From a phage, in sequence record PZ379177.1: 64,000 nucleotides of DNA, one strand, 5' to 3'. Below the pieces are notes generated by a model, which ran no database searches, was not told the DNA's origin, and was given only the letters and a program-made list of their open reading frames with translations. The position numbers and the translations under genes were made by a program. Positions 1 through 64,000 of this stretch are shown piece by piece (position 1 is the first letter of the stretch; each line of letters opens with the position of its first letter).

Positions 1-66
1 TTGCGCTGAATTGATGAATTTCATAAGTAACGCCAAACAAGTCAATTACTTTATTCTTTCTCATAT

Positions 67-939
67 TTATGCCGATGGTGCAACGCCGCCCGTCACCGTA
101 AATATATCATCACGACTTGCTAAATCATATTCAAGTTGCATGATGACAAATGTGGTGTCGTTCAAGCTTGGGTTTAAGACTGATTTGAATTTAACACCTT
201 GTGCAAGCTTCAAATCTGCGTTATACATACAAGTAAAGTCTGCACCCCACTCGTTCCACATCGGTATTCCGACAAATTCCTCAATGACCGTAATCTGGTC
301 TGGATTTAGAATTTTGTCTTTATCCTTGGCAATTAACGTATCGTCATCAATGTATGCCGCGATGGAGTTGCGTTGATAGTTCTGGATCTCAAGCAGCAGC
401 GCAGCAGCGACATATGTCGTTCTTCCTGGATTCACAAGTCGCTGATTGTTAATCGACGTATCACAAATAACAGTATCGATGTCCATTTGTTTTGCAGACC
501 ATTCCACAAACTCTTTGAAAGTCGGGTTGGATGGCGCAGCTTGAGTGATGAACTTAGTTCTGTTTATTTGGTTGGTGTAGCAAGTGATTCTGATGACAAT
601 ATTCGGCGGCGGCGCTGTTATCTCAACTGTCGTCACCTGTCCCTTGTATACCAAGTTGCTGCTGATTACATTCCCTTCTCTGTATCCAGCTTCAATAGTC
701 ACGTTGACGTAGTTCGCCGCCAGCTGGCCTTGATCACGCAGACGTTTGTTGAATGCCGTGAAGTTGGAAAGCAGGTACTCTCTCAAGTACCCTGTTAATC
801 CTGCGACTTCAATCGTGGCCTTATTCTGAACGGAAAGTGCTGCCTTTTTGATTCGGCATCTAAGCATCAATCCTTCGTCAAGCACTTGGCTTGTGCCATC
901 CGGCATGGATAAGGTGACTTTAAGGATTCTCTTTTTCAA
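67..939 (-). CDS. hypothetical tail/baseplate protein, immediately downstream of the tape-measure-like gene
   Basis: 290-aa ORF, 4-nt gap to upstream gene, position in tail module; no motif recognised. Confidence 0.4.
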   Translation of the reverse strand: MKKRILKVTLSMPDGTSQVLDEGLMLRCRIKKAALSVQNKATIEVAGLTGYLREYLLSNFTAFNKRLRDQGQLAANYVNVTIEAGYREGNVISSNLVYKGQVTTVEITAPPPNIVIRITCYTNQINRTKFITQAAPSNPTFKEFVEWSAKQMDIDTVICDTSINNQRLVNPGRTTYVAAALLLEIQNYQRNSIAAYIDDDTLIAKDKDKILNPDQITVIEEFVGIPMWNEWGADFTCMYNADLKLAQGVKFKSVLNPSLNDTTFVIMQLEYDLASRDDIFTVTGGVAPSA

Positions 940-943
940 ATGA

Positions 944-3124
944 TCACCACTTCAAAGGTGTAGCAGTAAGGTTGTTTATGTCGTTGATATCATCTTGTTC
1001 AAGCACGCGCTTAGTCTCAATAGCCGTGCTTCGTGGGTCTTGAGCGCCGTTGACGTTGATGACAACGTTTTTCTGACCCATAGTGATATCACGCCCACCA
1101 GGTCGACTATTCGCGGAGAGGTCGCCGCCGTATTTCTGGAACGCCTCAAGCTGGAATGCCGCAAGACGAGCATTCTTCATCGCTTCGGCCTGAATGTTCG
1201 GTCTTACGCCTGGAGTTGAAGCCAGCTGCATGTTTTTAATATAATCCCTTTGCGTTCCAAGTTTAAGGTAAGTTTGAGCAAAGTCAATATCACCTTTGTT
1301 AACTTGCCCTTGCATCAGCTGCTCAACTGGCACGTTTAGGTATCCTGCAATGGCTTCTTGCAACTGTCTGTATTGCACCGTTTGGCGGGATTGGCCTTGT
1401 ACTGGTGCATAGCTTCCTTTCGGCGCTTCTGCTCCGCTGCCGCTAAGAACTGGAGTAACTGGTGCACCTTGCGGCGCTCCTGTGGCGTATTCTCCATTCG
1501 CCTGTCGGTCGAGAGCAGCCATCACCTTGCCAGGATATGCACGGGTGTTCTTTCCCCATCCGCTGCGGTCATATCCACCGTGATACATAGTCAGGGCAAG
1601 ATTCCAATCGCCATTGGCAGCGGTTAAATATTCCTTGAGAAGTTGAGCGCCGCCCATAATGTTTTGTCTTGGGTCGTTACCGTCTGTAATGCCAAGTCCC
1701 TTGAAGTTGGAAGGCATTATTTGCATCAATCCGGTCGCGCCTGCTCCGCTCACAGCGTTAGGGTTGAATCCAGATTCGACTTCTGTGACGGCCTTCATCA
1801 TCGCAACAGGGATTCCATAACGCTTGGAGGCTTCCTCATAGATTGAGTCATATGCAGTCGGATTTCCTGACCCCAAGTTGTTGCCTACGGTCGCACCAGT
1901 GCTTAGTGCTGGCGTGCCAGGCATTGCGGATTGGCCTGCGCTTCGTCCTATCTCACCAGCCCATGCAGCCCACGCTTGTCGCTCATCAATAACACCAGCA
2001 AAGGTTGAAACGGCGCTTGAAAACAGGTTTATATCGCGAGTGAAAAGTGCTTGCGCAGAACGTTGTTCAGCCGCGTTTTGCTCCTGGTTCCTCTGGCGTT
2101 TCACATCGCCGTCAGCCATCTGAGTTATCCATCTATCAACGGCACGCTCGTGACGCTCGTTAACAGCCGCCTGTTTATCGAACGGGTGTTTCAAATCAGC
2201 GATGAAATTGTCGACAAATTCAGACCATCCATCAGACATCCTTTGGAACATCATCTGGAATCCTTCGACTGTATCGGCGGTCTTGCTGACAAGCATCGAG
2301 AATGCAGGCATCACGTTCTCACCGATTACCAGTTCAATGCGTCGCCAGTCTTCTTGAATTTGGCCCATGCTGTTTCGTATCGTTTCAAGCGCAGCCTGCT
2401 GTCTTTGCAGCTTCGCCGTTTCTTCGTCGCTTATACGGGTGCTTTCTTTGACTGATTGATTTCGCTCACGAAGCGCACGGACTTCATCGGCGGTAAAACC
2501 TGCCAGAGCACCAATAGCACGAGCGGTTTGCTCATTCACACTTCTCAGCTTTGTGCCAATTTCATCAAGCAGCTGGTTTGTGTCTTTGATGCCGCCGTTA
2601 CTGTTGAAAGGACTGGTCCCCATCTTGTTCAGAAGCAAGTTATCCTTGTTCATCACATCGGGGTTGGTGTATGCGTTAAATGCGAGATTAGAAGCCTTGC
2701 TGATTAAATCCCTTGACCCTTGCGCACCAAGAACTCCGCCTGAACTTTCATTCAATTGTCGCTGTAGTTGCTCCACTCCGATTGGTGAAAGCCCTGCTTC
2801 AAATCCAAGCTTCCTTTGCGCTTCATATTCTTTTCGAACATCAACGATTGATTTAACGACAACAGCCAATCCTGCAACAACAGGAACGAGCGCGGCGAAG
2901 CGATAAGTAAGCCGCGCAAGGATTCCGTCAATAGACCCCAGTTCAGCTGTGAGAGGCTTCAACTCACCAAACACATCTTTGAATGCTCCGGTGAAGTCTT
3001 TACCAGCGGACTTTGCCTTTTTGTTTGTCTGATCAACCTTATCTTGCAATTGCTCAAGACGATTGATGGACTCTTTCAAGTCCACCGTATATTGAAGCAC
3101 AAATTTTTCTAATGAGTCAGACAC
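944..3124 (-). CDS. tail tape-measure-like / tail lysin protein with C-terminal soluble lytic transglycosylase (SLT) domain
   Basis: 726 aa; coiled-coil N-terminus, hydrophobic segment ALVPVVAGLAVVV, SLT-like motif VTEVESGFNPNAVSGAGATGLMQIMP near C-terminus. Confidence 0.65.
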   Translation of the reverse strand: MSDSLEKFVLQYTVDLKESINRLEQLQDKVDQTNKKAKSAGKDFTGAFKDVFGELKPLTAELGSIDGILARLTYRFAALVPVVAGLAVVVKSIVDVRKEYEAQRKLGFEAGLSPIGVEQLQRQLNESSGGVLGAQGSRDLISKASNLAFNAYTNPDVMNKDNLLLNKMGTSPFNSNGGIKDTNQLLDEIGTKLRSVNEQTARAIGALAGFTADEVRALRERNQSVKESTRISDEETAKLQRQQAALETIRNSMGQIQEDWRRIELVIGENVMPAFSMLVSKTADTVEGFQMMFQRMSDGWSEFVDNFIADLKHPFDKQAAVNERHERAVDRWITQMADGDVKRQRNQEQNAAEQRSAQALFTRDINLFSSAVSTFAGVIDERQAWAAWAGEIGRSAGQSAMPGTPALSTGATVGNNLGSGNPTAYDSIYEEASKRYGIPVAMMKAVTEVESGFNPNAVSGAGATGLMQIMPSNFKGLGITDGNDPRQNIMGGAQLLKEYLTAANGDWNLALTMYHGGYDRSGWGKNTRAYPGKVMAALDRQANGEYATGAPQGAPVTPVLSGSGAEAPKGSYAPVQGQSRQTVQYRQLQEAIAGYLNVPVEQLMQGQVNKGDIDFAQTYLKLGTQRDYIKNMQLASTPGVRPNIQAEAMKNARLAAFQLEAFQKYGGDLSANSRPGGRDITMGQKNVVINVNGAQDPRSTAIETKRVLEQDDINDINNLTATPLKW

Positions 3125-3127
3125 AGT

Positions 3128-3544
3128 TTACCCCTTGTTTGGAGTCTCGCCGCTGAGGAATGGCGCGATTAATCGCATCGATTCGCCGATGAATGCTGCA
3201 GCCATTTCGCCGCCAGCTTGTTCCCAGTAGCCTTCACGCTCGGCGTGAGTATCTGGGTTTATACCGTTCTCCATGAGGACTGCTTCGAAGACTTCTTTAA
3301 GGTTTTCCCAGTCACCAAGATGGTTGTCAATTAGTGCACCAGTGCTTAATGGGATTTCTTGGCCCACATCAAGCTCGACTTTTGCGAAGCTCAACACTTC
3401 CATCGTATACTCTGAACGAAACGCAGGGTCCTTCGACATTGCAAATTCGACAAAGCGACGCTGAATATTCCAGCCTTCCATCGCAGTCATTTTGCTGATT
3501 TTGATTTCTACTGTACGACCAGTTTGTTTGTTGGTGATCTTCAT
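3128..3544 (-). CDS. hypothetical protein (possible tail assembly chaperone by position)
   Basis: 138-aa ORF tightly packed upstream of tape-measure-like gene. Confidence 0.4.
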   Translation of the reverse strand: MKITNKQTGRTVEIKISKMTAMEGWNIQRRFVEFAMSKDPAFRSEYTMEVLSFAKVELDVGQEIPLSTGALIDNHLGDWENLKEVFEAVLMENGINPDTHAEREGYWEQAGGEMAAAFIGESMRLIAPFLSGETPNKG

Positions 3545-3545
3545 T

Positions 3546-4106
3546 TTATATTCCTACTGTTGATTTTATTTTATTATATAACGAACTCACAGTTGTAGTC
3601 AAACTGACTGGTTCTTTAATAGCAACACCATTTGATGATTCGTCTGCAGATTGTTTAGGGTCGAAGCTTCCTTGAATGCTAAATGACGTTTGCTCGAAAG
3701 TTATTACTATTGAGACTCCATTCAAGTTTTCTTCTGACTGGGTTATTTCAACGTCGGACATCGACATTTTACTGGCAATGATGCTTCGAGAAGTTATTGA
3801 AAATGTGACTTCGTCATCATCAAATGAATTTATGATATTTTCAATTGTAGACTGGTCATTGCAAATTACGTTTAACGCCATATGGGCTGGCATTACAACC
3901 TTTGCCGCCTGTAAATTGCTTACTGATGACGTGCTTGATACTTCGACAACCTGCATGGCTGTACCAGCAAGAGGGAATTGAGTTGTTTCTGCTGGGGATG
4001 TTATTTCTGCAGAAACAGGTGAAAGCCTTGTCCAGACAGGAAGACCTGTTGACTCATTCGTTATGGTCAAAGATTGACCAGAAAGCAGAATCGAAACGAA
4101 GTCCAT
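3546..4106 (-). CDS. hypothetical tail-module protein
   Basis: 186-aa ORF, 1-nt gap to neighbour, same strand operon. Confidence 0.4.
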   Translation of the reverse strand: MDFVSILLSGQSLTITNESTGLPVWTRLSPVSAEITSPAETTQFPLAGTAMQVVEVSSTSSVSNLQAAKVVMPAHMALNVICNDQSTIENIINSFDDDEVTFSITSRSIIASKMSMSDVEITQSEENLNGVSIVITFEQTSFSIQGSFDPKQSADESSNGVAIKEPVSLTTTVSSLYNKIKSTVGI

Positions 4107-4639
4107 CAGAACATCCCCTTGATACCATTCATCACCTTTGTAGCGACGCCAGTGACGCTGGCAGAAGTTTCTTTTATGTATGCAATGCCGCGCTCTATTA
4201 CTGTTGAGTCGCCTGCCTGCGCTGTTTGAATAGACACATCCTGCTGTGTTAATATCTCATGGAAGACCAATTGTATGGGCTGAGATGTTATATTGTCAGC
4301 GTCCTGGCTGAAGTTGTTATTTTGCAGCACCATACGTTCGAATATTAGACCACGGGAATTAATTGTGTATATAGTCGACCTGTTTTGCAACATCTTAGCT
4401 ATTGCATCTGATGCGCTTTTCGTCTGAGCTATCACGGTGACAGTGAGTATTCGCGGCATCTTTACTCTGCCATCGACAATATAGCTGCCGTCTTCCCTTT
4501 GGTTTTTGAATATCTTCGCTTGGAGTCTTATTTTAACGTTAACAATCGCCCAACCAAGCGTTGACACTTCCCCAAGGTTGAAGCTTCTTATTGTGAAGCT
4601 TCTGTTGGAAAGACTATATGACAATAAATCGATAGCCAT
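4106..4639 (-). CDS. hypothetical tail-module protein
   Basis: 177-aa ORF, start/stop overlap with neighbours. Confidence 0.4.
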   Translation of the reverse strand: MAIDLLSYSLSNRSFTIRSFNLGEVSTLGWAIVNVKIRLQAKIFKNQREDGSYIVDGRVKMPRILTVTVIAQTKSASDAIAKMLQNRSTIYTINSRGLIFERMVLQNNNFSQDADNITSQPIQLVFHEILTQQDVSIQTAQAGDSTVIERGIAYIKETSASVTGVATKVMNGIKGMF

Positions 4640-5136
4640 TAAATTGACCCCAATATGCTCTGCACCACGCCTTTTGCAATTTGCGATGTGCTCTGTGCGC
4701 CGCCGTAGCTGGCAAACACGAATGTGTATCTGTTTGTCTTACGACGACCGGACTGCTCAATGGAGTCGCCAAGCGGACCGCTGATGATGGTCCCGTTCGA
4801 AAACGCCACTCTGCCGCCATCAGGATATGTAATAAGCATTGATGTGACATCCTGGATAGGAAGCCACTTGAATCCGCCTTTACGAGCGGAAAGCAAAAGC
4901 TTTAGGTTTATGTCATCTTCAGTGTTTGGGATCACCGCAATGGATACGCGAACGACGGCGGCCTTGTCATAAATACAAATGCCGCCGTCATAAGTAAGTT
5001 GATAGCCTACTGATTCAACTTCCTCAATAATTAGCGAATCCTGGTCATCAGACAAAGAACTGATATTCAGCCCAACAGGAAAAGATTGGAGAGCGACAAT
5101 TCTAATGCTTGTGCCAAATCCACTAATATTGACCAT
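4639..5136 (-). CDS. tail tube-like protein, paralog of 6087..6554
   Basis: 165 aa; N-terminus MVNISGFGTSIRIVA and later blocks align to 6087..6554 product (MINVSGFGASIRLVA; LTYPSG/ITYPDG). Confidence 0.5.
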   Translation of the reverse strand: MVNISGFGTSIRIVALQSFPVGLNISSLSDDQDSLIIEEVESVGYQLTYDGGICIYDKAAVVRVSIAVIPNTEDDINLKLLLSARKGGFKWLPIQDVTSMLITYPDGGRVAFSNGTIISGPLGDSIEQSGRRKTNRYTFVFASYGGAQSTSQIAKGVVQSILGSI

Positions 5137-5138
5137 GT

Positions 5139-5405
5139 TTACTCCGCAGATGCAGATTTAACTGCTGCAAGAATTTCATCCTTATAAGAAAGACCTTTGA
5201 TGTCAATCTCATGTTCCTTTGCATAAGCCTTCAATTCAGAGACGCTCATTGAATCAAAATCAACTTTCGATTCCACTTCCTTCTCTTCAACCTGTTCTTT
5301 CTTCTCCGCAACAGGGTTTGAAGTCTTTTTGAATAATTCCGATGCGTCTTCAAATTTTTCGCCAAATTTCATGACGCCATTAGCAAAATGAATTACTTGT
5401 GCCAT
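5139..5405 (-). CDS. hypothetical protein
   Basis: 88-aa ORF in tail operon, acidic, no motif. Confidence 0.4.
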   Translation of the reverse strand: MAQVIHFANGVMKFGEKFEDASELFKKTSNPVAEKKEQVEEKEVESKVDFDSMSVSELKAYAKEHEIDIKGLSYKDEILAAVKSASAE

Positions 5406-5761
5406 TATTGATTACTCACCTTTATACGTTCGCCATAAATAGTCACCACTTCAGCGGTGAATCCAAGAATACCGTTTTGGATGGTGACAGTCAATGAGTC
5501 GATTCCGGCAACGTCTGCTTTCTTCAGAATAGCATCTGCAATCGACTTTCTCGCACCGTCTTCATCAACGGGCGATTTGAAAACAGTGCCTAAATAATCG
5601 ACTCCGTTTTCAACATCGTACAAGTCTTCACCAAGTCGCAGTTGATGCGCTGCCTTGATAACTTGTACCATGGCCTTTTCTCCTGACAGAATATTCAAAT
5701 TTCTTCCATCAGGCAGAAACAGGTCGTTGTTATCATTAACTTCAATCGTTAGAGTTGTCAA
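5405..5761 (-). CDS. hypothetical protein
   Basis: 118-aa ORF, start overlaps upstream stop. Confidence 0.4.
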   Translation of the reverse strand: MTTLTIEVNDNNDLFLPDGRNLNILSGEKAMVQVIKAAHQLRLGEDLYDVENGVDYLGTVFKSPVDEDGARKSIADAILKKADVAGIDSLTVTIQNGILGFTAEVVTIYGERIKVSNQ

Positions 5762-6087
5762 ATTGCAAACTCCGCTTCAGCAGTTTTCTGGAATTCAGCC
5801 AACTCAGATTCTGACATGTAATATAAATTACAGCCGCCAGAGTTAAAATTCTCATAATCGGGTGTGCTGTCAAAAATAAAATTGCCGTACCCAATCATGA
5901 GATATTTATAAGGCACCATTGGTATACCACCAAAACAACGTACCCCCTGAATCAACAATTCGCCATTGCGGTAAACATCTGCGCACATGTGCTCAATTGC
6001 GGCGAATATGTGCAGCTGCCAATAAGCACCGTCAACGTTAAAGCTGATATTCTGGTTAGGTACGCTGTCAAGTGGTATTTGATACAT
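5758..6087 (-). CDS. hypothetical protein
   Basis: 109-aa ORF, overlapping start/stop with neighbours. Confidence 0.4.
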   Translation of the reverse strand: MYQIPLDSVPNQNISFNVDGAYWQLHIFAAIEHMCADVYRNGELLIQGVRCFGGIPMVPYKYLMIGYGNFIFDSTPDYENFNSGGCNLYYMSESELAEFQKTAEAEFAI

Positions 6088-6554
6088 TATAAAATCTCTT
6101 GGTTGCTCACGCCAGTTTTGACTACGTTCTCAAACTTAAAGCGATATTGACGTGTTTTTACACGACCCTGAGACTGGATGCCAGGAATTACTGAGCCAGT
6201 CGTCAAAGTGCCCTTGTTCAGTGTAATGACCATGCCAGAAGGGTAGGTCAGAATAAGGGTGATCACGTCTTTCGCAGAGTTCTTTCGCTTGCCTACACGG
6301 TTAGCCGCTGCCAGAACATCTAAGTTCACATCGCTTTCAGAAGTAGGGATGATGTTGACGCCTACTTCAAGAGGGTTGGCACGGTTCCATACTACCAGGT
6401 CACCGTTCAATCCCATTGCTGCTTCAGAGATTTGAAGATCAGGCGCGTCAATCGGATCAGCATCATCTGCGAAATCAGAAAGAGTTACACCATTTGGAAA
6501 AGTGTTTGATGCCACTAAACGAATCGAAGCGCCAAAACCGGAAACGTTAATCAT
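6087..6554 (-). CDS. tail tube-like protein
   Basis: 155 aa; directly downstream of sheath-like gene; paralog of 4639..5136. Confidence 0.5.
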   Translation of the reverse strand: MINVSGFGASIRLVASNTFPNGVTLSDFADDADPIDAPDLQISEAAMGLNGDLVVWNRANPLEVGVNIIPTSESDVNLDVLAAANRVGKRKNSAKDVITLILTYPSGMVITLNKGTLTTGSVIPGIQSQGRVKTRQYRFKFENVVKTGVSNQEIL

Positions 6555-6601
6555 TACAGATTCCTCTCAGAGAGATGGCCGCCAGTTACGGCGGCAATTA
6601 T

Positions 6602-8140
6602 TTAGATAAGAACGTCACGACCTTCAACGCGACGCACAGCATCATCTTTAGAGTAGATTAGCGTGTATGTTGCATAGTATTCGGTGCGCCCATCGGAAGT
6701 GGTTTCAGTATCAAAATCTACAGTCAGCCAGTAACCGATAGTTTCAACCTGCCGCCAAGCAGTGTTGTCACCGGAAGTTTGCGTGATGTATTGTTTCTGA
6801 ATCTCAGTCAGCGCCTTGCCAACAGAGATGGTGCCGTTCACTTTTGCGTTATCCACAGCAACCTGAATCATGGCTTGCACAGTCGCCTTCCCTTCTTCGT
6901 TAGCAGGGACGCGACCAAGATTCAAGAACATGCTGAACAGCTGAGATGTAATAGCAGACTTGAGCCACATTTCGTTGGCATAAGTGTTCATATCAACTGC
7001 TGCTGTCGACCCGCCCATCAATACGCCGCGCTGGAAGAATGCCAAGGTTTGTCCGGCCTGCTGAGTAGCACCGATGTAGTTCGCACGGTTTTGATCAGCA
7101 GTATCTGCGCGAGAGTCAGTTGAAACAGTCACGTTGCGAGTATCAAACTGATAATACATGTAGTTTTGAGTCGCATTCACAGTATTATAGTTTGTTGCCG
7201 CGAGGATTTCAGCAGGTGCTTGGTCGATGTAATCGTTGGCAAGGTTAGTTGCGCGAATCATCATGCCAACGCCTGAGTACCCTTTCAGAGCGGTGTAGTA
7301 TGACCCGATATTAGCGAACGAAGTCGAGAATAAATACATGTACATATTATTCTGCGAATGAGTCCACGCTGCCACAGCGGTAATTTCTTCCAGAGTTCGG
7401 TCAGCCCCAGCAAAAAGGAATGAGCCAAAGTTGTTGGAGATTTCCACAGATGCCGCGATGGCTTCTACCGGACTTGAAACGCCCTGGCCTGCAACGGTTA
7501 CGGTGCCAGTGGTGGTCCAACCCAATGCTTGAGACGGGTCGGTCGGTTGGCCTGTGACGTTGATAGACAGGTTGCCTGCACCAGCGGTCGACGGCGCTGC
7601 TTCCAGTGTAAACTGCTGAGTATTAGCATTCCAATACACTTCTGCATCAGCAAGTGCAGGCACCGACGTGCCACCAGCTGATGCAAATTTAGTATTGATT
7701 GCCGTTTCCAGAAGTTCAGCCACATTTGCCAGACTTGTTGCCGCTGAAAGGTTAATTGCGTCAGTCAGGTAGTCTGTACCATCATAAGTAATGCTTAAGA
7801 TAGCGCCAGTAAATGCTTGAAAAGTAGCAAGCACTTTAGGCTCAGTATCACCGATGACCATTGCTGGAATCGCAGTTGAAACAATGCGCGAGAAGCTGAT
7901 TGAATCAGGTGAGTTAATTTGCTTGCTGATGAATCCAAAATATAATGCTGCGCGCTTATATTCTTCGGAAGAATAACCGAAATATGATCCAACAGCATCA
8001 GCCGTTGAAAATTCTGCTACAATGCCAGGCGGCAGAACTGTATTAGAAGTCATGACGCGAAGAGACAGTTTGCGAACTGCAACAGCCGCGCCTGCTCCGA
8101 CCCCTGATACAATTTTAATATAACGAGATTGACTGATCAC
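6602..8140 (-). CDS. tail sheath-like protein
   Basis: 512 aa, Thr/Ala/Gly-rich structural protein followed by tube-like gene; assignment by gene order and composition only. Confidence 0.45.
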   Translation of the reverse strand: MISQSRYIKIVSGVGAGAAVAVRKLSLRVMTSNTVLPPGIVAEFSTADAVGSYFGYSSEEYKRAALYFGFISKQINSPDSISFSRIVSTAIPAMVIGDTEPKVLATFQAFTGAILSITYDGTDYLTDAINLSAATSLANVAELLETAINTKFASAGGTSVPALADAEVYWNANTQQFTLEAAPSTAGAGNLSINVTGQPTDPSQALGWTTTGTVTVAGQGVSSPVEAIAASVEISNNFGSFLFAGADRTLEEITAVAAWTHSQNNMYMYLFSTSFANIGSYYTALKGYSGVGMMIRATNLANDYIDQAPAEILAATNYNTVNATQNYMYYQFDTRNVTVSTDSRADTADQNRANYIGATQQAGQTLAFFQRGVLMGGSTAAVDMNTYANEMWLKSAITSQLFSMFLNLGRVPANEEGKATVQAMIQVAVDNAKVNGTISVGKALTEIQKQYITQTSGDNTAWRQVETIGYWLTVDFDTETTSDGRTEYYATYTLIYSKDDAVRRVEGRDVLI

Positions 8141-8152
8141 GTCGGTGTCCTC

Positions 8153-8638
8153 TTATTTAATGACTTGGCTGCTGACAGATTGCCACATGAGGCTGGTGTG
8201 AATCAAAGGCTTGTCGAATCCCTTCACACGTACAGTATATCTGGCGTTTGGTTGCCACGGTCCGTTTTTAATTGATTCGACAATCTTTGCTTCCATCGCA
8301 AGCCCAATTTGACCCAATGCCTGTCTAGCGTCTATTTTACCGGAAAAAATCTTTTTAGCAATTTTATTCTCTATTTCACTGCGCTCACTAACGAATAATT
8401 CATAGGCATATCTCATGAATGGTCTGGGTGGCACTTCCACCCTGACTGGGCCTTGTCCAAAGTTCAAAACGGCTATGTGACCAAATTCGTTAAGTCGCGC
8501 GACTTCTGACACCAGTATGCCTTCTCCACCAGTTTCTGAAGGGTATCTGGTGGAATCAAACCATCCTGCTTCAACAGTAAGACCCTTCATAGATTGAAGC
8601 GCCTTAATTTGTTTTTCTATCATTTTTGATTTTGTCAT
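8153..8638 (-). CDS. hypothetical head-tail joining/completion protein
   Basis: ORF 8153..8698 trimmed to internal Met (MTKSKMIEK) to avoid 59-nt overlap. Confidence 0.4.
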   Translation of the reverse strand: MTKSKMIEKQIKALQSMKGLTVEAGWFDSTRYPSETGGEGILVSEVARLNEFGHIAVLNFGQGPVRVEVPPRPFMRYAYELFVSERSEIENKIAKKIFSGKIDARQALGQIGLAMEAKIVESIKNGPWQPNARYTVRVKGFDKPLIHTSLMWQSVSSQVIK

Positions 8639-8639
8639 A

Positions 8640-9221
8640 TTACACCGGAACGTCACCCAAATCATTATTAACAGCTCTTGCCACTGCAGGAGTATCAATT
8701 GAAATTGCGTTTCTGTGAAGTATTACCAAATCAAAAGAAGGGAATGATTCGAATTGAGACATGTCATCATAAAACTTTTCATTATTATTCATGTCGATTC
8801 GATATACTGAAGCTTGGTGCTTTTTAAACCAATCTCTCAGATTAGCTTTATGAGTTATGAATCTTGCCAAATAAGTCAACACGTCATTAGCAGTAGGCTT
8901 TTCTGGATTGCCAGGAACTTCTGGGAATAAGCCGCTGATTTGAAAACGTGTTGCGTATATCTGATCTTCAATATCTTTAAATTTTCCGTTTACAAATTGA
9001 GACTCATCATTGACAAATTCACTTTTCCTCATGGACCATCCAAACGGAACTGAGAATAAAAGGTTAAACCAAATTTGGTCACCAGTCGGAATACCCTGTT
9101 GAGTCGGTTGATACTTTTTCTGGACCGGAACAGCAGAAAGGTCTGCACGACTATACGCCGCCAGACCTTCTTCAATTCGCGTTGCCAGCATGTCAATCAG
9201 GTCGACATCTGTCATATACAC
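8640..9221 (-). CDS. hypothetical protein
   Basis: 193-aa ORF in structural operon. Confidence 0.4.
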   Translation of the reverse strand: MYMTDVDLIDMLATRIEEGLAAYSRADLSAVPVQKKYQPTQQGIPTGDQIWFNLLFSVPFGWSMRKSEFVNDESQFVNGKFKDIEDQIYATRFQISGLFPEVPGNPEKPTANDVLTYLARFITHKANLRDWFKKHQASVYRIDMNNNEKFYDDMSQFESFPSFDLVILHRNAISIDTPAVARAVNNDLGDVPV

Positions 9222-9222
9222 C

Positions 9223-9609
9223 TCAAGTAGACACTGGAAAGCTTTGTTTTATTTCCACGGCAAGGCAAGTCGTCCAACCATCTTGGTCAAACCATGTCGT
9301 TTCATCTTCCATTTTATACGTTTTCCCACCAAACACAAAATAGTCGCCGGAAGCGTCGCGGTCAAGGTCAACAATGTCTTTGTCTACCCAGATTTTGACA
9401 TAGTTCTTTTGAAGCTCCAATCCAAGCTCGACGTATTGATTTCGAAGAACAGCCTGCACCGAAGCAAGTAGCGTGATTGGTTCTTCATAAGTGGTAACGT
9501 AGTTGCGCATTTTATCAAGAGCGCGCCCCTTGTACATGTAATATTGAATCGGTTGGCGACCGATGACCTTTGTCGCAACTCGATATAAGTTTACGCCAGG
9601 AATCCTCAC
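9223..9609 (-). CDS. hypothetical protein
   Basis: 128-aa ORF in structural operon. Confidence 0.4.
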   Translation of the reverse strand: MRIPGVNLYRVATKVIGRQPIQYYMYKGRALDKMRNYVTTYEEPITLLASVQAVLRNQYVELGLELQKNYVKIWVDKDIVDLDRDASGDYFVFGGKTYKMEDETTWFDQDGWTTCLAVEIKQSFPVST

Positions 9610-10070
9610 CAGAATACCCCACCAATTTTACGAAATCCTTCGCGCTCTGGAAGACCGCCAAACGACAAGCCGCCGACAGCCAGTGCTTGCAGAAGCGCCC
9701 AAAGCGCCATGCCATAAGGAGTGCTTGAAAGCCAGTATTCCCAACCATCACTTGCAGGCGGCGCTACCTTATTCACGGTGATGTCACCGATTGTTGCACC
9801 AGTCACGAAGCCGCCTTGTTCAACTCCGTCACCAGAAGACACAGACACCTGTTGGTCTGTGGCTATGCATAAAAGATGAGCCGTCATATATTCCAATGCC
9901 AGCTCCAATTTACTGCCATTTAAAACACGACAAGGACTGTCTTGTGATTCAATAAATTCACATGCCATGTCATAGAATACTTGAAGCGTTGCGTCAGGGA
10001 ATTTGACCTGATCAGCAAACTGTGGAAATTTTATTCTGAACTTGTCGTAATCTAATGACATGGCATTCAC
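9606..10070 (-). CDS. hypothetical protein
   Basis: 154-aa ORF, 4-nt overlap with neighbour. Confidence 0.4.
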   Translation of the reverse strand: MNAMSLDYDKFRIKFPQFADQVKFPDATLQVFYDMACEFIESQDSPCRVLNGSKLELALEYMTAHLLCIATDQQVSVSSGDGVEQGGFVTGATIGDITVNKVAPPASDGWEYWLSSTPYGMALWALLQALAVGGLSFGGLPEREGFRKIGGVFW

Positions 10071-10075
10071 CTTAT

Positions 10076-10540
10076 TTAAACGCGGAACAAATCATCTTCT
10101 TGGTCGCCGCTCAATTTAACCTTGATGCGCTTGTCAGCAGTTTCACGCGTCATAGGTGCGAACGGGTCATCTGACATGCCGCGCACTTCTTTAGCGACAG
10201 CCTTGTGATTGCCAACGATGTCGTGGTTAACCACTTTAACCAGACCTTTTTCAAGGTGCTGCTTGAATACGTGATGATCTTTTAAATGTTCAAAATCAGC
10301 ATCGCTTACAACGGTGACGATTCCTTCAGGAGTCCACAAAGGTGCACCATCAGCGCCTTTTGCCATTTCACCAAAGCCGGAAGTTGCCGAAGTAAGACCA
10401 GCACCGCCCTTGATCAGAATCTGTTTGCGAATATTTGGAAGAGCGCCTGAACCAGCTTTTGCGTTCGGATTTTCTTTCACTTCCGTATAGAAAGTGTAGT
10501 TGACTGACATAGACATAGTTGAAACGATGTATTTTGGCAT
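10076..10540 (-). CDS. hypothetical structural protein
   Basis: 154-aa ORF downstream of capsid gene. Confidence 0.4.
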   Translation of the reverse strand: MPKYIVSTMSMSVNYTFYTEVKENPNAKAGSGALPNIRKQILIKGGAGLTSATSGFGEMAKGADGAPLWTPEGIVTVVSDADFEHLKDHHVFKQHLEKGLVKVVNHDIVGNHKAVAKEVRGMSDDPFAPMTRETADKRIKVKLSGDQEDDLFRV

Positions 10541-10655
10541 TTTGTAGTCCTATTTATATAAGCCTCAGATAAGCCCCTACAGCCCTTGAGGTCTATTGAT
10601 ATGGGGCGAAGCCTTTCGACCACGCCCCATGTGTTTTACTGTGTAATCACAGCAA

Positions 10656-11795
10656 TTAGATACCAGTCATACGGACGACTGCGAAAGGACGCTTGAGCAG
10701 AACGCCTGCTGTTGCGTTTGCGTAGTCTTCAACGTAGCTCTTAGCACGTTTCTCAACGCCCAGAGTCATGAACTTAGTCTGGACCAGCTGACTGAATACT
10801 GAACCATCATCGCTTGAGCCATCAATTGAGGAATCGATGTGATCAGCGTACAGATATGCCACATTCAGGAAAGTCGGGTCACTGCCAAGTGCGCCGTTGA
10901 GTTCCGGTGCAGATTTGATCTTCATCTTCGGATAAGTCTGGGTGATCCAGTCACGTACAGAAATACCGAAGTCGGTGGTGTTTGACAGCCAATCAATAGA
11001 GTTGGTCGGCAGCGCCAGAGTCATGTCAACCTTCTCTGGATCAATCTGGTCCTGAGAGTTTACACGAATTTGACGAACCATCAAACGGATGTCTGCAGTC
11101 ACCTGTTGGAAGGTCGCAGTAGCCCAGCCGGAAGTGGTGTTTGAAGTCATCGCCGCTGGCAGGTTTGGATCATTCAGGAAGCCGAACGTGCGGTTGTTCC
11201 CGTTGTACCAACCATAGAAGCCGATTGCGTTACGCATGATTTCCAGAGATACAGCAGCCTGCTGGCGCTTGGTTTCTGCGGAGTTCAGACGCATCGCAGA
11301 CGCGCGACCTTCTTCCAGCATGCCGACTGCCATGCCCATTTCACCGCGAACGATGGAACGGCGTTCAAAGTTTACGTTCCAGCTTGCCAGAGGAATAGCG
11401 GTGAAATCACCATATTCAACTGCGGTGCCAGCTGGTTCAACAATGCCCTGAACGATTTCTGCATCTTCCCACTGGCCAACGGTGTCAATACCAACCAGCT
11501 CGTCAATTTTACGAGCAGCGGTCATGATTTTGACGAAGCCAGGCAGCCACTGTTGCAGGAACTGCAGCGGGGTCGGGATTGATGGCGTGGTCTGCGGCGC
11601 AGTAAATGCGGCGTCACCTACGCGGAAAGCGCCTGCACGGTTTAAGTGCTCAATCTGATCACGCACAATCGCGGAATCAAACACAATACCGATACGCGCA
11701 AGCTGGGAAACAGCCGCGTCGGTCACGGATTGCATATCAAAAGGGCGCACCTTGCTCGCTGGGAGGCGAGAGTGTGTTTGGCTAATGCGAGTCAT
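10656..11795 (-). CDS. major capsid protein (putative)
   Basis: 379 aa; position after scaffold-like gene; followed by a 115-bp hairpin-containing intergenic region; composition typical of coat proteins. Confidence 0.55.
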
Positions 11796-11809
11796 TATTC
11801 ACCTGCCTA

Positions 11810-12427
11810 TTAACGAGTCAATTGTACAATGGTATAAGTGGAAGACTGGACGCTTGGGCCGGAAAGGGCAATAGCAGTCGGGTCAATCACAATACCGCCT
11901 GGGATGGCAACCATGCCAGTTGGCAGTGAGCCAGTATAGGCGATAATTGCACCGATAGGCAAGTTGTTCGGGTTGTTGCCGCTGGAAATGCCTTTAGGTA
12001 CATAAGCGAGCAGGTCGCCGTAGTTCAGCGTCTGCGGGCTGGTGCTTGGGTTGAATACTTCAACTACGAGGCCCGTGCACATATCATAGAACTCGCCTTC
12101 GCTATATTGAGGCAGAACCATGCTGGCACCCAAAGGACCAGTAGAGTTGCCATACAGCGCGTAACGCTTGCTATTGCCGAGGATGCCGTAGTAGTTGGTG
12201 CCGCCCAGCTCAACTTCAAAGTCCTGCGCGCCCAAAGTTTTGGTTTGACCAGTACCCATTAAGGATACGTCAGTCTTAAAACCGAACACACGGCTGATGG
12301 CGTTTACGTTTGCGCCTTCGTTGGCGTTGGCAATTCGGCCTGGCTTCCCACGCTGTGGGCCGTCGCGAACGATGTCGCCAGGAAAGCCAGTTGTATATTG
12401 ACGGCCTACACTAGTTTGGAAAGTCAT
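11810..12427 (-). CDS. hypothetical head protein (decoration-like?)
   Basis: ORF trimmed to Met (MTFQTS) preceded by AAAGGGG RBS; Gly/Ser/Thr-rich. Confidence 0.45.
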   Translation of the reverse strand: MTFQTSVGRQYTTGFPGDIVRDGPQRGKPGRIANANEGANVNAISRVFGFKTDVSLMGTGQTKTLGAQDFEVELGGTNYYGILGNSKRYALYGNSTGPLGASMVLPQYSEGEFYDMCTGLVVEVFNPSTSPQTLNYGDLLAYVPKGISSGNNPNNLPIGAIIAYTGSLPTGMVAIPGGIVIDPTAIALSGPSVQSSTYTIVQLTR

Positions 12428-12429
12428 AT

Positions 12430-13848
12430 TTATTCCCCTTTCAACCAAGCTTCAAATGCTTCGTCAGTTGCTGCAGAATCCGCAGCGGCCTTTTGTTTTG
12501 CGACTACACGCTGTTTTTGACCGTGTTCAACGCCGCGCAGATAGTTATCCACAACGTCAAACTCAGCACCATCAACGCACTTCAAGCCTAACTTTTTAGC
12601 GCCATATTTCGCTACGGACTTGGAGTCCATAGTTGCATGATCAAAGGCACCAACAACTTTAGACAGGCGCTGGTAGAGGCTATTCTTACGAGCAGAATCA
12701 GCGTAGAAAGCAGCAACTGCTGAATCAGATGCCATTGAGTGTTCCCCTTTTGCTGGACCTGGCGACGCTTTCGCCGCTTTTGTCGGTTTGTCATCTTTTT
12801 CGACCGAAGCCCCCTTTACGTTGCTGTTTTGCAGGCCGCTAACCACATCTTCAGCTTTGTCGCAAGGTGATACATCTTCAGCCTTGACTTCAACTTCTTC
12901 GTCTTTGACTTCGGCTTCAACTTCTTCTTCATCACCTACCGCGCCACCTTTCAGTTTTGCAATAAGTGCTTCGATTTGGCTGATCAGTTGCGGAAGCTCG
13001 CCACCAGCGTGAGATTCAGTTTCAACTTCAAACTTCTCTTCACCTTCTGGAGTCTCTTCAGCTTCTGCTTTGACTTCTGGATCAACCATCACTTCTTCAC
13101 GTTCTTCGGTTGAATCCTTCTCTTCTGCTTTCACTTCAACTTCGTCCTGATGAGCAGCTTCGGTGCTCTCTTCATTCAGAAATTGTTCGAGCGCAGGGAT
13201 CAGTGATTTCAGCTGTTCAACAGCATTATCACGCGCTTTACCTTTTAACGGTTTTGGCATGTCTAAATCCTCGTTGGATGGTGTTACAGTCGTCAAACAA
13301 AGATGGTCAAAGCAACGACCATCCAGCACCCGTGCACCTGGTACTCGACCAACGTCCACGAGAGCAATGTGGTTGCCGCGAAGAGTTGTCTGTACCACTT
13401 CATACGGCTGCCCGTCAAACTCTCCAGACTGTATGATGAATTCACAGTCATAGCCCAAAGACAAGTCAACCTTTCCAGAATCGATGGCTTTCTTCAGACG
13501 ACGGCTAAAAACTTTAAGATCGCCGCGCATCCATGGCTTGTCATAATAAACATTGCCAGTTAGAACGCCATCAACGCCATACTCTTCGGGTGCTGTGTTA
13601 TCCTCATCACCTTCGAATCCAGAAAGCATTTCGTGATTGTCTATGAAAGGGATATTTTTGAATGAATCTATCGCTTCGGGGTCTTTCACCGCTGACTCTG
13701 GGCGATAAACTTTTACGATGCGATTCGGATCACCATCAAGTCCAACCTGACCTGCAGAATAATCAAAAATGCCAAATGACGAAATGGGACAACCCACAAT
13801 CGTCAAGAATCCATTTTTGTCAATTTCGCGTGCCGTTTGCATTCGCAT
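12430..13848 (-). CDS. scaffolding protein with N-terminal prohead-protease-like domain (putative)
   Basis: 472 aa; C-terminal half highly acidic (E/K/V/A low complexity) typical of scaffolds; first gene of leftward structural operon. Confidence 0.45.
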   Translation of the reverse strand: MRMQTAREIDKNGFLTIVGCPISSFGIFDYSAGQVGLDGDPNRIVKVYRPESAVKDPEAIDSFKNIPFIDNHEMLSGFEGDEDNTAPEEYGVDGVLTGNVYYDKPWMRGDLKVFSRRLKKAIDSGKVDLSLGYDCEFIIQSGEFDGQPYEVVQTTLRGNHIALVDVGRVPGARVLDGRCFDHLCLTTVTPSNEDLDMPKPLKGKARDNAVEQLKSLIPALEQFLNEESTEAAHQDEVEVKAEEKDSTEEREEVMVDPEVKAEAEETPEGEEKFEVETESHAGGELPQLISQIEALIAKLKGGAVGDEEEVEAEVKDEEVEVKAEDVSPCDKAEDVVSGLQNSNVKGASVEKDDKPTKAAKASPGPAKGEHSMASDSAVAAFYADSARKNSLYQRLSKVVGAFDHATMDSKSVAKYGAKKLGLKCVDGAEFDVVDNYLRGVEHGQKQRVVAKQKAAADSAATDEAFEAWLKGE

Positions 13849-13958
13849 CCACCCTCAAATAAGTATTGTGTATTATATCTAATGAAAAAAACTTAGGCAA
13901 ACAATAATTATGGTTTGAATATGTATAACAACCGATATAGCCGCGCCTTAATTAGTGT

Positions 13959-14221
13959 GATACGGATGATACGGATAAAATGAGGCGTATTTTTATCCGT
14001 ATCGGTGTATAAGCCGCGCTATCACTGGTGTGCTACGGATGATACGGATGATACGGATACTTTTCATATATAAGAGTTTATAAAAAAAATAAAATTAAAT
14101 TAGATATATAATTTTAAATTAATTTATTTGAATTCCTATAAAGTATCGCGGCAACGCGTATCATCCGTATCATCCGTAAGATTCTTTTGAAAACAACTAC
14201 TTACTTGATACGGATGATACG
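13959..14221. repeat. complex regulatory repeat module copy 1: inverted arrays of 9-bp GATACGGAT units flanking an AT-rich core
   Basis: GATACGGATGATACGGATA at 13959 and 14041, ATCCGTATC in opposite orientation at about 13995 and 14156-14184; core 14060-14150 is >85% AT. Confidence 0.6.
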
Positions 14222-14265
14222 TCATTATACGCGTAAAATCCTGCGGCAATCCATTGCCAGGCGAT

Positions 14266-14403
14266 TCAGTGAATATTAAAAAGCACTCCAGCAACTAAAA
14301 CGCCAATCAGCATCGAGTCGTAAACAGCCCATTTCCAAGAAAGCAAAGAGTTGCAATTAATATTTCGCACTTTAACGTAACGTGACTGAATAATCTTTTG
14401 CAT
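14266..14403 (-). CDS. small membrane protein (45 aa), not in ORF track
   Basis: ATG at 14403 preceded by AGAGGAAG RBS overlapping upstream stop; product MQKIIQSRYVKVRNINCNSLLSWKWAVYDSMLIGVLVAGVLFNIH has a C-terminal hydrophobic helix. Confidence 0.35.
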   Translation of the reverse strand: MQKIIQSRYVKVRNINCNSLLSWKWAVYDSMLIGVLVAGVLFNIH

Positions 14404-14413
14404 AACTTCCTCT

Positions 14414-15334
14414 TTAGTTCAACTTAATTGCGGTGATCTGTCCGTAAACGGTAGATGTCAATGCGTCTGTGCATTGATAGTTTAGATACACGTTGCCAGG
14501 CGCGGCAAGAGTAATTATCTTTGTTGGGATATTGCCGCCGAAACGACCTGCAGCCCGAATGCCAGCTGACATTGTAAATGCATCATCCGTAATATCTGAA
14601 TTACTTGTTGACAGCTTGACTGTAATTCCGGTATTCGCTTGAACTCCTGCTGTCGCGACAGTCAACTGACTTGCTGTCACAAGCCATTTCCCTGCAGGCA
14701 GGTTTAAGGTTGCCAGATTCACCAGAGTTGTCGGAGGATTGCTTACGCTGTTGCTTGCGTTCTGCACAGTGCTTGCAGCAGCATTAAGGACGCCAGAACC
14801 ATCAATTGATAGTGTCGTTCCTACCTTTATGCCACCCAAGGTTGATGCTGATGCAATCGGTAATGAGTATTGAGTCACACTAATTGTACCGTCACCTGCA
14901 ACGCTTATGCCACTTCCTATTTTGACGCCGCCAAGAACAGAAGCCGTTGCCGCTGGTAGTGTGTATTGGTTGCTGCTGGATTTGACTACCTTAACGGCGA
15001 CAGCATTCTTGGACCCTCCAGACTCCATGCCTATAATCACTGCTTCTCCAAAAGCGATGGCGATCGTAGATGCAGTTAAACCAGTCTGCACGTCTGTTAT
15101 GTTCATTTTGGGAACTGAAAGTGTCAGATTCGGCTTGCTGGTAGAATCGCCATCATTACCGATCATAAAGAACTGGCCAACTGAATTGTATCCAGACGCC
15201 AATGGCGGACTCAATGGAACAATCAGGTTTTTATCGGATGTGAATTCCGAAACAATCGCCAAACCGTTAGCATATACAGCAGGCAATACTGGCGTTTGTC
15301 CAGATAGAGGAAACGTGCTGATTGGTATCGTCAT
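14414..15334 (-). CDS. fibre-like structural protein with internal sequence repeats
   Basis: repeated block ATASVLGGVKIGSGISVAGDGTISV / ASASTLGGIKVGTTLSIDGSGVLN; start trimmed to internal Met to avoid overlap. Confidence 0.45.
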   Translation of the reverse strand: MTIPISTFPLSGQTPVLPAVYANGLAIVSEFTSDKNLIVPLSPPLASGYNSVGQFFMIGNDGDSTSKPNLTLSVPKMNITDVQTGLTASTIAIAFGEAVIIGMESGGSKNAVAVKVVKSSSNQYTLPAATASVLGGVKIGSGISVAGDGTISVTQYSLPIASASTLGGIKVGTTLSIDGSGVLNAAASTVQNASNSVSNPPTTLVNLATLNLPAGKWLVTASQLTVATAGVQANTGITVKLSTSNSDITDDAFTMSAGIRAAGRFGGNIPTKIITLAAPGNVYLNYQCTDALTSTVYGQITAIKLN

Positions 15335-15341
15335 AATGACC

Positions 15342-16193
15342 TCAAATGATTGGTATTTTTCTGCACTTGCAGTGTATCGCCCATCCAGGAGGACCGATGT
15401 CACCCTTTTTGAACTTCAACTCTCCGCCCACTTCCCATAGACGCTTGTCATCAAGTTTGAATCTCATTCCGTCGACATGTTCATGAGAGATTCGCGGCTC
15501 CTTTCCTGCTCCTGAGTGCGCCCATTCAAATTCTTCAACTCCATTCTGGCGCATCCTTTCATCGCTTAGAACGCAATACAATTTGCTTGTCTGGTCTTTA
15601 GCGATTAAGTCGACTCTCTTTGCAGAGAAGTGTTTTACGTTTCGCAGCGCCGCCTGAATGCCTGACGTGCCTTGCTGGGCTGGGTCGGGCGAAGTCAGCG
15701 AAAGCATGACTGCTTCGTACACTCTGTTGTGAATATCCTCGCCGACCTTAGTCACTAGAGTCGTGTTAAACGTCTCGCTTGTTCTAAGAGTGTTCTCAAC
15801 GAATTTGTTATATGTGGCCTTTGGCGCTTCTATGCCTGCGGACTTAAGGCTGGCGAATGTAGCAGAAGTAGCACCCTTTTCAACCGACTTGATAAAATCA
15901 GCGGCAATCTTCGACCCAACACGAGCAAACGCCTTTGCCCATTTCAGCTGCAGACGTTTCATAAGAGTTTGGAATGTTGAATCAGCAGAGTCTTGCGCAA
16001 AGAACTTCTGCACCTGCTTCTTTTCAAGCCACTCTGAAATTCCTGCCTGATAGTCATCAATCATCGCATAGCAAAGACCTTTCATCTCACGACGGTAGGC
16101 CATCGCAATAGCGTTTGATGGGATTATCGGACTGCCGCGCCCGATTCTATCGGGTGAGCGGCGTTCACGTTTTTTCGAAGCTTTAAAAGCCAT
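15342..16193 (-). CDS. head morphogenesis protein, Mu gpF / SPP1 gp7 family
   Basis: motifs HEHVDGMRF and GPPGWAIHCKCR near C-terminus; located directly downstream of portal. Confidence 0.7.
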   Translation of the reverse strand: MAFKASKKRERRSPDRIGRGSPIIPSNAIAMAYRREMKGLCYAMIDDYQAGISEWLEKKQVQKFFAQDSADSTFQTLMKRLQLKWAKAFARVGSKIAADFIKSVEKGATSATFASLKSAGIEAPKATYNKFVENTLRTSETFNTTLVTKVGEDIHNRVYEAVMLSLTSPDPAQQGTSGIQAALRNVKHFSAKRVDLIAKDQTSKLYCVLSDERMRQNGVEEFEWAHSGAGKEPRISHEHVDGMRFKLDDKRLWEVGGELKFKKGDIGPPGWAIHCKCRKIPII

Positions 16194-16194
16194 A

Positions 16195-18603
16195 TCAACC
16201 TTGCTTCGGTGAATTAGTAGGATTATTGAGTGCTCCGTATGCTTGAGAGCAATCACCCTTCAACCACTCCTTGAATGAGTTCACATCTAATTCGTGGATT
16301 GAGTCGAATCCGTTCCAACCGTTACCAAATGATGCTTGATAAGCTTCTTTCGCTTCTTCTGCTGAATCGAATCCAAGCATACACTTGTGTTCATCAAACT
16401 CGCCAGAGTAGTTATCGTTTTGGTTCACGATAAAGACTTTCGGCGACTTCAGATTTGGACCCACAAAGCAGTCGACTTCATCACCGTCTGCGCCCTTGGT
16501 GCCCTTGATGAATCCGTAGTGGTGCGGCATCTTCACGGCCCATTCACCGTCAAGGCTGTTTCCTCTACGAATGCTGTTTCGCGGATTCTCAATGCCAAGA
16601 ATCATTCCGTGCAACTTCATCTTAGGTAATGATGCTGCGTCCATTTTACCCACGTTGTGGCGTAAGTTGACGACGTGTCCTTTAACGCTTGGAAGGGTAG
16701 ACGGTTGCACCGACCGTGAATCTTTTTGAGGGTCAAAATCCACATCCTGACCTTCTTTCAGGTAGTAATCCGCAATACCCTCCAGCCCTTCTTTCAACTG
16801 CGTTAGGACATCAACCTGATGGCTTGATTCATCACCGGTATCGTCCATGTTGATTTCGACAGGCGCTTTGTCAGGGTTTTCCGCCAACTCACCACGCGCA
16901 GCACCCTCTGGCATAATACCTGTTTCGCTATAGAACTGGCCGCCCATCTTAACGACATCAGCTTTCGCCTGTTCAATATCGGCCTTACCTTGCAGGACTT
17001 CACCAGCAGACTTGCCAAGCAATGCCATATTCTCTGGAGACATCCCTGGGGTTTCTTCTGCTGCGTCTTCCGGCAGACGGTTGTAGCCGCTGTTTTTGTC
17101 GTCTTTGATGCGGTCGCGCTCTTCATCAGGAGAAATGACGCCAGCATCAATAAGAGTTTTGCCAGTGTTGGCTCGCTTATCATTGATTTCTGCAAGTTGA
17201 GTAGCAGTAAGTGAGCCAACTGGTTCCCATGCAACCTTAACATCGACATCCACCCCTTCTGATTTGAGAAGGATTTTGTAATGGCGGTCGAGAATTTTTG
17301 TCAGGTCATGCTGCTGGCACGTTTCCAACTCTTCGTGATAGCTGACCATCTCGAATTCACCAGTGGCGTTAAAGCCTTTTGGCGAAGTCCCAAGCAGTTT
17401 GGTCGACGGAACTTTTGCGATTGCGGCCACAAGCTGGTACTGGTTCATGATGATGCTGTCGAAGTCTGACAAGTTGATGTCAAACTGGTCCATCTCTTCT
17501 TTTTGGCCAAGCACTTTGACTGCATAGTTGTCGCGGTACTTGATCCACATCATCAGACGTTCTGCAAAAGACCGCTCATTGGCAATAGCCTTGTCAACGT
17601 CGGTCCGCAGCGTCGTTGTACGCTTGGACATCGCCAGCAATGGCGCTTCGTTGGCGGTACGTTCAGCGGCATAGATGCGTTCATAAATCTGCTGAGTCAG
17701 AGGGATGCCGCCGTAAATATAAGTCGGCTTGAGAATATCAGCTGGCTCATCGTTGCGCAAGATTATGAGGTGGCTGCGATGATAACGTTGTCCGCTGATT
17801 ACCCAATATTCTGGGTCATAGAAGTGCTGTGATGCAGGGTCTGCCGTGTTTTCAGACGTCAGAAACGGCATCATCCAATAAGGGTCAACCTGAATGATTC
17901 CCTTATAAGACCCCTTTGTCACACCATCAATGTTAAAAGGCTTGCTGTAATATTCTGGGTCATCGCTACGCACATCAAATATGATGACGCGGATACCAAA
18001 AATATTTTTGAATCGTTCGGCTTCAACTAAGTGCTCTTTGATATTAAATTCTTTATCAATTTGCTTTAGGCGTTCGCTTGCCTGTACTGACAATTCTGAC
18101 TCAGAACTGGATTTGACTTCCCAACCTTTACGGACCGCATCGCGGCCTACCATGGAACACGCCTTGTTCACCAGCCAATGCTGTGCGATGATGGCACAAG
18201 CTTGATAGCCGATGAATGACTGTGACAGATACCAGTTTTGAAGTTGAATAGGTACTGTGTATGGGTTGACTTGCCCTTCTGAACTGATGTTCTTTAAGGC
18301 ATTATCCATAACCTTTTTGGATACTGTTGCGGAATCGACTGAACGACCTTTTATGATTGCAACACCATCGCCATTAATATCAGGCTCATATAAAGGGAAG
18401 TCATCAACCGTTTTAAAGGTCGGTCGATTGCTTTCAGTCTTTTCCCAGCGTTGACCGCTGCCGCGCCTTTCAAGGCGTTCAAACGGTGCCAATGGGTCGC
18501 CTGGCGGCATCTCCGCTGGTTCGGCTTCTGGTTGCGTCTTCTCCCAGAGTTTTATGCCAAGAATTTTCATTGTTAACGCCACCTGACAGTGAAAGGGAAT
18601 CAA
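16195..18603 (-). CDS. portal protein with C-terminal inorganic pyrophosphatase-like domain
   Basis: 802 aa between terminase and Mu-F-like gene; C-terminal HHYGFIKGTKGADGDEVDCFVG and AEEAKEAYQASF resemble family I PPase YGYINHTLSLDGDPVDVLV and AEAAKAEIVASF. Confidence 0.6.
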   Translation of the reverse strand: MIPFHCQVALTMKILGIKLWEKTQPEAEPAEMPPGDPLAPFERLERRGSGQRWEKTESNRPTFKTVDDFPLYEPDINGDGVAIIKGRSVDSATVSKKVMDNALKNISSEGQVNPYTVPIQLQNWYLSQSFIGYQACAIIAQHWLVNKACSMVGRDAVRKGWEVKSSSESELSVQASERLKQIDKEFNIKEHLVEAERFKNIFGIRVIIFDVRSDDPEYYSKPFNIDGVTKGSYKGIIQVDPYWMMPFLTSENTADPASQHFYDPEYWVISGQRYHRSHLIILRNDEPADILKPTYIYGGIPLTQQIYERIYAAERTANEAPLLAMSKRTTTLRTDVDKAIANERSFAERLMMWIKYRDNYAVKVLGQKEEMDQFDINLSDFDSIIMNQYQLVAAIAKVPSTKLLGTSPKGFNATGEFEMVSYHEELETCQQHDLTKILDRHYKILLKSEGVDVDVKVAWEPVGSLTATQLAEINDKRANTGKTLIDAGVISPDEERDRIKDDKNSGYNRLPEDAAEETPGMSPENMALLGKSAGEVLQGKADIEQAKADVVKMGGQFYSETGIMPEGAARGELAENPDKAPVEINMDDTGDESSHQVDVLTQLKEGLEGIADYYLKEGQDVDFDPQKDSRSVQPSTLPSVKGHVVNLRHNVGKMDAASLPKMKLHGMILGIENPRNSIRRGNSLDGEWAVKMPHHYGFIKGTKGADGDEVDCFVGPNLKSPKVFIVNQNDNYSGEFDEHKCMLGFDSAEEAKEAYQASFGNGWNGFDSIHELDVNSFKEWLKGDCSQAYGALNNPTNSPKQG

Positions 18604-18732
18604 TCTATATTATAAATATTCATGTGTTTGTAAGCAAATGATATGTATGGTGATCATAAATAGTTCATAAAATATTTTGCTTTTGTATCATTTTGAGTTA
18701 TATTTTAGTTAACTAAACGAAAGGAGATTGAA

Positions 18733-19149
18733 ATGAGCACAACAATTGTATTTGTCGTCCTACACAACGGCGAAGTCGTTAACGTATGCGAATATGAAGA
18801 AATGGCAAAGGCCACTGCTGCGAGATACGAAGGTGCTACTATTGACCCGTGGATTTTAGATGCGCGCAGCGTCTTGCAGGCGACTTTAGATGAGTGGTTG
18901 TTGGGTCGCAAGGTCTATCCAGTAGACAACATCGACTCAATTCAAGGCGAAACAGTATACTTTGAAGATGAATGCGTTCGCGGCATCGGCAAATTTATGG
19001 GATTATGTCCATCTTCATCCAAAAATAAATTTTATCGTATTCAAGTTGAAGAAAACGATATGTTTGACAAAGTCACGCGCTCGATTGTTCCTGGCGGCGG
19101 CACTCCAATCTTTATGGCAGAATCAGACATCAAGGGGATTATCAAATGA
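18733..19149 (+). CDS. hypothetical protein
   Basis: 138-aa ORF with strong RBS AAAGGAG 6 nt upstream of ATG. Confidence 0.5.
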   Translation: MSTTIVFVVLHNGEVVNVCEYEEMAKATAARYEGATIDPWILDARSVLQATLDEWLLGRKVYPVDNIDSIQGETVYFEDECVRGIGKFMGLCPSSSKNKFYRIQVEENDMFDKVTRSIVPGGGTPIFMAESDIKGIIK

Positions 19150-19385
19150 GAACTTTAACCGAACTCGATGTTTTGAAAGATGTTGCAGCCGCGCTGGGCG
19201 TTGAAGTCTCCGAAAAGTCGACACTGGGTGCGTTGCGTCGCGATTTACTCGAAGCCGTCGACCGCAACGATTTTGATCGTAAGTGTTTGCAAAAGAAGAT
19301 TCGACAGGCAGTAAGGGCGGGTAAGCGATTCCGTGCCAGGTCGTTTGCCGCAAGAAAACTCGACCTTCAGCACGGAATGCTTTAA
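19146..19385 (+). CDS. hypothetical protein
   Basis: 79-aa ORF, ATGA start/stop overlap with upstream gene. Confidence 0.45.
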   Translation: MRTLTELDVLKDVAAALGVEVSEKSTLGALRRDLLEAVDRNDFDRKCLQKKIRQAVRAGKRFRARSFAARKLDLQHGML

Positions 19386-19388
19386 TTG

Positions 19389-20849
19389 TCAAAGGTTAGA
19401 GAAGAAGCCGGATGCTGCAACAATTGGTTTCATCAACGCCATGATTGCTGCGTCCGCTTTGTTAGGCGATTTGACTCCACGCTTTGCCATATCCTTTTTC
19501 GATTCAACTTTAAACTTACCAAGCACAGACGTGTCTTTGCGCGGCGCTGACATCTCAAAAAGAAATGTCTCAATTTCTTCCGCAGACCAAGCAGGAATCC
19601 CAAGTTCTGGAATGCCGTCTGTGTCGATGGAAATCAGCTCATCAGTCGGGTATACGGCCTGCCCTGTTGCATACTCATATGTCTTCCTGAATCGTTCGGC
19701 AATCTCAGTCCATTTTTGCGCTTTTATGTTTGCGAAATGGTCTTTATTGAGTATTTCAACGTGTGGTAACTCAAGGAAGACGTCATCAGGATCATCAACA
19801 GCACCTTGCGCGTTGAACGCATTAAATTCGATTCTTGGGAATGTTGGATTTTCATGGATTGCATACTCATTAAGCTCATCAAATTTTGAACCAGCAAATG
19901 CACCAACACCGATGGCGTCATAGGTAATTGATGCGCCGAATGTTAATGCATCTTTCCAAACTCCGCTTGCGGACTTAAGCAATTCATCTTCCAGACCTTC
20001 CCATGTCTTGATGCCGCGCAATACGTTGCCCGTGACAAATGCTGTGGCGTTTAAGTCGTCGCCGTCGTCTGCCACGTCAAAGCCTATGCGGTTAGACCCT
20101 GACAAGCTCCATCCCAGCGTAGGGTGTTTGTGTAGGTTTAGCGCGGCCTTGACGAATGCACGGTTTATGACAGACTTGTCGCCGCCTGTCTTCGGTACTC
20201 CGCCATAAACGTGTTCTGCCTTTTTCGGGTCGCGCTCATACATGCCAGCAATAACGTCCAGCATTGTTTGCGACAAGAATGGATTGTCCTGCCAGTTAAT
20301 CTTCTTAACGATGGCGTTCTTCGGCGGTCGCATGACAAAGTTCTGGTAGACGAAATCAGCCTCTTCATCAGGGTTAAATATGATCCATATTTCGGACCCT
20401 TCCTTACGAATTGTCGGCTCAATAATGTCCCACTGCTCTTCAGTCAGCGCGTGCGCTTCCTCAAGCCAAAGAACATCAACGCCTTCTGTTGATTTGATTT
20501 CGTCAACGTTGCGTGCAATACCGTAAAATAAAAATTCAGATTTTGTTCTTTTGTGTTCAATAGAGTTCTTTAATAAGTTGAACTCGTCTTTAAAATCAGA
20601 AATCTCTATTTTGTCTTTTAATAGCGTATATACTGATTCAGAAATCTTGTTCTGGAATTGTCGGACGCAAAGGAATTTTAATTTAAAGTTTGCCGCCAAA
20701 TAAATAGCAAAACCAGCGGCATCATGCGATTTGGAAGATGCACGACCGCCGTATATTACTTTGTATCGCGCTTTCGTCTTCCAGACTTCTCTTAAAGCAG
20801 GATTCAACTGGTACATGACTTTCCAATTATGTGTTAATATTTTATTCAT
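19389..20849 (-). CDS. terL: terminase large subunit
   Basis: 486 aa; Walker A-like KVIYGGRASSKSHD near N-terminus, acidic nuclease-type C-terminal half. Confidence 0.8.
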   Translation of the reverse strand: MNKILTHNWKVMYQLNPALREVWKTKARYKVIYGGRASSKSHDAAGFAIYLAANFKLKFLCVRQFQNKISESVYTLLKDKIEISDFKDEFNLLKNSIEHKRTKSEFLFYGIARNVDEIKSTEGVDVLWLEEAHALTEEQWDIIEPTIRKEGSEIWIIFNPDEEADFVYQNFVMRPPKNAIVKKINWQDNPFLSQTMLDVIAGMYERDPKKAEHVYGGVPKTGGDKSVINRAFVKAALNLHKHPTLGWSLSGSNRIGFDVADDGDDLNATAFVTGNVLRGIKTWEGLEDELLKSASGVWKDALTFGASITYDAIGVGAFAGSKFDELNEYAIHENPTFPRIEFNAFNAQGAVDDPDDVFLELPHVEILNKDHFANIKAQKWTEIAERFRKTYEYATGQAVYPTDELISIDTDGIPELGIPAWSAEEIETFLFEMSAPRKDTSVLGKFKVESKKDMAKRGVKSPNKADAAIMALMKPIVAASGFFSNL

Positions 20850-20967
20850 ATTATAGTTTGCTTGCGACAGCTATATCAAGTAAAATTATGATTCCAGCTT
20901 AGTATTGGATAAAGGGTGATCTTTTCGGCCAGATTCTTTCTGGCCATTTTTTTATCAGGAGTAAATC

Positions 20968-21198
20968 ATGGCCCTAGTAAATATTCAACTCACTCCATCT
21001 TACACTTCCGTTCTTTCTGTTGCTGAAAACGTATCAGGCGCACTTATTCAAGTTCGCGGCGGTGCCGCAGAGATCTGTTTCGAAGAAAAAGCCGATGACA
21101 AGTTGATCGGAATAGCAGTTGTTGGCACGGTCACAATCCCGCCAGGCGTTGAGATTTTCGCGAAAGGAAGCGGCACATTAGTCGTGTCTTCTCACTAA
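20968..21198 (+). CDS. hypothetical protein
   Basis: 76-aa ORF preceded by AGGAG RBS. Confidence 0.4.
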   Translation: MALVNIQLTPSYTSVLSVAENVSGALIQVRGGAAEICFEEKADDKLIGIAVVGTVTIPPGVEIFAKGSGTLVVSSH

Positions 21199-21287
21199 TC
21201 ATTTGCCATGGACGGCATAAATTCACAAAAAGTTTGCCTTTCTGAAACTCTGCATTATAATCATATTAACTCAAAACCGGAGGTAAT

Positions 21288-21503
21288 ATGAAACTAATCG
21301 ACCGCGCCATCAAAGTCATTGATAATCACTCCACCGCGCTTGCTTTCGTGATGGGATTTTGTTTCACTGCTGCGTTTGGCGACGTTCACACATTCAAGTC
21401 TGTCATCTTGTGCTGGTCCATTTGGTCACTTATTTCTCTGGTTTTGATTCTTCCGATGACATGGCTTGTTCTTACTTGTCTGGAATCTCAAGGTGAAGAC
21501 TGA
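21288..21503 (+). CDS. small membrane protein
   Basis: 71 aa with two hydrophobic helices; RBS GGAGG upstream. Confidence 0.4.
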   Translation: MKLIDRAIKVIDNHSTALAFVMGFCFTAAFGDVHTFKSVILCWSIWSLISLVLILPMTWLVLTCLESQGED

Positions 21504-21724
21504 TGAGGCTATCAATCAAAGAGCGGGCAAAGCGACCCAAAAGGAGTGAGCCAAAGTCCAAATACACATGCATCGGCGGACCATTCGACGGTCAAGTGAT
21601 GTGGCTTTCAAAATCTAATCCATCGACGGTTGAGTTCAGCCTTCATGGAATGCGCGGCAGATACCTGCTAAATAGAGAAACAAGTGGCAGTACATTCGTG
21701 GAGTGGAAAGAAAATGGCAAATGA
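21503..21724 (+). CDS. hypothetical protein
   Basis: 73-aa basic ORF, start overlaps upstream stop. Confidence 0.4.
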   Translation: MRLSIKERAKRPKRSEPKSKYTCIGGPFDGQVMWLSKSNPSTVEFSLHGMRGRYLLNRETSGSTFVEWKENGK

Positions 21725-21947
21725 ATTGACTTTAACAGTACCAAAAGAAGTGCTAGACAAGGCATATGCAGATTCTGTAAAAGAATTGGCTGGAGTGCTT
21801 GGAATTGAAAATGAATTCAACGTTCAGCTGCAATTCCTTAAGGATACTCTTCAGATTAAAGAGAACAGAGAGGCGGGAAGTGGTGCGCCTTTAGCTTTAG
21901 CAATCCTCTATGCGGGACTTGTTTTGCAATCTGGAGATGAACTGTGA
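21714..21947 (+). CDS. hypothetical protein
   Basis: ORF trimmed to MANELT start with GTGGAAAG RBS. Confidence 0.4.
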   Translation: MANELTLTVPKEVLDKAYADSVKELAGVLGIENEFNVQLQFLKDTLQIKENREAGSGAPLALAILYAGLVLQSGDEL

Positions 21948-22143
21948 ATCGTTGGTGCAGTTGGAAGTTGAAACGTCTCGCCTGGGCCAATGCCGCCAAT
22001 TCTGCTGGCCCAATCACCGCTGGTGTTGGGTCGATATGGGATGGTGAGGGCCGTTGGGACTCGCTGTGTGGCACGCGCTTATTCTTTCGCGTAAAATAAT
22101 ATTCGCCCTTCCCACATCGGGAAGGGAATTTAAAGAGGTTATC

Positions 22144-22485
22144 ATGAACAACACTTTATCACAACTTCTAATATGGACCATCGCCGCTATCATCGGCACC
22201 GTTATTATGATGTCAAGTGCAAAGGCCGATACGGATATTTGCGGCAGACTTATGTCTGAGAATGGCGAGATTTATTATGGCAACTCAAAAGGTGATTATA
22301 TATCGACTGAAGTTTGCGCTCAGAAGAAAGCAGAAATGCAAAAGCAGTATCATGAAGATCAATCCATATCTCAGGCCGCGCTGATTGAATTAAGTATATC
22401 AGCCATCATCTTTCTAATCGTTTTTATGCTCATTATTAAACCAAATAATGACAGCAACCGTCATATTCCTCTCAAAAGAAATTAA
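22144..22485 (+). CDS. secreted/membrane protein
   Basis: ORF trimmed to MNNTLSQ start with AAAGAGG RBS; N-terminal signal-like helix and C-terminal hydrophobic helix. Confidence 0.45.
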   Translation: MNNTLSQLLIWTIAAIIGTVIMMSSAKADTDICGRLMSENGEIYYGNSKGDYISTEVCAQKKAEMQKQYHEDQSISQAALIELSISAIIFLIVFMLIIKPNNDSNRHIPLKRN

Positions 22486-22523
22486 GGCTATAATACGGTT
22501 GTCGACAAAACGAGGACCGTAAA

Positions 22524-24866
22524 ATGCCAAGGCTAATATTCAAAAACAACTTTGAGGTCGCGCTCGCTCAGCCAACGACGACTTCAAACACCACAATCAC
22601 AATTCGCTCAGGGTCGGGCTTTCCGACCTTGGGCGCAAACGAGCGTGTAGTGGCGACAATCGTTGACGCTGCAACAGGCCTCCAATTCGAAATCGTCACA
22701 GTAACAGCCGTTGTTGGAAACGTCCTGACCGTGCAGCGTGCACAAGAAGGAACTGCAGCGCGTGCATGGGCAGCTGGCGATTTACTTTCCATTCGAACAA
22801 CTGCCGCGACTTTGACGGGTACTGTCCGAAACTTTGGAGAGATTCCCTCAGGCATCAACCTTAATGCGCTTACTGGCAGCTGGTTCGGTCAGTATTATCA
22901 ACCTTCTAGTGGCGCAGCATCAACTGCGCTTAATTACCCACTCCAATCGTCTGGCGTGCTGGAAGTAATTCAAATTTCAGCAAATGCTTGCTCACAAAAA
23001 TACACTACCACAGTAGGTTTTGAATATAATAGAACATTTGATGGCGCATCATGGTCACCTTGGAAGAGGGTTTATAGCGAACTCGATGTAATCCCAGTCT
23101 CCAACGGTGGTACAGGTCAAACTACCATCCAAGGAATGAAGTCTGCTTTTGGATTCGGGCAAGTCGCTGATCAGAATATTGTTCCTACTTCGATGGGCGG
23201 CACAGGCTCAGCAGACAACGCTCAAGCATGGCTAAATATTCGTCCACAAGGCTCAACACCGCTTGCTGGCGACCCAGTTAACGACTATGATGCGACAACT
23301 AAGCGTTGGGTTGAGAACTTAGTTAACACAGGCACCGTTGGCCCAAGTATGAACGGCGTCATGAACTATGGTGTTGGTGATTTCCATCTTCGCAATAGTA
23401 GATCATATATTCAGCAATACGAAGTCGTTGCAGACGGGCAATTACTAAACCGTGCTGACTGGCCTGAACTTTGGGCATATGCACAGATGCTTTCACCCAT
23501 TGCAGATGCCGATTGGCTTGCGGATAAGTTCAAACGTGCAAAATATTCTTTAGGCAACGGAACAACGACATTCCGTGTCCCAGACCTTAACGGTGTCCAG
23601 ACAGGTTCTGTACGGGCGCTGTATGGGCGCGGCGATGGCGGAAACTCCACTGCGAACGGTCAAATATTCGAATCTGCCGCGCCAAACATCACAGGCTCAG
23701 CCGCAGGTGTATCGGCAGGCACTTATGCGCAAATTTTTGGCACAGCCGTCCGAGGTGCTTTTTACACAAACAATGATTTGTACCCTCAAGGCGCTGGCGA
23801 CACCATACCTGTTGGAAGCGGTGCAGTAGAGGGTCGTCTCAATACAATAAATATTGATGCATCCAGATCAAGCCCGATTTATGGAGCAGCAACTGACGAA
23901 ATCATGGGCCGCAACTTTGTAGGCATTTGGGTTATTCGTGCATCGGGCGGATTTGTTGCCGCGAATACGCAATGGCAAGTTATCAATGCTGATGCTGTTC
24001 GCCCAGGGTCTGGAGTGAAGGCATCTTCTGGACAGGTAAAGGCACAATACAAAATTGGGACGACAGTTGAAGCAGAAGCAGGATTGCGAAGCGATGCATA
24101 CATGGATGGTATGTATTACGCAATAATGTCTGTCTACAACAAAACAAAAGGTGTTACAAAGGAATTTGCATTTGGCGATGATGGAATGCTGAATGGTGAC
24201 AGATACACTGCAAGATATGGCACATTGATGGCTTGGAGTGAGACTGGTACTAGAAGGGGAACATTCTCGATTGAGAACCAGTCACTTGCGGCGAACTATG
24301 CATTCAATAGTCTGCTCAGTGGTGGGCAATCGGTATCAGCAGGATATTATACTTCTACACACTTTGGCATGATTCACAATGACGGTGGAAGCTTTGCTCA
24401 ATCGTGCTGGCACGTGGTTGGTGACGAAAACAACGGGTATGGTTGCCGATTGGCGATTCAACCAAACAACGATAACATATTCTTTTATCGTTGGGTGCCT
24501 GGTGATACCGCTACTTATACACTTGCAAAGAATGCTGTGTCTGATGAAAGGCTTAAATCTGATATCACTGATGTCTCTGTTGATAAGGCTTGGGCGAATA
24601 TTGCTGCGCTTAACTTTGTTAATTTCGTCTATAAGTCCGATGAACAGCAAAGGTTGCGGCGCGGCATCATAGCACAGCCTACAGAGTTAATTGAGCCTCT
24701 TTATGTTAAAACTCGTAAATTTTACGACGACAACAATGTGCAACAAGAGCAAAAGGAGCTTGACACAACTCCAATGCTTCTTGACACGATGCACGTGGTT
24801 CAGGAGTTGATGAAAAAGGTTGAGTCACTAGAGGCAGAGATAGCCGCGCTGAAATCAGCAAAATAA
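22524..24866 (+). CDS. tail fibre protein with C-terminal intramolecular chaperone (peptidase S74-type) domain
   Basis: 780 aa; C-terminal block SDERLKSDITDVS...ALNFVNFVYK...GIIAQ typical of auto-cleaving fibre chaperone domains. Confidence 0.7.
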   Translation: MPRLIFKNNFEVALAQPTTTSNTTITIRSGSGFPTLGANERVVATIVDAATGLQFEIVTVTAVVGNVLTVQRAQEGTAARAWAAGDLLSIRTTAATLTGTVRNFGEIPSGINLNALTGSWFGQYYQPSSGAASTALNYPLQSSGVLEVIQISANACSQKYTTTVGFEYNRTFDGASWSPWKRVYSELDVIPVSNGGTGQTTIQGMKSAFGFGQVADQNIVPTSMGGTGSADNAQAWLNIRPQGSTPLAGDPVNDYDATTKRWVENLVNTGTVGPSMNGVMNYGVGDFHLRNSRSYIQQYEVVADGQLLNRADWPELWAYAQMLSPIADADWLADKFKRAKYSLGNGTTTFRVPDLNGVQTGSVRALYGRGDGGNSTANGQIFESAAPNITGSAAGVSAGTYAQIFGTAVRGAFYTNNDLYPQGAGDTIPVGSGAVEGRLNTINIDASRSSPIYGAATDEIMGRNFVGIWVIRASGGFVAANTQWQVINADAVRPGSGVKASSGQVKAQYKIGTTVEAEAGLRSDAYMDGMYYAIMSVYNKTKGVTKEFAFGDDGMLNGDRYTARYGTLMAWSETGTRRGTFSIENQSLAANYAFNSLLSGGQSVSAGYYTSTHFGMIHNDGGSFAQSCWHVVGDENNGYGCRLAIQPNNDNIFFYRWVPGDTATYTLAKNAVSDERLKSDITDVSVDKAWANIAALNFVNFVYKSDEQQRLRRGIIAQPTELIEPLYVKTRKFYDDNNVQQEQKELDTTPMLLDTMHVVQELMKKVESLEAEIAALKSAK

Positions 24867-24873
24867 TTCACTC

Positions 24874-24900
24874 AAGGCGCTGAAAAGCGCCTTTACTTTA
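24874..24900 (+). terminator. rho-independent terminator
   Basis: hairpin AAGGCGCTGAAAAGCGCCTT followed by T-rich tract, 8 nt after tail-fibre stop. Confidence 0.5.
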
Positions 24901-24947
24901 TGCTCGATTAAGTTATACTCATTATACGTTAACAAGTGAGGTGGTTC

Positions 24948-25154
24948 ATGGAAATTAAAGTATTGTCCGATTTTGTGAAAAGTATCGAAGCCAAAGGCAT
25001 GACAATCAAGGCCAAAGGCAGTCTCGTTTGCATTGATAAGCAACAAAGCGATCAAAGTATATCACTTGATGATATCAAAACGATGCAAAAGCTCAATAAG
25101 AAAGGTGCTTTGCACGAGTTCTTAACGGATATTGGAGCAGTGGACAATGGATAA
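24948..25154 (+). CDS. hypothetical protein
   Basis: ORF trimmed to MEIKVL start with GAGGTGG RBS. Confidence 0.4.
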   Translation: MEIKVLSDFVKSIEAKGMTIKAKGSLVCIDKQQSDQSISLDDIKTMQKLNKKGALHEFLTDIGAVDNG

Positions 25155-25248
25155 AGAGGCACGGCGCTTTGCATTTTGGGGCACGGTTTGTGTTGTCTCC
25201 CTGTTTGGGATAGTTTACGCAATCATTCATGCTGCTGCGGCATAAATT

Positions 25249-25644
25249 ATGATCATCGATATTGAAAAGGCGCTTAAGCGTGAACTGACACCAGGCGCAA
25301 CTCCTGGTGAAGAAGCCTACTACCGACCAAAGTCGCAACGCACCAATGATATTCCGGTCGCCAAGCGTACAGTGAATAAAAACGGTCAGCGGTCGCGACC
25401 GCGCTCTATCCGGTCCGGTGAGAAGCTGAAAACGATTCGTCAGTGTCTACAACGCCTCGAAATCATGGGTTGTCGCGCTTATATCGACCCTGATGGAAAG
25501 GTTCTGGTGAGAATTGGCAATAGTACACAACTACAAGACGGATTGCCCTGCGGCGAATCCAGACCCATAGCCAAGACCGACCGTGTAGCTACTGGCCGCG
25601 AGATTGAGGAAAGTTGGTTGGGTGCTTTCTTATTAAAATATTGA
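25249..25644 (+). CDS. hypothetical protein
   Basis: 131-aa basic ORF. Confidence 0.4.
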   Translation: MIIDIEKALKRELTPGATPGEEAYYRPKSQRTNDIPVAKRTVNKNGQRSRPRSIRSGEKLKTIRQCLQRLEIMGCRAYIDPDGKVLVRIGNSTQLQDGLPCGESRPIAKTDRVATGREIEESWLGAFLLKY

Positions 25645-25651
25645 GGATTAT

Positions 25652-25849
25652 GTGAATCAAAATGAATCAGTAGCATTCTTACAATGGCTGGAAGGTGTGG
25701 TGGAGTATTACGCTCCAAAAGACCGCTTCATCTTTCAAGGAAAAAGTTACAAGCGCAAAGGGCAGGCCCAGAAAGCAGCGCGTAAGTACTGGAAGGAAGT
25801 TTATTCAGAGTTCTTTCAGCAGATGGGCAGCACAGTTGGTATCGATTGA
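25652..25849 (+). CDS. hypothetical protein
   Basis: 65-aa ORF. Confidence 0.4.
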   Translation: MNQNESVAFLQWLEGVVEYYAPKDRFIFQGKSYKRKGQAQKAARKYWKEVYSEFFQQMGSTVGID

Positions 25850-25944
25850 TGAATGTTGATTTCGTGATGTTTTTGATCATATTGGCGATAAGTTCAGTAT
25901 TTGTTGTCGCTATGATCGCGCTTATTGATTGGTTGGATAAATAA
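25849..25944 (+). CDS. small hydrophobic protein (31 aa), not in ORF track
   Basis: ATG shares its A with the upstream TGA stop; product MNVDFVMFLIILAISSVFVVAMIALIDWLDK is a single transmembrane helix. Confidence 0.3.
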   Translation: MNVDFVMFLIILAISSVFVVAMIALIDWLDK

Positions 25945-26602
25945 ATCGTGGTTTTGGTGATTTTGGTGATTTAACCGTGAATCGTGGGTCGCTGTGGCGG
26001 CCCTTTCTTTTGCCTGCCGCGCAGGAGTGTACTGCAAATTTACTGTGGGCACAAAATAGTACGGTACTGTCCAGGACTTTTTCTTTGAAAAGTTAGTGGA
26101 CCAAATGTGTCGTATTTTGATTAGTGTACTGCAAATTCCATCAAGTAGCAAAACGCACCAAAAGACCCATGCCATAAAAACCACACGAACGCAATAATCA
26201 ATCGCCGTTACAGTTTCCAGCGTTACAATTCGAAAGCGAATGATTCGATGCATAATAATATGAAGCATAATGATTCGAAAGCTAATGATTGCGTGTAGGA
26301 TAATATCGGTGGGGATTATTCTAGATGCATGTAATTTCGCATGCGTACTATTTTCGGACGAAGGGTCGGCATATTCCTCGTTTTAGTTCGGAACGAAGGG
26401 AAAGTTTTGCGCCTTTATAAAACAATGACTTACGCGACCCGCCCTAACGGTCCGATATAGGTGTCTATATAAAACAAGGACTTACGCGATGTTCTCCATT
26501 TAACGTAATACCCGTTATGCGAACTAAGGCGCATCTCGACGAAGATTATGCGACGACGAAGGGAAGGATAAAGGAGTTTTCGCGGAGAAGCGCATCGAGA
26601 TA

Positions 26603-26634
26603 GGGACGAAGAAAAGCCGCGACTAAGCGCGGCC
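26603..26634 (-). terminator. rho-independent terminator closing the leftward arm of the atypical cassette
   Basis: minus-strand hairpin GCCGCGCTTAGTCGCGGC followed by TTTTCTTCG, about 20 nt after the 26654 stop. Confidence 0.4.
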
Positions 26635-26653
26635 TATTAGTAACGGAAGGGTA

Positions 26654-26944
26654 TTATAAGGAAACGATTTTAAAGAAAGAGTAACGGCCTTCGCCTTCGG
26701 ATACCGCGAGATATTCGCCGCCGAACTCCGTAGCAAAATAAACCTTGCCTTCGATAGTAACGCGGAAGGTAGAAATATCTTCCTCTTCGAGTTCCGTAAA
26801 TTCGCTAAAATCGATAGGACTATGAAGCTCCTCGATAGTCGCATCTACGTTAAAGAGATAAACGTTTTTAAGTTTTTCGCCAAATACGTTAGAGTTTTCG
26901 GAAGTTTCGGCGCGAGCGTTACGGATAGCGGCTAAAGTAATCAT
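26654..26944 (-). CDS. hypothetical small acidic protein (cassette gene 1)
   Basis: 96 aa; AGGAGATTATTATG initiation context; CG-rich codon usage unlike flanking phage genes. Confidence 0.55.
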   Translation of the reverse strand: MITLAAIRNARAETSENSNVFGEKLKNVYLFNVDATIEELHSPIDFSEFTELEEEDISTFRVTIEGKVYFATEFGGEYLAVSEGEGRYSFFKIVSL

Positions 26945-27045
26945 AATAATCTCCTAGTTGGGTCGGGAGGGTAGCGACCTATTCGCTACCTCATCCCCTC
27001 TCGATATAAAACATTATAGTCTTAGTGTACGAAGAAGTAAAGCAC
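26945..27045 (-). promoter_or_regulatory. sigma70-type promoter plus structured 5' UTR for cassette gene 1
   Basis: minus strand TTTACT-N17-TATAAT, then hairpin GGTAGCGA-ATAGG-TCGCTACC, then AGGAG RBS. Confidence 0.5.
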
Positions 27046-27052
27046 TTTTTCA

Positions 27053-27355
27053 TTATTCTGCGATAAAATATTTATAAGCTTTATCGCCTTCTACGTCGAT
27101 ATACTCGACGATAATTAACGCTTCGCCGCGAGGCGTAACCGTCTCGATAAGGGTAACGGCTTCGTCGTCGGTCTTCGCGAAGCGGATGGCGCTACGTTCG
27201 GCATACTTCATATCGTCGAAGGAAAGGCCGATGAAGGCGACCGCGCGGACCTTAATGGCGCTAGATTCTAGTTCCGCGTTAACGGCGGCGATAAGAGAGC
27301 GAACAGTTAAGCGGTCTTCGTCGTAAGTAAGGATGGAAGAGATTAAAGTAGTCAT
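27053..27355 (-). CDS. hypothetical small acidic protein (cassette gene 2)
   Basis: ORF trimmed to MTTLISS start with GGGAGCTTTATTATG context; same atypical codon style. Confidence 0.55.
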   Translation of the reverse strand: MTTLISSILTYDEDRLTVRSLIAAVNAELESSAIKVRAVAFIGLSFDDMKYAERSAIRFAKTDDEAVTLIETVTPRGEALIIVEYIDVEGDKAYKYFIAE

Positions 27356-27396
27356 AATAAAGCTCCCGATGCTAGTAGAAGAAAGGGCCATCGCCC

Positions 27397-27579
27397 GTCT
27401 CGATATAAACAAGTATACGCGAGTGTACGAAGAAGTAAAGAAAAAAGATAAAATAATTTATCGCATTTTTATCTAAAAAGTGCTTTACTTTTTTCTACAC
27501 TATATTATAATGTACTCATATCGGGACGGGATGAGTTAACGAATAGGTCGTTAACGCCTCTCCCAACTAGGAGTTTATT
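27397..27579. promoter_or_regulatory. divergent promoter pair with central palindromic operator and structured 5' UTR
   Basis: leftward TTTACT-N16-TATACT; rightward TTTACT-N16-TATAAT; between them AGATAAAA-N13-TTTTATCT; rightward UTR hairpin GTTAACGA-ATAGG-TCGTTAAC then AGGAG RBS. Confidence 0.5.
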
Positions 27580-27894
27580 ATGGCTATCGTTACCCGCTTT
27601 ACCCTCGAAAACGCAACCGCCGAAGTCCAGGGCGTTACGCTTACTTACGGCGAAATTCTCGCTAAATTCTCCGGCGTTCGCTTAGGCGAAGAAATTAACG
27701 ACGCGACGGTAATCGAGCAACTCGCTGCTTCTCGCTTAGAGCGCGACGAAAACGGATTCTTCGAAGTCGATGCGGAATTAAATTTATGCGGTAAAACGGC
27801 GTTTATTAACGAGTTCGAACTCGCCGTTTTAGTTAATTACGATAGCAAAGCTTACGCCTTCGCCCTCGAATTAATCGAAGACGACGAAGAGTAA
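27580..27894 (+). CDS. hypothetical small acidic protein (cassette gene 3)
   Basis: 104 aa, acidic C-terminus IEDDEE; AGGAGTTTATTATG context. Confidence 0.6.
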   Translation: MAIVTRFTLENATAEVQGVTLTYGEILAKFSGVRLGEEINDATVIEQLAASRLERDENGFFEVDAELNLCGKTAFINEFELAVLVNYDSKAYAFALELIEDDEE

Positions 27895-27974
27895 GAGAGG
27901 ATTTTTAGAGCGTCGTGCGCGGCGCTTTAATAAAATTCTTTCGCGCCTAGCGCCCTAACAAATAGGAGTTTATT

Positions 27975-28601
27975 ATGGTTAGCTTAAATCGCTTTTCTAC
28001 TAGCGGCGACGTTATCGCAACTAAGACCGCCGACCTCGTTGCATTCTATAATGCAAATTCCGGCTCAAAACCGATTAAGAAGTTTGCGGACCGCCGGACC
28101 GCCGAGACTCGCGTAATCGCGTTAATCGAGTCCTTAAACGCGCTCGATGCGCCGTCCAACGAGTCGCCCATCCCCGACGCGAAGGCGCGCGAGGAAGTGT
28201 CCAGCGATGTAAAAACTCATAAGGCGCGTGCGGTCGTTAAAAAGGCTGAGCCGACCCAGGAAGAACTCGACGCGATGACCGACGAAGAATATGAAGCCTT
28301 CGTTAAGAGCGGTTTAAATGATAGTGCAAATTGCGTAGTGCAAAATGGAACTCCTTCCCATCGCCGTTCGAATAGCGAAGGTATTGCAAAAAGCTGGGAT
28401 AATAAGGAAGTGGCGCAAAAGCGTCTCACCCGTAACGGTGTCATGGTCGAGGGTGTAGGCGAGTTCAAATCGGTCCGCGTAGCGTTCGCTGCGCTGGGAT
28501 TACCGGATAGCAAGCACATTCGCTTCCGCATGAAGCTTAAGGAAGCTGGGCGCTTGAACTTCGAGTTCGGCAACAAGTCCTACACCTTCCAGATTATCTA
28601 A
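27975..28601 (+). CDS. hypothetical protein (cassette gene 4)
   Basis: 208 aa; identical AGGAGTTTATTATG context; contains two ATAGTGCAAAT-type motif copies in its coding sequence. Confidence 0.6.
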   Translation: MVSLNRFSTSGDVIATKTADLVAFYNANSGSKPIKKFADRRTAETRVIALIESLNALDAPSNESPIPDAKAREEVSSDVKTHKARAVVKKAEPTQEELDAMTDEEYEAFVKSGLNDSANCVVQNGTPSHRRSNSEGIAKSWDNKEVAQKRLTRNGVMVEGVGEFKSVRVAFAALGLPDSKHIRFRMKLKEAGRLNFEFGNKSYTFQII

Positions 28602-28607
28602 TAGAAT

Positions 28608-28631
28608 GGCGGCCCTTCGGGGTCGCTTTTC
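28608..28631 (+). terminator. rho-independent terminator closing the rightward arm of the cassette
   Basis: hairpin GGCGGCCC-TTCG-GGGTCGC followed by TTTT, 7 nt after the 28601 stop. Confidence 0.4.
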
Positions 28632-28651
28632 ATAGTGCAAATTGGTGGCTT

Positions 28652-28915
28652 ATGAATACGCTCATTCTCATCGCTACGTTATCCATCGGAAGTGGTCGCA
28701 CCTTATCCCTTTACGACCATAGTGCAAATTGCGCTTATCCTACGCGCGTTGCGGCGATAGTTAATAGTGCAAATAAGATGCTATTCGAGACTTGCTGGCG
28801 GGTCGATAACGAGAAAGGTCGGGTAGTCTTAGGTTATAGTGCAAATCTGCTGGTGGAGTCGTTCGATTGGACGGTTGAAGGTCGTAAATTGTTACGGAAA
28901 GTGACTAAAAGATGA
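28652..28915 (+). CDS. questionable ORF (87 aa) carrying three in-frame copies of the 11-mer
   Basis: weak RBS; motif copies read as HSANCA, NSANKM, YSANLL; may be a repeat region rather than a gene. Confidence 0.25.
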   Translation: MNTLILIATLSIGSGRTLSLYDHSANCAYPTRVAAIVNSANKMLFETCWRVDNEKGRVVLGYSANLLVESFDWTVEGRKLLRKVTKR

Positions 28916-28976
28916 CTTATAATAATACACTTTCTAACGCGTTTATGGTTGTAACCTTCCCCGTCGTATTACCGAT

Positions 28977-29016
28977 GGCCCTAGAAGTGGAGAAAATGTG
29001 TTCTAGGGCCGTTTTA
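28977..29016 (+). terminator. rho-independent terminator
   Basis: perfect 10-bp inverted repeat GGCCCTAGAA...TTCTAGGGCC followed by GTTTTA. Confidence 0.5.
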
Positions 29017-29029
29017 TAGTGCAAATTGG

Positions 29030-29503
29030 CTAGTGGCGGGAGAATTGCTCACCTTCTTTGGCCGCCTCTCCAAAATCCTTGTAGAAATCGTCCATGGAAC
29101 GGCCCATTTTACTATTGCCGTTTTCATCAATCATCGTGATGCCGTAGATGATATTCAGTTCACGAATAGCATTAAGTTTGGCTGACGCCGCGACTTCTGG
29201 ATCACGCACAAGCTTGACCAAATTGTGAATTGCACCTTTTACGCTCCACAAATCCTTGAGTGGCATCTCTTCCATACGCTTTTTGAAGCGCATCTTGTAG
29301 TATGGATTGCGTTGCGCGCAAAGGATTCGCTGGCCAGTGTAGTTATCCGTTGCAACTTCCATTCCAAATACTAGTGCAAAAGCTGCGCGCATGTCATGGC
29401 CCTGAATAACAAGGTCAATGAACTCATCGAATAAAGCCTGATTGTGCTCTGCAAATCGCGGGTCTTCAAAGTCTTCAGGCATCGCTACATAATCTTGACT
29501 CAT
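29030..29503 (-). CDS. hypothetical protein (speculatively terminase small subunit-like)
   Basis: 157 aa with normal phage codon style; no clear SD; both candidate ATGs lie inside copies of the 11-mer (read as TTTGCACTATG on the coding strand). Confidence 0.45.
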   Translation of the reverse strand: MSQDYVAMPEDFEDPRFAEHNQALFDEFIDLVIQGHDMRAAFALVFGMEVATDNYTGQRILCAQRNPYYKMRFKKRMEEMPLKDLWSVKGAIHNLVKLVRDPEVAASAKLNAIRELNIIYGITMIDENGNSKMGRSMDDFYKDFGEAAKEGEQFSRH

Positions 29504-29654
29504 AGTGCAAAATCCCATAGTGCAAATTAATAGTGTGAATTATACAATGGATGGACATTATATTCAAGTGCAGATTGATGTTCATTATGGCTATAAACGT
29601 ACACAAATCATAGTGCTGAATGGATAACGGACCGTGGTGCGTGGTGTACTGTTT

Positions 29655-30004
29655 GATACGGATAAAAGAAATCCATCCCTTTCGCCGCTTGTTATGCAAA
29701 TCAATGACTTAGCCGCTGCTGGCTGGTTTAAGCGTATCATGACGTATCATCCGTATTGCCGCAAGTCTTTGTTTTTACTTATATCTTACGGATAATACGT
29801 TAAATATATAAATTAACATAAGTATGAGGATGTAGAAAAAAAATTAATTTAAATTAATTCAAAATGGAGTTAATTAATTTTTGAAATAATTCTGGTTACA
29901 ATAAGGAAAAATGGCGTATCATCCGTATCATCCGTAAGATTCAGTGTACAAATCCAGGCGCGGCGCACCCTAGCGCCATGATACGGATAAAAACCTATCC
30001 GTAA
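29655..30004. repeat. complex regulatory repeat module copy 2 (GATACGGAT units flanking an AT-rich core)
   Basis: 29-bp block GCGTATCATCCGTATCATCCGTAAGATTC identical to 14156-14184; GATACGGATAAAA at 29655 and 29980; AT-rich core 29800-29900. Confidence 0.6.
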
Positions 30005-30319
30005 GAGTGTACGCTTCAATTAAAGAATCCAGGCGCGGCGCGGCTTTCACCACCACACACCACGGTTCACTCTCCAAAATCCGCACACTAAATTCCAAAA
30101 TCCAATGCTCATACTCCAAAAATAAATCCAAATTTCCATTTTATTTATTATTTTCATCCACAATATACTAAATTCTATCCGTATTAACCACGACTCAACC
30201 CACCACGATTCATGCCAATCACTTCAAAATTTCCATCGAAAACGACAAAAGGCCGCGTAAAGCGACCAATTGCACACATTCCATTATTCAAAACACGTAA
30301 ACGAGTGTTCTTTTATCCA

Positions 30320-30859
30320 CTATAATTTAGGCATCAATCCCTTTTCCGTTCTCCTTTTTATCTCGTCTTCTATCATTTTATTGGTCACTCTATAGCCAAT
30401 CCTTTCCAATTCCATTAATACTTCCTTTTGGTATTTTCTTATTTTCACAATGTCAACCGTATCCCTCCAATAAGATAATACCTTCTTAATGACTGACTTT
30501 TCCATTTTATATCTGGCGGTAGTCATATACTTCATTTTAAAAATAGAGTTGATCGCATCAGTCTTTAACCATTCCTTTCTTAATTCAGGATGATCATTCC
30601 AAAGAGTAATGGCGAACTCCTGCGGACTTTTGCACCTGCTTTGAAGCTCCTTTATATAGTCAGCCGTTTTTACTTTTCTATCTAAACGCGCGCGGCAAAC
30701 GGTGCACTCTTCCTTGAGCAACCAATCGGCCTTCTTATCAATTTGCAAAGTTGAATTGCCATCCCTTTTATACCTGCCGCAAAAGCTTATGCCTTCATCT
30801 TTTAAGAAGTAATGCAACTCTTTAGAGTATTTCGCTTTACGCCAAAAGCCTCCCATCAC
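30320..30859 (-). CDS. hypothetical protein
   Basis: 179-aa basic ORF. Confidence 0.45.
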   Translation of the reverse strand: MMGGFWRKAKYSKELHYFLKDEGISFCGRYKRDGNSTLQIDKKADWLLKEECTVCRARLDRKVKTADYIKELQSRCKSPQEFAITLWNDHPELRKEWLKTDAINSIFKMKYMTTARYKMEKSVIKKVLSYWRDTVDIVKIRKYQKEVLMELERIGYRVTNKMIEDEIKRRTEKGLMPKL

Positions 30860-31425
30860 CCCTCCTTAACTACCCGATAAGCAACAACGTCCCAAGCTTC
30901 TCCGTGGTGATCCCAATGCAAAACACTCGAGTGAATTTGATCATTGCCACGTTCGCCGTTACGCATTTTGAATTCAACCATTTCCCCAGGCACCGGATTA
31001 TCGCCACCAAACCACACGGTCCACGCTTCCTCCTTCGGCGCATCAGAATCCACGCCTATAGTAGCAACGACGTCATGCAACTGCTTAACGAGCGCCGACG
31101 CATCACGGACTTGTGAGCGTAATGCAACCAACTCGCGTTGCACTTCACTGTATTTCGCTTCCAGCGCGGCATAATCAGCAAACTTCACATATGAACCAGA
31201 GGTGTCATCACCCTCTGTATTGAGCCATGCATCATTGCAGTTTACTGCATACGTTTTAACTTCACCGCATTTCGGCTCAAGCGCGACGCGACTTTTTACT
31301 TCACTGTATTTCGCTTCCAGCGCGGCATAGTCCTCATATTCAACATAGCCGCCTTCATCATCCTTTACAACTTCGCATGTGCAAGCGTGCTGCGTGCAAT
31401 AATCAACATCATAACGTTGTATCAT
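30856..31425 (-). CDS. hypothetical protein with internal tandem duplication
   Basis: 189 aa; repeated block DYAALEAKYSEV encoded by duplicated DNA around 31138-31175 and 31288-31325. Confidence 0.45.
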   Translation of the reverse strand: MIQRYDVDYCTQHACTCEVVKDDEGGYVEYEDYAALEAKYSEVKSRVALEPKCGEVKTYAVNCNDAWLNTEGDDTSGSYVKFADYAALEAKYSEVQRELVALRSQVRDASALVKQLHDVVATIGVDSDAPKEEAWTVWFGGDNPVPGEMVEFKMRNGERGNDQIHSSVLHWDHHGEAWDVVAYRVVKEG

Positions 31426-31642
31426 TTAACTTCTCCAAAATTTCGATGGCGATTTGTGTTTGCTTCTCAAGAGCAAGACGCAACATGTCAATTTGCAAGT
31501 CACGGTGGGCCAGTTCAGCGGCGATGTCTGACTTGCGGTAAAGTCCTTCATGAGTCATGGCATAGATGTGGCGCGTATAATAGCCGCCCTCGTCGAGTTG
31601 CTCGATGTCACGTTGCCCGACTGCGTATTGTTTATCGGTCAT
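31409..31642 (-). CDS. hypothetical protein
   Basis: 77-aa ORF in tightly packed leftward block. Confidence 0.35.
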   Translation of the reverse strand: MTDKQYAVGQRDIEQLDEGGYYTRHIYAMTHEGLYRKSDIAAELAHRDLQIDMLRLALEKQTQIAIEILEKLNDTTL

Positions 31643-31695
31643 GATGCATCCTTAGTTGGATAAAATTTAGGATTGGCCTTGTAGAATGCTTTGAG

Positions 31696-31971
31696 TCATG
31701 CCTTTGCTTCGGCAATGCTGCTGAACTCTTCCTTGGAGAGTCCGGTGCGGTCCTCGCCTGCGACCTTGAAATGGATGCGCACCTTGAGCCGAAGGTTGGT
31801 TGCTCTCGCGTAGTGGCCTTCATAGCCGTGATGGTCTAGGCTTACGATTGCGGCGAGAAGCTCGCAATCTTCTTTATCTGGATTGCCGCTGTAACAAGTC
31901 GGCCAGCCGCGACGTTGGAATGACCTGTATGAGCCTGTTGGCTCAGGGTCCACGTACCATTTCAATTTCAT
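31696..31971 (-). CDS. hypothetical protein
   Basis: 91-aa ORF. Confidence 0.35.
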   Translation of the reverse strand: MKLKWYVDPEPTGSYRSFQRRGWPTCYSGNPDKEDCELLAAIVSLDHHGYEGHYARATNLRLKVRIHFKVAGEDRTGLSKEEFSSIAEAKA

Positions 31972-32291
31972 TCAAATTTCTCCGTTTCTTTAATACACTG
32001 TAATACTTCTTCAAGGCCGACTTCAACTTGAACATTGCTTTGACGCATCTCATCAATGAAGTCATCTTCACAGCGTATCGGGTTGTGCATTGTTGATATT
32101 TCAAATACCTCGACGTGACTTACCAAAGGCAGAAGGTGCTTCCTTACTAGTTTGATCAAAACATCGTGGGAGTCTTTGTCTTTTAATTCTGATTCAATAT
32201 TGTTTTCTTCACAGAAAAGTGACACGATGTCACCATCCATGAATCCGAACTTAGATGCAAGCGAACGCGCCTGCAAGTTAAGAGTTTTCAT
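31968..32291 (-). CDS. hypothetical protein
   Basis: 107-aa acidic ORF, 4-nt overlaps with neighbours. Confidence 0.4.
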   Translation of the reverse strand: MKTLNLQARSLASKFGFMDGDIVSLFCEENNIESELKDKDSHDVLIKLVRKHLLPLVSHVEVFEISTMHNPIRCEDDFIDEMRQSNVQVEVGLEEVLQCIKETEKFE

Positions 32292-32686
32292 TTGACCTTC
32301 TCCAATTGGAATCTCGCTTCTGGAAAGCCTGCGACAAACATGTCACGGCCCTCGACATCACGCTTCACGAACCAACGCATCCCGTTGACGACCGTGAAGA
32401 CAATTTGCCTTCCATCAATAATAAGTCCTTTTGCCTCATAAAGCAAATAAGTCTGCCCGACTTTGAAGCTTAACATATCCTTGCTTGTGCTGGTGCACTT
32501 AAGCCGCCACTGGGTGAGATTGGATTCGCTTGCCTCGATGTCAACAACCTTACCGCGCAGCAGCGATGTGCGCTGAAGCTCTTGCATTTGCTCGTCGAAC
32601 GTTAGCTCACGGCCTTCTTGCTCTTCCATTATTCCTCCACGACGCGATGATAGACATTCTTGCGCCGCTTTGCCTTGTACAGACAA
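32288..32686 (-). CDS. hypothetical protein, paralog of 33366..33728
   Basis: shared block FKVGQTYLLY vs FKVGETYKLF. Confidence 0.4.
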   Translation of the reverse strand: MSVQGKAAQECLSSRRGGIMEEQEGRELTFDEQMQELQRTSLLRGKVVDIEASESNLTQWRLKCTSTSKDMLSFKVGQTYLLYEAKGLIIDGRQIVFTVVNGMRWFVKRDVEGRDMFVAGFPEARFQLEKVK

Positions 32687-32773
32687 CGGTCGCCGCTGCG
32701 GTTGTAGATGTTAAGCCAGGTGCGCTTACTAATCTTATATGGCACATGCGGCTTGATGAATAACAAACGGGCT

Positions 32774-33067
32774 TTAAGATTGGATGTCATAATATTTACC
32801 TCCAGCCATATTTTCTTTAATCTCTTTTAATGCCGCGCGACCTGCTTTTGTCATCACCACGGATGAATAGCGCGTCGGGTCTTTCTCCCCTGGCACCGCC
32901 CAATCAACAAGGCCCAACCGGAATAAGACAGGGATTGATGGCGCATTGATGTCGTGAAACAGTGATGGCCGCTTTTCATAAGCCTTCTTGCGGTCGCCGC
33001 GCAGCATGTATGGCGTTCCGTCTTCCATCCGGTACAATGTTTGAATTTGCGCTAGACTTAGTCTCAT
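32774..33067 (-). CDS. hypothetical protein
   Basis: 97-aa ORF. Confidence 0.4.
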   Translation of the reverse strand: MRLSLAQIQTLYRMEDGTPYMLRGDRKKAYEKRPSLFHDINAPSIPVLFRLGLVDWAVPGEKDPTRYSSVVMTKAGRAALKEIKENMAGGKYYDIQS

Positions 33068-33369
33068 AGCTCCCCTCCAAACGTTGCAACACGGATGCCG
33101 CGCCGCTCGAACGTTAACATTGGGTTAAGGCCGTCAGCGCAAGTGATGAACAAATCATCAACGATAAGCTCATATCCGCCGACGTAAAGGATGAATGTGT
33201 CATCGCTGTTCTTCAACAGCATTATGGCAGCAATTCCGTTTTTGTTATTATTGAATCCGTGCACCGTCACCTCACCGACTTGCCTTTCAGTAAAGGTTTT
33301 AATGGCACCACAGTTCACGGCTTCTTGCAAAGCGTTCAAAATCTTTTTCTTCATCGCTTCGGTACTCAT
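33064..33369 (-). CDS. hypothetical protein
   Basis: 101-aa ORF, 4-nt overlap. Confidence 0.4.
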   Translation of the reverse strand: MSTEAMKKKILNALQEAVNCGAIKTFTERQVGEVTVHGFNNNKNGIAAIMLLKNSDDTFILYVGGYELIVDDLFITCADGLNPMLTFERRGIRVATFGGEL

Positions 33370-33728
33370 AGCTCACCCTCTTTAAAAACAAAGCCGCTGA
33401 TAACAGATTGATAGTAGTTCACGCCGCGCACCTCTACAACCTTGCAGCGATGGGCCTGGCCCTTATGTTCTATCCACCAGACTTCCATATCAGGCAAGTT
33501 GTTGCGACGCGTCAACCAGCCGTGAAACAGCTTGTATGTTTCGCCGACCTTAAAAGGTTTCAGCGTACCGTAAGAATCAACCTTGAATGCGCAGACAACA
33601 TCTTTGCTGTCTTTGTGCACCGCGTCATGAAATAATCCGCTTCTGCCAAACCTTTCGTCGTAACTCATAATCATTTCTCCTTTGCTTGATGAACTAAGTA
33701 TAATACAGACAAATAAAAAGGCAAGCAT
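33366..33728 (-). CDS. hypothetical protein, paralog of 32288..32686 (true start may be internal Met MSYDERF)
   Basis: 120-aa ORF; shared FKVG[EQ]TY block. Confidence 0.4.
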   Translation of the reverse strand: MLAFLFVCIILSSSSKGEMIMSYDERFGRSGLFHDAVHKDSKDVVCAFKVDSYGTLKPFKVGETYKLFHGWLTRRNNLPDMEVWWIEHKGQAHRCKVVEVRGVNYYQSVISGFVFKEGEL

Positions 33729-33746
33729 TTAGCTCACCTTTTTGAA

Positions 33747-34007
33747 TTAAATATTCTTTGCCTCTTCGTGAAGGCCGACCGACCTTAGTTTACGCCGCAA
33801 GTAAGCTTTCTTTTCGCTCTCCCGTCCGGCTGGAGTGACGCGCCAGCGTAATGTGTTCTCCAGATTCTTGCGACGGTTGTGCTCGTCGAGTAGCTCTACC
33901 AGTGCCTTTGCGTCGTCGAGTGTTAACGCCACGGGCCGCGACCCATTAACGGCTTGTCGAAGCTTCCGCGCGGCAACGGCCAACTTAGTCATCGGACCCT
34001 TGTTCAC
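33747..34007 (-). CDS. hypothetical protein
   Basis: 86-aa basic ORF. Confidence 0.4.
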   Translation of the reverse strand: MNKGPMTKLAVAARKLRQAVNGSRPVALTLDDAKALVELLDEHNRRKNLENTLRWRVTPAGRESEKKAYLRRKLRSVGLHEEAKNI

Positions 34008-34396
34008 GGCAACTCCTTATTCATCGGCGTTATGGACAGCACCTTCACTTCAGTGATGTCACGGTTGTATTCGCGCTTGATTTGTAGAATCTGGGATTGG
34101 ATGCGCGCGATAAAGTGCGACGTGATTCCTTCCTTAACGTTAATCCAAGCCGCAAGTTGGATTGAGTCGATGTCACTTCTCAATGTCGTTGGGCAGTTAA
34201 TAGCACTTGGCGCACCGCTCGCACCGTAAGCCAGTTGCGCGTCATAAGCTGAATACTTGAATGACACCAGAAACATTCTTTCTTCAAGTTCGCTTTCGCT
34301 CTTAGGATTCTTATCACAGTTAATCATGTGCTGCACGAACTCTTCGTGTGGAAGGTGCATCACATCGTGGCAATAAGGGCAACGCTTCATTCTCAT
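34004..34396 (-). CDS. hypothetical Cys/His-containing protein
   Basis: N-terminal CPYCHD...H...H...C zinc-finger-like motif. Confidence 0.4.
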   Translation of the reverse strand: MRMKRCPYCHDVMHLPHEEFVQHMINCDKNPKSESELEERMFLVSFKYSAYDAQLAYGASGAPSAINCPTTLRSDIDSIQLAAWINVKEGITSHFIARIQSQILQIKREYNRDITEVKVLSITPMNKELP

Positions 34397-34629
34397 TTTG
34401 CATACTCCATAGCATATTGCTGCAGCTTAAATGCAGCCTTTTGTAATTGTTTACGACGCTCATTCAATTCTTTCCATTCTTCTTCAGGACAATTTAGAGA
34501 GTAGGCCTTGTTTGCAATCTTGATTAGTGATAAATGCGTTTGTTGAAAGCGCGACACCATACGCAACTCGTTGCGCTTGTTGAAAGACAGCTTACCCAGC
34601 GCGGCATTCATAATTGCACCTCGACACAC
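34393..34629 (-). CDS. hypothetical protein
   Basis: 78-aa ORF. Confidence 0.35.
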   Translation of the reverse strand: MCRGAIMNAALGKLSFNKRNELRMVSRFQQTHLSLIKIANKAYSLNCPEEEWKELNERRKQLQKAAFKLQQYAMEYAK

Positions 34630-34925
34630 GATTCACTAGCCTCGAAGCCCCACCCCTCCAGGCCGACTTCGCCGCAACAGCGCACACTTGCCCAGCCAGT
34701 CATGAGCCATTGGTGATACTTTTCGAAGTATGTCGGCTTTTCTGAGTAACAATGAACAAGGCCGTTATCGTCAATGGCCACGTAACGCGTCCAAGGTGCA
34801 ACGGGTACAACTACGTCGCCGTGGTCTTCTGGCCAAGGCTTGATGTGTACAGCTGTGTTCAAGTCTACGTTTAACACGCTTCCTAACCGCTCGTCTTGTT
34901 CCTTGTCGATTCCTAAGTAAATCAT
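34608..34925 (-). CDS. hypothetical protein
   Basis: 105-aa ORF. Confidence 0.4.
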   Translation of the reverse strand: MIYLGIDKEQDERLGSVLNVDLNTAVHIKPWPEDHGDVVVPVAPWTRYVAIDDNGLVHCYSEKPTYFEKYHQWLMTGWASVRCCGEVGLEGWGFEASESCVEVQL

Positions 34926-35010
34926 AATTCACCTCGCTTGTTTGTCTTGATGAAAAGAGTATAAGTATTGATAAAAGAAAAGGCAAGCATTTAGCTCACC
35001 TTTTTGATAT

Positions 35011-35343
35011 TCATTTTACATAGTGGAGTAGGTCAATCTCTATCTCGTGCCGCGTCCTTGTTATCTTTGTATCACCCGTCCGATGGGAGAATTGATAGAA
35101 GAAAGAGTCTTTGTGAGCACCTCGTTCAAACGTCATGCTGGCAATTCTGCACCCGCATATTGCATCAAGCTTTGCTCCGTTGGACAAAAGGTTGAATGTC
35201 AATACAGTGTTATCCATCCTTGCGTTTTGTTTGATGCACTTCTTTAAGAAGTAATAAGAATCAGCAAAAGAATTGGCCTTCTTCCATACTTCTTTTATCA
35301 ATCCACGCTCATGCGCGGCGAGTATCTGATCACGGGTCATCAC
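35011..35343 (-). CDS. hypothetical protein
   Basis: 110-aa ORF. Confidence 0.4.
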   Translation of the reverse strand: MMTRDQILAAHERGLIKEVWKKANSFADSYYFLKKCIKQNARMDNTVLTFNLLSNGAKLDAICGCRIASMTFERGAHKDSFFYQFSHRTGDTKITRTRHEIEIDLLHYVK

Positions 35344-35642
35344 TGCACCTCTGTTATTCCGGTAATTCGAACGATGACTGTGTCATCCAAATTGAACTGC
35401 TGCCGCGCGACGCGTTTGATGTCGTCCTTAAGGTCCGCAATCAACTCCCTTGTTAACACTGTACGCTCTGAAACGTCATATTGAACGTCAAAGGTATACT
35501 CGCCATAAAATACCGCGCCATTGGGAAGTTGCACGACATAGAATGCCATATACATCGCATTGATATAATCTTCCATTATACATTCTCCGAATCTTGATGA
35601 TATTTCGTAAGCCATTTTTGATATCGAAATAAGCAATCGCAA
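35340..35642 (-). CDS. hypothetical protein
   Basis: 100-aa ORF. Confidence 0.4.
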   Translation of the reverse strand: MRLLISISKMAYEISSRFGECIMEDYINAMYMAFYVVQLPNGAVFYGEYTFDVQYDVSERTVLTRELIADLKDDIKRVARQQFNLDDTVIVRITGITEVQ

Positions 35643-35857
35643 GCCTTTTTATTGCTTTTAAATCTTTCTAAGAAAAGAGTGTCAACTCCCATTGTTAAGG
35701 ATTCGTCACAGCTCGAACGACCTACCAGCCACAAGCTATAAGTCTGAATGTCCAACCCATAATTTCTATCAAGATTCAAACGCACTTTTAACGGCCTTTC
35801 ACCTTGCTCTTTTTCGAATTTCGTTAATCTTTCTTTAAAAGTATCTTTATTCATTAT
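35576..35857 (-). CDS. hypothetical protein
   Basis: ORF trimmed to internal Met MNKDTF to remove overlap. Confidence 0.35.
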   Translation of the reverse strand: MMNKDTFKERLTKFEKEQGERPLKVRLNLDRNYGLDIQTYSLWLVGRSSCDESLTMGVDTLFLERFKSNKKACDCLFRYQKWLTKYHQDSENV

Positions 35858-36201
35858 ACATTCTCCACGGGTCGACGGATGAGTTTGCGTAATCCTTCGG
35901 GCCATACCTTCTTGATGACGGCCTTCGCTGGGCTGGATGAAAGCTTCTTCAGCTTCAATAGAACACAGCCTTCATCATCGTTCGGTTGCACCTGGATAAC
36001 GACGCGCGCTTGTCGGTCGATGACCATGACATCGCCAACGCGAATGTCTTTTACCAACACGCCCATCTCCTTCGTGCCGGATACGCCAATCACATGGTCG
36101 CATCGAACGCGCGGCGGTAGCAGCGTGCCACCTTCAGCCATCTCACGCACGCGCTTCTTGATCTCTGCGCCATACAGCACTTCGTCTTTAACATGAGCCA
36201 T
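35854..36201 (-). CDS. hypothetical protein
   Basis: 115-aa ORF. Confidence 0.4.
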   Translation of the reverse strand: MAHVKDEVLYGAEIKKRVREMAEGGTLLPPRVRCDHVIGVSGTKEMGVLVKDIRVGDVMVIDRQARVVIQVQPNDDEGCVLLKLKKLSSSPAKAVIKKVWPEGLRKLIRRPVENV

Positions 36202-36670
36202 GGTCGAGTACCTTATAAAGAGTGCAAGAAGGACTGCTGAATTCCCTTAATGCATAAGCCACGTTCAAGCTGCCAGGTTCTTTCTTTGCGTTTGTCACTT
36301 CCATGTATTGGCAGCCGTTTATGCTGTATCGTCTTACTACAACAGCATTGAAAATCTGACTGCCGTAATAGACGCAGACGATAACATCACCGACTTCTAT
36401 TTTATCAGCCGGAACAGGTTTAAGGCGCGGCTTTTTATCAACATAAGTTTTAATAGGAACTTTTACGCAACGTGATTGATGATGGACAAGTCTTTCAACA
36501 TGCCTTTTTGTTGGCGGTAAGATATTGAATGACTCAACACCTGCAAACTCGTTGTCGATAAATGTATTTATTTTCATCCTTAATGGCATTGGGACGTCGC
36601 ATTGACTTGCTGCCGCTAAAATAATTGCGGCTTCTGATTTACTTAACATTAAAGGGCGATGGATGATCAT
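36188..36670 (-). CDS. hypothetical protein
   Basis: 160-aa ORF. Confidence 0.4.
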   Translation of the reverse strand: MIIHRPLMLSKSEAAIILAAASQCDVPMPLRMKINTFIDNEFAGVESFNILPPTKRHVERLVHHQSRCVKVPIKTYVDKKPRLKPVPADKIEVGDVIVCVYYGSQIFNAVVVRRYSINGCQYMEVTNAKKEPGSLNVAYALREFSSPSCTLYKVLDHGSC

Positions 36671-36824
36671 AATTAACCTCTGATTTGTGACACAAAACGT
36701 TTATAATGTTCTTTGGCTAAGACGCGTGCGCGCTCTTTTGTATGGCCGCTGGCTTCAAGTACGCGGCGAAGCTGCTTGATTGCGTCCGCTTTACTAATCT
36801 TGTTATCGTTAAACTGAAATTTAT

Positions 36825-37046
36825 TCATGCTTCACAAGCCGCCTTAATTTGACGTGGAGTAACGATGACTACTTCACCAACCAGTGACTTGTCATCTTCT
36901 TTTACCGTATCGATTCGAACGCGATAGTGATTGCGACCGCGCGAATCAGTAAGGTATTGATCCAGCTCAAGGATGGTGCCTGCGCGCATATTCTGTCCTG
37001 ACATCCAACTGATGCGGTCCCCAGCCTTAAGAGTTTTCTTGCTCAT
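36825..37046 (-). CDS. hypothetical protein
   Basis: ORF trimmed to internal Met MSKKTLK. Confidence 0.3.
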   Translation of the reverse strand: MSKKTLKAGDRISWMSGQNMRAGTILELDQYLTDSRGRNHYRVRIDTVKEDDKSLVGEVVIVTPRQIKAACEA

Positions 37047-37053
37047 CTTCAAC

Positions 37054-37332
37054 TCACTTATAATATTTAAACATAGCCGCGCAAAAGTCTTGCATGGCAT
37101 TCTTAATTTGCTTCTTGAACAACGGGTCGTGCATCGTTTCAACATTCGTCTTAATCCGAACGTGACCGATAACATCAAACGCAGTTGCCGGCATCGGCTC
37201 ATAGATTTCATGATCGTTCAATATTATATCTAGTCTTGACTCAGAAATCACGGGATAATTCTTTCCAGCAGTAAACTGGTCATCAATCGATGACGTGCAC
37301 TTGACAAAGAACACTTTGTATGTAGAAATCAT
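37054..37332 (-). CDS. hypothetical protein
   Basis: 92-aa ORF. Confidence 0.35.
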   Translation of the reverse strand: MISTYKVFFVKCTSSIDDQFTAGKNYPVISESRLDIILNDHEIYEPMPATAFDVIGHVRIKTNVETMHDPLFKKQIKNAMQDFCAAMFKYYK

Positions 37333-37767
37333 AGTGAGTCCTTCGGGCCGCAGTAGCGCCCGTCCAGGTATCGGTCGTATTGGATTAAAGCGAATGTTTT
37401 CAACGAAAGGTTACGGCGCTTAAACAGGTGACCCGTTGATGGATTCTGCTCGTGCGCCGTAGGATAAAGGCGTGTCAGGTAGTGGATGAGGACTTGTAAA
37501 GCCCTACGTTGCTTTGTTATTCTCCCTTGTGTATTCATGGCTGAATCTACCCTCTGTCAATATCCGGTCGTGGATGACTATACCAGTGCACCGCAGGCGG
37601 TTGGCATTGCTTCGCGCCTTTGCTGCTTGATGAGGATTGAACAAGCCAAATAAACTAGCCTTAAAAGCAAACTGGTAATATTTGATTAAGGTACTAAGTG
37701 CTAACTCAATCCTGTCTAAATTAATCATAATATCACCTCGTCAGAAAAGCAAATATTTTGATGATAA

Positions 37768-38415
37768 TTATCCTGTGGCCTGCATATTGCGTACATACTT
37801 CTGCTCTAATGAATAGATGAAGTCGGCGACCGTCAATCCTTTGGTGTGCCACTCATACATTGTGTAGCCTGTATTCAGGAAATAGCCGCGCACTTTATCC
37901 ATCGCTTCAGCTTCCTCCATGGAAGCCATCAGCGCGGCGACGTTATCATAAGAAGGCACAAATCCCTTCTTGCGTAGCGCATTGCGCAAATCTTTAGTTC
38001 TGAATCCAATCTTGCACGGGTCATCACGGCCCGTTGATGATGCAACCTTCGGCAAAGCAAGGAACTCTTTGAGGAACATCGAGATGTTCAGGTCGCCTGC
38101 ATCATCAAGCTTCTGGAGTCGGTTGCGACCGCGCCCCTTGAATTCACTCGCACGGGGGTGAGCGCCAAAACAGTGCGCACCTTCCAATTTAGGGTCGATG
38201 ATCATCAAATCTTTTCCTACGCGCAATTCAACGTAGTAAAGGTATGTCTCATCGACAAGCTTCGTGCGTTTACAGGTGATGGAGTCCTTATCGTAACCAA
38301 AACCACGCAACACGGTTGAAATCATCCGGTTCATTTCTTCTCCGTGAACGTCACTCTCTTTGTTCAGTTCACCGAGATGTTGAAAGAATTTAGCGATGTT
38401 GATTGCTTTATTCAT
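37768..38415 (-). CDS. hypothetical protein
   Basis: 215-aa ORF immediately downstream of primase-helicase gene. Confidence 0.45.
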   Translation of the reverse strand: MNKAINIAKFFQHLGELNKESDVHGEEMNRMISTVLRGFGYDKDSITCKRTKLVDETYLYYVELRVGKDLMIIDPKLEGAHCFGAHPRASEFKGRGRNRLQKLDDAGDLNISMFLKEFLALPKVASSTGRDDPCKIGFRTKDLRNALRKKGFVPSYDNVAALMASMEEAEAMDKVRGYFLNTGYTMYEWHTKGLTVADFIYSLEQKYVRNMQATG

Positions 38416-40085
38416 CAGAATTCATCCTTATCTCTTCCTAAAGAACGTTTGCGCTCAATAACCTTCTTCAAGAATTCAATATCTTCAGGGTCAGACTCGT
38501 CGCGAATAAGATACGCTAAGATAGTCATCAAGTCAGAAATGTATTCCCCTGCTTCATTCTTAATCAGCGGCGTAAAGTATCCACGCTGGTTGCGATAGGT
38601 CGCAGGCTCAAATCCAAGCTTCGACATGTGCGGCGCAAGGGTACGTGAGAAAGGCGACTTGCCGCACTTAGCTCTGAATCCCATAGCGATTGCACCACTG
38701 GTGATGTGCCAGCGTCCGCTGTGATGTCGGTCATAAGGCGCGGTAATGACGACTTCAACAAGGTCGTTGTCGACCATCTCATCACGGATAACGCCGCGAG
38801 CACGTTCCATTTCATTCTTGCTAAACTCAGTAAGCATGCGAGATGTTTCACCAACAAACGCGTTGTAACCTGCTTCGCCGTGCTTCTCCATCCATGCAGC
38901 GCACTCAGCCATCAATTGCCAAACGTCTTCTTTCAAAGTGGAAAGATCAGCTTGGAAGTCTTTCGACCAGTTCGGCTGCCCGTCCTTGTCAGCAAGTTGG
39001 CCAACAAAGATAGGATATACACGACGGTTGCCCGTGTCATCACGCTGCATACCTGCGTATTCGTTGCCGTCCATGATAGCAATCCACTGGCGTGGTTTAA
39101 CCTGCGTATCTTCAAATTTGAAGTCCAGGTCATCTTCCGTCTTAGTCAGGAATGCTTTCATGTTTTCGATGTCAGCCTTTTTAAAGCCTGTCATCTCGCC
39201 AACGTTCGCGATAATTGAGCGACCCGTAATAGCTCGCAAGAACGGGTTGAAGTTCTGCGCGGCCAAGTTCAACGGAATCGGTGTTGCGTGGCGGTCGTTC
39301 ATAATAGCTTCGCAAAGTAGCTTACTAAAATAACTCTTCCCTGCGTTCTGGCCGCCGATGAGCGCGATGGAGATTGGCGCTTGACATCCAGGGTTTGTCA
39401 GGCGGTTGTAGAGCGATAGCCAAAAATACACACCGATTTGTCGGTTTAACTCTGTATCGAACGGTCGGAATAGCTCGATAAGGTATTTTTCAATGCGCGC
39501 AGTACCGTCCCATTCAGGAAGCTTCTTGTAGAAGAAGTCCATCAGGTCGTCGCGCTGATAACGCATGGCCCATTCCTTATAGGATTGAGCGACCTGACGT
39601 GAGTTTGGGTTGGACAGTCCTGCTGCGTCGACAGCGGCAACTATCTCTGTGACTTCCAAAGTACGGTCGGTGAATGTTTCGCCGCGATGGTCGACTAAGC
39701 GCCCACGAAAAGTATCTTTGTGAGGGAATGGAACAACGCCACTTCCCTTATCAAACAACGCGTCGAAAACCGCATAACGGTTCATGTCACTCGTCCGGTC
39801 TGCCTGTAGAACGAAGTCATCTTTGGTAGGCTTGTAGTGAGGGAACTTGATTACCTGAAGTGAGGCGAGCAAGCGTGCTCTTTCAACCAAGTCTTCTTCA
39901 CCGTAGCATTCCATGCGCTCTGCATCTTTCTCAACAGCCTTATGCTGGAGGCTGATTTTAGCTCTGGTGCCTTGCTGCTCTGCCGCTTGCATCTCTTCTG
40001 AAACACCAGCGTCTTGAATTTCGTCAAAGATTGCACCAAATTCATCACCTGTATCCTCTGGAAGATTGTCATGTTCAATTGACAT
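38415..40085 (-). CDS. primase-helicase-type P-loop NTPase (D5/P4 family-like)
   Basis: 556 aa; Walker A IALIGGQNAGKSYFSKLL in C-terminal half. Confidence 0.55.
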   Translation of the reverse strand: MSIEHDNLPEDTGDEFGAIFDEIQDAGVSEEMQAAEQQGTRAKISLQHKAVEKDAERMECYGEEDLVERARLLASLQVIKFPHYKPTKDDFVLQADRTSDMNRYAVFDALFDKGSGVVPFPHKDTFRGRLVDHRGETFTDRTLEVTEIVAAVDAAGLSNPNSRQVAQSYKEWAMRYQRDDLMDFFYKKLPEWDGTARIEKYLIELFRPFDTELNRQIGVYFWLSLYNRLTNPGCQAPISIALIGGQNAGKSYFSKLLCEAIMNDRHATPIPLNLAAQNFNPFLRAITGRSIIANVGEMTGFKKADIENMKAFLTKTEDDLDFKFEDTQVKPRQWIAIMDGNEYAGMQRDDTGNRRVYPIFVGQLADKDGQPNWSKDFQADLSTLKEDVWQLMAECAAWMEKHGEAGYNAFVGETSRMLTEFSKNEMERARGVIRDEMVDNDLVEVVITAPYDRHHSGRWHITSGAIAMGFRAKCGKSPFSRTLAPHMSKLGFEPATYRNQRGYFTPLIKNEAGEYISDLMTILAYLIRDESDPEDIEFLKKVIERKRSLGRDKDEF

Positions 40086-40221
40086 TTAATCCTCCTGATA
40101 CGGCTTTGTTATATTGTTGCATGGATATATCCTTTCAGGGTGCGGTAAATAAACGCCAGATTTCTGGCGTTGTATATTAATATAGTAAAACTCAATTTAA
40201 AGCAATATAACTGGTGAACTA

Positions 40222-40512
40222 TCAGCAAGGAAATTGGTTGGCGTATGCCTTTCTCAATTTGTTTACTGATTGAACAGCATGAAGGTATTGGCAATCGGTG
40301 AAGATGCGGCGCAAATGATCCATAGAAGACAGGTCATCGTTAGTAACCACCAGAATCTCTTCCGAAGGACAGCCAGCTTCTTTGACAATCTCATTGAGAT
40401 TTGCGCCACTAATTTCTTCAACACGTTTCACCTCATCGATACCGTAAACATCAACGGCAACTTCGATGTCGTCATCGCTGATATTTTCACCATAAAGAAT
40501 TACAATATTCAT
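40222..40512 (-). CDS. hypothetical protein
   Basis: 96-aa acidic ORF. Confidence 0.35.
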   Translation of the reverse strand: MNIVILYGENISDDDIEVAVDVYGIDEVKRVEEISGANLNEIVKEAGCPSEEILVVTNDDLSSMDHLRRIFTDCQYLHAVQSVNKLRKAYANQFPC

Positions 40513-40631
40513 CCACTCACCCCTGCCAAATAATATGCCATATCCAATACATATAATAGCCCCAGGATGATGACAAGGGAAATGATTAATGTGTATTTCT
40601 TTACGGCTTTCATAAGTATCTATACCTAAAT

Positions 40632-40895
40632 TTACTGTTGAGGATCACCAATGGAGTCTGTTGCATCCCATTCAACGCGTGCTGTGCGCTCTGCTGGTGG
40701 GCAACCTTCGCCAGCGTAAAGCTCCACAACGCCTTCATGAGAGCAGCACTGGCACTCTACAAGGTCGCCATCTTCCCAGGCACCTTCCTCCGCGTTGCGA
40801 TGCTGCCGCACCTTGATAACATCGCTTGCACAGTTAGGACAAGTCGAGAGATTGCTGGTAACGTTCCAGGTGAACTCGTTACGGAAAGCACCCAT
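40632..40895 (-). CDS. hypothetical zinc-ribbon protein
   Basis: CPNCASD...CQCCSHEG motif; start trimmed to internal Met. Confidence 0.35.
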   Translation of the reverse strand: MGAFRNEFTWNVTSNLSTCPNCASDVIKVRQHRNAEEGAWEDGDLVECQCCSHEGVVELYAGEGCPPAERTARVEWDATDSIGDPQQ

Positions 40896-40896
40896 G

Positions 40897-41187
40897 CTAC
40901 ACCTCTTGATCTCTTTGCTGTTGAATCGCGGCTGAAGCTTCGTCAAAATTGACTGGCTCAACGGTGAACGTTGCACTGACCGTAAGGTTTTTAATAGTCA
41001 GCAGCGTATTGAATCGTTCGGCCTGAAGATTCATAGCGACATGCGTGGATACGTTAAGGATTGCCCCAACAACTTCCTCCACTGCGTAGCCTGCAAACAA
41101 AGGAAGAATCTGGTTGACAAGCTTAAGCTCGTTTTCAACACGAAGATTTTGTGCTTCTTCAACGGTCATCATTTTTGGTTCGTTCAT
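40897..41187 (-). CDS. hypothetical protein
   Basis: 96-aa ORF. Confidence 0.35.
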   Translation of the reverse strand: MNEPKMMTVEEAQNLRVENELKLVNQILPLFAGYAVEEVVGAILNVSTHVAMNLQAERFNTLLTIKNLTVSATFTVEPVNFDEASAAIQQQRDQEV

Positions 41188-41394
41188 TTTTATTCCTTAA
41201 CAAATTCAGAGTAGTGTTGGGCCGCAGCCGCTTGATGGTGAGCCATGACTCCTTGAAGGGTCGGAAGCTCTGCTGGTTTAGGTTCTAACGACTTTAACAG
41301 ACATTCAACCTCGATGTTCAATTCTTCGCTTTGCATGAATCACCTCTGCTTCAGTTCATAAAATGATTATAGTTGCTATGAAAATAAAAGCAAA

Positions 41395-42477
41395 CTATTT
41401 TATGCCACCTGCACGACGATTTATCATGTCAAGTTGATTCTCAATATAAGGCATGACGATTGCTTCAACAAAAGCAGTCCAACCTTTCTTGCCTTCCCCT
41501 TTCCGGTGACAGTCGTGAGCGCAACCGAAAACGAATTCATGTTCAGCGCCAGGGATTGGGCCGCGAAAATAAGCGCCGTATGGGTCGCCGTTGGTGTGTT
41601 CTTCACCCCAAGGACAGATGATGCGGCATTTGCCTGACATGTTTTCAACAACATCGCCATCGGACCCTTCACCCATCTTATTGCGAGCAAGGATTTGCTG
41701 GGCTATTTTATACCAAACAGCATCATATTTGTATTCGTCAACGTCAATTTGAATTTCACGCTTTTGCGGCATAACGACGTGGAAACCGAAGGCTTGGCAA
41801 ATCTCTTCGATTGTGTAGCGCAAAGAATAGTCTGCATGAACAAGTCGGCAGCGGAACGGGTCGCCGTTCTCATCGACATATTTATAGGGGCCGTCGTGAG
41901 TCACACGCTTGTTGTTGATGCACCCAGGAACACGGCCCACGCGCGTTACGTCTTTAATCGTGTTGTCGCCGCCCTTCTTGAGTACCATGTTAACGAAAGA
42001 CCCAAGGAACGCTTTGAACTGAATAAGATGGTCAATCGGTTCTTTAAAGAAGTACCAAAGCTGGTGGTTGTTCGGTGAAGTCTCGACGATGACAGTCGGC
42101 TTCAGTCGCTCGAAAAAGAATTCCAAATCTAAATCGCCTTTGGACCCTTTACCGTGACCGATGTCGTCGACCATCATCGCCATACCGTGACCAAAGGCCG
42201 ACTCTGTACGCCAGTATCGCATCTCACCCGTCTTTGGGTTGGGAGACTTACGCATCGAACTGATGCAAGCATAGCCGTTTTGGTGCTGCATGAGCGGCTT
42301 GCCCAACTTCCAAGGCTTAGGCCAGAAGCTGCTGTTGATCTTCTTGCCGCGTTCGTCGGTCTGTACCGTTGCTTCAGGAGCAAACACCGTCATGACGCGC
42401 TCATCTTCTGGAATGCCTCTTTGGAGTTCTGTTAAAAACTCTTCGATTATTTTTGCTTCTTCTCTTAAACTAGCCAT
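41395..42477 (-). CDS. replication-associated protein with C-terminal Cys/His cluster (possible primase-polymerase)
   Basis: 360 aa; acidic MMVDDIGHG motif and C-terminal CPWGEEH...CAHDCH cluster; no secure family assignment. Confidence 0.35.
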   Translation of the reverse strand: MASLREEAKIIEEFLTELQRGIPEDERVMTVFAPEATVQTDERGKKINSSFWPKPWKLGKPLMQHQNGYACISSMRKSPNPKTGEMRYWRTESAFGHGMAMMVDDIGHGKGSKGDLDLEFFFERLKPTVIVETSPNNHQLWYFFKEPIDHLIQFKAFLGSFVNMVLKKGGDNTIKDVTRVGRVPGCINNKRVTHDGPYKYVDENGDPFRCRLVHADYSLRYTIEEICQAFGFHVVMPQKREIQIDVDEYKYDAVWYKIAQQILARNKMGEGSDGDVVENMSGKCRIICPWGEEHTNGDPYGAYFRGPIPGAEHEFVFGCAHDCHRKGEGKKGWTAFVEAIVMPYIENQLDMINRRAGGIK

Positions 42478-42637
42478 CTTTCTTTCCTTCGGTGATCAAT
42501 ACCTGCAGTATAATATTGAGTGATACAAAGTCAACAATATTTACCATTTAGTTCACAATTTCGATTTACTTTGCTTTATACTATATCTGCAATTATACTA
42601 TCAGAAAATATTTCCGCACTAACAAAGGTCGCCTGAA

Positions 42638-42964
42638 ATGAACGAAAAAGAGACGAAGCAACGCGAACGTGCAACACACGTCGGCATCGTTGAGTCCTTC
42701 CTTAATACAAGATTGAATTCAAGCCTAACAATCATGCGATTCCTGGGTCAACCAGACAGAATCAAATTTATTTTTGCCGCAAATCCGGTATCGCTGTACA
42801 TCCCTGTTGAATCCATGGCGTACTTAGTGCGCGACGAGAAAGGATGGAAGATACCAAACACAACTGTTTTCTTCAGCCATGTTGATGGTGAGATGTTTGA
42901 ACGAAAAGAAGATTGCCATTTTATTCCAGTATATCTGGACCTTGACAGCGTAGTGGAGTTATAA
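42638..42964 (+). CDS. hypothetical protein
   Basis: 108-aa ORF, first gene of rightward replication block. Confidence 0.4.
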   Translation: MNEKETKQRERATHVGIVESFLNTRLNSSLTIMRFLGQPDRIKFIFAANPVSLYIPVESMAYLVRDEKGWKIPNTTVFFSHVDGEMFERKEDCHFIPVYLDLDSVVEL

Positions 42965-44148
42965 TGAGCATTCCAGAATTTAATGATGAGCCAGTGATTC
43001 AGTTTAACGCGCAACAAATCGATGCCATCGAGAAGGCCGTTGCATGGTACAAGCGATTGCAGGACGGTAAAACTACGAAGCGCGTGTTTTTCATTGCTGG
43101 CTATGCAGGGACTGGTAAAACCTCTATTGCTCGCGAGATTGTGCGCCGATGTGTCGGTGAGTACGGCGCTATCTATATTGCTCCGACCGGAAAGGCTGCA
43201 AGCCGATTAAAGCAAAAAGGCTGTCGTGGCGCTAAGACCCTTCACCAGTTCATCTATAACGTGCGCGGCGTTAACGATGACAATGAACCAATCTTCGCAA
43301 GAAAGTCAACGCTTGATGAAAGGCCGCACCTTGTCGTCCTTGATGAAGCTTCAATGGTCGGTGAGTGGGACACAGAGCGCCTTCTTGATCACCGCATCCC
43401 TGTCCTGGCATTAGGCGACATTGGACAAGTCCCTCCGGTAAAAGCCGCAGCCTACTTTACCGAAGAAGCCGTTGACGTACTGTTAACCGAAATCATGCGG
43501 CAGGGGAAAGAGTCAAACATAATCCGCGCCTCCTTCTTCGTGCGCCAAGGCAACCGACTTCCTCCGCGTGAATACGATGACGTCAAAGTATTGGCAGAAT
43601 CGCCGCGCGTTACTGCGTTGAAGAAATTCATGGGCAAAGATGATCAAATTATTTGCTCCTATAACAGCACCAAAGATAAATGGAATTCATTATTACGGCA
43701 AGTGAGCGGACGTATAACGCCAATGCCAGGAATCGGTGAGAAGGTTATTTGCACCTTCAACCAACACGGGCCAGGATTCTGTAATGGCGAGCAAGGGATT
43801 GTTATTAGCTATGAGCCAGTGCCGGACTTTGAAAGGGATGAAGATGAGTCGAATGAAATCATGTATGTTAATTTACGCTCATTGACTGATGGGAAAGATA
43901 TAAAGGTAAAGATCAATCCTCTTTCCTTCTCTACTGATCAGGAAGTGCGCAAAGAGGCCCAACGCGCTGTTGGAGGCATGGACTATGGCTATGTCATCAC
44001 GGTGCACAAATCGCAAGGCAGCGAGTGGGACAATGTGTGCGTGCTGGAAGAAATCTTGCACGGCGTTCCGTACTCCAAGATGATGTACACCGCTATCACC
44101 CGTGCTAAGAAGAATCTGACCGTGTACCGTGATTTGAAAGCGCGTTAA
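42964..44148 (+). CDS. Dda/RecD-like superfamily 1 DNA helicase
   Basis: Walker A GYAGTGKTS, Walker B VVLDEASMV, motif VI VITVHKSQGSEWDNV. Confidence 0.75.
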   Translation: MSIPEFNDEPVIQFNAQQIDAIEKAVAWYKRLQDGKTTKRVFFIAGYAGTGKTSIAREIVRRCVGEYGAIYIAPTGKAASRLKQKGCRGAKTLHQFIYNVRGVNDDNEPIFARKSTLDERPHLVVLDEASMVGEWDTERLLDHRIPVLALGDIGQVPPVKAAAYFTEEAVDVLLTEIMRQGKESNIIRASFFVRQGNRLPPREYDDVKVLAESPRVTALKKFMGKDDQIICSYNSTKDKWNSLLRQVSGRITPMPGIGEKVICTFNQHGPGFCNGEQGIVISYEPVPDFERDEDESNEIMYVNLRSLTDGKDIKVKINPLSFSTDQEVRKEAQRAVGGMDYGYVITVHKSQGSEWDNVCVLEEILHGVPYSKMMYTAITRAKKNLTVYRDLKAR

Positions 44149-44307
44149 TGTTGACGTAAATTTACGAAAAATAAAACTGAAAATCAGTTTAATTAAAGTG
44201 GCATTGCCGCCATAGTTTTTAGTTGCTACTGGCGGCGACTGAAGGCATAATTAAGTTATCCCAAACGGGGAATATAAAATAAACTAATTTATTTAAGGAC
44301 TGTGAAT

Positions 44308-45147
44308 ATGGCCGAAGCAATCAAAGTATTATCTAAAGAAGAAAAACAAGCAGCCGCAGCAGAACGTCGTCGCGTGGCTGAAGAAAAACGCCTGGCTAAA
44401 AAGAAAGAAGCCGAAGAAAAACGCCAGAAGCGTGAGCAGGAAAAACAAGCCAAGCGTGAAGAAGCTGCGCTGAAACGCAAGCAAGCTGCTGATGAGAAGG
44501 CTCAGAAGCGTGCTGAAGAAGCAGCTAAGAAAGCTAAAGAGCGTGCAGAAAAGGCTGCCGCTAAGAAGGCAGAGCGTGAAGCCGCTAAAGCCGCTAAAGA
44601 AATTGAAAAGGCAAAGGCGAAAGAAGAAGCCAAGCGCCTGAAAGCTGAGCAGGCTGCGGCCAAGAAAGCTGAGCGTGATCAAGCCCGTGCTGCAGCGAAG
44701 GCCGAAAAAGAGAAGGCAAAAGAAGAAGCTAAAGCGAAACGCAAGGCAGAGCGTGAAGCTGCTAAGATTGCGGCGAAAGAAGCTGCAGAACAGCAGAAAG
44801 AACAGCGTAAGAAAGAAGCTGAAGAACGTCGCAAAGCCATCGCAGAACGTAAGGCTGCTAAAAAGGCAAACGGTCAGCGTCGTGCAAAAGCCACTCACTT
44901 CATCTACACTGGCAATGGCCTGAGCCAGCCGCAAGAGCATTCCACCCGTGGACGCGTTCTGGCGGCGATCAAAGAAGGCGAAGTTGGCGTGGCGCAGTCT
45001 ATCGATGAGCTGGGCGAAAAAGTTAAAGATCAACTGTTTGGCGCTTCCGTTCGCTCCTACCTGAGCAAGCTGGAAGAGATGGGCCACATCGAGTTTGTCG
45101 ATGTTGAATCCAATGACGATGCCGAAGACGGTGATCAAGCGGAATAA
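44308..45147 (+). CDS. Lys/Ala/Glu-rich coiled-coil protein with globular C-terminal domain
   Basis: about 190 aa of KAE low-complexity repeat, then a non-repetitive 80-aa C-terminus; RBS AAGGA before ATG at 44308. Confidence 0.5.
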   Translation: MAEAIKVLSKEEKQAAAAERRRVAEEKRLAKKKEAEEKRQKREQEKQAKREEAALKRKQAADEKAQKRAEEAAKKAKERAEKAAAKKAEREAAKAAKEIEKAKAKEEAKRLKAEQAAAKKAERDQARAAAKAEKEKAKEEAKAKRKAEREAAKIAAKEAAEQQKEQRKKEAEERRKAIAERKAAKKANGQRRAKATHFIYTGNGLSQPQEHSTRGRVLAAIKEGEVGVAQSIDELGEKVKDQLFGASVRSYLSKLEEMGHIEFVDVESNDDAEDGDQAE

Positions 45148-45175
45148 CCTGTAGGACGGTTATGTAGCGGTAATT

Positions 45176-45203
45176 GACCCACACTTGTTGTGGGTCTTTT
45201 TTC
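45176..45203 (+). terminator. rho-independent terminator
   Basis: hairpin GACCCACACTTGTTGTGGGTC followed by TTTTTTCG. Confidence 0.5.
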
Positions 45204-45281
45204 GTCTGTACTAAATAGAAATGACTTGTTGCTGTAAAATAATTTAGCTATTATACTTCTCATATCACCCACAAAGGACAA

Positions 45282-46277
45282 ATGAACATGAAACAACCTG
45301 TAATGATTATCGGCGGCGGCTTGGCAGGACTTATTACCGCGTGTCACTTCCCGAACTCTATTGTGTACGAAGCAGGGGAGCGAGCGCCACAGCACAAGGC
45401 GCTGCTACGCTTTCGCGGCGAAGAAGTAAGCCGTATTACCGGAATACCTTTTAAGGCCGTGACAGTTGACAAGGCTGTGTATTTTCGCGGTAACTACTAC
45501 CACGACCATTGCCCAATTAACCTTGCAAATATGTATTCCATGAAGGTCACCAATCAGTTTGGCAGCCGTTCAATCATGAAGCTTAAGACTGCAACGCGTT
45601 ATATTGCGCCTGATGACTTTTATGATCAGCTTGTCGACAAACTGGGTGACCGCATATTCTTTAATACTCCGGTTGATACTCTTTGCGGCTATAGCGAGAC
45701 GCCAATCATCAACACGTCGCCGCTGCCAGTAATGATGAAGCTTGCTGGGATTGATCAAAAGCTTGATTTCTCATTTGATAAAGCAAACATTCGCGTTTAC
45801 CGCTTTAAGATTAAACGTAAGTGTGATTTGTATCAGACAATTTACTTCCCTGACTACTCCGTCAGAACTTACCGCGCATCAATTACTGGTGACACACTTA
45901 TCATTGAAACCATTCCTTTGGTCAGCGTGAGTGAAGCTGCAGTTGAAGCCGCTGGCGGCATCACTCGTTACCGTGACATGAAGCTGCGCGCAGAAGTCGA
46001 CGAAGTGTTGACAGCCTTTGGCCTCTCATGGAGTGACATCGCTCTTGAAGAAGTTGAAAAGGTCGACCAGAAATATGGCAAGATTGTCGACATTCCGAAA
46101 GACTTGCGACACGCCCTACTCCTGCAGCTGACCATGGATTTAAACGTGTTTAGTGTCGGTCGATTTGCTACCTGGCGCAACATTTTGCTTGATGACGTCG
46201 CTCATGACCTTGTTGAAGTTGAAAAACTCATCAAAGCAAATAACTATCAAAAATTTGCTTATATTGCTAATAAATAA
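45282..46277 (+). CDS. FAD/NAD(P)-binding oxidoreductase (putative)
   Basis: N-terminal dinucleotide-binding motif MIIGGGLAGL. Confidence 0.5.
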   Translation: MNMKQPVMIIGGGLAGLITACHFPNSIVYEAGERAPQHKALLRFRGEEVSRITGIPFKAVTVDKAVYFRGNYYHDHCPINLANMYSMKVTNQFGSRSIMKLKTATRYIAPDDFYDQLVDKLGDRIFFNTPVDTLCGYSETPIINTSPLPVMMKLAGIDQKLDFSFDKANIRVYRFKIKRKCDLYQTIYFPDYSVRTYRASITGDTLIIETIPLVSVSEAAVEAAGGITRYRDMKLRAEVDEVLTAFGLSWSDIALEEVEKVDQKYGKIVDIPKDLRHALLLQLTMDLNVFSVGRFATWRNILLDDVAHDLVEVEKLIKANNYQKFAYIANK

Positions 46278-46342
46278 TTTGCTTTCTGCTTCAATGGGCG
46301 TATACTTTAATCATTGAAGCAGAACTCATAGAGGAAACGAAA

Positions 46343-46789
46343 ATGAAACGAATCACTGGAATCGCGCTTGCCGCGACTGCTATTCTCGGCACCATGTATA
46401 TGGAAGCGACTGAAGCCGCTGTCCGTACTTCCGATTCAATCGCTGTTTACGATTGTGAAGCGATGGACGGTAAGACCGCAGCAACGACTGGTGCAAAGAT
46501 TACCACTTACATCGGTGTGAATGAGCAAGAAGGTCTGAATATTCAGATTCAGGGATTCACGGGAAAAGGTGTCAACCGGACTCCGTGGATGCAACGTTTC
46601 ACTTTCGTCCAGCCTCGTTCAACTGGCGGCTTTATCAACCTGATTGGTGAAAACCGTTCTGGTGCAGAAATCTTTACATCAATGAGTTCTAATAATGAAC
46701 CAAAGAAAAGTTTTCAGTTGCTTTATAACGCACAATTCGTTTATCATTGCGTTTTCTCTGGTGATCAGCAACTGGTAAATTACCGTTAA
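46343..46789 (+). CDS. secreted protein of unknown function
   Basis: N-terminal signal-peptide-like segment MKRITGIALAATAILG. Confidence 0.45.
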   Translation: MKRITGIALAATAILGTMYMEATEAAVRTSDSIAVYDCEAMDGKTAATTGAKITTYIGVNEQEGLNIQIQGFTGKGVNRTPWMQRFTFVQPRSTGGFINLIGENRSGAEIFTSMSSNNEPKKSFQLLYNAQFVYHCVFSGDQQLVNYR

Positions 46790-46802
46790 TAGGATAATTA
46801 AA

Positions 46803-47576
46803 ATGAAAGTTGAATTAGTAAGATACACCCAAGATGCACTTGAACTTCTGCTGGAAACAAAGAACACGCGCATGACTGGCAAGCCTGTCTCTGAGATGAC
46901 AGAGTCAGAGAAACAAGAGCACTGGCGATATATGCTTGACACCATCAAGTCACCTTTTGACTTTGTGGACTATATCTTTGACATCACCGACGTGTCTAAG
47001 AACATGACCCATCAAATGGTGCGCACCCGCACAGGCGCATATCAAGAGCGCACCAGTCGCGCTCAGGAGTCGTCAGCGTTTGATGCGATTCGTCCGAAGG
47101 CTTTTGAACATCCTGAAGGGTCCACAAGCGTGCTTGGCGAAAAGTGGGATGATGCCATGGCGACTATTGACGCAATCTATCAAGAGTTGCGCGCGGCGGG
47201 TGCAGAAATCCAAGATGCGCGTGGCGTCCTGCCTTCGAATATGCAAACGCACATCATGGCCAAGTTCAACTTGCGCACGCTGCAACAAATGGCATCCAAC
47301 CGCCTCTGCACGCGCACTCAAGGCGAGTACCAAAACGTATTTCGCGCAATGGTTGCTGAAGTTCTTAATGTGCACCCGTGGGCAAACCCTCTCTTACAGC
47401 CGCTGTGCATCGGTATGGGTAAGTGCGCATTCCCTCGTCACGGTAAGGCCCATTGCCCTTGGTATCGTGATTGGATGGATACCACTGCACAGCAAGAAGA
47501 ATTACGCATCCAGTTTTGGGATGCCGCGCCAATCACCAATAATCCAGTTGCCAAAGATGGAGTATCAAAAGGATGA
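46803..47576 (+). CDS. ThyX-like flavin-dependent thymidylate synthase homolog (putative)
   Basis: overall resemblance to ThyX; the RHR-x7-S signature region reads RTRTGAYQERTSR, so the His appears replaced. Confidence 0.45.
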   Translation: MKVELVRYTQDALELLLETKNTRMTGKPVSEMTESEKQEHWRYMLDTIKSPFDFVDYIFDITDVSKNMTHQMVRTRTGAYQERTSRAQESSAFDAIRPKAFEHPEGSTSVLGEKWDDAMATIDAIYQELRAAGAEIQDARGVLPSNMQTHIMAKFNLRTLQQMASNRLCTRTQGEYQNVFRAMVAEVLNVHPWANPLLQPLCIGMGKCAFPRHGKAHCPWYRDWMDTTAQQEELRIQFWDAAPITNNPVAKDGVSKG

Positions 47577-48421
47577 AAACCTTAAACATTTTTGATTTAG
47601 ACGGCACCATATTTAATGACGCTTGGCGTTTACAATACATCGATAAAGAAAACAAGAACTATGATGGCTATCACGAGCGATTGACTCATGATGATCACTT
47701 TCCTAATATAGCTTCGCAAGTAGGCTGGTCACTAAGTGAAGGCGCTGTTGAGTTCTGGACAGCGCGACCTAACAAGTGGCGTGCGACTACAACTAAGAAG
47801 TTGGAAGATACTTTCGGATGTATGCCTGGCGTAATCATACGCATGCGCGGCGATGATGATTTGCGTAGCGCGGCAGCATTGAAAGCAGATTACATGCGTC
47901 GACTCCCTTCAGGCTATGATCAGGTGTATGTGTACGACGACCGCGCAGACGTTTTGGATGCCATGATCATTGAAGCGCGTCCAAAGACTGGCGTCACGTT
48001 CCGATTCTACCTTTGCACCAATGGTAGCTTCACGGAATACCACACACTTTTTAACCGCTCTAATAAAGCGAAAGTGCCTACTACGCAGGACACGCTGGGA
48101 GATTCGTTAGAAGCAACCAAGCCTGCCACCGCCGCCGATATTCTTGATGCGATGGCCGCGACCTTCCGTGAGCGCAACGCCGTTTATGGCGATAACGCTG
48201 TGATGGTAGGTCAGGTTATGCAGGTGCTTTTCCCTAATGGCGTAACGTTGAAAACGCCGGAAGACTACCACATGTGGCATCTGTTCGAGCTTAAGATTGT
48301 CAAGCTTACACGCTTTGCAATCAGCGGCCTGAAGCACGAAGACTCTATACACGATGATGGTGTTTACAGCGCCATGTGTGAACGTCTTGTCAACACCCAT
48401 AATATTAATTTCAATAAATAG
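47573..48421 (+). CDS. HAD-superfamily hydrolase fused to C-terminal domain of unknown function
   Basis: HAD motif I IFDLDGTIFN near N-terminus; ATGA overlap with upstream gene. Confidence 0.55.
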   Translation: MKTLNIFDLDGTIFNDAWRLQYIDKENKNYDGYHERLTHDDHFPNIASQVGWSLSEGAVEFWTARPNKWRATTTKKLEDTFGCMPGVIIRMRGDDDLRSAAALKADYMRRLPSGYDQVYVYDDRADVLDAMIIEARPKTGVTFRFYLCTNGSFTEYHTLFNRSNKAKVPTTQDTLGDSLEATKPATAADILDAMAATFRERNAVYGDNAVMVGQVMQVLFPNGVTLKTPEDYHMWHLFELKIVKLTRFAISGLKHEDSIHDDGVYSAMCERLVNTHNINFNK

Positions 48422-48485
48422 TTTACTTGTGCGTTTCGATGAGTTATATTTATCTCATCGAAACGAAGTCCAAAAGGATAAATAA

Positions 48486-49169
48486 ATGAAAAAAGTAATT
48501 GTTGTAACTGGCTGCAATTCCGGTCTTGGTAAATCCATTTTTGACACCCTTGGTGCTTACGGTCATGAAGTTGTCGGTATTGATTTGGAGAACGGCTATG
48601 ACATCCGTAACGCGAAACAGATGAAAGAGCTTCTCTCTCAATACGACGTAGAAGGCTTGATCAACTGCGCTGGCGTCAACTCCAACAACTGGTTCGAAGA
48701 TGTTAACTACGAAGAGTTCAATCGCGTTATGCACACCAACGCCTTCTCTTTCGTCAACACGACTCAGGCCGCGCTGAAAAGTCTTATTGACAACAAAGGT
48801 TTTGTGATCAACATCGTTTCCAACGCTGCGCATATTCCTATGACGTCCAGCTTGTGTTATAATGCATCCAAGGCTGCTGCGCTTATGATTAGCAAGCAGA
48901 TGGCTCACGAGCTTACGCCTAAGTACGGAATCACGGTATTCTCTATTAGTCCTAACAAGCTACGTGGTACTGGCATGTCCAAACAGATTGAAGATGCTGT
49001 TTGCGCGACTCGCGGCTGGACTCCTGAGTATGCTGCTGAATACCAGAAAAAGGCGTTGATGAACGGATTGGAGACTGAGCCGCAAGTAATTGCTGACTTC
49101 ATTCGCCATATCTTAATTACGGGCGCATGGCGCTTTATGTCTGGTACTGATATTCCATTTGGGAAATAA
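48486..49169 (+). CDS. short-chain dehydrogenase/reductase (SDR)
   Basis: cofactor motif VTGCNSGLGKS and catalytic YNASKAA (YxxxK). Confidence 0.7.
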   Translation: MKKVIVVTGCNSGLGKSIFDTLGAYGHEVVGIDLENGYDIRNAKQMKELLSQYDVEGLINCAGVNSNNWFEDVNYEEFNRVMHTNAFSFVNTTQAALKSLIDNKGFVINIVSNAAHIPMTSSLCYNASKAAALMISKQMAHELTPKYGITVFSISPNKLRGTGMSKQIEDAVCATRGWTPEYAAEYQKKALMNGLETEPQVIADFIRHILITGAWRFMSGTDIPFGK

Positions 49170-49171
49170 AT

Positions 49172-49342
49172 CATGACTATCAAAGTTGTTGTAGAAGTGA
49201 TTGGCGACGTAGCAGAAGTGAAGATTGATCAAGAAGGTGTTGGATTTGAAGTAATAAGAATCGAAAACGCAAAGATTAACCACGAGCGCGTCGGTGCCAT
49301 TGAGACTTATTCCATCGAAGGCAACACAGTAATTAATCAATA
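49172..49342 (+). CDS. small hypothetical protein (56 aa), not in ORF track
   Basis: ATG 2 nt after upstream stop; product MTIKVVVEVIGDVAEVKIDQEG... Confidence 0.3.
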
Positions 49343-49363
49343 ATATTTAATTAAGGAAACAAA

Positions 49364-49915
49364 ATGCCACATTTTAAAATTGAACAAATCGCCCTGTCAA
49401 TTCCAGGTGCTCAGCGCGCACAGAATTTCCTGGCTAAAATCGGCCTGACAGAATGGTTCCATGATCACGTTGTTGCTACTGGTCGCGTATTTGAAGCTGA
49501 TGTCTTTAAGGGTCAGCGCGGCGATTGCACCAACGAAGCTGACTTGCGCTTCAACTATCAGGCTGGCAACGGCACCGATGGCGGCGCTGGTAAGCCTCTT
49601 GAGCTTGAAATTCTTGACTATACAAAAGGTTGCAACTGGATTCACGAAAACATCGAATACATCGATGCGCACGACAATCAGGTTAGCCATCTTGGTATGC
49701 ACGTGACTGCCGCTGAACTTGCTGAATGGCGCAAGTTCTTTAAAGAAGAAGGCATTCAGGTTGCGCAGGAAGTCGTAACCGACTCTCACACCAACCCAAA
49801 TATTGCTGGTCAGCGTCGTTACAACTATGTGATCTTTGATACGCGTGAGATCATCGGCGTTGATTTGAAGTTTATCGTGCGCTTGAATCAAGACGGTACT
49901 CCGTACACTGTATAA
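49364..49915 (+). CDS. hypothetical protein (possibly VOC/glyoxalase-like)
   Basis: 183-aa ORF with RBS; fold assignment is a guess. Confidence 0.4.
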   Translation: MPHFKIEQIALSIPGAQRAQNFLAKIGLTEWFHDHVVATGRVFEADVFKGQRGDCTNEADLRFNYQAGNGTDGGAGKPLELEILDYTKGCNWIHENIEYIDAHDNQVSHLGMHVTAAELAEWRKFFKEEGIQVAQEVVTDSHTNPNIAGQRRYNYVIFDTREIIGVDLKFIVRLNQDGTPYTV

Positions 49916-49931
49916 CGAATCGTGAATCTGT

Positions 49932-49957
49932 GGCCGTCCTAATGGGCGGCCTTTTTG
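49932..49957 (+). terminator. rho-independent terminator
   Basis: hairpin GGCCGTCCTAATGGGCGGCC followed by TTTTTG. Confidence 0.5.
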
Positions 49958-49969
49958 TAGGAGGCCAAT

Positions 49970-50512
49970 GTGTTATTTCTCCCTTATGACTTCGAAACAA
50001 CCGGATTGACCGTGCACCCGAAAGCGCCGCTTGGGATGCAGCCGCGCCCTATTGAATTTGCAGGTCTGTTGACAGACGGCAAAGAGATTATTGAAACGTT
50101 TGAATTCATAATTAATCCTGAAATCGTGATTGAAGAAATTATCACAAAGATTACCGGATTAACAAATGAAGACCTTGAGTGCAATCCACCATTCATCAAT
50201 TTTGTCCCGCAGCTAAAAGAAATCTTCAAGAAGACGGCTGCCACTATCGCGCACAACCATGCGTTCGATAAAAACATTCTTGATTATGCACTACAGCGCG
50301 AAGGACTTACGCTTGATGATGTTAATTTTCCAGAAATAAACATTTGTACAGTTGAGCAAACCTTGCCTATTTTTGGCCGAAGAGTTAAGCTTCAAGAGCT
50401 GTATGAATTATATTTCGGAAAATATGAACAGAAACACCGTGCATTAGACGACGTAATATTACTGCACAAAGTCTGCCAACAAATTGGCGTATATGACATC
50501 TGGAGTAAATAA
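49970..50512 (+). CDS. DnaQ-like 3'-5' exonuclease (DEDD family)
   Basis: Exo I motif YDFETTGL; GTG start with GGAGG RBS; directly upstream of polymerase gene. Confidence 0.7.
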   Translation: MLFLPYDFETTGLTVHPKAPLGMQPRPIEFAGLLTDGKEIIETFEFIINPEIVIEEIITKITGLTNEDLECNPPFINFVPQLKEIFKKTAATIAHNHAFDKNILDYALQREGLTLDDVNFPEINICTVEQTLPIFGRRVKLQELYELYFGKYEQKHRALDDVILLHKVCQQIGVYDIWSK

Positions 50513-53409
50513 TGTTTCCACAATTGAGAGTTCGCAGCGGTTACACGTTCAAAGAAGTTTATGGACGGCATCCTGAAATTATAGCACGGCTCAAAGAGTT
50601 GGGCTGCGAAGTCGCGGCATTAGTTGATAACAACACATGGGGTCACGTTCGCTGGGAAAAGGAATGCCAGAAAAATGATATTAAGCCTATGTTTGGAATG
50701 GAGATTCCAATCATCGACCCTGATGCGGACCCGAAAAAGGGATTCAAACCGAAGGCTTGGATATTGGCCCTTGACTTAAAATCTTTTTACAACGCTACAA
50801 CACTTGCAACGCAGCGTGGTGGTCTTACCCGTGCAGAGTTCGGGGCGCTTGATGGCGTCGTTAAATTCTGTGGCGGTGCCGTGGAACTGCTGCGGCCAGA
50901 GGACTACGACTATATAGACGTCAACCCATCGTCGTTCCTTTTGGCAAAGCGCCAGGCGTTGGCTCATCGTAGCAGTGGAAGGCCGCTGGTTTTAACCGGA
51001 TACAATCACATGCCTTCTCCTGAGCACGTTGACTTCGCTTATGCGTGGGAAGTGCGCGACACGGTTAAGCCGCATTGCATCGTTGACGTTGAAGACTTGC
51101 GCAAACAGCTTAAAGGCATCTTGACTGAAGATGAGCTTGATCAGGCAACGGCCAATGCCGTGGACATCGCGAACGGCATAGTCGGACTTGACTTGAAATT
51201 GCGTAAGGCACCGATTATTCACCTTGCTGGTGACATGGTAAAGCTTGCTCGCGAGGGGATGGAGTACCGTCTAAAAGCAGGTCACATCAAAGAATGGACT
51301 CAGGAATATGAGGACCGCTTCAACGAAGAAATTCACCAGATTCAGCTGAAAGATTTCGACTCATACTTTCTGGTGGTAGCGGACCTTGTACGATTCGCAA
51401 AAACAAAAATGCTAGTCGGTCCTGCGCGCGGCTCATCGGCTGGTTCACTTGTTTGCTATTGCCTCGGCATCACGGAAGTGGACCCAATACCGTATAAACT
51501 GCTTTTTGCCCGATTCATCGACGTAAGCCGCGCCGACCTTCCTGACATCGACATCGACTTTGAAGATACCAAACGCTATATGGTGTTTGATTATCTTAAA
51601 GAGAAATACGGCGAAATGAACGTTGCAAAGCTTGGCAACATTAACACGCTTAAGGCCAACTCAGTAATGGCGCAGGTTGGTAAGAAGTTCAACATTGGAT
51701 ACCACGAAACGGCCAACATTAAAAACGCACTGCTTGAATACTCATCCGGTGACGCCCGTTATGGCCACGGCCTGGAGGATACCTTTGCCACAACAACCAC
51801 GGGTCAAGAGTTTGTGGCCAAATATCCTGATGCCGCGCGTTGCATGGGCGACCTTGAGATTCACCCGTCTCACACAGGTGTTCACGCAGCGGGAATCATT
51901 GTGTGTAATGACCCAATCTCTGATTATTGTACTGTAACTGCAGAAGGGATTGCACAAATTGATAAGCCTGACAGCGAATACCTTAACCTTTTGAAGCTTG
52001 ATGCGCTGGGCCTTCGTACTCTCGGCATTATTTCTGATACAGGCGTTATTGATGCTGAAACGCTCTACGGCATCAAGCTTGATGATCAAAGCGTCCTTGA
52101 CATTCTTAACGAAAACAAGATGTCAGGCATCTTCCAGTTTGAAGGCGACGCTGTACGCTCAGTAACAAACTTTGTGCACGTCGATAACTTTAACAAAATC
52201 GACAACCTGACGGCTTTGGGTCGACCTGGCCCGTTGTCATCCGGTATGGCCCAGAAATACATTGAACGCGCAGCAGGGCGTGCGCCGATTGAATACGACG
52301 TGCCGCAGCTTGAGCCGTACTTAAAAGAGACTTACGGCGTGTTCCTTTACCAAGAGCAAATCATGGCCGTGGTTAAAGAGATTGGTTCATTTGACTGGGC
52401 GAAAACATCCGCTGTGCGTAAGGCAATGTCAGGCCGTAAGGGTGAGGAATACTTTAACAAGCTTGGCGAAGACTTTGTTGCAGGCGCAATAAATAACGGC
52501 GTACCGGAAGCGGATGCAAGAAAGCTTTGGCAGGCGATGGCTACGTTCGGGTCATGGGGCTTTAACAAGTCGCACTCCGTGTCATACGCGGTCGTGACCT
52601 ACTGGACCTTGTGGCTTAAACGACACTACCCGTTGGAATTTGCCGCTGCTTGCTTACGCGCTGCTAAGGACGAAGACCAGACGATTGCGATATTACGTGA
52701 ACTTGCGAAGGAAGGCGTGGATTATGTGCCAATCGACCCTGATCACTCTTCAATGAACTGGACCATCGCTAACGGAAAGCTAATCGGCGGCATCATGAAC
52801 GCGAAAGGGTACGGAATGGTGAAGGCGATGAAGTATATCGAAGCACGTGAAGCCGGAACCTTAACGCAAAAGCAAAAGGACGCATTGGCCAATGCTGAAG
52901 TAAAATACGGCGACCTTACAGAGATGCACACAAAGTTCGGCTGGGCGTATAATGACCCGTATCTGATTGGTGTGACGTCCGGCGCTTCAATACGCCAGAT
53001 GAAGGAAGTCGGTGATGACGAGCGCGCAATAGTAATCGGCAAGTTGACAAAGAAAGTGCTTGCGGACGAGAACGAAGCAACACGCATCCGTAAACGACTT
53101 GAGCGCGGCATCTATACAAAGCACGGCAAGCTTAAAAAGGGTCTTCAAGTTGATGGCCGCTACGCAGAGTTTGACCAGTACGGGAACAAGCTTGAGACTC
53201 AGTTCATCGACCTTATGTGCAAAGACGACTCGACCGACTCGCCAATGCGCTTCAGGATTCGCCCAGAGAAGTTCCAGAAGTACGGGAAGTACATTGCTGA
53301 AAACGTCGGGAACGGCGCATTCTTCCTGATGAAAGGTCGCAAGCTTGAAGGCATTGACATGTTCATCGTTGACGTGATCAAACAGGTGTATCCAGATGGC
53401 AACAAATAA
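50512..53409 (+). CDS. DNA polymerase III alpha (DnaE)-like replicative polymerase
   Basis: 965 aa; N-terminal PHP-like start, central GPARGSSAGSLVCYCLGITEVDP and DIDIDFE motifs. Confidence 0.7.
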   Translation: MFPQLRVRSGYTFKEVYGRHPEIIARLKELGCEVAALVDNNTWGHVRWEKECQKNDIKPMFGMEIPIIDPDADPKKGFKPKAWILALDLKSFYNATTLATQRGGLTRAEFGALDGVVKFCGGAVELLRPEDYDYIDVNPSSFLLAKRQALAHRSSGRPLVLTGYNHMPSPEHVDFAYAWEVRDTVKPHCIVDVEDLRKQLKGILTEDELDQATANAVDIANGIVGLDLKLRKAPIIHLAGDMVKLAREGMEYRLKAGHIKEWTQEYEDRFNEEIHQIQLKDFDSYFLVVADLVRFAKTKMLVGPARGSSAGSLVCYCLGITEVDPIPYKLLFARFIDVSRADLPDIDIDFEDTKRYMVFDYLKEKYGEMNVAKLGNINTLKANSVMAQVGKKFNIGYHETANIKNALLEYSSGDARYGHGLEDTFATTTTGQEFVAKYPDAARCMGDLEIHPSHTGVHAAGIIVCNDPISDYCTVTAEGIAQIDKPDSEYLNLLKLDALGLRTLGIISDTGVIDAETLYGIKLDDQSVLDILNENKMSGIFQFEGDAVRSVTNFVHVDNFNKIDNLTALGRPGPLSSGMAQKYIERAAGRAPIEYDVPQLEPYLKETYGVFLYQEQIMAVVKEIGSFDWAKTSAVRKAMSGRKGEEYFNKLGEDFVAGAINNGVPEADARKLWQAMATFGSWGFNKSHSVSYAVVTYWTLWLKRHYPLEFAAACLRAAKDEDQTIAILRELAKEGVDYVPIDPDHSSMNWTIANGKLIGGIMNAKGYGMVKAMKYIEAREAGTLTQKQKDALANAEVKYGDLTEMHTKFGWAYNDPYLIGVTSGASIRQMKEVGDDERAIVIGKLTKKVLADENEATRIRKRLERGIYTKHGKLKKGLQVDGRYAEFDQYGNKLETQFIDLMCKDDSTDSPMRFRIRPEKFQKYGKYIAENVGNGAFFLMKGRKLEGIDMFIVDVIKQVYPDGNK

Positions 53410-53818
53410 CCGTGAGCAGAAATACATATTCGTGCCTTTGAAGAAGCATTCAGAATCGGTATTGAAGCTTCAACGAATCGAGTCGATGACTGGTGATGGC
53501 GTGCCGGACGTAATCGGCACCAACCGGAAAGGGCGCGGCTTTTGGCTTGAAATGAAGTTCTTTGAATCGTGGCCTGCAAGGGCCACCACTGCACCTTTCA
53601 GAAATGCATTTGAGAAAGGCCAATGCAGCTTTCTTTCTTCGTGGAATGATTGGAAATACCCATCATTTGTTCTGCTTAAGGTTGATTCTGAGAAGATGTT
53701 TTATTTAGTCCACCCTTCTATTGAATTAAAGCGTTATAATATTGCAGACGTTCAACGTGAGATAATCGTGAAGGGAACTATTCATCACATCATCAAGTAT
53801 TTAGAGGAATTGTCATGA
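53396..53818 (+). CDS. VRR-NUC domain nuclease
   Basis: GVPDVIGTNRKGRGFWLEMK motif; immediately upstream of SNF2 helicase. Confidence 0.5.
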   Translation: MATNNREQKYIFVPLKKHSESVLKLQRIESMTGDGVPDVIGTNRKGRGFWLEMKFFESWPARATTAPFRNAFEKGQCSFLSSWNDWKYPSFVLLKVDSEKMFYLVHPSIELKRYNIADVQREIIVKGTIHHIIKYLEELS

Positions 53819-55338
53819 AAACACAAGGAATGCGCCACCAATTATTGGCGCTTGATAAAGCAGGCCGCAGAAAATACTTTGCTTATTTTATGGAGCAGGG
53901 TCTTGGCAAAACCTGGACTGCTTTGGCAGAGTTTGAAAAGCACTTCACTGCTGGCGCGTTCGATGCCATGGTCGTCATCGCTCCAAACGGTGTCCACTCC
54001 AACTGGATTCGTCGTGAAGCACCAGAACACCTTTCCATCAAGTGGATTGGGCACTACTGGCGCGGCAACGACAAGATGAAGACTAAAAAGGGCAAGGCGC
54101 TTTGGGAGAAGATGTTTGCTGATCACTACCCTGAAGGCGAAGTGCCTGCGCGCATCTTCTCATTCAACATCGATACCGTCAACACACCAGTAGGTTATCA
54201 ACACATCGAGTCGGTCTTGAAGAAATACCGCTGCCTGATGATCATTGATGAATCGACTCGCATCAAAAATAACACAGCAAAACGCTCCATCAAGGTCGTG
54301 GAGTTGGGTCGGCTGGCAAAGGCCCGTCGAATCCTTTCTGGCACGCCGTTGCCGCGCTCGCCTGCGGATATTTACATGCAATATCACTTCCTTGAAGCAG
54401 GCTTGCTCGGCACCAAATCTTTCCGCGCCTTCAACTCTGAATTCACTGTGCTACTTGAAGCGCACGACCCAGAAATGCAAGCCATCCTCAAGAAAATCGG
54501 CGGCAATGGCTATGGGATTCCGCAAGTGCCGCGCAAAGACCAGTTTGGCCGACCGATGTACAAAAACCTTGACAAGCTTATCCGGCTGATGGAACCGCAC
54601 TATTTTCGTGCGACAAAAGCGGAATACTTGCCTGACCTTCCAGAGAAGGTGTATAAGTTTATCGACTTCGAGCTGTCGCCTAAACAACGCGATGTCTACG
54701 ATGAACTCAAGAATGAGTACAACTATTTGATGGAATACAAGGGCGAAGAAGAAAACGTCAAGTTTGAGATGATCGCATCTCGCACTAAGATGAAGCAGGT
54801 GACATCAGGCTTTGTTAAGGTGTATGATGAGATGGTCTACATGGAAGACAACCCACGATTCACAGCCTTTAAGGATTATGTGGAAGGGGTGCTGGAAGAC
54901 GACCCAGAGCGCAAATTCATTGTTTGGGCCATCTTTAAGGAAGAGATGAACCAGATTAAGGACTGGCTTGAGTCTGAAGGCGTGGTCACTGGTGTGTACA
55001 ACGGTGAAACATCAAAAGAGCAGCGCGAGTTCTTGATTGATGACTTCCAGAAAAACACAGTCGAGAACGGTGGAACGCAAGTGTTGGTGTGTCACGCAGC
55101 TGCGGCAGGCATCGGAATCACGCTTACCGCCGCCGACTTGGCAATCTATTATTCTTGCAACTATGACAACGAGTTGCGAAAGCAATCCGAAGACCGAAAT
55201 CACCGCATCGGCACCAAATCAAGCGTGTTGTATGTTGATTTTATTGGCGTTGATACCATCGACGAAGAAATTCAGCGTTCACTGAGCATGAAATCTATGC
55301 TTGCTGATCACATCCTCGACGGCAAAAAGATGAATTAA
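53815..55338 (+). CDS. SNF2-family helicase
   Basis: Walker A GLGKTWTA, DExx box MIIDESTRI, C-terminal helicase domain. Confidence 0.7.
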   Translation: MKTQGMRHQLLALDKAGRRKYFAYFMEQGLGKTWTALAEFEKHFTAGAFDAMVVIAPNGVHSNWIRREAPEHLSIKWIGHYWRGNDKMKTKKGKALWEKMFADHYPEGEVPARIFSFNIDTVNTPVGYQHIESVLKKYRCLMIIDESTRIKNNTAKRSIKVVELGRLAKARRILSGTPLPRSPADIYMQYHFLEAGLLGTKSFRAFNSEFTVLLEAHDPEMQAILKKIGGNGYGIPQVPRKDQFGRPMYKNLDKLIRLMEPHYFRATKAEYLPDLPEKVYKFIDFELSPKQRDVYDELKNEYNYLMEYKGEEENVKFEMIASRTKMKQVTSGFVKVYDEMVYMEDNPRFTAFKDYVEGVLEDDPERKFIVWAIFKEEMNQIKDWLESEGVVTGVYNGETSKEQREFLIDDFQKNTVENGGTQVLVCHAAAAGIGITLTAADLAIYYSCNYDNELRKQSEDRNHRIGTKSSVLYVDFIGVDTIDEEIQRSLSMKSMLADHILDGKKMN

Positions 55339-55412
55339 TATCAAAAATAATTTGACTTGTCATGGAAGATGAGTCATAATTACTTCATCGAAACGAAACA
55401 GAGGAATACAAA

Positions 55413-55676
55413 ATGGTACGCATCCTTGAACGTTACAAAAATGAAGCTACTGGCGCAATCGCTTTCAAACGTCTTTTGGTCAAAGAAATTGACGGGATGT
55501 TCCGCGTTGTTAAAGAGTTTGATTATGGCAACGGTGCTGGGGTGAATACCGTTATTATGCCTGGCATCAAGGCGTATAAAACCTTGAAAGGCGCTGAGAA
55601 GGCTTTGGCGGCTTGGAAGCCTGAACGTTATCAAATGACCCGTGTTGAAGGGCTAATGCAAGAAGGTAAAATATGA
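55413..55676 (+). CDS. hypothetical protein
   Basis: 87-aa ORF. Confidence 0.4.
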   Translation: MVRILERYKNEATGAIAFKRLLVKEIDGMFRVVKEFDYGNGAGVNTVIMPGIKAYKTLKGAEKALAAWKPERYQMTRVEGLMQEGKI

Positions 55677-56230
55677 GCAATATTAATTGGGAAGATGATT
55701 TGCCGCAGGTCGCTCCTGAGAGCATTCAAGAGCGCCTTGCGCGCTTAGTATCTGAACTGGCAGAACGCCAAGAAGCTTTGACAGAGCTTGAAGATGAAGC
55801 TGATATGCAAAAGCAGCGAATCAGTGAAATCAAAACTGTTCTGCTTCCTGGCGTTATGGATGAGCTTGGCGTGTCCGAAATCAAGCTTGAGGACAAGACC
55901 AAAATCAAGGTCGAGTCCAAGGTGAATGCTTCAATCAAGAAAGAAAACGAATTAAAAGTTTTCGATTGGCTTGTCAACAACGGTTACGGCGGCTTGATCA
56001 AGTCCAGCGTCACGGCTGAGTTCGGTCGCGAAGAAATCGAACAGGCGCAAGAGATTGTTGCCGCGCTGCGTGAAGATGGTGTTGAAGTCACATTGAAACA
56101 AGGCGTTCATTCTGCTACACTGAAGTCATTTGTAAAAGAACAGCTGGAAGCAGGCAATCCAGTTAGTGAAGATATTAGCGTTTTTGAATACAAAGAAGCT
56201 AAAATAACCTTGCCTAAAAGCAAAAAGTAA
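55673..56230 (+). CDS. hypothetical coiled-coil protein
   Basis: 185-aa acidic ORF. Confidence 0.4.
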   Translation: MSNINWEDDLPQVAPESIQERLARLVSELAERQEALTELEDEADMQKQRISEIKTVLLPGVMDELGVSEIKLEDKTKIKVESKVNASIKKENELKVFDWLVNNGYGGLIKSSVTAEFGREEIEQAQEIVAALREDGVEVTLKQGVHSATLKSFVKEQLEAGNPVSEDISVFEYKEAKITLPKSKK

Positions 56231-56289
56231 TTTAACCTTTATCTTGAAATCAGGTTGCCACGAAACTTGATACTATAGGAAAATATCAA

Positions 56290-57150
56290 ATGTCTAAGAA
56301 AGAAACTACCGAAGTTGCAGTGAAAAACACCCAGATGTCCGCTATGGCTGATTTTGTCGACATGACCGATTTTGGCGCTGGTTTTGAAGGTGCCGATGCC
56401 GATGCATATGCCATTCCTTTTATCGTCGTGCTGCAGAAGATGTCTCCTATGGTCGACGAAGATGATCCAAAACACGTTCCTGGCGCAAAAGCTGGCATGC
56501 TTTACAACACCGTTACTGGTGAGTTGTATGACGGCAAGAAAGGCGTGCAGATCATTCCTTGCGCATTCAAACGTACCTTCATTCTTTGGGGCGGTCGCGA
56601 GTCCGACGATAAAGGCTTTAAAGGTGAATTTACCAAAGAGCACGTTGATGCAGAAGTAGCGGCAGGCCGCGCTGTTGAGATCAACGGTAAAGTATTTGTG
56701 CCGGACGAAAACGGCAAGGTGCACGAGAAGAAGTCTCCTTACTACGCAGATACACGTAACCACTTCGTAATTCTGTTGAACGAAGAAACGGGTGAATTTG
56801 GTAGCGCAATGCTGTCTTTGACTTCTTCCATGATCAAGCCGTCTCGCATGCTGATGACCGCTCTGCAGCAGAAGAAAGTTCAGACTCCGCAAGGTCTGAA
56901 AACGCCGCCGACCTTTATGAACATCGTTCGCATGGGTACTGCATCCCAGTCCAAAGACGGCAACACCTGGTCCGTTCTTAAGTTTGAGCTGGAAGGTCTG
57001 GTGCAGGACAAAGGTCTGTACGAAGTCGCCAAGGCATTCCACAACGACGTAGTTGGCGGCAACGTTAACATCGACCGCAGCAAGCAAGAAGAAGCAAGTG
57101 GCGCTGCTGGCCCTGTCAATGAAACTCCGACCGACGCAGAAGAGTTTTAA
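56290..57150 (+). CDS. possible ssDNA-binding protein
   Basis: acidic C-terminal tail ending in Phe (TPTDAEEF), as in T7 gp2.5-type SSBs; replication-module context. Confidence 0.35.
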   Translation: MSKKETTEVAVKNTQMSAMADFVDMTDFGAGFEGADADAYAIPFIVVLQKMSPMVDEDDPKHVPGAKAGMLYNTVTGELYDGKKGVQIIPCAFKRTFILWGGRESDDKGFKGEFTKEHVDAEVAAGRAVEINGKVFVPDENGKVHEKKSPYYADTRNHFVILLNEETGEFGSAMLSLTSSMIKPSRMLMTALQQKKVQTPQGLKTPPTFMNIVRMGTASQSKDGNTWSVLKFELEGLVQDKGLYEVAKAFHNDVVGGNVNIDRSKQEEASGAAGPVNETPTDAEEF

Positions 57151-57169
57151 TCGACAATCAAATCAACAA

Positions 57170-57198
57170 GGCTGCCGATTGGCGGCCTTTTATTTATC
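57170..57198 (+). terminator. rho-independent terminator
   Basis: hairpin GCTGCCGATTGGCGGC followed by CTTTTATTTAT. Confidence 0.45.
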
Positions 57199-57207
57199 TG
57201 GTGCATC

Positions 57208-57726
57208 ATGATAGAAAGAATTGTACCGCTCCTGAAGATTCTGGCCCTTGTTGGCGCATTTGCCGCTGGATCATACGTTGAAGACCTGCAGCAAACCAAC
57301 GCATCACTGGCCAAGGATAATCAATATCTGACATCGCTTAATGAGCGTAAGGACAAGATAAATGCACTCGAAGAGCAAATTGCATCTTTACAGGTTGAAT
57401 CGGCATCGGCATATGAGAAGGGTCGCCAGGAAGCGCAACTGGTTGCTGATGACACTATTGCTAGTTACAAGTCTGGGAATATCAAGCTGCGCGAGCAACT
57501 CAGCTGCTCCCGTGAGTTACTCAGGAGTATGCCCGACTCTGCGACCACTGGACGCCTCTCTATCCCAGAAGGAAACTGTGGACTATCAGAAGAAGATGTC
57601 AGATTTCTTGTTCAGTTCGCCGCAGAAACAAACCGATTAAAAGAGAAGGTTAATAGCTTGATTGATACTTATAATCAGGCTAAAATAAAAATCGATCAAT
57701 TCAATGCATCAAAGGAAAATAAATGA
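57208..57726 (+). CDS. i-spanin (Rz-like)
   Basis: N-terminal TM helix IVPLLKILALVGAFAAG followed by long coiled coil; contains nested o-spanin ORF in another frame. Confidence 0.5.
   Translation: MIERIVPLLKILALVGAFAAGSYVEDLQQTNASLAKDNQYLTSLNERKDKINALEEQIASLQVESASAYEKGRQEAQLVADDTIASYKSGNIKLREQLSCSRELLRSMPDSATTGRLSIPEGNCGLSEEDVRFLVQFAAETNRLKEKVNSLIDTYNQAKIKIDQFNASKENK
57413..57640 (+). CDS. o-spanin (Rz1-like lipoprotein), nested within i-spanin gene
   Basis: MRRVARKRNWLLMTLLLVTSLGISSC signal with lipobox ISS-C; short Pro-rich mature part. Confidence 0.45.
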   Translation: MRRVARKRNWLLMTLLLVTSLGISSCASNSAAPVSYSGVCPTLRPLDASLSQKETVDYQKKMSDFLFSSPQKQTD

Positions 57727-58316
57727 AACAGATTTATGCAAACATTCGCCAGTGGGCTTCTGACCGTAACATCATCCAAGGTTGCGACCTTAAGGACCAA
57801 TACCCGAAGCTTATCAGCGAGTTTGGGGAGTTAACCGACCACGTTGATCAACTCCATGACCTTGTGTTCTTTGACCCTGAAATCGGATATACAGAGCAGG
57901 CCATTTGTGATTTGCAAGCCGCAATCAAGGACGACATCGGTGATTGCCTTGTTGTGTTAACTATTCTTGCCGCGCAAAATGGTGCAAAAATCGAAGACAT
58001 CAACGGCGGCGGTTGCGCTGACAAAGGCGCTCACCCTCATTCCTTTATCCTTCGCTTGGCGAAGACTCTCGGACGGCTTGGTGACGCCATTGCTAAAAAT
58101 CAAAGCATGGATATTGATGTCACTATCATGGCCGCAGTCGATTATCTTTCCGGCGTAGCGCATGATTATGGACTTCGACTGTCTGATTGCGCTCAAGCCG
58201 CCTATGAAGACATCAAGGACCGTAAAGGTGTGATGTACAACGGAACGTTTATCAAATCGACTGATCAGGCTTATGCCTATGCGCTGGAACAAGTGATGAA
58301 TAAGGAGTTTGAGTGA
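57723..58316 (+). CDS. MazG-like nucleotide pyrophosphohydrolase (putative)
   Basis: helical protein with EFGELTDH and DDIGDCLVVL motifs resembling MazG EExxE/D boxes. Confidence 0.35.
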   Translation: MKQIYANIRQWASDRNIIQGCDLKDQYPKLISEFGELTDHVDQLHDLVFFDPEIGYTEQAICDLQAAIKDDIGDCLVVLTILAAQNGAKIEDINGGGCADKGAHPHSFILRLAKTLGRLGDAIAKNQSMDIDVTIMAAVDYLSGVAHDYGLRLSDCAQAAYEDIKDRKGVMYNGTFIKSTDQAYAYALEQVMNKEFE

Positions 58317-59290
58317 TGGCAGGAGAAATCAAAGCATTAAAACCAATGAAAGGTTGCCAGCGTAAACAAATCATCGAGCGCGGCGAAGATGTGCCGCTGC
58401 CTTGCGGATTATCCTTCAAGGTCGATGGAATACGCGCGATGGCGTATGACAACTTGCCAATGGGCACATCCGGCATGGCACTGCGCAACATTCAAATCAA
58501 AAAAGAGTTCCTATTCTTGGGTGAATTGATTCACGGACTTGATGGAGAGCTAATTGACGGTAATCCGAATGACAAGAACGTCATGCAACAGGCCTATACT
58601 GCATGCATGAACACTGATGCAATCACTAACTTTACATGGTGGGTGTTTGATGACTTCAGCGACCCTGATTTGCCTTTTGAAAAGCGTTATGCAAACTATC
58701 GCGCTAGAGTTGCTGAAGTCAATCAGCACCTCATCAACCATGGTCGACGCCCATTCCTTCGCGCTCTCGAATATCGAAACATCGAAAATATGGAACAGTA
58801 CGCGGCGATGCAAATCGAAGCAGACCAACTTGGCTATGAAGGCTTGTATGGCAAGTCTTGGACGGGCAAATACAAGCATGGCCGCGCGACGCCAAAGTCA
58901 CGTGATGTGTGGAAGGACAAGCCGTGGACCGATGAGGAAGGACTGATCATAGACTTCGTTGAGATGATGGAGAACAACAACGAAGCATTCATTGATGAGT
59001 TGGGTCGCACTAAGCGTTCGAAAGAGGCTGAAGGCTTAGTTGCAAAAGGATACCTTGGATCATTTGTGGTTGTCAATCCAAAATATGTTGATGAGAAAGG
59101 TGAAATGATTCCTTTCCGCGTCTCCGCTGGTTCAATGCCTATGGCAGAGAGAAAAATGCTTTGGGAGAATCGCGAGAATTATCGCAACAAGTATCTGACA
59201 TATAAATTCTTCAACTTTGGCATCGTTGACGTGCCGCGCTCTGCCTTGTATAAATGCTTCCGTGATATTACCGATATGGAGTATTTTTAA
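58316..59290 (+). CDS. ATP-dependent DNA ligase
   Basis: adenylation motif I SFKVDGIRAM (KxDGxR); ATG shares its A with the upstream TGA stop. Confidence 0.6.
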   Translation: MAGEIKALKPMKGCQRKQIIERGEDVPLPCGLSFKVDGIRAMAYDNLPMGTSGMALRNIQIKKEFLFLGELIHGLDGELIDGNPNDKNVMQQAYTACMNTDAITNFTWWVFDDFSDPDLPFEKRYANYRARVAEVNQHLINHGRRPFLRALEYRNIENMEQYAAMQIEADQLGYEGLYGKSWTGKYKHGRATPKSRDVWKDKPWTDEEGLIIDFVEMMENNNEAFIDELGRTKRSKEAEGLVAKGYLGSFVVVNPKYVDEKGEMIPFRVSAGSMPMAERKMLWENRENYRNKYLTYKFFNFGIVDVPRSALYKCFRDITDMEYF

Positions 59291-59363
59291 CACACTGGAT
59301 AAATAATTGGTGCGTATAATCTATCGCGCCGTTTTCTAGAATTTAATATACAGTGTATACATA

Positions 59364-59393
59364 AAGCCGGAAATTTCCGGCTTTTCTTTTATT
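59364..59393 (+). terminator. rho-independent terminator
   Basis: hairpin AAGCCGGAAATTTCCGGCTT followed by TTCTTTTATTT. Confidence 0.5.
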
Positions 59394-59465
59394 TACTTTC
59401 GGCGTATTTACTTTCAAAACCTTGAGCCTATACTATTAATATTCATAATCAAAAGGTGAATTATA

Positions 59466-60008
59466 ATGAAAGCGAACAAATTAAAGATTGTTTTGATCAT
59501 CATCATGGCTATGCTGACAGTTATATTCTTCACCAAGACTGCATCGGCTGAAAATATGTTTACGCCGCCGAATGGAAGTGCAAAAGTTTTGACAAGATAT
59601 TTCAACAATGGGCAGTCATTTGAGTTTTGCTGGAATAAATACGACGTAATAAAAGAAAGATTTGACAAAGAAAAGATGTGCGTAATGAATGATCGCGGTC
59701 GGCAGGTCGTGTCGTTTGTGTTCGGAATGTCAATGGCAAAAGTTGATGCCCCTGAAATCGTTGTCAGGTATAATACATTGGACAGCGGCCTTGTCGACAA
59801 GACATACCCTGTTGCAGTAGACAGCAGGACAGGCGGCGCACTAATACTCACTCCAGAAGATAAATCAGATGTCGTTAACATGCTCATCAACAGCAAAGAC
59901 GTAATCGTGTTTTATCATATTGAAGGCGTATCAGACTACCAAATGGCCTACTATCCACTGCCCTTGAGAGATTCTTCAGGTAATGTTAAGACACAGGAAG
60001 CGCGTTGA
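59466..60008 (+). CDS. secreted/periplasmic protein of unknown function
   Basis: signal-peptide-like N-terminus MKANKLKIVLIIIMAMLTVIFFTKTASA. Confidence 0.45.
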   Translation: MKANKLKIVLIIIMAMLTVIFFTKTASAENMFTPPNGSAKVLTRYFNNGQSFEFCWNKYDVIKERFDKEKMCVMNDRGRQVVSFVFGMSMAKVDAPEIVVRYNTLDSGLVDKTYPVAVDSRTGGALILTPEDKSDVVNMLINSKDVIVFYHIEGVSDYQMAYYPLPLRDSSGNVKTQEAR

Positions 60009-60235
60009 CATGGGTGGTAGTTATGCAGAAAGATTTGGAAGAAAACAAAAGGCTGAAAAAGGCTTTGACGTCTCAAATCTTGTCCCTGTTGGTAAAGCTT
60101 ATTGGGGAGTCAATTAGCAACAAGGTGGCACGGGCCGCGATTGTGGGTGCAATTGGTATGGCGGGTTATTATTTCGACTTACCAGACATTGATACAAGTT
60201 CCGCTCCGCCCGTCCAAGTTGAAGCCGTAAAATAA
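60005..60235 (+). CDS. small membrane protein (holin candidate by context only)
   Basis: 76 aa with one hydrophobic helix AAIVGAIGMAGYYF; converges on endolysin gene. Confidence 0.3.
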   Translation: MTWVVVMQKDLEENKRLKKALTSQILSLLVKLIGESISNKVARAAIVGAIGMAGYYFDLPDIDTSSAPPVQVEAVK

Positions 60236-60237
60236 AC

Positions 60238-60262
60238 AAAGGCCCATATGGGCCTTTTTTCT
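60238..60262. terminator. bidirectional rho-independent terminator between convergent genes
   Basis: hairpin AGGCCCATATGGGCCT flanked by A-run upstream and T-run downstream. Confidence 0.55.
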
Positions 60263-60906
60263 TACATAACTGCTAGTGCATCTTTGTAACGCTTTCTTCG
60301 CAACTCACCGTGGTTTGCTGCATTCGGCGCGGCCCCGTTAATCCGCTTAACGGTTGAATCAAAATTTCCTGCATCCGCAAGAGGAATACAGCCGCTATTC
60401 TTAAAGAACCATGCCGCGCTGTCAGCAATGTATTTTGGTTCAGTCAGAATATCAGGATTGTTCAATGCATCGTATCCTGATTGACGCGTATATTCCGCAT
60501 AGTTGGCCTTGCCAGTAAGCTGAATGGCACCACGGCCACGATACTTCCAACCGTCGCCAGATGATACCGAACCGTTGCCCATGCGGTTTGCATATGTATT
60601 ATTGGCGATTTCCACAGGTTTACGTGCAATCGACAGGGCCAATGAGTTCGGGGCGCTTCCAGAACGACCGTTGACGCTGTAACGACTAGGCCATGTATTG
60701 GCAAGACCTTGAGCAGAGTAGTTGAGATTTTCCACAAAGGTCTTCAAGCTGCCCGTTTCTACTCCTACGTTTGCAAGGAATGCCGCGATGGCATTCTTGC
60801 TTTTGATTCCGTAGTGCTCACAAGCCTGCTTGAAAGGGTCCACCCATTTCTCTGCAACATCCATGCTGCATCCGGTCCCTTTAGATATTACGTTTGCGTT
60901 AATCAT
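60262..60906 (-). CDS. endolysin, glycoside hydrolase family 19-like
   Basis: motifs FLANVGVETG and GRGAIQLTGKANY. Confidence 0.65.
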   Translation of the reverse strand: MINANVISKGTGCSMDVAEKWVDPFKQACEHYGIKSKNAIAAFLANVGVETGSLKTFVENLNYSAQGLANTWPSRYSVNGRSGSAPNSLALSIARKPVEIANNTYANRMGNGSVSSGDGWKYRGRGAIQLTGKANYAEYTRQSGYDALNNPDILTEPKYIADSAAWFFKNSGCIPLADAGNFDSTVKRINGAAPNAANHGELRRKRYKDALAVM

Positions 60907-60914
60907 AAATCACC

Positions 60915-62759
60915 TTATGCGCTTCTGTACCAGCCATTCAAAACAACGTATCGCGGCAAAGTCGCAACAGCCGTTGGCACCGACTGCCCTGCATTGCCAG
61001 TGTTACCGACCACATCGTGAGTGTGAGCGGGAAGGGTATAGCTGTGGCTGTGATTGCCAGCGTAATTTATATTCAACCCATGGGTGTGTGATCCAGAAGA
61101 TTGAATATTATGAACGTGGTTGCCATTAGTTGACGTATTGTATTTGTAGTTATCCCAGTCGCCGCCTTTGCGACTTCCGAAGTTGTTGTGTGTCCCATCA
61201 TAAACGCCGTACCGCGCATCGCTAGTATTGGCTTCACCCCAGCTACTGTCATGGTGGTGGTTGCCTGCCGTGTCCATTCCGTGCACGTGAGCGCCGTTTT
61301 GACTGGTATCGCCTGTGTGGTTGTGGTTGCCTGCGTCTCCAGTGGTATTGGACCATGGACCACTTTGTCGCGTGGTAATGTTCACACTGTGATTGTGGAG
61401 AGGAAGCATGGCGGCGGTAAGGGTAACAGAGTCTGCTCCGCCTGTATCAAGACCGTTTCGTGCAGCGCCGGACGTTCGAATCACCATGTTATCAGGCAGT
61501 CGTGTCCATACCTGGCCGTAAGCGCCCAGTTTAGTATTCGGGTTGGTCCCGTTGGTGAGGAATCGAGTCTCACCGACTTCGAACACATCACCCATAGTGA
61601 TCAACTTCGCAGCCAAAGCATCGAGTTGGCGCTTTGTAACAAACTGTTGCGGCTCAGTAGCATCAACGCCGATTTGCGCCGCGCCAAACGCCTGAAGGAG
61701 ACGCCAAACAGTTCCGTCATAAATGATGGTGAATGGCAGCAATCCTACGATAGCGCCAGCTGGCAACTCGCCGCCGTCGAATCCAAGAACGGCAACTTTG
61801 TTTACACCAATGGTCACGGTGACAGGTCCGGTAGTCGTTACATCATTGACGATTGTCAGGCGACTACCTGCTGACGGAGGCCATGAATACCCTGCTGGAA
61901 CGGTGAGAATTATATCTTGCGCGCCTTTACCTGATGCAAGATTCGGCGTTCCAATTTGCACATCTTGAACAGTGGCATTTTGAATCCAAGCACTCCAAGC
62001 ACCAGAAGTATAAGAGCGAGTAAACAAATAGCCATTCATTGATGTATATTGCTGCAAGGCAAAGGTTTGCGCATCGACCTGCCAAGCGCAGACCTGCAGT
62101 CGACCTGCAACCTTCGTTGCGCCAACCGCATTCGGGATGTTAGAGCACAGAGCGGCGACGGCATAGGATTGAATGACGATAGTTGTGGATGTCGTGATGT
62201 TATCGAAGTCCACAAAACTTGAAATCAATCCGCGAACAAAGTACGGGTTTTGCGCATCGCCGCCAGCAGGCATCGGAATGTATTTTCGCGCTTCGCTGGG
62301 CAGTGTTAATTCCTGCCAAGATTCCGTTTCTCCGTTAGCTGGTACGGCGCTTGTGTTGCCGTCGACCACGCTCTGAAAGATGCGCCACTCAGGTGCTGAA
62401 GGCGTTCCAGAGTTGCTGACAACGATGGCATTTTTCGGGTATCCATCAGGCTTCAAGTCAGAAGAGAAATATTGTTGAGCGCCATGATCTTGAATAAACA
62501 TAAGGTTGTCTGTGATCAAATTCAGCAACCAGTTCATCGATTCGCGCTCAACAGCTTTCGCGGCGACGTTTCCAGCCTCCAGAGCAAGCGCATAGTCAGG
62601 GGTGTAGCCGCGCTGGAAGTTTACATAACCGCTTGGGCTTGCATCCGGCACCACGGATACATCACCGCTTTGCGCGAAAGGTCTGTTAATAAGTGTTGGC
62701 ATTGCCGTTCCTCTACACGATGTATTTAATTTTTGATAAAAGGGTCGATGCCCAATCAC
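60915..62759 (-). CDS. tail fibre protein with His-rich C-terminal repeats
   Basis: 614 aa; C-terminus has repeated HxH and GNH motifs (NHNHTGD, HVHGMD, NHHHDS, HVHNIQ, HTHGLN, HSHSYT, HTHDVV). Confidence 0.55.
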   Translation of the reverse strand: MIGHRPFYQKLNTSCRGTAMPTLINRPFAQSGDVSVVPDASPSGYVNFQRGYTPDYALALEAGNVAAKAVERESMNWLLNLITDNLMFIQDHGAQQYFSSDLKPDGYPKNAIVVSNSGTPSAPEWRIFQSVVDGNTSAVPANGETESWQELTLPSEARKYIPMPAGGDAQNPYFVRGLISSFVDFDNITTSTTIVIQSYAVAALCSNIPNAVGATKVAGRLQVCAWQVDAQTFALQQYTSMNGYLFTRSYTSGAWSAWIQNATVQDVQIGTPNLASGKGAQDIILTVPAGYSWPPSAGSRLTIVNDVTTTGPVTVTIGVNKVAVLGFDGGELPAGAIVGLLPFTIIYDGTVWRLLQAFGAAQIGVDATEPQQFVTKRQLDALAAKLITMGDVFEVGETRFLTNGTNPNTKLGAYGQVWTRLPDNMVIRTSGAARNGLDTGGADSVTLTAAMLPLHNHSVNITTRQSGPWSNTTGDAGNHNHTGDTSQNGAHVHGMDTAGNHHHDSSWGEANTSDARYGVYDGTHNNFGSRKGGDWDNYKYNTSTNGNHVHNIQSSGSHTHGLNINYAGNHSHSYTLPAHTHDVVGNTGNAGQSVPTAVATLPRYVVLNGWYRSA

Positions 62760-63945
62760 CAGTCAAGTCAGTTATATTCATGCTTGAAACATAACCGCCA
62801 GCAGCACTTCTTGGAAAGTTTACTGTCGCTACAACATCACCATTCGAAGCTATCAATTGAACTCCAGTCGCCAGTGACCCTGGGTTTTTGATGTATATAG
62901 AAGTTGCAGTTTTCTTTGCAAAATCTTCGCTTGTTGAAATCGCAAGCGCATTCATCGTATTACCAGAAACAAGCATCAAGCTTAAAATATCAAGTTCAAG
63001 AGTCGTACCAACTTCGGTCGGCAAGTCTTTCCCTGATATCAAACCGATGCTGATTCCACCTGTCGAACCATCCCAAGTCGTTCCTGCAACAATCTCAGCG
63101 GCAAGGTCAATTTCGATACGTTGCAAATCACCTGCGCCTATGCTGTAGAATTTAGGGATATAGCCGCCCATACCATCCGGTACGGTTACGAAAAGTTTTT
63201 GACCGTTCACCGTGTTGTTTTTAACTATTGCGATAAATGACAAAGGACCAGTCAGGCTGCCAGTGTATTTAGTAGCAAGTACAGCGCGTGCATAGCCGGA
63301 CGATGGCACAGTCCCTATTGTAGCGGAAAGCTTGAATGATGGAAACTGGTTGGGCACACCGCTTATTGGCGTTGCCGTTACCGTGTTGCCTCCGTCCTTG
63401 ACAATATTGCCAAAAGATGTGCCGTCATTGGGCTGTGTGTATCGCCAGTAGTTTGTGATCGCGGCACGTGGGATTTCACGACCAAAGTCATCTCTTGATG
63501 CTTTTGAGATTGAATAGTCGTTGACAAGTGCGCCGTCGATAACTTGGTTCACACCTTTCAAAGATTCAAGCTGTCGTATTACACCTTTGAAGTTGTTCAG
63601 CGACCACTCGTTTATGCCGCCAACTCTGATGATGCCGTCAGTGTTAATCCATGCGACACCTTCCGTTTCGAATCCTACTCGCGTGTCTGTTATGTTGCTG
63701 ACAGTCAAATCAATATCAGATAAGTCTGCGACTTCTTGGTAAAGCTGCCAACGTATCCCAGCGTTTGCTGGCAAGAATCCTTCATTCCTGTCGCCAACTA
63801 GCGTCTTAAAGTTATCAGACAAGTTGTTGGCAAAATAAGGCCCGATGACATATTCCATGTAATAGTCAGCGGTCGGCGGCGGCGGTACGCCGTCCAATCG
63901 GCTAACGTTCCATGAGCGTCTGATGCCGTCAGTCTCTGCAATCAA
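62713..63945 (-). CDS. tail fibre/baseplate-associated protein (putative)
   Basis: 410-aa ORF upstream of tail fibre in same operon; a further upstream gene probably continues beyond the window edge. Confidence 0.4.
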   Translation of the reverse strand: MIAETDGIRRSWNVSRLDGVPPPPTADYYMEYVIGPYFANNLSDNFKTLVGDRNEGFLPANAGIRWQLYQEVADLSDIDLTVSNITDTRVGFETEGVAWINTDGIIRVGGINEWSLNNFKGVIRQLESLKGVNQVIDGALVNDYSISKASRDDFGREIPRAAITNYWRYTQPNDGTSFGNIVKDGGNTVTATPISGVPNQFPSFKLSATIGTVPSSGYARAVLATKYTGSLTGPLSFIAIVKNNTVNGQKLFVTVPDGMGGYIPKFYSIGAGDLQRIEIDLAAEIVAGTTWDGSTGGISIGLISGKDLPTEVGTTLELDILSLMLVSGNTMNALAISTSEDFAKKTATSIYIKNPGSLATGVQLIASNGDVVATVNFPRSAAGGYVSSMNITDLTGDWASTLLSKIKYIV

Positions 63946-64000
63946 TGTTGCGTTTCCTGGGTACGGGTAGCCGCCGATTGAACCAGAGTACGCAAGTGAT

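What the first reader, a model, noticed from the sequence alone, without database searches (positions are those of the whole stretch)
13959..14221. Complex GATACGGAT repeat module present twice, about 16 kb apart, each upstream of a leftward gene block
Copy 1 (13959-14221) and copy 2 (29655-30004) share the same design: tandem 9-bp GATACGGAT units on one side, the reverse orientation ATCCGTATC on the other, and a core that is more than 85% AT. A 29-bp block GCGTATCATCCGTATCATCCGTAAGATTC is identical in both. Copy 1 lies upstream of the structural operon beginning at 13848; copy 2 lies upstream of the gene beginning at 29503. Inverted iterons around an AT-rich unwinding-type core match either operators on strong regulated promoters or replication origins. 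Two copies could mean two origins or co-regulated control regions.
Basis: seen in the sequence. Interest (0 to 1): 0.65.

Follow-up and report, generated by a model that had tools for sequence, protein, structure and literature searches.

The report
Paired packaging-site modules in a Wifcevirus
The repeat module is real and occurs twice: one copy sits just upstream of the small-terminase gene and contains the exact point where the phage genome is cut for packaging, and the other is a strongly conserved sister copy upstream of the head genes whose role is still open.

Summary
GATACGGAT-type 9-mers cluster almost exclusively in two long non-coding gaps of this Wifcevirus genome. In each gap, inverted arms flank an AT-rich core, and an identical 29-bp block is present in both.

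Copy 2 (29655-30004) is not simply an operator or an origin. It lies about 360 bp upstream of the small-terminase gene (29030-29503, minus strand; PDB 7uxe, E=7e-34). The experimentally inferred left genome end of WFC, WFH and Mansfield maps by sequence to window 29865|29866, inside the AT-rich core and within an invariant 15-mer. The Ro157lw and SP13 records open at the same offset from terS.

The same design recurs in Kylevirus, Myosmarvirus and Pbunavirus: a terminus module upstream of terS plus a paralogous module upstream of the head protease. Each genus uses different repeat words, but the two modules within a genome share them.

Copy 1 (13959-14221) evolves about three times slower than third-codon positions next door. 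It lacks the cut-site 15-mer, and no terminus is reported there.

Best reading: a terminase recognition and cleavage (pac-type) module plus a non-cleaved paralog read by the same factor, probably TerS. Origin and promoter-control readings remain live rivals, especially for copy 1.

The parts
13849..14265 (-). Module 1 (M1): the whole non-coding gap between a 45-aa ORF (14266-14403, minus strand) and the head maturation protease
   Evidence: ORF map and Mansfield annotation. In 5 Wifcevirus genomes, 9 of 335 columns vary from the distal arm to the ATG, against 38 of 473 third-codon positions of the protease gene.
14034..14058 (+). M1 protease-side arm: 2.7 tandem 9-mers (TACGGATGA units)
   Evidence: D1, D2, I1.
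14059..14156 (.). M1 AT-rich core (83% AT overall; 91% over 14062-14140)
   Evidence: It is homologous to the M2 core but lacks the AACTCC cut signature.
14156..14184 (+). M1 distal arm within the 29-bp block that is identical in both modules (inverted 9-mers at 14157-14178)
13958..14003 (.). M1 outer units: tandem GATACGGAT x2, plus a 13-bp palindrome GATACGGATAAAA / TTTTATCCGTATC
   Evidence: I8.
14206..14221 (+). M1 outer unit TGATACGGATGATACG on the distal side
   Evidence: D2.
13872..13900 (-). Proximal sigma70-like promoter (TTGCCT-17-TATAAT) for the protease-scaffold-capsid block, lying outside the repeat array
   Evidence: It is invariant in the genus. The equivalent mapped start site in phage 14-1 is P014.
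12430..13848 (-). Head maturation protease gene downstream of M1
   Evidence: Pfam DUF2213, E=5e-35; annotations.
29504..30319 (-). Module 2 (M2): the whole non-coding gap upstream of terS
   Evidence: genus alignment.
29030..29503 (-). Small terminase subunit (TerS) gene
   Evidence: PDB 7uxe 'Small terminase', E=7.3e-34, residues 3-147; Mansfield annotation.
29861..29875 (-). Invariant 15-mer AATTAACTCC|ATTTT spanning the left genome terminus. The cut falls between 29866 and 29865.
   Evidence: Position 1 of WFC, WFH and Mansfield maps here. Invariant in 7 genomes. Unique in the window.
29800..29913 (.). M2 AT-rich core (83% AT)
29914..29942 (+). M2 distal arm (the 29-bp block). It lies outside the terminal repeat, and its first 20 nt are invariant in the genus.
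29743..29799 (.). M2 terS-side arms (CGTATCATCCGTA at 29743-29755 and TACGGATAATACG at 29787-29799), inside the terminal repeat
29539..29584 (-). Two overlapping sigma70-like promoters proximal to terS
   Evidence: The 14-1 equivalent is P041.
26161..29865 (.). Inferred direct terminal repeat (about 3.7 kb) of this phage. Its right boundary is set by homology to WFH and Mansfield; WFC's boundary maps 81 bp further out, at 26079|26080.
   Evidence: Papers PMC6563267, PMC6753283 and PMC6454146.

Best explanation
The two modules are paralogous cis-acting recognition sites for the phage's DNA-packaging machinery.

Module 2, immediately upstream of terS, is the packaging initiation site. Arrays of 9-bp words on both sides of an AT-rich core position the terminase, which cuts within the invariant sequence AATTAACTCC|ATTTT. 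This creates the left genome end, which is also the left boundary of the 3.7-kb direct terminal repeat.

Module 1, upstream of the head protease-scaffold-capsid genes, keeps the arms and the AT-rich core but not the cut sequence. It is most likely a second, non-cleaved binding site for the same factor, probably the TerS ring. It may partner with module 2 by looping or synapsis, or it may couple packaging to head-gene expression.

Shown: the repeat architecture, the terminus position, the terS adjacency, paralogy in four genera, and purifying selection on M1.

Inferred: that the 9-mers are bound by TerS, and what module 1 does.
For: (1) The gene at 29030-29503 (minus strand) is TerS (annotation).

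(2) Left termini set by the depositors for WFC and WFH (PMC6563267) and predicted by PhageTerm for Mansfield (PMC6753283) map by sequence to window 29865|29866. That is 4-9 bp from the centre between the inverted arms. The Ro157lw (PhageTerm, PMC6454146) and SP13 records put terS at 360-361, the same offset from the record start.

(3) The 15-mer spanning the cut and the adjacent arm are invariant in 7 genomes, although the DNA outside the terminal repeat is hypervariable.

(4) The same layout occurs elsewhere. In Pantoea phage Kyle the terminus is 356 bp upstream of terS, inside an AT-rich core. In Serratia phage MTx the PhageTerm terminus is 376 bp upstream of terS. In Pbunavirus, Ab27's fixed read end (PMC4482731) coincides with Pa193 position 1, inside the module.

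(5) In each of the four genera the gap upstream of the head protease is a paralog of the terminus module. Identity is 68-71% over 165-307 aligned columns, with scores of 67-127 against shuffle maxima of 36 or less. The repeat words differ between genera but are shared within a genome.

(6) M1 is under purifying selection: 2.7% variable columns against 8.0% at neighbouring third-codon positions (P=0.001) and 20% in the adjacent 84 bp of the same gap (P=2e-7).

(7) Repeat clusters flanking a central cut, located in or next to terS, are the classical anatomy of P1 pac, SPP1 pacL/pacC/pacR and lambda cosB/cosN (my own knowledge). T4 provides a precedent for a second TerS-recognised site and a twin-ring synapsis model (PMC10893049).
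Against: No binding data exist. The homologous E217 TerS showed no appreciable DNA binding in vitro (review PMC9611059); which DNA was tested is unknown to me.

Module 1 is not a reported terminus and lacks the cut 15-mer, so a packaging role for it rests on paralogy alone.

PhageTerm on the Pbunavirus Banzai found no significant termini (PMC12390725).

In phage 14-1 an experimentally mapped start site (P040) lies inside the terS-proximal module, so at least part of that module works as a promoter.

Iterons around an AT-rich core fit a replication origin equally well. In Pbunavirus and MTx the module lies downstream of the primase/primase-helicase gene: directly in Pa193 and after one small ORF in MTx.

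The design is not evident in Xanthomonas phage XcP1.
Confidence: 0.42

Rival explanations
1. Both modules are replication origins. The 9-bp words are iterons bound by a phage initiator such as the D5/P4-type primase-helicase, the AT-rich core is the unwinding element, and a terminase cut site happens to be embedded in the terS-proximal origin.
For: The anatomy is inverted and tandem short repeats flanking an 83-91% AT core. The repeat words are genus-specific, as expected for initiator-iteron pairs. In Pa193 and MTx the module follows the primase/primase-helicase gene. Two-site precedents exist: P4 ori plus crr, SPP1 oriL/oriR, and SaPI iterons flanking an AT-rich region (my own knowledge). 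M1 has strong cruciform potential (z = -7.0).
Against: In the Wifcevirus module, where the arms are defined, the terminus falls near the centre between them. In Kyle, MTx and Pbunavirus it falls inside the part of the module that is paralogous to M1. This recurrence across four diverged genera is hard to explain as a coincidental overlap. In Wifcevirus the primase-helicase gene is about 8.5 kb from M2. GC skew follows gene orientation and shows no shift at M1. No replication data exist.
Confidence: 0.25
2. The modules are transcription-control regions. The repeats are binding sites for a phage activator or repressor, or are promoter elements themselves. They time expression of two late units, terS and the protease-scaffold-capsid operon. 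The terminase cut lies there only because pac overlaps the terS control region.
For: Both modules precede late-function genes and are followed by conserved sigma70-like promoters. In 14-1, start site P040 sits directly downstream of the tandem repeats of the terS-proximal module and its transcript covers the terS homolog. The element TATACTTTA at the 14-1 P040 -10 region recurs after the tandem arm in WFH M2, and as GATACTTTA in window M1. Earlier authors guessed that PB1-like intergenic motifs are recognition sites for a phage sigma factor (PMC3008698).
Against: No start site was mapped inside the head-gene module of 14-1; only the proximal P014 was found. In the window the repeat words are centred about 100-130 bp upstream of the predicted starts, which is atypical for operators. 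The only promoter-like matches inside the modules are weak (9 of 12) and point in inconsistent directions. This reading does not explain why the cut is centred in the module.
Confidence: 0.2
3. The modules are selfish or neutral repeats: a small mobile inverted-repeat element or a recombination relic with no function.
For: Inverted terminal arms flank an AT-rich interior. A metagenomic contig breaks inside the shared block.
Against: The positions are fixed in four genera. There is purifying selection. Exactly two copies exist per unique genome. The contig break is at the 29-bp shared repeat, which is an assembly artefact.
Confidence: 0.03

Closest known systems
pac sites of P1 and SPP1, and lambda cosB/cosN (terminase recognition sites)
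   Same: Clusters of short repeated words lie on both sides of a central cleavage point. The site is in or next to the small-terminase gene. The intervening DNA is AT-rich and probably bent. The cut defines a genome end.
   Different: Here the product is a 3.7-kb direct terminal repeat with a precise left end, not a cohesive end or a permuted headful series. The units are 9 bp in head-to-tail tandem. A full paralog of the site exists 16 kb away. No TerS binding has been demonstrated.
T4 gene 16 pac site plus its homolog in gene 19 (TerS twin-ring synapsis model)
   Same: There are two homologous sites in one genome, one of them at terS. This is a proposed way for a TerS ring pair to bring two sites together before cutting (PMC10893049). 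E217 TerS has a C-terminal helix proposed to link rings (PMC9611059).
   Different: The T4 sites are short, GC-rich, lie inside coding sequence and are about 3 kb apart. Here the sites are non-coding modules of at least about 160 bp, lie 16-20 kb apart, and are conserved as a pair across four genera.
Iteron origins with an AT-rich unwinding element (SaPI ori, P4 ori/crr, HSV oriS)
   Same: Short repeats in direct and inverted orientation flank an AT-rich core. The repeat words are lineage-specific. Two cis sites occur per genome, as with P4 ori plus crr.
   Different: One copy carries the virion DNA terminus at its centre and abuts terS. No initiator gene is adjacent in Wifcevirus. There is no replication evidence.
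Intergenic AT-rich boxes and conserved motifs noted in PB1-like phages (JG024, PMC3008698)
   Same: These are probably the same non-coding regions in Pbunavirus genomes.
   Different: They were reported only as motifs of unknown function, with a guess of sigma-factor recognition. They were not linked to the terminus, to terS, or to each other as a paralogous pair.

Membership tests
Terminase recognition/cleavage (pac/cos-type) site | Contains the physical end of virion DNA | tested here: met
   Met for module 2. Position 1 of WFC, WFH and Mansfield maps to window 29865|29866, and the Ro157lw and SP13 records open at the same offset from terS. The equivalent holds in Kyle, MTx and Ab27/Pa193. 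Not met for module 1: no terminus is reported there and the cut 15-mer is absent.
Terminase recognition/cleavage (pac/cos-type) site | Located in or next to the small-terminase gene | tested here: met
   The M2 cut lies about 360 bp upstream of terS. M1 is instead upstream of the head protease.
Terminase recognition/cleavage (pac/cos-type) site | Specifically bound by TerS and required in cis for packaging | not testable with these tools
   This needs EMSA or footprinting and a plasmid-packaging assay. E217 TerS showed no appreciable DNA binding in vitro (PMC9611059).
Iteron-type replication origin | Repeated short words adjacent to an AT-rich unwinding element | tested here: met
   This is a formal resemblance only.
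Iteron-type replication origin | Replication starts there, or an initiator binds there | not testable with these tools
   No marker-frequency or binding data are available. GC skew is uninformative because it tracks gene orientation.
Iteron-type replication origin | Adjacent to its initiator gene | tested here: inconclusive
   It lies downstream of the primase/primase-helicase gene in Pa193 (directly) and MTx (after one small ORF). In Wifcevirus it is about 8.5 kb away. M1 is never adjacent.
Operator-controlled sigma70 promoter | Repeats overlap or closely abut the -35/-10 region or the start site | tested here: inconclusive
   In the window the good promoters (10 of 12 matches) lie outside the arrays. 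In 14-1, start site P040 directly follows the tandem repeats of the terS-side module, but none is mapped in the head-side module.
T4-type paired TerS sites (pac plus pseudo-pac synapsis) | Two homologous sites per genome, one of them at terS | tested here: met
   paralogy in four genera.
T4-type paired TerS sites (pac plus pseudo-pac synapsis) | TerS-dependent pairing or recombination between the sites | not testable with these tools
   WFH-type M2 carries an M1-like flank (CGCGTYGCCGCKATACTTTATA). This hints at exchange between the two sites but does not prove it.
Mobile inverted-repeat element | Presence/absence polymorphism or variable location | tested here: not met
   There are two fixed positions in four genera and exactly two loci per genome.
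Known structured RNA | Match to an Rfam family | tested here: not met
   The whole window gives 0 matches at gathering threshold.

The most novel reading that the evidence does not exclude
PB1-like myoviruses (Wifcevirus, Kylevirus, Myosmarvirus, Pbunavirus) use an obligatory two-site packaging signal. A cleavable pac module at terS and a non-cleavable paralog in the head-gene cluster would be bridged by TerS rings through looping or synapsis. The bridge would license the initiating cut and perhaps set up formation of the long terminal repeat, with the repeat words co-evolving with TerS in each genus.
Probability: 0.18. Interest if true: 0.8.

Novelty: new variant of a known kind. Interest (0 to 1): 0.6.

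Why it matters
Pbunaviruses are among the Pseudomonas phages most used for personalised phage therapy (BASEL preprint), and Wifcevirus is a relative of them. Their packaging strategy has been reported inconsistently: defined ends, headful packaging or terminal repeats. The one solved TerS of the group (E217) showed no DNA binding in vitro.

This analysis gives a concrete, testable candidate for the DNA these terminases recognise. It offers arms with genus-specific words, an invariant cut 15-mer in Wifcevirus, and homologous sites in E217/Pa193-type phages.

It also shows that the site has a conserved and strongly constrained twin upstream of the head genes. No packaging model I know of predicts such a twin, apart from the T4 synapsis idea.

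On the practical side, the left end at 29865|29866 and the modules must be preserved when these genomes are assembled or rebooted synthetically.

Tried and rejected
(1) An exact-pattern scan of viral contigs with the A-rich MTx word ACGAAAAGTAAAAAC hit at least 120 contigs, all those listed unrelated, and was useless. BLAST of the module against annotated records replaced it.

(2) An IMG/VR contig appeared to end inside M1. It ends exactly in the 29-bp block shared by M1 and M2, so this is an assembly break and not a physical terminus.

(3) GC skew as an origin indicator simply follows gene orientation.

(4) Cruciform potential is strong for M1 (z = -7.0) but not for M2 (z = -1.6), so it is not a shared defining property.

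(5) Rfam gave no known RNA.

(6) I looked for a fifth lineage. Xanthomonas phage XcP1 has only a short GC-rich gap before terS and no shared words.

(7) The E217 terminase paper (PMC10026623) is not held, so I could not check which DNA was used in its binding assays.

(8) The right boundary of the terminal repeat carries no GATACGGAT words. WFC's boundary lies midway between two 15-nt repeats, but WFH and Mansfield agree on a different point 81 bp away, so I treat the midpoint as coincidence.

(9) The conserved GCGGCA box is 2.5-fold over-represented across the whole window, so I did not build the explanation on it.

Full report
**Identity of the window.** The window is a Wifcevirus, a group of roughly 68-72 kb E. 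coli myoviruses related to Pseudomonas PB1-like phages. At the first locus it is 99.8% identical to WFH and 94.9-99.7% identical to the other top-listed members. It is in reverse orientation relative to the WFC, WFH and Mansfield records.

- GATACGGAT with up to 1 mismatch gives 23 matches against 9.9 expected, and no shuffle of 100 reaches that.
- The longer word TACGGATGATACG gives 12 matches against 0.86 expected, 10 of them in the two modules.
- In the complete WFC genome this word occurs only at the two homologous loci, apart from one 2-mismatch match outside them.
- Seventeen of 37 ACGGAT hexamers fall in the two gaps (1,233 bp), where 0.39 are expected.
- Copy 1 has perfect 22-nt inverted arms (14034-14055 and 14157-14178) around a 101-nt core. 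Copy 2 has 17-nt arms at 94% complementarity (29783-29799 and 29924-29940).
- The 29-bp block is exact at 14156 and 29914 and occurs nowhere else.
- Core AT content is 91% (14062-14140) and 83% (29800-29913).

**Setting of each copy.**
- Copy 1 fills a 417-bp gap inside the leftward head-gene array. It lies between a 45-aa ORF and the head maturation protease (12430-13848; Pfam DUF2213, E=5e-35).
- Copy 2 lies in an 816-bp gap upstream of a 157-aa gene (29030-29503).
- That protein matches the solved small terminase 7uxe (phage E217) at E=7.3e-34 over residues 3-147. It is annotated as TerS in Mansfield.
- Each gap has a terminator-like hairpin at its upstream end.
- Each gap also has a good sigma70-like promoter next to the downstream gene, outside the repeat arrays (TTGCCT-17-TATAAT at 13900-13872; TTGAAT-17-TATAAT at 29567-29539).

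**The decisive finding: copy 2 holds the genome terminus.**
- WFC and WFH were deposited as linear genomes with terminal repeats of about 3.7 kb (PMC6563267).
- Mansfield was opened at a terminal-repeat boundary predicted by PhageTerm (PMC6753283; repeat_region feature).
- Ro157lw has a PhageTerm long, non-permuted terminal repeat (PMC6454146).
- All these records, and SP13, start 359-360 bp upstream of terS.
- Reading across the internal junction gives ...AATTAACTCC|ATTTT(A/G)AA... in WFC, WFH and Mansfield.
- On the window this is 29865|29866, inside the AT-rich core and 4-9 bp from the midpoint between the inverted arms.
- In a 7-genome alignment three things are invariant: the 15-mer spanning the cut, the adjacent 20-nt arm (ATCTTACGGATGATACGGAT), and most of the repeat-side half.
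- By contrast, the DNA just outside the terminal repeat is hypervariable: 396 of 491 columns vary, in three sequence types.
- The 15-mer is unique in the window.
- The right boundary of the terminal repeat maps to 26160|26161 for WFH and Mansfield, and to 26079|26080 for WFC. It has no GATACGGAT words.

**The design is older than the genus.**
- Pantoea phage Kyle (TerS 43% identical) has a 3.6-kb terminal repeat. Its record starts 356 bp upstream of terS, inside an AT-rich core (...ATAAATTC|ACTTAAAAAAAATA...). It has a 515-bp gap upstream of its head protease homolog with a near-copy of that core.
- Serratia phage MTx (TerS 36% identical, E=7e-31) has a PhageTerm repeat of 3,566 bp and opens 376 bp upstream of terS. 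Its protease-upstream gap matches a second place in the same record.
- In Pbunavirus, Essoh et al. placed position 1 of Ab27 at a single fixed read termination (PMC4482731). Ab27 and Pa193 open at the same nucleotide. That nucleotide lies inside a long non-coding module about 600 bp upstream of terS. A 511-bp gap upstream of the head protease is its paralog.
- Pairwise local alignments of the two modules within each genome give 68-71% identity over 165-307 columns. Scores are 67-127, against shuffle means of about 22 and maxima of 36 or less. The cut lies inside the aligned part.
- The repeat words differ by genus: GATACGGAT; GGTTATT and ATATCCGAA; ACGAAAAGT-type; GGTAATTTGG. Within a genome, both modules share the same words.
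- So the pair evolves in concert, which implies the same trans-acting factor or factors read both.
- Xanthomonas phage XcP1 does not show the design.

- Across five Wifcevirus genomes only 9 of 335 columns vary from its distal arm to the protease ATG.
- That compares with 38 of 473 third-codon positions in the adjacent protease gene (P=0.001) and 17 of 84 columns in the rest of the same gap (P=2e-7).
- It is therefore functional DNA.
- It lacks the AACTCC cut signature, and no study reports a terminus there.
- A metagenomic contig that ends in it stops exactly in the 29-bp shared block, which is an assembly artefact.

**Transcription evidence from a relative.** ONT-cappable-seq of Pbunavirus 14-1 (PMC10914365; tables in bioRxiv 10.1101/2023.10.13.562163) gave these results:
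- In the head-side gap, only the proximal sigma70 start P014 (13257) was mapped.
- In the terS-side gap, two starts were mapped. P041 is proximal. P040 (59399) has an upstream sequence that is the tandem GTAATTTGG repeats plus AT-rich DNA of the module, and its transcript covers the terS homolog.
- So part of the terS-side module doubles as a promoter in that genus, but the head-side module shows no internal start.

**Interpretation.**
- The best-supported mechanism is a pac/cos-type terminase site at copy 2. Repeat arrays on both sides position the enzyme, and the cut is made in the central invariant sequence next to terS. This matches the anatomy of P1 pac, SPP1 pac and lambda cos (my own knowledge).
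- Copy 1 is then a non-cleaved paralog read by the same factor.
- TerS is the obvious candidate for that factor, but this is inference.
- The T4 precedent of a second TerS-recognised site and a twin-ring synapsis model (PMC10893049) shows how a two-site system could work. So does the proposed ring-ring contact of E217 TerS (PMC9611059).
- Against this reading: E217 TerS did not bind DNA appreciably in vitro. Banzai showed no PhageTerm peaks. The iteron-plus-AT-core form also fits an origin, and in Pa193 and MTx the module follows the primase/primase-helicase gene.
- I therefore give the packaging-pair reading 0.42, two origins 0.25, transcription control 0.20, and a non-functional element 0.03.

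**Novelty.**
- Earlier papers noted AT-rich boxes and conserved motifs of unclear function in PB1-like intergenic regions (PMC3008698).
- In the searched library I found no description of the terminus lying in a repeat module upstream of terS.
- I also found no description of its conserved paralog upstream of the head genes.
- It is a new variant of a known kind of element, with one component (copy 1) that current packaging models do not predict.

Noticed in passing
All eight modules; in the window at 14148, 14243 and 29757: The hexamer GCGGCA/TGCCGC is the only GC-rich 6-mer present in both modules of all four genera (19 copies in 5.1 kb). Eighteen of the 19 point away from the core: TGCCGC upstream and GCGGCA downstream (binomial P=8e-5, with the rule chosen post hoc). 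In Pbunavirus the box sits in the loops of small hairpins (AAGCCT-CGCGGCAGT-AGGCTT). The hexamer is also 2.5-fold over-represented window-wide (103 against 41.6 expected), so its significance is uncertain. It could be a genus-independent recognition box.
   Followed up: partly
window 25950-26650: The right boundary of the terminal repeat maps to 26160|26161 by homology to WFH and Mansfield, but to 26079|26080 for WFC. The region is non-coding and full of other repeats: AGTGTACTGCAAATT x2 at 26026 and 26123, an ATGATTCGAAAGC family at 26219-26306, and CT(T/A)TATAAAACAA(T/G)GACTTACGCGA x2 at 26413 and 26465. None of them resembles the left-end words.
   Followed up: partly
window 29943-30319 (outside the terminal repeat, distal to the cut): This stretch is hypervariable within the genus: three sequence types, with 396 of 491 alignment columns variable. 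The DNA on the other side of the cut is conserved. WFH-type genomes carry an M1-like flank here (CGCGTCGCCGCTATACTTTATAC), which suggests exchange between the two modules.
   Followed up: partly
window 13968-14003: A 13-bp perfect palindrome GATACGGATAAAA / TTTTATCCGTATC with a 10-nt spacer is built from the same word and sits between the module and the proximal promoter. A weaker analogue occurs at 29982-30003 in module 2.
   Followed up: no
window 22228-22236: The one exact GATACGGAT outside the modules lies inside an ORF (22054-22485, plus strand). It is an isolated single unit, most likely a chance copy.
   Followed up: yes
WFH M2 (L008 1245-1253); window M1 about 14139-14147 (minus strand); 14-1 P040: The element TATACTTTA lies at the -10 region of the mapped 14-1 start site P040. 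It also follows the tandem arm in WFH-type M2, and occurs as GATACTTTA in window M1. This may be a conserved promoter core or a coincidence.
   Followed up: partly
window 14266-14403 (minus strand), and equivalents in Kyle, Pa193 and 14-1: A very small ORF (45-50 aa) immediately precedes the head-side module in all four of these phages: KYLE_31/32, Pa193 gp39 and 14-1 gp21. A terminator-like hairpin (14304-14282) overlaps its 3' end in the window. I did not test whether these ORFs are homologous.
   Followed up: no

What the first reader, a model, noticed from the sequence alone, without database searches (positions are those of the whole stretch)
16195..16640. Portal protein appears fused to a C-terminal inorganic-pyrophosphatase-like domain
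The last roughly 150 residues of the 802-aa portal ORF contain HHYGFIKGTKGADGDEVDCFVG and, near the end, AEEAKEAYQASF. These resemble the family I PPase active-site stretch (YGYINHTLSLDGDPVDVLV in E. coli Ppa) and its C-terminal helix (AEAAKAEIVASFERA). The DxDxxD metal-binding pattern is preserved (DGDEVD). I do not recall an enzymatic domain of this kind on a portal; if real it would place a PPi-hydrolysing activity inside the capsid or at the packaging vertex.
Basis: partly seen in the sequence, partly recalled or inferred. Interest (0 to 1): 0.55.

Follow-up and report, generated by a model that had tools for sequence, protein, structure and literature searches.

The report
Phage portal with tethered pyrophosphatase domain
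The portal protein of this E. coli phage (genus Wifcevirus) really does end in a small pyrophosphatase-like enzyme domain, but this fusion is already catalogued and common in related phages, and nobody has yet tested what the enzyme does.

Summary

**The gene.** The minus-strand ORF 16195..18603 (probable true start ATG 18570, 791 aa) is the portal gene of a Wifcevirus, 99.7% identical to phage Bas99.

**Domains.**
- Residues 133-479 match Pfam Phage_portal_3 (E 3.5e-88).
- Residues 660-782 match Pfam PF18823 "InPase" (157 bits against a cut-off of 26.8).

**Catalytic residues.** Equivalents of E. coli Ppa E20, K29 (as Arg), Y55, D65, D67, D70, D102 and K104 are present and near-invariant in 194 InPase domains. 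E31 is lost. R43, D97, Y141 and K142 have no secure equivalents.

**The fusion is real and selected.** It is one intact ORF in four Wifcevirus genomes, with dN/dS 0.015-0.027 in the domain. The InPase domain is present in 115 of the 120 closest portal homologues.

**Prior knowledge.** Iyer et al. 2017 described InPase domains and named portal fusions. Cryo-EM of the related E217 and Pa193 portals left this region unresolved. Activity, substrate and the domain's fate in the virion are untested.

The parts
16195..18570 (-). Portal-InPase gene (791 aa plus stop). The mechanical ORF extends to a TTG at 18603.
   Evidence: ORF list. The ATG at 18570 has an AGGTGG ribosome-binding site 8 nt upstream. 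The same start is annotated in Bas99, Mansfield and FEC19. Full-length match to the Pa193 gp19 portal 9b41, E 6.6e-251. PHROG 4660 matches full length at 1271 bits.
17167..18207 (-). Portal core, aa 133-479 (802-aa numbering), Pfam Phage_portal_3
   Evidence: PF06381 at E 3.5e-88. 65% identical to the PB1 and Pluto portals. dN/dS 0.000-0.006 within the genus.
16984..17166 (-). Conserved stem/barrel segment, aa 480-540. It corresponds to the last part resolved in the E217 and Pa193 portals: the helical barrel that projects into the head.
   Evidence: 52-54% identity to PB1 and Pluto. The Pa193/E217 models end at residue 528. Taking PB1 residue 532 as its equivalent (PB1 is 4 aa longer; an assumed offset), this maps to about window aa 551.
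16627..16983 (-). Poorly conserved, acidic, Gly/Pro/Ser/Ala-rich linker, aa 541-659. A small conserved island R630-x3-P634-S635 lies just before the enzyme domain.
   Evidence: 21-22% identity to PB1 and Pluto. Mean column conservation 0.29, against 0.76 for the core and 0.61 for InPase, over 121 sequences. Composition.
16258..16626 (-). InPase domain (PF18823), aa 660-782: a compact family-I-like (OB-fold) pyrophosphatase domain
16588..16590 (-). Glu672, equivalent of E. coli Ppa E20
   Evidence: hhalign alignment. Glu in 178 of 182 InPase domains.
16567..16569 (-). Arg679, equivalent of Ppa K29
   Evidence: hhalign alignment. Arg in 179 of 182 domains.
16468..16521 (-). HYGFIKGTKGADGDEVDC (aa 695-712): Tyr696 (equivalent of Ppa Y55) and the metal-binding Asp706, Asp708 and Asp711 (equivalents of D65, D67, D70)
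   Evidence: hhalign and phmmer alignments to PPases. Y in 184/184 domains, D65 in 180, D or E at 67 in 178, D70 in 183. The signature occurs once in the window, with 0.005 expected.
16384..16398 (-). FDEHK (aa 736-740): Asp737/Glu738 and Lys740, proposed equivalents of Ppa D102 and K104 on the second strand of the beta-hairpin
   Evidence: D in 184, E in 185 and K in 182 of about 188 domains. The equivalence is inferred from hairpin position in the AF2 secondary structure and the H. pylori PPase alignment. It was not confirmed by a coordinate superposition.
15342..16193 (-). MuF-like head morphogenesis gene. Its ATG lies one base downstream of the portal stop codon (TGAtATG).
   Evidence: Sequence. 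PF04233 and PHROG 324. Bas99 annotation.
12430..13848 (-). Head maturation protease/scaffold gene (DUF2213), the candidate for any processing of the portal linker
   Evidence: PF09979 at E 5e-35 and PHROG 3778 at E 8.5e-173.

Best explanation
This is the portal gene of a Wifcevirus myophage, and its product has two conserved modules.

**Portal module (shown by homology).** The N-terminal about 550 residues form the dodecameric portal ring. In the homologous E217 and Pa193 portals this ring ends in a helical barrel that points into the capsid.

**Enzyme module.** A variable, acidic linker of about 120 residues follows. It tethers a domain of about 125 residues from the InPase family (Pfam PF18823), a trimmed-down relative of family I soluble inorganic pyrophosphatases. 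The domain keeps the acidic cluster that holds the two catalytic Mg2+ ions and the nucleophilic water: Glu672, Asp706, Asp708, Asp711 and Asp737/Glu738. It also keeps two basic residues (Arg679, Lys740) and Tyr696, which contact the phosphates in classical PPases.

**Inferred mechanism.** The domain is most likely an active Mg2+-dependent diphosphate hydrolase. Twelve copies per virion would be packed inside the head next to the portal, too mobile to be seen after symmetry averaging. The enzyme would act in the cytoplasm of the newly infected cell, after release from the portal by proteolysis in the linker. There it would hydrolyse PPi, or a pyrophosphate-containing nucleotide, at the very start of infection. 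This is what Iyer et al. proposed for InPase modules of virion-packaged polyvalent proteins.

**Shown:** the architecture, the homology, the fold and purifying selection.
**Inferred:** catalysis, substrate, location in the mature virion, release and delivery.

The confidence given applies to the whole chain including delivery. The architecture and homology part alone is about 0.97, and catalytic competence about 0.7.
For: **Architecture**
- PF06381 at aa 133-479 and PF18823 at aa 660-782.
- 9b41 portal matches at E 6.6e-251 over aa 14-779.

**Fold**
- AF2 model pLDDT 85.8, pTM 0.79.
- Foldseek top 50 are all PPases, probability 0.91-1.00 (1.00 for most).

**Sequence link to classical PPases**
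- hhalign gives 93% probability and E 2.8e-7.
- Another InPase copy (in P0152) passes the PF00719 gathering score.

**Active site**
- E31, R38, Y55, D65, D/E67, D70, D96, E97 and K99 (fragment numbering) are each conserved in about 96-100% of 194 InPase domains. All are present in this protein.

**Selection**
- dN/dS is 0.015-0.027 in the domain within the genus.
- The domain is 59-61% identical across phages of Escherichia, Pseudomonas and Luteibacter, while the linker is 21%.
- 115 of the 120 nearest portal homologues carry the domain.

**Capsid-interior location**
- The E217/Pa193 portal barrel projects into the head. Residues 529-765 follow it and have no density.
- The Pa193 paper singles out only the first 93 residues as not detected by LC-MS. 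This weakly implies that the rest is in virions.

**Cargo role**
- The same domain sits in giant virion-associated polyvalent proteins.
- It has also fused independently to a portal of a different Pfam family, PF04860.
- Iyer et al. 2017 make the same proposal.
Against: - No biochemical, proteomic or structural datum shows activity, substrate, or presence of the domain in mature Wifcevirus or Pbunavirus particles.
- Portal proteins are not known to leave the capsid, and no cleavage site in the linker has been demonstrated.
- A folded 15 kDa domain is close to the ~37-40 Å tail-tube lumen reported for Pa193 and E217.
- Several residues that bind PPi and the substrate-borne metals in E. coli Ppa are missing or cannot be placed. 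E31 is Gly. R43, D97, Y141 and K142 have no secure equivalents. PPi may therefore not be the substrate.
- The classical Pfam PPase model scores below its threshold (17.9-20.4 against 23.5).
- Five close portal relatives lack the domain, so it is dispensable for portal function. This fits an accessory role but does not prove delivery.
Confidence: 0.5

Rival explanations
1. The domain is an active pyrophosphatase, but it works in the producing cell or at the assembling vertex and is never delivered. It could act as part of unassembled or assembling portal protein late in infection, clearing PPi from massive phage DNA and RNA synthesis. In the virion it would then be a passenger that stays attached to the portal.
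For: - The domain is covalently part of a protein that stays in the capsid, and no release mechanism is known.
- The portal gene is in the late structural module.
- Wifcevirus phages are reported to replicate unusually fast (BASEL preprint). This would produce PPi rapidly.
- The conserved active site is equally compatible with this reading.
Against: - The host already has an abundant Ppa enzyme (established knowledge).
- The same domain is overwhelmingly found inside giant virion-packaged polyvalent proteins, next to anti-restriction and other early-acting modules.
- Tethering to the capsid-interior end of the portal would be pointless for a purely cytoplasmic enzyme.
Confidence: 0.2
2. The enzyme is active, but its substrate is a nucleotide-derived molecule rather than inorganic pyrophosphate. 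Candidates are an immune second messenger, an alarmone or a nucleoside polyphosphate. On this reading the portal carries an anti-defence hydrolase.
For: - Several PPi-binding residues of classical PPases are lost or cannot be placed: E31, R43, D97, Y141, K142.
- New family-specific invariant residues appear: Gln728, His739, Tyr755, Trp688.
- Iyer et al. note neighbourhood links of related InPases to NUDIX, GNAT and TmrB, and suggest a nucleotide-like substrate.
- One family member combines two InPase copies with a LigD 3'-phosphoesterase domain.
Against: - The metal-binding core and the Lys/Arg/Tyr triad are those of a PPi hydrolase.
- No family I PPase relative is known to prefer nucleotides (established knowledge).
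- There is no direct evidence either way.
Confidence: 0.2
3. The domain is a catalytically dead structural module. It might be an internal plug, a spacer, or a sensor of DNA ends or of the packed DNA, and only retains the PPase fold.
For: - OB folds often bind nucleic acids.
- The domain lies where the last-packaged DNA end sits (inference).
- Classical PF00719 scores below its threshold.
Against: - Near-invariance of six acidic residues plus Arg, Lys and Tyr at the positions of the PPase active site, across 194 very diverse domains, is the signature of catalysis, not of a scaffold.
- An acidic cluster is ill-suited to binding DNA.
- The domain also occurs in many non-portal contexts.
Confidence: 0.07
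4. The fusion is a sequencing or assembly frameshift that joins two genes, or the motif similarity is chance.
For: None found.
Against: - The ORF is identical in length and intact in TH32, Mansfield and FEC19, with 19-24 synonymous against 2-3 non-synonymous differences in the domain.
- DNA matches cover at least 80% of the gene in 29 phage records, and the listed Wifcevirus records match over its full length.
- 115 of 120 portal homologues have both Pfam domains.
- The Pa193 portal chain deposited in the PDB has the same C-terminus.
- The Pfam E-value is 3e-46.
Confidence: 0.01

Closest known systems
InPase domain of phage polyvalent proteins (Pfam PF18823; Iyer, Burroughs, Anand, de Souza & Aravind 2017, J Bacteriol, PMC5512222), including portal-InPase fusions such as BcepF1.124
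   Same: - The window protein matches the Pfam model over positions 12-135 of 135, at 157 bits.
- It has the same conserved acidic residues.
- It has the same portal-plus-C-terminal-InPase architecture that the paper names.
   Different: Nothing of substance; this protein is simply another member. The N-terminal 11 positions of the Pfam model are not matched. The paper's example is a Burkholderia phage, not a Wifcevirus.
Pbunavirus portal gp19 (Pa193, PDB 9B41; E217, PDB 8FVH)
   Same: - Full-length homologue: E 6.6e-251 over aa 14-779.
- Same two-module layout and the same neighbouring genes, MuF then protease.
- 65% identity in the core and 59% in InPase.
   Different: - Different host genus.
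- The linker is only about 21% identical.
- In both cryo-EM studies the C-terminal 237 residues were invisible, and the pyrophosphatase domain is not mentioned.
Family I soluble inorganic pyrophosphatase (E. coli Ppa, PF00719, EC 3.6.1.1)
   Same: - Same Y-G-[FY]-I...D-x-D-x-x-D core.
- Equivalents of E20, K29, Y55, D65, D67, D70, D102 and K104 are present.
   Different: - About 125 residues against 175, with 11 fewer residues between E20 and Y55.
- E31 is replaced by Gly.
- No secure equivalents of R43, D97, Y141 or K142.
- Scores below the PF00719 threshold.
- It is a tethered module of a structural protein rather than a free hexameric enzyme.
Enzymatic cargo domains fused to head-interior proteins (MuF/gp7-type and portal fusions to PBECR RNases, 2H phosphoesterases and toxins)
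   Same: The logic is the same: an enzyme hangs on a head protein of a terminase-portal phage, is presumed packaged and then acts in the next host (Iyer et al. 2017). The MuF gene here lies immediately downstream.
   Different: The MuF protein of this phage carries no extra domain. The cargo here is on the portal itself, which is not known to be ejected.

Membership tests
Pfam PF18823 InPase (polyvalent-protein type pyrophosphatase domain) | Score above the curated gathering threshold of the family model | tested here: met
   157 bits (160.3 for the isolated C-terminus) against a cut-off of 26.8, model positions 12-135 of 135.
Pfam PF18823 InPase (polyvalent-protein type pyrophosphatase domain) | Conserved acidic metal-binding residues of the family | tested here: met
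   Glu672, Asp706, Asp708, Asp711, Asp737 and Glu738 are all present. Each is conserved in about 96-100% of 194 family domains.
Pfam PF18823 InPase (polyvalent-protein type pyrophosphatase domain) | Lacks the beta-hairpin insert that classical family I PPases have between the first and second core strands (Iyer et al. 2017) | tested here: inconclusive
   There are 24 residues between the E20 and Y55 equivalents, against 35 in E. coli Ppa, so the region is shortened. The AF2 model still shows a short hairpin at fragment positions 37-50. No coordinate superposition was possible.
Pfam PF18823 InPase (polyvalent-protein type pyrophosphatase domain) | Occurs in virion-associated phage proteins (polyvalent proteins, portal fusions) | tested here: met
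   It is fused to the portal here. Relatives are found in giant phage proteins and in another portal family.
Family I soluble inorganic pyrophosphatase (PF00719, EC 3.6.1.1) | Score above the PF00719 gathering threshold | tested here: not met
   17.9 bits (whole protein) and 20.4 bits (C-terminus) against 23.5. Only 25 residues are matched.
Family I soluble inorganic pyrophosphatase (PF00719, EC 3.6.1.1) | PPase signature D-[SGDN]-D-[PE]-[LIVMF]-D-[LIVMGAC] (pattern recalled from PROSITE) | tested here: met
   DGDEVDC at aa 706-712. It is the only match in six frames of the window, with 0.005 expected.
Family I soluble inorganic pyrophosphatase (PF00719, EC 3.6.1.1) | PPase OB-fold barrel | tested here: met
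   [not shown]
Family I soluble inorganic pyrophosphatase (PF00719, EC 3.6.1.1) | Full set of 13 conserved active-site residues (E. coli E20, K29, E31, R43, Y55, D65, D67, D70, D97, D102, K104, Y141, K142) | tested here: not met
   Eight have equivalents: E20, K29 (as Arg), Y55, D65, D67, D70, D102 and K104. E31 aligns with an invariant Gly. R43, D97, Y141 and K142 have no conserved counterpart that could be placed.
Family I soluble inorganic pyrophosphatase (PF00719, EC 3.6.1.1) | Mg2+-dependent hydrolysis of PPi | not testable with these tools
   Needs an enzyme assay. No published assay of any InPase domain was found.
Phage portal protein (PF06381 Phage_portal_3; Pbunavirus gp19 type) | Family model above threshold, and homology to a portal seen in a virion structure | tested here: met
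   PF06381 at 296 bits against 33.8. Matches to 9b41 (E 6.6e-251), 8fvh (E 1e-189) and the Pam3 portal (E 1.6e-14).
Phage portal protein (PF06381 Phage_portal_3; Pbunavirus gp19 type) | Position in the head-assembly module (terminase ... portal, MuF, protease, major capsid) | tested here: met
   Bas99 annotation at 99.7% identity. Window ORFs: TerL 19389-20849, MuF 15342-16193, protease 12430-13848.

The most novel reading that the evidence does not exclude
The twelve portal-tethered InPase domains are cut loose in the head and are among the first phage proteins to enter the cell with the DNA. There they destroy a pyrophosphate-containing nucleotide signal or alarmone of a host defence system, rather than inorganic PPi. 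On this reading the portal of Wifcevirus and Pbunavirus phages, which include therapeutic P. aeruginosa phages, doubles as a carrier of a pre-made anti-defence enzyme.
Probability: 0.12. Interest if true: 0.6.

Novelty: already known. Interest (0 to 1): 0.25.

Why it matters
The finding itself adds no new kind of system. The domain family has a Pfam model, and the fusion to portals was described in 2017.

What remains open is experimental. No InPase domain has been assayed. No structure exists, because the two cryo-EM studies of the homologous E217 and Pa193 portals could not see this region and do not mention the enzyme. Nobody knows whether the domain stays on the portal, is cleaved, or is delivered.

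The carriers include Pbunavirus phages used in therapy. The family has more than 12,000 sequence clusters, mostly inside giant virion proteins. Showing what this enzyme hydrolyses, and when, would therefore inform how phages pre-arm their particles. BASEL phage Bas99, nearly identical to this window, would be a tractable E. coli model for that.

Tried and rejected
- **Residue mapping beyond the core motif.** hhalign in global and low-mact modes gave mutually inconsistent, zero-confidence alignments downstream of D70. The equivalents of D97, D102, K104, Y141 and K142 therefore rest on hairpin position and conservation, not on a superposition.
- **Broadening the classical-PPase profile.** A database search with E. 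coli Ppa listed only close relatives (at least 82% identity among the 120 shown). It hardly improved the profile (Neff 1.7).
- **Experimental evidence.** Literature searches found nothing on portal pyrophosphatases, on PB1-like virion proteomes, or on a link between Acb1 and DUF1073. The Pa193 supplementary proteomics tables are not held.
- **NCBIfam.** There is no specific model, only TIGR01555 below its cut-off.
AEEAKEAYQASF was considered as homologous to Ppa's C-terminal helix. This was rejected as unproven (see the observation check).
- **Frameshift or chance explanations.** Rejected.
Full report
**What is there**

The window contains a minus-strand ORF 16195..18603 of 802 codons counted from a TTG. 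The biologically likely start is the ATG at 18570. It is preceded by AGGTGG and is the start annotated in the near-identical phages Bas99, Mansfield and FEC19. This gives 791 aa.

At DNA level the gene is 99.7% identical to Escherichia phage ManiWeber_Bas99. It matches 29 phage records over at least 80% of its length, mostly Wifcevirus, so the window is a Wifcevirus genome.

**Domain content**

- Pfam finds Phage_portal_3 at aa 133-479 (E 3.5e-88) and PF18823 "InPase" at aa 660-782 (157 bits, cut-off 26.8).
- The classical pyrophosphatase model PF00719 touches only aa 690-714 and stays below its threshold (17.9 against 23.5 bits).
- PHROG 4660 matches the whole protein end to end (1271 bits). 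The C-terminal part alone also hits many PHROGs of very large phage proteins.
- Against the PDB, the full protein matches the Pa193 portal gp19 (9b41, E 6.6e-251, aa 14-779) and the E217 portal (8fvh, E 1e-189, aa 107-538). Classical PPases appear only at E 0.02-1 on the YG[FY]I...DGDxVD stretch.

**Is the C-terminal domain really PPase-like?**

I aligned the last 161 residues with 24 homologues and modelled the domain with AlphaFold2 (mean pLDDT 85.8, pTM 0.79, core above 90).

- In Foldseek the first 50 hits are all PPases (probability 0.91-1.00, E about 1e-4, TM 0.29-0.48).
- Profile-profile comparison with the E. coli Ppa family gives 93% probability and E 2.8e-7 over fragment positions 25-73.
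- A PPase signature pattern (recalled from PROSITE) occurs once in the six-frame translation of the window, with 0.005 expected.
- One family member's InPase copy passes the PF00719 threshold.

Homology with family I PPases is therefore well supported. It is remote, and it is exactly what the Pfam family description says.

**Active site**

In the confident part of the alignment, the following residues correspond to E. coli Ppa residues:

| Window residue | E. coli Ppa residue |
|---|---|
| Glu672 | E20 |
| Arg679 | K29 |
| Tyr696 | Y55 |
| Asp706, Asp708, Asp711 | D65, D67, D70 |

E. coli E31 aligns with an invariant Gly.

Downstream, the beta-hairpin KVFIVNQN...FDEHKCML matches the PPase hairpin that carries D97, D102 and K104. 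The invariant Asp737-Glu738-x-Lys740 is the likely counterpart of D102-x-K104 (supported by the H. pylori alignment). This is an inference.

Over 194 InPase domains the listed residues are conserved in about 96-100% of sequences. So are the family-specific Trp688, Gln728 and Tyr755, and to a lesser degree His739. No conserved equivalents of R43, D97, Y141 or K142 could be placed.

The picture is of a conserved two-metal hydrolytic centre with a partly remodelled substrate pocket.

AEEAKEAYQASF pairs with Ppa's C-terminal helix only in a zero-confidence global alignment. By the order of secondary-structure elements (strand, helix, strand, helix) it corresponds to the first helix after the D-x-K strand. 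I treat the resemblance as unproven.

**Is the fusion real and maintained?**

- The ORF is intact and of the same length in TH32, Mansfield and FEC19.
- In the InPase segment there are 19-24 synonymous against 2-3 non-synonymous differences (dN/dS 0.015-0.027). This is comparable with the linker (0.03-0.06) and only a little above the portal core (at most 0.006).
- Identity to the portals of Pseudomonas phage PB1 and Luteibacter phage Pluto, by region: core 65%, barrel region 52-54%, linker 21-22%, InPase domain 59-61%. A 121-sequence alignment shows the same pattern.
- A search with the portal core alone found 115 of the 120 nearest cluster representatives (55-100% identity) carrying PF06381 plus PF18823. 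Two others end soon after the barrel. Three (682-693 aa) keep the linker but not the enzyme.

A frameshift artefact is excluded. The domain is an accessory that is usually kept.

**Wider family and prior knowledge**

- A profile search of 1.84 billion cluster representatives found 12,193 InPase-containing proteins (8,600 at E below 1e-30). Among the top 148 the median length is 1,801 aa and the domain is mostly internal. These are the giant polyvalent proteins.
- Examples in phage genomes include a Vibrio phage protein of over 2,700 aa and the 4,877-aa DarB-like protein of Agrobacterium phage Atu_ph08.
- A portal of a different Pfam family (PF04860) also carries a C-terminal InPase, which indicates an independent fusion.
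- Iyer et al. 2017 (PMC5512222) defined the domain and noted its lack of a beta-hairpin present in solved PPases. They stated explicitly that versions are fused to the portal domain (BcepF1.124). They proposed that it is injected and either clears PPi or processes a nucleotide-like substrate.
- The Luteibacter phage orthologue is already annotated "inorganic pyrophosphatase".

The finding is therefore already known at the level of sequence analysis.

**What is not known**

The cryo-EM studies of E217 and Pa193 built the portal only to residue 528 of 765. [quoted passage not shown] Via the PB1 alignment, that boundary falls at about aa 551 of the window protein (assuming a 4-residue PB1/Pa193 offset). 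The whole linker plus InPase is thus the unseen part.

The Pa193 authors single out only the first 93 residues as not detected by LC-MS. This hints that the C-terminal part is in virions, but I could not read the peptide tables. I found no assay of any InPase domain.

**Most likely mechanism**

Twelve copies of a small Mg2+-dependent diphosphate hydrolase are tethered by flexible linkers to the capsid-interior end of the portal. Because there is no substrate in the capsid, the enzyme must act either in the producing cell or in the next host.

I favour action in the next host. The reasons are the family's overwhelming association with virion-packaged multi-effector proteins and the parallel with MuF- and portal-borne effectors. 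This requires release by proteolysis, and the head maturation protease gene at 12430-13848 is the obvious candidate. It also requires passage through a ~37-40 Å tube. Neither step has been shown.

Rivals are weighed in the structured fields: action only in the producing cell, a nucleotide rather than PPi substrate, or a non-catalytic structural role.

**Verdict**

Novelty is "already known". Interest is modest: it is a well-founded but ordinary annotation result that points to an untested enzyme in a tractable E. coli phage.

Noticed in passing
window 14414-15403 (-): A 329-aa ORF sits between the MuF gene and the head protease gene, inside the head-assembly module. It is annotated 'tail fiber protein' in Bas99. 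It carries repeated ...YSLP.A(S/T)AS.LGG.K.G... motifs. It has only weak PHROG tail hits (E 1e-6 to 2e-12) and no Pfam-level or NCBIfam assignment. PB1 has two small unrelated ORFs at this position.
   Followed up: partly
window 18571-18732: The intergenic region between the portal gene and the divergently oriented small genes (18733..19149 +) may hold divergent promoters. On the portal strand there is a perfect TATAAT (18609-18614) with a weak -35 (TTGCTT, 17-nt spacer). This pair did not pass the scan's threshold. On the + strand there is a 10/12 promoter-like site, CTGACA-17-TATATT, at 18583-18611. PB1 has an annotated sigma-70 promoter before its portal gene.
   Followed up: partly
P0407 (Citrobacter sp., 768 aa, 57% identical portal-InPase homologue): NCBI and UniRef name this homologue 'anti-CBASS protein Acb1 family protein'. 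Pfam finds only Phage_portal_3 plus InPase in it. No paper links Acb1 with DUF1073. The name looks like an annotation carry-over attached to the portal domain rather than evidence of anti-CBASS function.
   Followed up: partly
P0384, P0390, P0395 (682-693 aa) and P0307, P0397 (545-564 aa): These are close portal relatives (56-64% identity) without the InPase domain. Three keep the linker, including the R-S-T-x-P-S-type island, and end in a short unrelated ~45-aa tail. Two stop soon after the barrel. This suggests loss or exchange of the C-terminal module.
   Followed up: partly
window 16699-16716 (aa 630-635 of the portal ORF): A small conserved island (R630, P634, S635) lies in an otherwise unconserved linker, about 25 residues before the InPase domain. 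It is also retained in relatives that lack the domain. It could be a processing or docking site. This was not tested.
   Followed up: no
P0233; P0150-P0156 and P0152 (representative proteins): InPase also occurs at the C-terminus of a portal of another Pfam family (PF04860, P0233). It occurs as tandem double copies in several proteins. In P0152 it is combined with a LigD 3'-phosphoesterase domain, and one InPase copy there passes the classical PF00719 threshold.
   Followed up: partly
window 12430-13848 (-): The head maturation protease gene encodes a DUF2213 domain (aa 7-174). It is followed by a long Glu/Lys/Val-rich low-complexity stretch and a C-terminal region, which looks like a protease-scaffold fusion. 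In Pa193 the homologous module leaves a helix-turn-helix remnant under the capsid vertices.
   Followed up: no
window 1-64000: ARAGORN found no tRNA or tmRNA genes in the window.
   Followed up: yes

What the first reader, a model, noticed from the sequence alone, without database searches (positions are those of the whole stretch)
26226..26653. Repeat-rich non-coding region downstream of the cassette: AATGATTCGA triplet, duplicated 22-mer, ACGAAGGG repeats
There are three AATGATT(C)G copies (about 26239, 26269, 26284). A 22-mer TATAAAACAA[T/G]GACTTACGCGA is repeated 52 bp apart (26415 and 26467). At least five ACGAAGGG-like units follow (about 26347-26650). The only ORF here (25894..26268, minus strand) has no RBS and looks spurious. 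Leftward cassette transcripts terminate at about 26603-26634, so this stretch may encode a separate ncRNA or hold regulatory sites.
Basis: seen in the sequence. Interest (0 to 1): 0.45.

Follow-up and report, generated by a model that had tools for sequence, protein, structure and literature searches.

The report
Conserved repeat block at phage genome end
The repeat-rich stretch is the untranslated last ~490 bp of the 3.7-kb direct terminal repeat of a Wifcevirus E. coli phage, starting 65 bp from the physical chromosome end; it is most likely a DNA-level signal for cutting or packaging the genome, not a small RNA.

Summary
The repeats are real. The 22-mer (in fact a 25-mer) occurs twice. ACGAAGGG occurs three times, and these are its only exact copies in 64 kb. 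AATGATT occurs three times inside a 15/45-bp tandem duplication.

The window is a Wifcevirus (WFH/WFC/Mansfield-like myovirus). In four relatives with mapped ends, the direct terminal repeat (DTR) ends at window 26160|26161. In WFC it ends at 26079|26080. The finding is therefore the non-coding tip of the DTR. It lies between two convergent terminators (25986-26011 on +, 26635-26606 on -).

Across 17 genomes the 22-mer/CGAAGGG zone (diversity 0.034) and the 65-bp tip (0.017) vary about 3-6 times less than third codon positions of neighbouring genes (0.10-0.16). The AATGATT zone varies like neutral sequence (0.094), and one relative has lost exactly one 45-bp unit.

Nothing supports an ncRNA: no Rfam hit, folding z-scores of -0.1 and -0.35, and no compensatory pairs. 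No ORF is conserved, and no DnaA or IHF sites are present.

Best reading: a cis-acting DNA module for genome-end processing or packaging. The closest analogue is the conserved repeat region at the T5 terminal-repeat boundary. The mechanism is inferred, not shown. Interest is modest.

The parts
25986..26011 (+). Intrinsic terminator ending the rightward (+ strand) genes; left edge of the conserved non-coding block.
   Evidence: Hairpin GGGTCGC-TGTG-GCGGCCC followed by TTTCTTTT. Annotated as a terminator at the homologous site in WFH and WFC. Sequence left of ~25975 is not conserved among relatives.
26026..26040 (+). 15-mer AGTGTACTGCAAATT, copy 1. It lies outside the DTR.
   Evidence: Exact direct repeat of 26123-26137. 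Both copies are exact in 8 of the 16 relatives; the other 8 keep only one exact copy.
26079..26080 (.). Alternative DTR boundary, as deposited for phage WFC (3784-bp DTR).
   Evidence: Comparison of the two ends of MK373777 and mapping to the window. It sits in a 20-bp stretch invariant in 17 genomes.
26123..26137 (+). 15-mer AGTGTACTGCAAATT, copy 2. It ends 23 bp outside the common DTR boundary.
26160..26161 (.). DTR boundary, which is the right physical end of the virion DNA. The DTR spans window 26161-29865, and base 26161 is the last base of the chromosome.
   Evidence: The exact terminal duplications of WFH (3701 bp), SP13 (3899 bp) and Ro157lw (3533 bp) and the PhageTerm DTR of Mansfield (3673 bp) all end at the homologous ...GGGTCTTT|TGGTGCG (PMC6753283, PMC6454146).
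26161..26225 (.). Terminal 65 bp of the DTR, strongly conserved.
   Evidence: Nucleotide diversity 0.017 across 17 genomes, against 0.10-0.16 at third codon positions of neighbouring genes.
26228..26317 (+). 45-bp tandem duplication with a 15-bp sub-period. It carries the three AATGATT(C)G copies (26239, 26269, 26284) and two TTCGAAAG copies. It evolves fast.
   Evidence: Diversity for 26226-26336 is 0.094, close to the synonymous level. Bas100 lacks exactly 45 bp (26229-26273). The sigma-70-like hexamers here reach only 9/12 and are not conserved.
26325..26346 (+). Hairpin that looks like a terminator in this window only.
   Evidence: The stem is broken (CAT to TCG at 26328-26330) in 10 of 16 relatives.
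26344..26400 (+). Two 22-nt direct repeats (26344-26365 and 26379-26400, 35 bp apart), each ending in ACGAAGGG.
   Evidence: Family D4. CGAAGGG copies are retained in all relatives. 26377-26396 is invariant.
26413..26489 (+). Two 25-nt direct repeats CT(T/A)TATAAAACAA(N)GACTTACGCGA at 26413-26437 and 26465-26489, 52 bp apart.
   Evidence: Present in all 16 relatives; the main variation is at the one position where the copies differ, plus one A-to-G change in copy 1 of WFH and FEC19.
26529..26568 (+). GCGCATC...GACGAAG unit followed by GACGACGAAGGGAAGGA, which holds the third exact ACGAAGGG (26556-26563). A looser second GCGCATC...GACGAAG unit lies at 26590-26611.
   Evidence: It belongs to the zone 26337-26613, whose diversity is 0.034.
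26606..26635 (-). Intrinsic terminator of the leftward DTR genes; right edge of the conserved block.
   Evidence: Zero diversity over 26614-26646 in 17 genomes. Annotated in WFH, WFC and Mansfield. Sequence right of ~26647 is swapped among relatives.

Best explanation
The finding is the untranslated inner portion of a ~670-bp conserved non-coding block (25976-26646). This block straddles the right boundary of the 3.7-kb direct terminal repeat of a Wifcevirus genome.

Shown:
- The virion DNA ends at window 26160|26161.
- The block is closed off by convergent terminators.
- It has no conserved ORF and no sign of a structured RNA.
- Two parts are under purifying selection at the DNA level: the 65-bp tip, and the zone carrying the 25-mers and CGAAGGG units.
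- The AATGATT tandem duplication drifts like a spacer.

Inferred:
- The block works as double-stranded DNA, as the cis-acting module that defines and processes the chromosome end.
- Terminase recognises the invariant sequences bracketing the cut site.
- The paired direct repeats lie 180-450 bp inside the DTR, on the side that ends up in the capsid. They serve as an array of binding sites for the small terminase or another phage DNA-binding protein. This array positions the cut and the duplication of the DTR during packaging, in the manner of cosB/pac arrays next to a terminase cut.
For: Identity and context:
- The window is 90-95% identical to 29 Wifcevirus records.
- The DTR ends of WFH, SP13, Ro157lw and Mansfield map to the same homologous base, window 26160|26161. 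WFC's end lies 81 bp further out. Two of these ends were PhageTerm determinations (PMC6753283, PMC6454146).
- The other DTR end maps to 29865|29866.
- The small terminase gene lies inside the DTR (29030..29518, E=6e-34 to PDB 7UXE, the E217 TerS).

Constraint:
- All 29 records keep at least 96% of the block, 25 of them at 95-99% identity (the other four 89-95%), while the genes on both sides are replaced.
- Diversity is 0.017 (tip), 0.034 (25-mer/CGAAGGG zone) and 0.000 (terminator). Third codon positions of five neighbouring genes give 0.10-0.16. The adjacent AATGATT zone gives 0.094, which shows that local genealogies are deep.
- Invariant 20-bp stretches bracket the cut.
- The repeats are significantly non-random.

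Alternatives weakened:
- No RNA signal.
- No conserved ORF.
- No host or plasmid homologue.
Against: - No binding or cleavage data exist; the role of the repeats is inferred from position and conservation only.
- Each repeat family has only 2-3 copies. None recurs at the other DTR boundary.
- A different array is an equally good or better candidate for the TerS recognition site: TAGTGCAAA, 10 copies on one strand at 28322-29518, around terS, conserved in relatives.
- E217 TerS showed no appreciable DNA binding in vitro (PMC9611059).
- No IHF-type site lies in the block.
- The whole DTR is well conserved in the genus, so conservation alone is not specific to this block.
- The termini of this particular phage were not measured.
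Confidence: 0.45

Rival explanations
1. A T5-like DNA-entry control region. If the left end enters the cell first, the block is the last part of the DTR to enter. It could act as an injection-pause or tethering signal (like the T5 iss in Repeat Region 3), or as a site that protects or processes the entering DNA, separating early DTR genes from the rest.
For: The position matches T5. T5's Repeat Region 3 is a large untranslated, repeat-dense region that straddles the inner end of the left terminal repeat. It is highly conserved, while the adjacent coding region is not (bioRxiv 10.1101/866236, read). The same pattern is seen here. The DTR carries small genes of unknown function behind sigma-70-like promoters. 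Promoters near the left end point inward (29584/29567).
Against: The defining T5 features are absent. There are no DnaA boxes in or near the block. There are no long inverted repeats (best pair 23 nt at 74%). No A1/A2-like genes were recognised. Two-step injection has never been reported for this genus.
Confidence: 0.15
2. An iteron-type origin of replication. The conserved direct repeats would bind an initiator, and the neighbouring AT-richer 15/45-bp repeat zone would serve as the unwinding element.
For: The layout fits: direct repeats of 22-25 nt at 35- and 52-bp spacing, next to a 37.5% G+C repeated zone. The region is transcriptionally insulated and non-coding, and is conserved at the DNA level.
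Against: Each family has only two copies. There are no DnaA boxes. No recognisable initiator gene is adjacent, and the adjacent genes are swapped among relatives. The putative unwinding zone evolves neutrally and varies in copy number. GC skew follows transcription direction and shows no feature here.
Confidence: 0.15
3. A non-coding RNA. It would be transcribed rightward from the promoter-like sites at 26230-26304 through the CGAAGGG/25-mer zone, possibly antisense to the leftward cassette.
For: There are three sigma-70-like matches on the + strand (26169-26198, 26230-26259, 26275-26304; 9/12 each). The zone downstream of them is conserved.
Against: The number of promoter-like matches is at chance level (4 found against 3.0±1.9 expected). 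Their hexamers vary or are deleted in relatives. No + strand terminator follows. There is no Rfam family. Folding z-scores are -0.12 and -0.35. None of 94 predicted pairs shows a compensatory change, and some pairs are broken.
Confidence: 0.08
4. A decayed gene remnant with no function of its own. Its conservation would be a by-product of serving as a homologous-recombination anchor between exchangeable gene modules.
For: The zone shares the unusual CpG excess (observed/expected ~2.0) of the adjacent genes. It forms part of a compositional island at ~26250-28500 that is unique in the window. Mosaic junctions lie exactly at both edges of the block. ACGAAG/CTTCGT words are common throughout the island.
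Against: Diversity in the zone is about one third of that at third codon positions of genes 400 bp away, and of the AATGATT zone inside the same block. No frame shows a coding-like substitution pattern. For the 39-aa ORF 26341-26460 I counted 2 synonymous against 9 non-synonymous changes by hand, from the alignments. The repeats exceed what the region's own dinucleotide composition predicts.
Confidence: 0.12

Closest known systems
Bacteriophage T5 'Repeat Region 3' / injection stop signal region at the inner end of the left terminal repeat (Davison, bioRxiv 10.1101/866236)
   Same: Both are large untranslated, repeat-dense regions that straddle the boundary of a long direct terminal repeat. 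Both are highly conserved among relatives while the neighbouring coding DNA is exchanged. Both are present at both genome ends because they lie in the repeat.
   Different: T5 has 8 paired DnaA boxes, 131-bp inverted repeats and 9-copy repeat families; none of these is present here. There is no sequence similarity. Here the DTR is 3.7 kb (10 kb in T5) and the block is ~0.67 kb (~1.1 kb in T5). Two-step injection is not known for Wifcevirus.
Terminase recognition arrays next to a cut site: lambda cosB R-sites/cosQ, P1 and SPP1 pac repeats (from general knowledge, not tested here)
   Same: Short repeated sequences lie within a few hundred bp of a sequence-specific terminase cut, on the packaged side.
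   Different: No IHF site. The repeats start ~45 bp from the cut and the conserved ones 180-450 bp from it. The ends are long direct repeats, not cohesive ends or headful cuts. TerS binding is untested.
T7-group concatemer junction with short-repeat arrays beside the terminal repeat (from memory; no paper in the held library was found)
   Same: A non-permuted genome with direct terminal repeats and repeated short motifs next to the repeat boundary, thought to act in concatemer processing.
   Different: As I recall them, the T7 arrays are many copies of a ~7-bp unit just outside a 160-bp repeat. Here a few longer units lie inside a 3.7-kb repeat.
Published Wifcevirus DTRs (WFC/WFH, Mansfield, Ro157lw: PMC6563267, PMC6753283, PMC6454146)
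   Same: The same genus and the same DTR. The boundary maps to the same homologous base.
   Different: Those papers report only the length of the repeat. In the passages I read, none describes the conserved non-coding block or its repeats.

Membership tests
Boundary region of a long direct terminal repeat (non-permuted DTR genome) | The homologous position coincides with the end of the terminal duplication in relatives that were sequenced with both copies or analysed with PhageTerm | tested here: met
   WFH, SP13, Ro157lw and Mansfield all end at window 26160|26161; WFC ends at 26079|26080.
Boundary region of a long direct terminal repeat (non-permuted DTR genome) | Read-start peaks and two-fold coverage in this very phage | not testable with these tools
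   No reads are available. The window holds a single collapsed DTR copy (26161-29865).
T5 iss / Repeat Region 3 | An untranslated, repeat-dense region straddling the inner end of the terminal repeat, conserved amid variable coding flanks | tested here: met
   comparison with bioRxiv 10.1101/866236.
T5 iss / Repeat Region 3 | Paired DnaA boxes (TTWTNCACA) | tested here: not met
   There are five matches in 64 kb. None falls between 23768 and 48727.
T5 iss / Repeat Region 3 | Large inverted repeats (~131 bp) shared with a second region in the repeat | tested here: not met
   The longest inverted pair involving the block is 36 nt at 72% complementarity, or 23 nt at 74%.
T5 iss / Repeat Region 3 | Two-step DNA injection that depends on pre-early genes | not testable with these tools
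   This needs infection experiments.
cos/pac-type terminase recognition array | Repeated motifs adjacent to a sequence-specific terminus | tested here: met
   Repeats lie from +45 to +450 bp of the boundary, and 15-mers at -23 and -120.
cos/pac-type terminase recognition array | Binding of the small terminase (or IHF) to the motifs | not testable with these tools
   The consensus IHF site is absent. TerS is identified, but binding cannot be computed.
Iteron-type replication origin | Several (usually at least 3-4) iterons, an AT-rich unwinding element, DnaA boxes, and an adjacent initiator gene | tested here: inconclusive
   There are two copies per repeat family and a 37.5% G+C neighbouring zone. 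No DnaA boxes. No recognisable initiator gene nearby.
Structured non-coding RNA | A match to a known RNA family | tested here: not met
   No hit at gathering thresholds. The best hits at E<=10 are NsiR4 (17.5 bits against a threshold of 40, overlapping the terminator) and a snoRNA (11.5 bits).
Structured non-coding RNA | Folding energy below shuffles, and compensatory base changes | tested here: not met
   z -0.12 (+ strand, 26300-26653) and -0.35 (- strand, 26161-26613). None of 94 pairs shows a compensatory change. Power is limited by the 95-98% identity.
Protein-coding gene | An ORF intact in relatives with a coding-like substitution pattern | tested here: not met
   Only ORFs of 25-65 aa, overlapping in several frames. 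The 124-aa ORF is truncated or variable in relatives. Substitutions are mostly non-synonymous in the 39-aa ORF that Mansfield annotates.

The most novel reading that the evidence does not exclude
The conserved 25-mer/CGAAGGG array plus the invariant sequences around 26160|26161 form the 'ter' signal that tells the terminase where to make the second, distal cut, and thereby sets the length of a long (3.7-kb) direct terminal repeat. How long DTRs are generated is still described as unknown (Casjens & Gilcrease, as cited in PMC6454146). Relatives Bas98-101 grow on engineered E. coli K-12 (PMC11990801). A defined ~0.5-kb cis element would therefore make the question directly testable by mutagenesis. 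The 81-bp shift of the boundary in WFC, which carries point changes near the common cut site, would be a natural variant of this signal.
Probability: 0.3. Interest if true: 0.55.

Novelty: new member of a known kind. Interest (0 to 1): 0.3.

Why it matters
Wifceviruses are under consideration for biocontrol and therapy, and were recently added to the BASEL model collection. They are reported to replicate unusually fast. Their 3.5-3.9-kb terminal repeats are known only as a length.

Locating a compact, selectively constrained, non-coding element at the repeat boundary gives a concrete target for three things: working out how the chromosome ends are made, engineering or rebooting these genomes without destroying cis signals, and annotating the region correctly. 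Several records place small 'hypothetical protein' genes in it.

It is not a new kind of biology. Repeat-dense conserved regions at terminal-repeat boundaries are known from T5.

Tried and rejected
- Known RNA families: Rfam at gathering thresholds on the whole window, and at E<=10 on 25900-26720, found nothing credible.
- tRNA/tmRNA: none.
- RNA structure: single-sequence folds of both strands, and RNAalifold on 16 genomes, showed no excess stability and no covariation.
- Coding potential: six-frame ORF comparison in 17 genomes gave no consistently intact ORF with coding-like substitutions.
- The hairpin at 26325-26346 and the promoter-like sites at 26230-26304 are not conserved.
- DnaA boxes, IHF and Fis consensus sites and GATC are absent from the block.
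- Shared early-promoter family: it occurs at 27013-27041, 27412-27439 and 27484-27511, but not in the block.
- More distant homologues of the block: blastn 'distant' against phages found only the 29 Wifcevirus records. The E. coli genomes and plasmids gave no match. An IMG/VR scan with the 22-mer, and one with TerS, returned only the same genus.
- A TerS-based look at another genus (Salmonella phage PCSE1) showed a different layout and no annotated DTR, so it was not informative.
- PDB, Pfam and PHROG searches of the DTR proteins for a candidate DNA-binding partner identified only TerS.
- A literature search for the T7 short-repeat arrays found no paper in the held library.

Full report
**What the window is.** The segment 25000-28000 matches 29 phage records at 90-95% identity. 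All are Wifcevirus myoviruses of E. coli or Shigella, such as WFH, WFC, Mansfield, ECML-117, FEC19 and Bas98-101. The window's + strand corresponds to the minus strand of the records that start at the genome's left end (WFH, WFC, Mansfield, SP13, Ro157lw). No tRNA and no Rfam family is present anywhere in the 64 kb.

**The observation.** All three repeat types are present.
- AATGATTCGA is exact at 26239 and 26269, and AATGATTGCG lies at 26284. These belong to a 15-bp-period array (26239-26290) inside a 45-bp tandem duplication (about 26228-26272 and 26273-26317).
- The '22-mer' is a 25-mer at 26413-26437 and 26465-26489. No shuffle of the window gave a match.
- ACGAAGGG is exact three times (26358, 26393, 26556). 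These are the only exact copies in the whole window on either strand. Allowing one mismatch adds none locally, so 'at least five' needs looser variants.
- Further paired repeats exist. A 22-nt unit ending in ACGAAGGG occurs at 26344 and 26379. CGTTACA(G/A)TT occurs at 26206 and 26221. A loose GCGCATC...GACGAAG unit occurs at 26529 and 26590.
- The region ranks in the top 2-4% of genome windows for repeated 7-9-mers. It exceeds all 2000 Markov simulations that preserve its own dinucleotide content.

WFH and WFC were deposited with both copies of a terminal repeat. Comparing their ends gives exact duplications of 3701 and 3784 bp. SP13 and Ro157lw give 3899 and 3533 bp. Mansfield carries a PhageTerm-predicted 3673-bp DTR (PMC6753283), and Ro157lw's was also a PhageTerm call (PMC6454146).
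- In WFH, Mansfield, SP13 and Ro157lw the repeat ends at the same homologous sequence, ...GGCATGGGTCTTT|TGGTGCG. This is window 26160|26161.
- WFC's repeat ends 81 bp further out, at 26079|26080.
- The other end of the repeat (the genome's left end, ATTTTG/A...) is window 29865|29866.
- The window therefore carries one collapsed DTR copy at 26161-29865. The finding (26226-26653) is the non-coding last ~65-490 bp of the right end of the virion DNA. In the left copy it is equally the junction to the unique region.
- The DTR also holds the small terminase gene (29030..29518, E=6e-34 to PDB 7UXE, the TerS of Pbunavirus E217).

**Anatomy of the block.** Rightward genes end at a terminator at 25986-26011. 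Leftward DTR genes end at a terminator at 26635-26606. Both are annotated in relatives. Between them lie ~600 bp with no credible gene.

In an alignment of 17 genomes, the sequence between ~25976 and ~26646 is collinear and 89-98% identical. The sequence on both sides is replaced by unrelated genes.

**Selection.** I compared nucleotide diversity across the same genomes.

| Segment | Diversity |
|---|---|
| Third codon positions, five neighbouring genes | 0.10-0.16 |
| First + second codon positions, same genes | 0.01-0.045 |
| 65-bp DTR tip (26161-26225) | 0.017 |
| 25-mer/CGAAGGG zone (26337-26613) | 0.034 |
| Terminator (26614-26646) | 0.000 |
| 185 bp outside the DTR (25976-26160) | 0.043 |
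| AATGATT duplication zone (26226-26336) | 0.094 |

- The AATGATT zone is near the synonymous level. Bas100 has lost exactly one 45-bp unit there.
- Because this fast-evolving zone sits in the middle of the block, the low diversity on either side reflects constraint, not a shallow genealogy.
- Invariant 20-bp stretches bracket the cut site: 26078-26097 and 26177-26196, with only one variable column in each of 26118-26137 and 26197-26216.
The 22-mer and the ACGAAGGG units are constrained. The AATGATT triplet is not.

**Not RNA, not protein.**
- Rfam at E<=10 gives only two chance-level hits, one of which overlaps the terminator.
- The + strand of 26300-26653 and the - strand of 26161-26613 fold no better than shuffles (z -0.12 and -0.35).
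- The consensus fold of 16 genomes has no compensatory change among 94 pairs, and several broken pairs. Power is limited by the high identity.
- The promoter-like matches at 26230-26304 are at chance frequency, and their hexamers mutate or are deleted in relatives. The hairpin at 26325-26346 is destroyed in 10 of the 16 relatives.
- ORFs of 25-65 aa overlap in several frames simply because the DNA is conserved.
- The 124-aa ORF 25894..26268 varies from 37 to 101 aa in relatives and spans the genome end.
- In the 39-aa ORF that Mansfield annotates (26341-26460), I counted by eye 2 synonymous against 9 non-synonymous differences.

**Host-factor sites.** There are no DnaA boxes, IHF or Fis consensus sites, or GATC in the block. 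The block has no homologue in E. coli genomes, in plasmids, or in phages outside the genus.

**Interpretation.** The block behaves as a DNA-level cis element. It sits exactly where the chromosome end is made and is shielded from transcription on both sides.
- The best-supported mechanism (inferred, confidence about 0.45) is recognition by the packaging machinery. Conserved sequences around 26160|26161 would specify the cut. The paired direct repeats on the packaged side would serve as a protein-binding array that positions it, analogous to cosB/pac arrays.
- The closest described system is T5's Repeat Region 3. It too is an untranslated, repeat-dense region straddling the terminal-repeat boundary, conserved amid variable flanks (bioRxiv 10.1101/866236). 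Its defining DnaA-box pairs and 131-bp inverted repeats are absent here, so this is an analogue and not a member.
- An origin of replication, a DNA-entry signal, an unstructured transcript, or a recombination anchor made of decayed coding DNA remain possible. The last is suggested by the CpG excess shared with the neighbouring genes.
- A caution for the packaging reading: a separate, strongly polar TAGTGCAAA array around terS is at least as good a candidate for the TerS recognition site.

**Novelty and interest.** The DTR of this genus is published, but only as a length (PMC6563267, PMC6753283, PMC6454146). The conserved block and its repeats are not described in the passages I read. It is a new example of a known kind of element. 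Its main value is as a defined target for experiments on how long terminal repeats are generated, now that K-12-compatible relatives exist (PMC11990801).

Noticed in passing
window 28322-29518 (+ strand): TAGTGCAAA (consensus ATAGTGCAAATTG) occurs 10 times, all on the + strand and nowhere else in the 64 kb (0.5 expected). The copies fall both in coding and in intergenic DNA, around and inside the small-terminase gene in the left third of the DTR. Of the 15 relatives whose fetched locus covers this part, all keep 8-10 copies on the same strand and none on the other. This is a candidate pac/TerS-recognition or regulator-binding array.
   Followed up: partly
window 13961-14209 and 29657-30177: The heptamer ATCCGTA (as 9-bp tandem units CGTATCATC / GATACGGAT) occurs 23 times (about 8 expected), in two clusters of 9 copies. 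One cluster lies upstream of the head-morphogenesis genes (DUF2213 and cement protein downstream). The other surrounds the left DTR boundary. A 29-bp stretch, GCGTATCATCCGTATCATCCGTAAGATTC, is identical at 14156 and 29914. Both loci also share AT-rich AAATTAATTT runs.
   Followed up: partly
window ~26250-28500: This is a compositional island. CpG observed/expected is 1.8-2.5, against a genome mean of 1.14. Apart from one window at 13501 (1.56), these are the only 1-kb windows above 1.5 in the 64 kb. The island covers the right two thirds of the DTR, coding and non-coding alike, and starts close to the DTR boundary.
   Followed up: partly
window 26935-27060 (-), 27405-27450 (-), 27470-27590 (+): A reused promoter-leader-RBS cassette: AAAAAGTGCTTTACTT(C/T)TT(C)GTACACT...TATAAT, then a leader with a GTAGCGA/TCGCTAC hairpin, then CCCAACTAGGAG-TTATTATG. 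It drives two divergent DTR genes, and a shorter copy drives a third. The 19-mer AGTGTACGAAGAAGTAAAG is exact at 27024 and 27422. Six of the eight AGTGTAC copies in the window lie in or next to the DTR, all on the + strand.
   Followed up: partly
window 26026-26040, 26123-26137, 26079/80: An exact 15-mer, AGTGTACTGCAAATT, is duplicated 97 bp apart just outside the common DTR boundary. WFC's deposited DTR ends between the two copies, 81 bp beyond the boundary of the other four phages. WFC and Bas99 carry point changes in copy 1 and 13-15 bp inside the common cut site. The 15-mer resembles the TAGTGCAAATT motif with 5 extra bases.
   Followed up: partly
window 29866-30300: The non-coding region just outside the left DTR boundary is poorly conserved among relatives, unlike the region outside the right boundary. 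It contains a 33-nt direct repeat ending in AATCCAGGCGCGGCGC (29934 and 30009), and a C/A-rich tract with a strongly negative GC skew (-0.36 for 30001-31000).
   Followed up: no
window 25650-25975: The gene immediately left of the block differs from relatives. They carry a 381-nt ORF (for example WFH_00007). The window has a 65-aa ORF (25652..25849) and a possible 25-aa hydrophobic ORF ending at 25945. A GTGATTTTG x2.8 tandem repeat lies at 25948-25972.
   Followed up: no
window 44200-44600: This is the most k-mer-repetitive stretch of the window, with an AT skew of 0.38. It lies inside ORF 44302..45147. Tandem Repeats Finder reports no array, so it is probably a low-complexity coding region.
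   Followed up: partly
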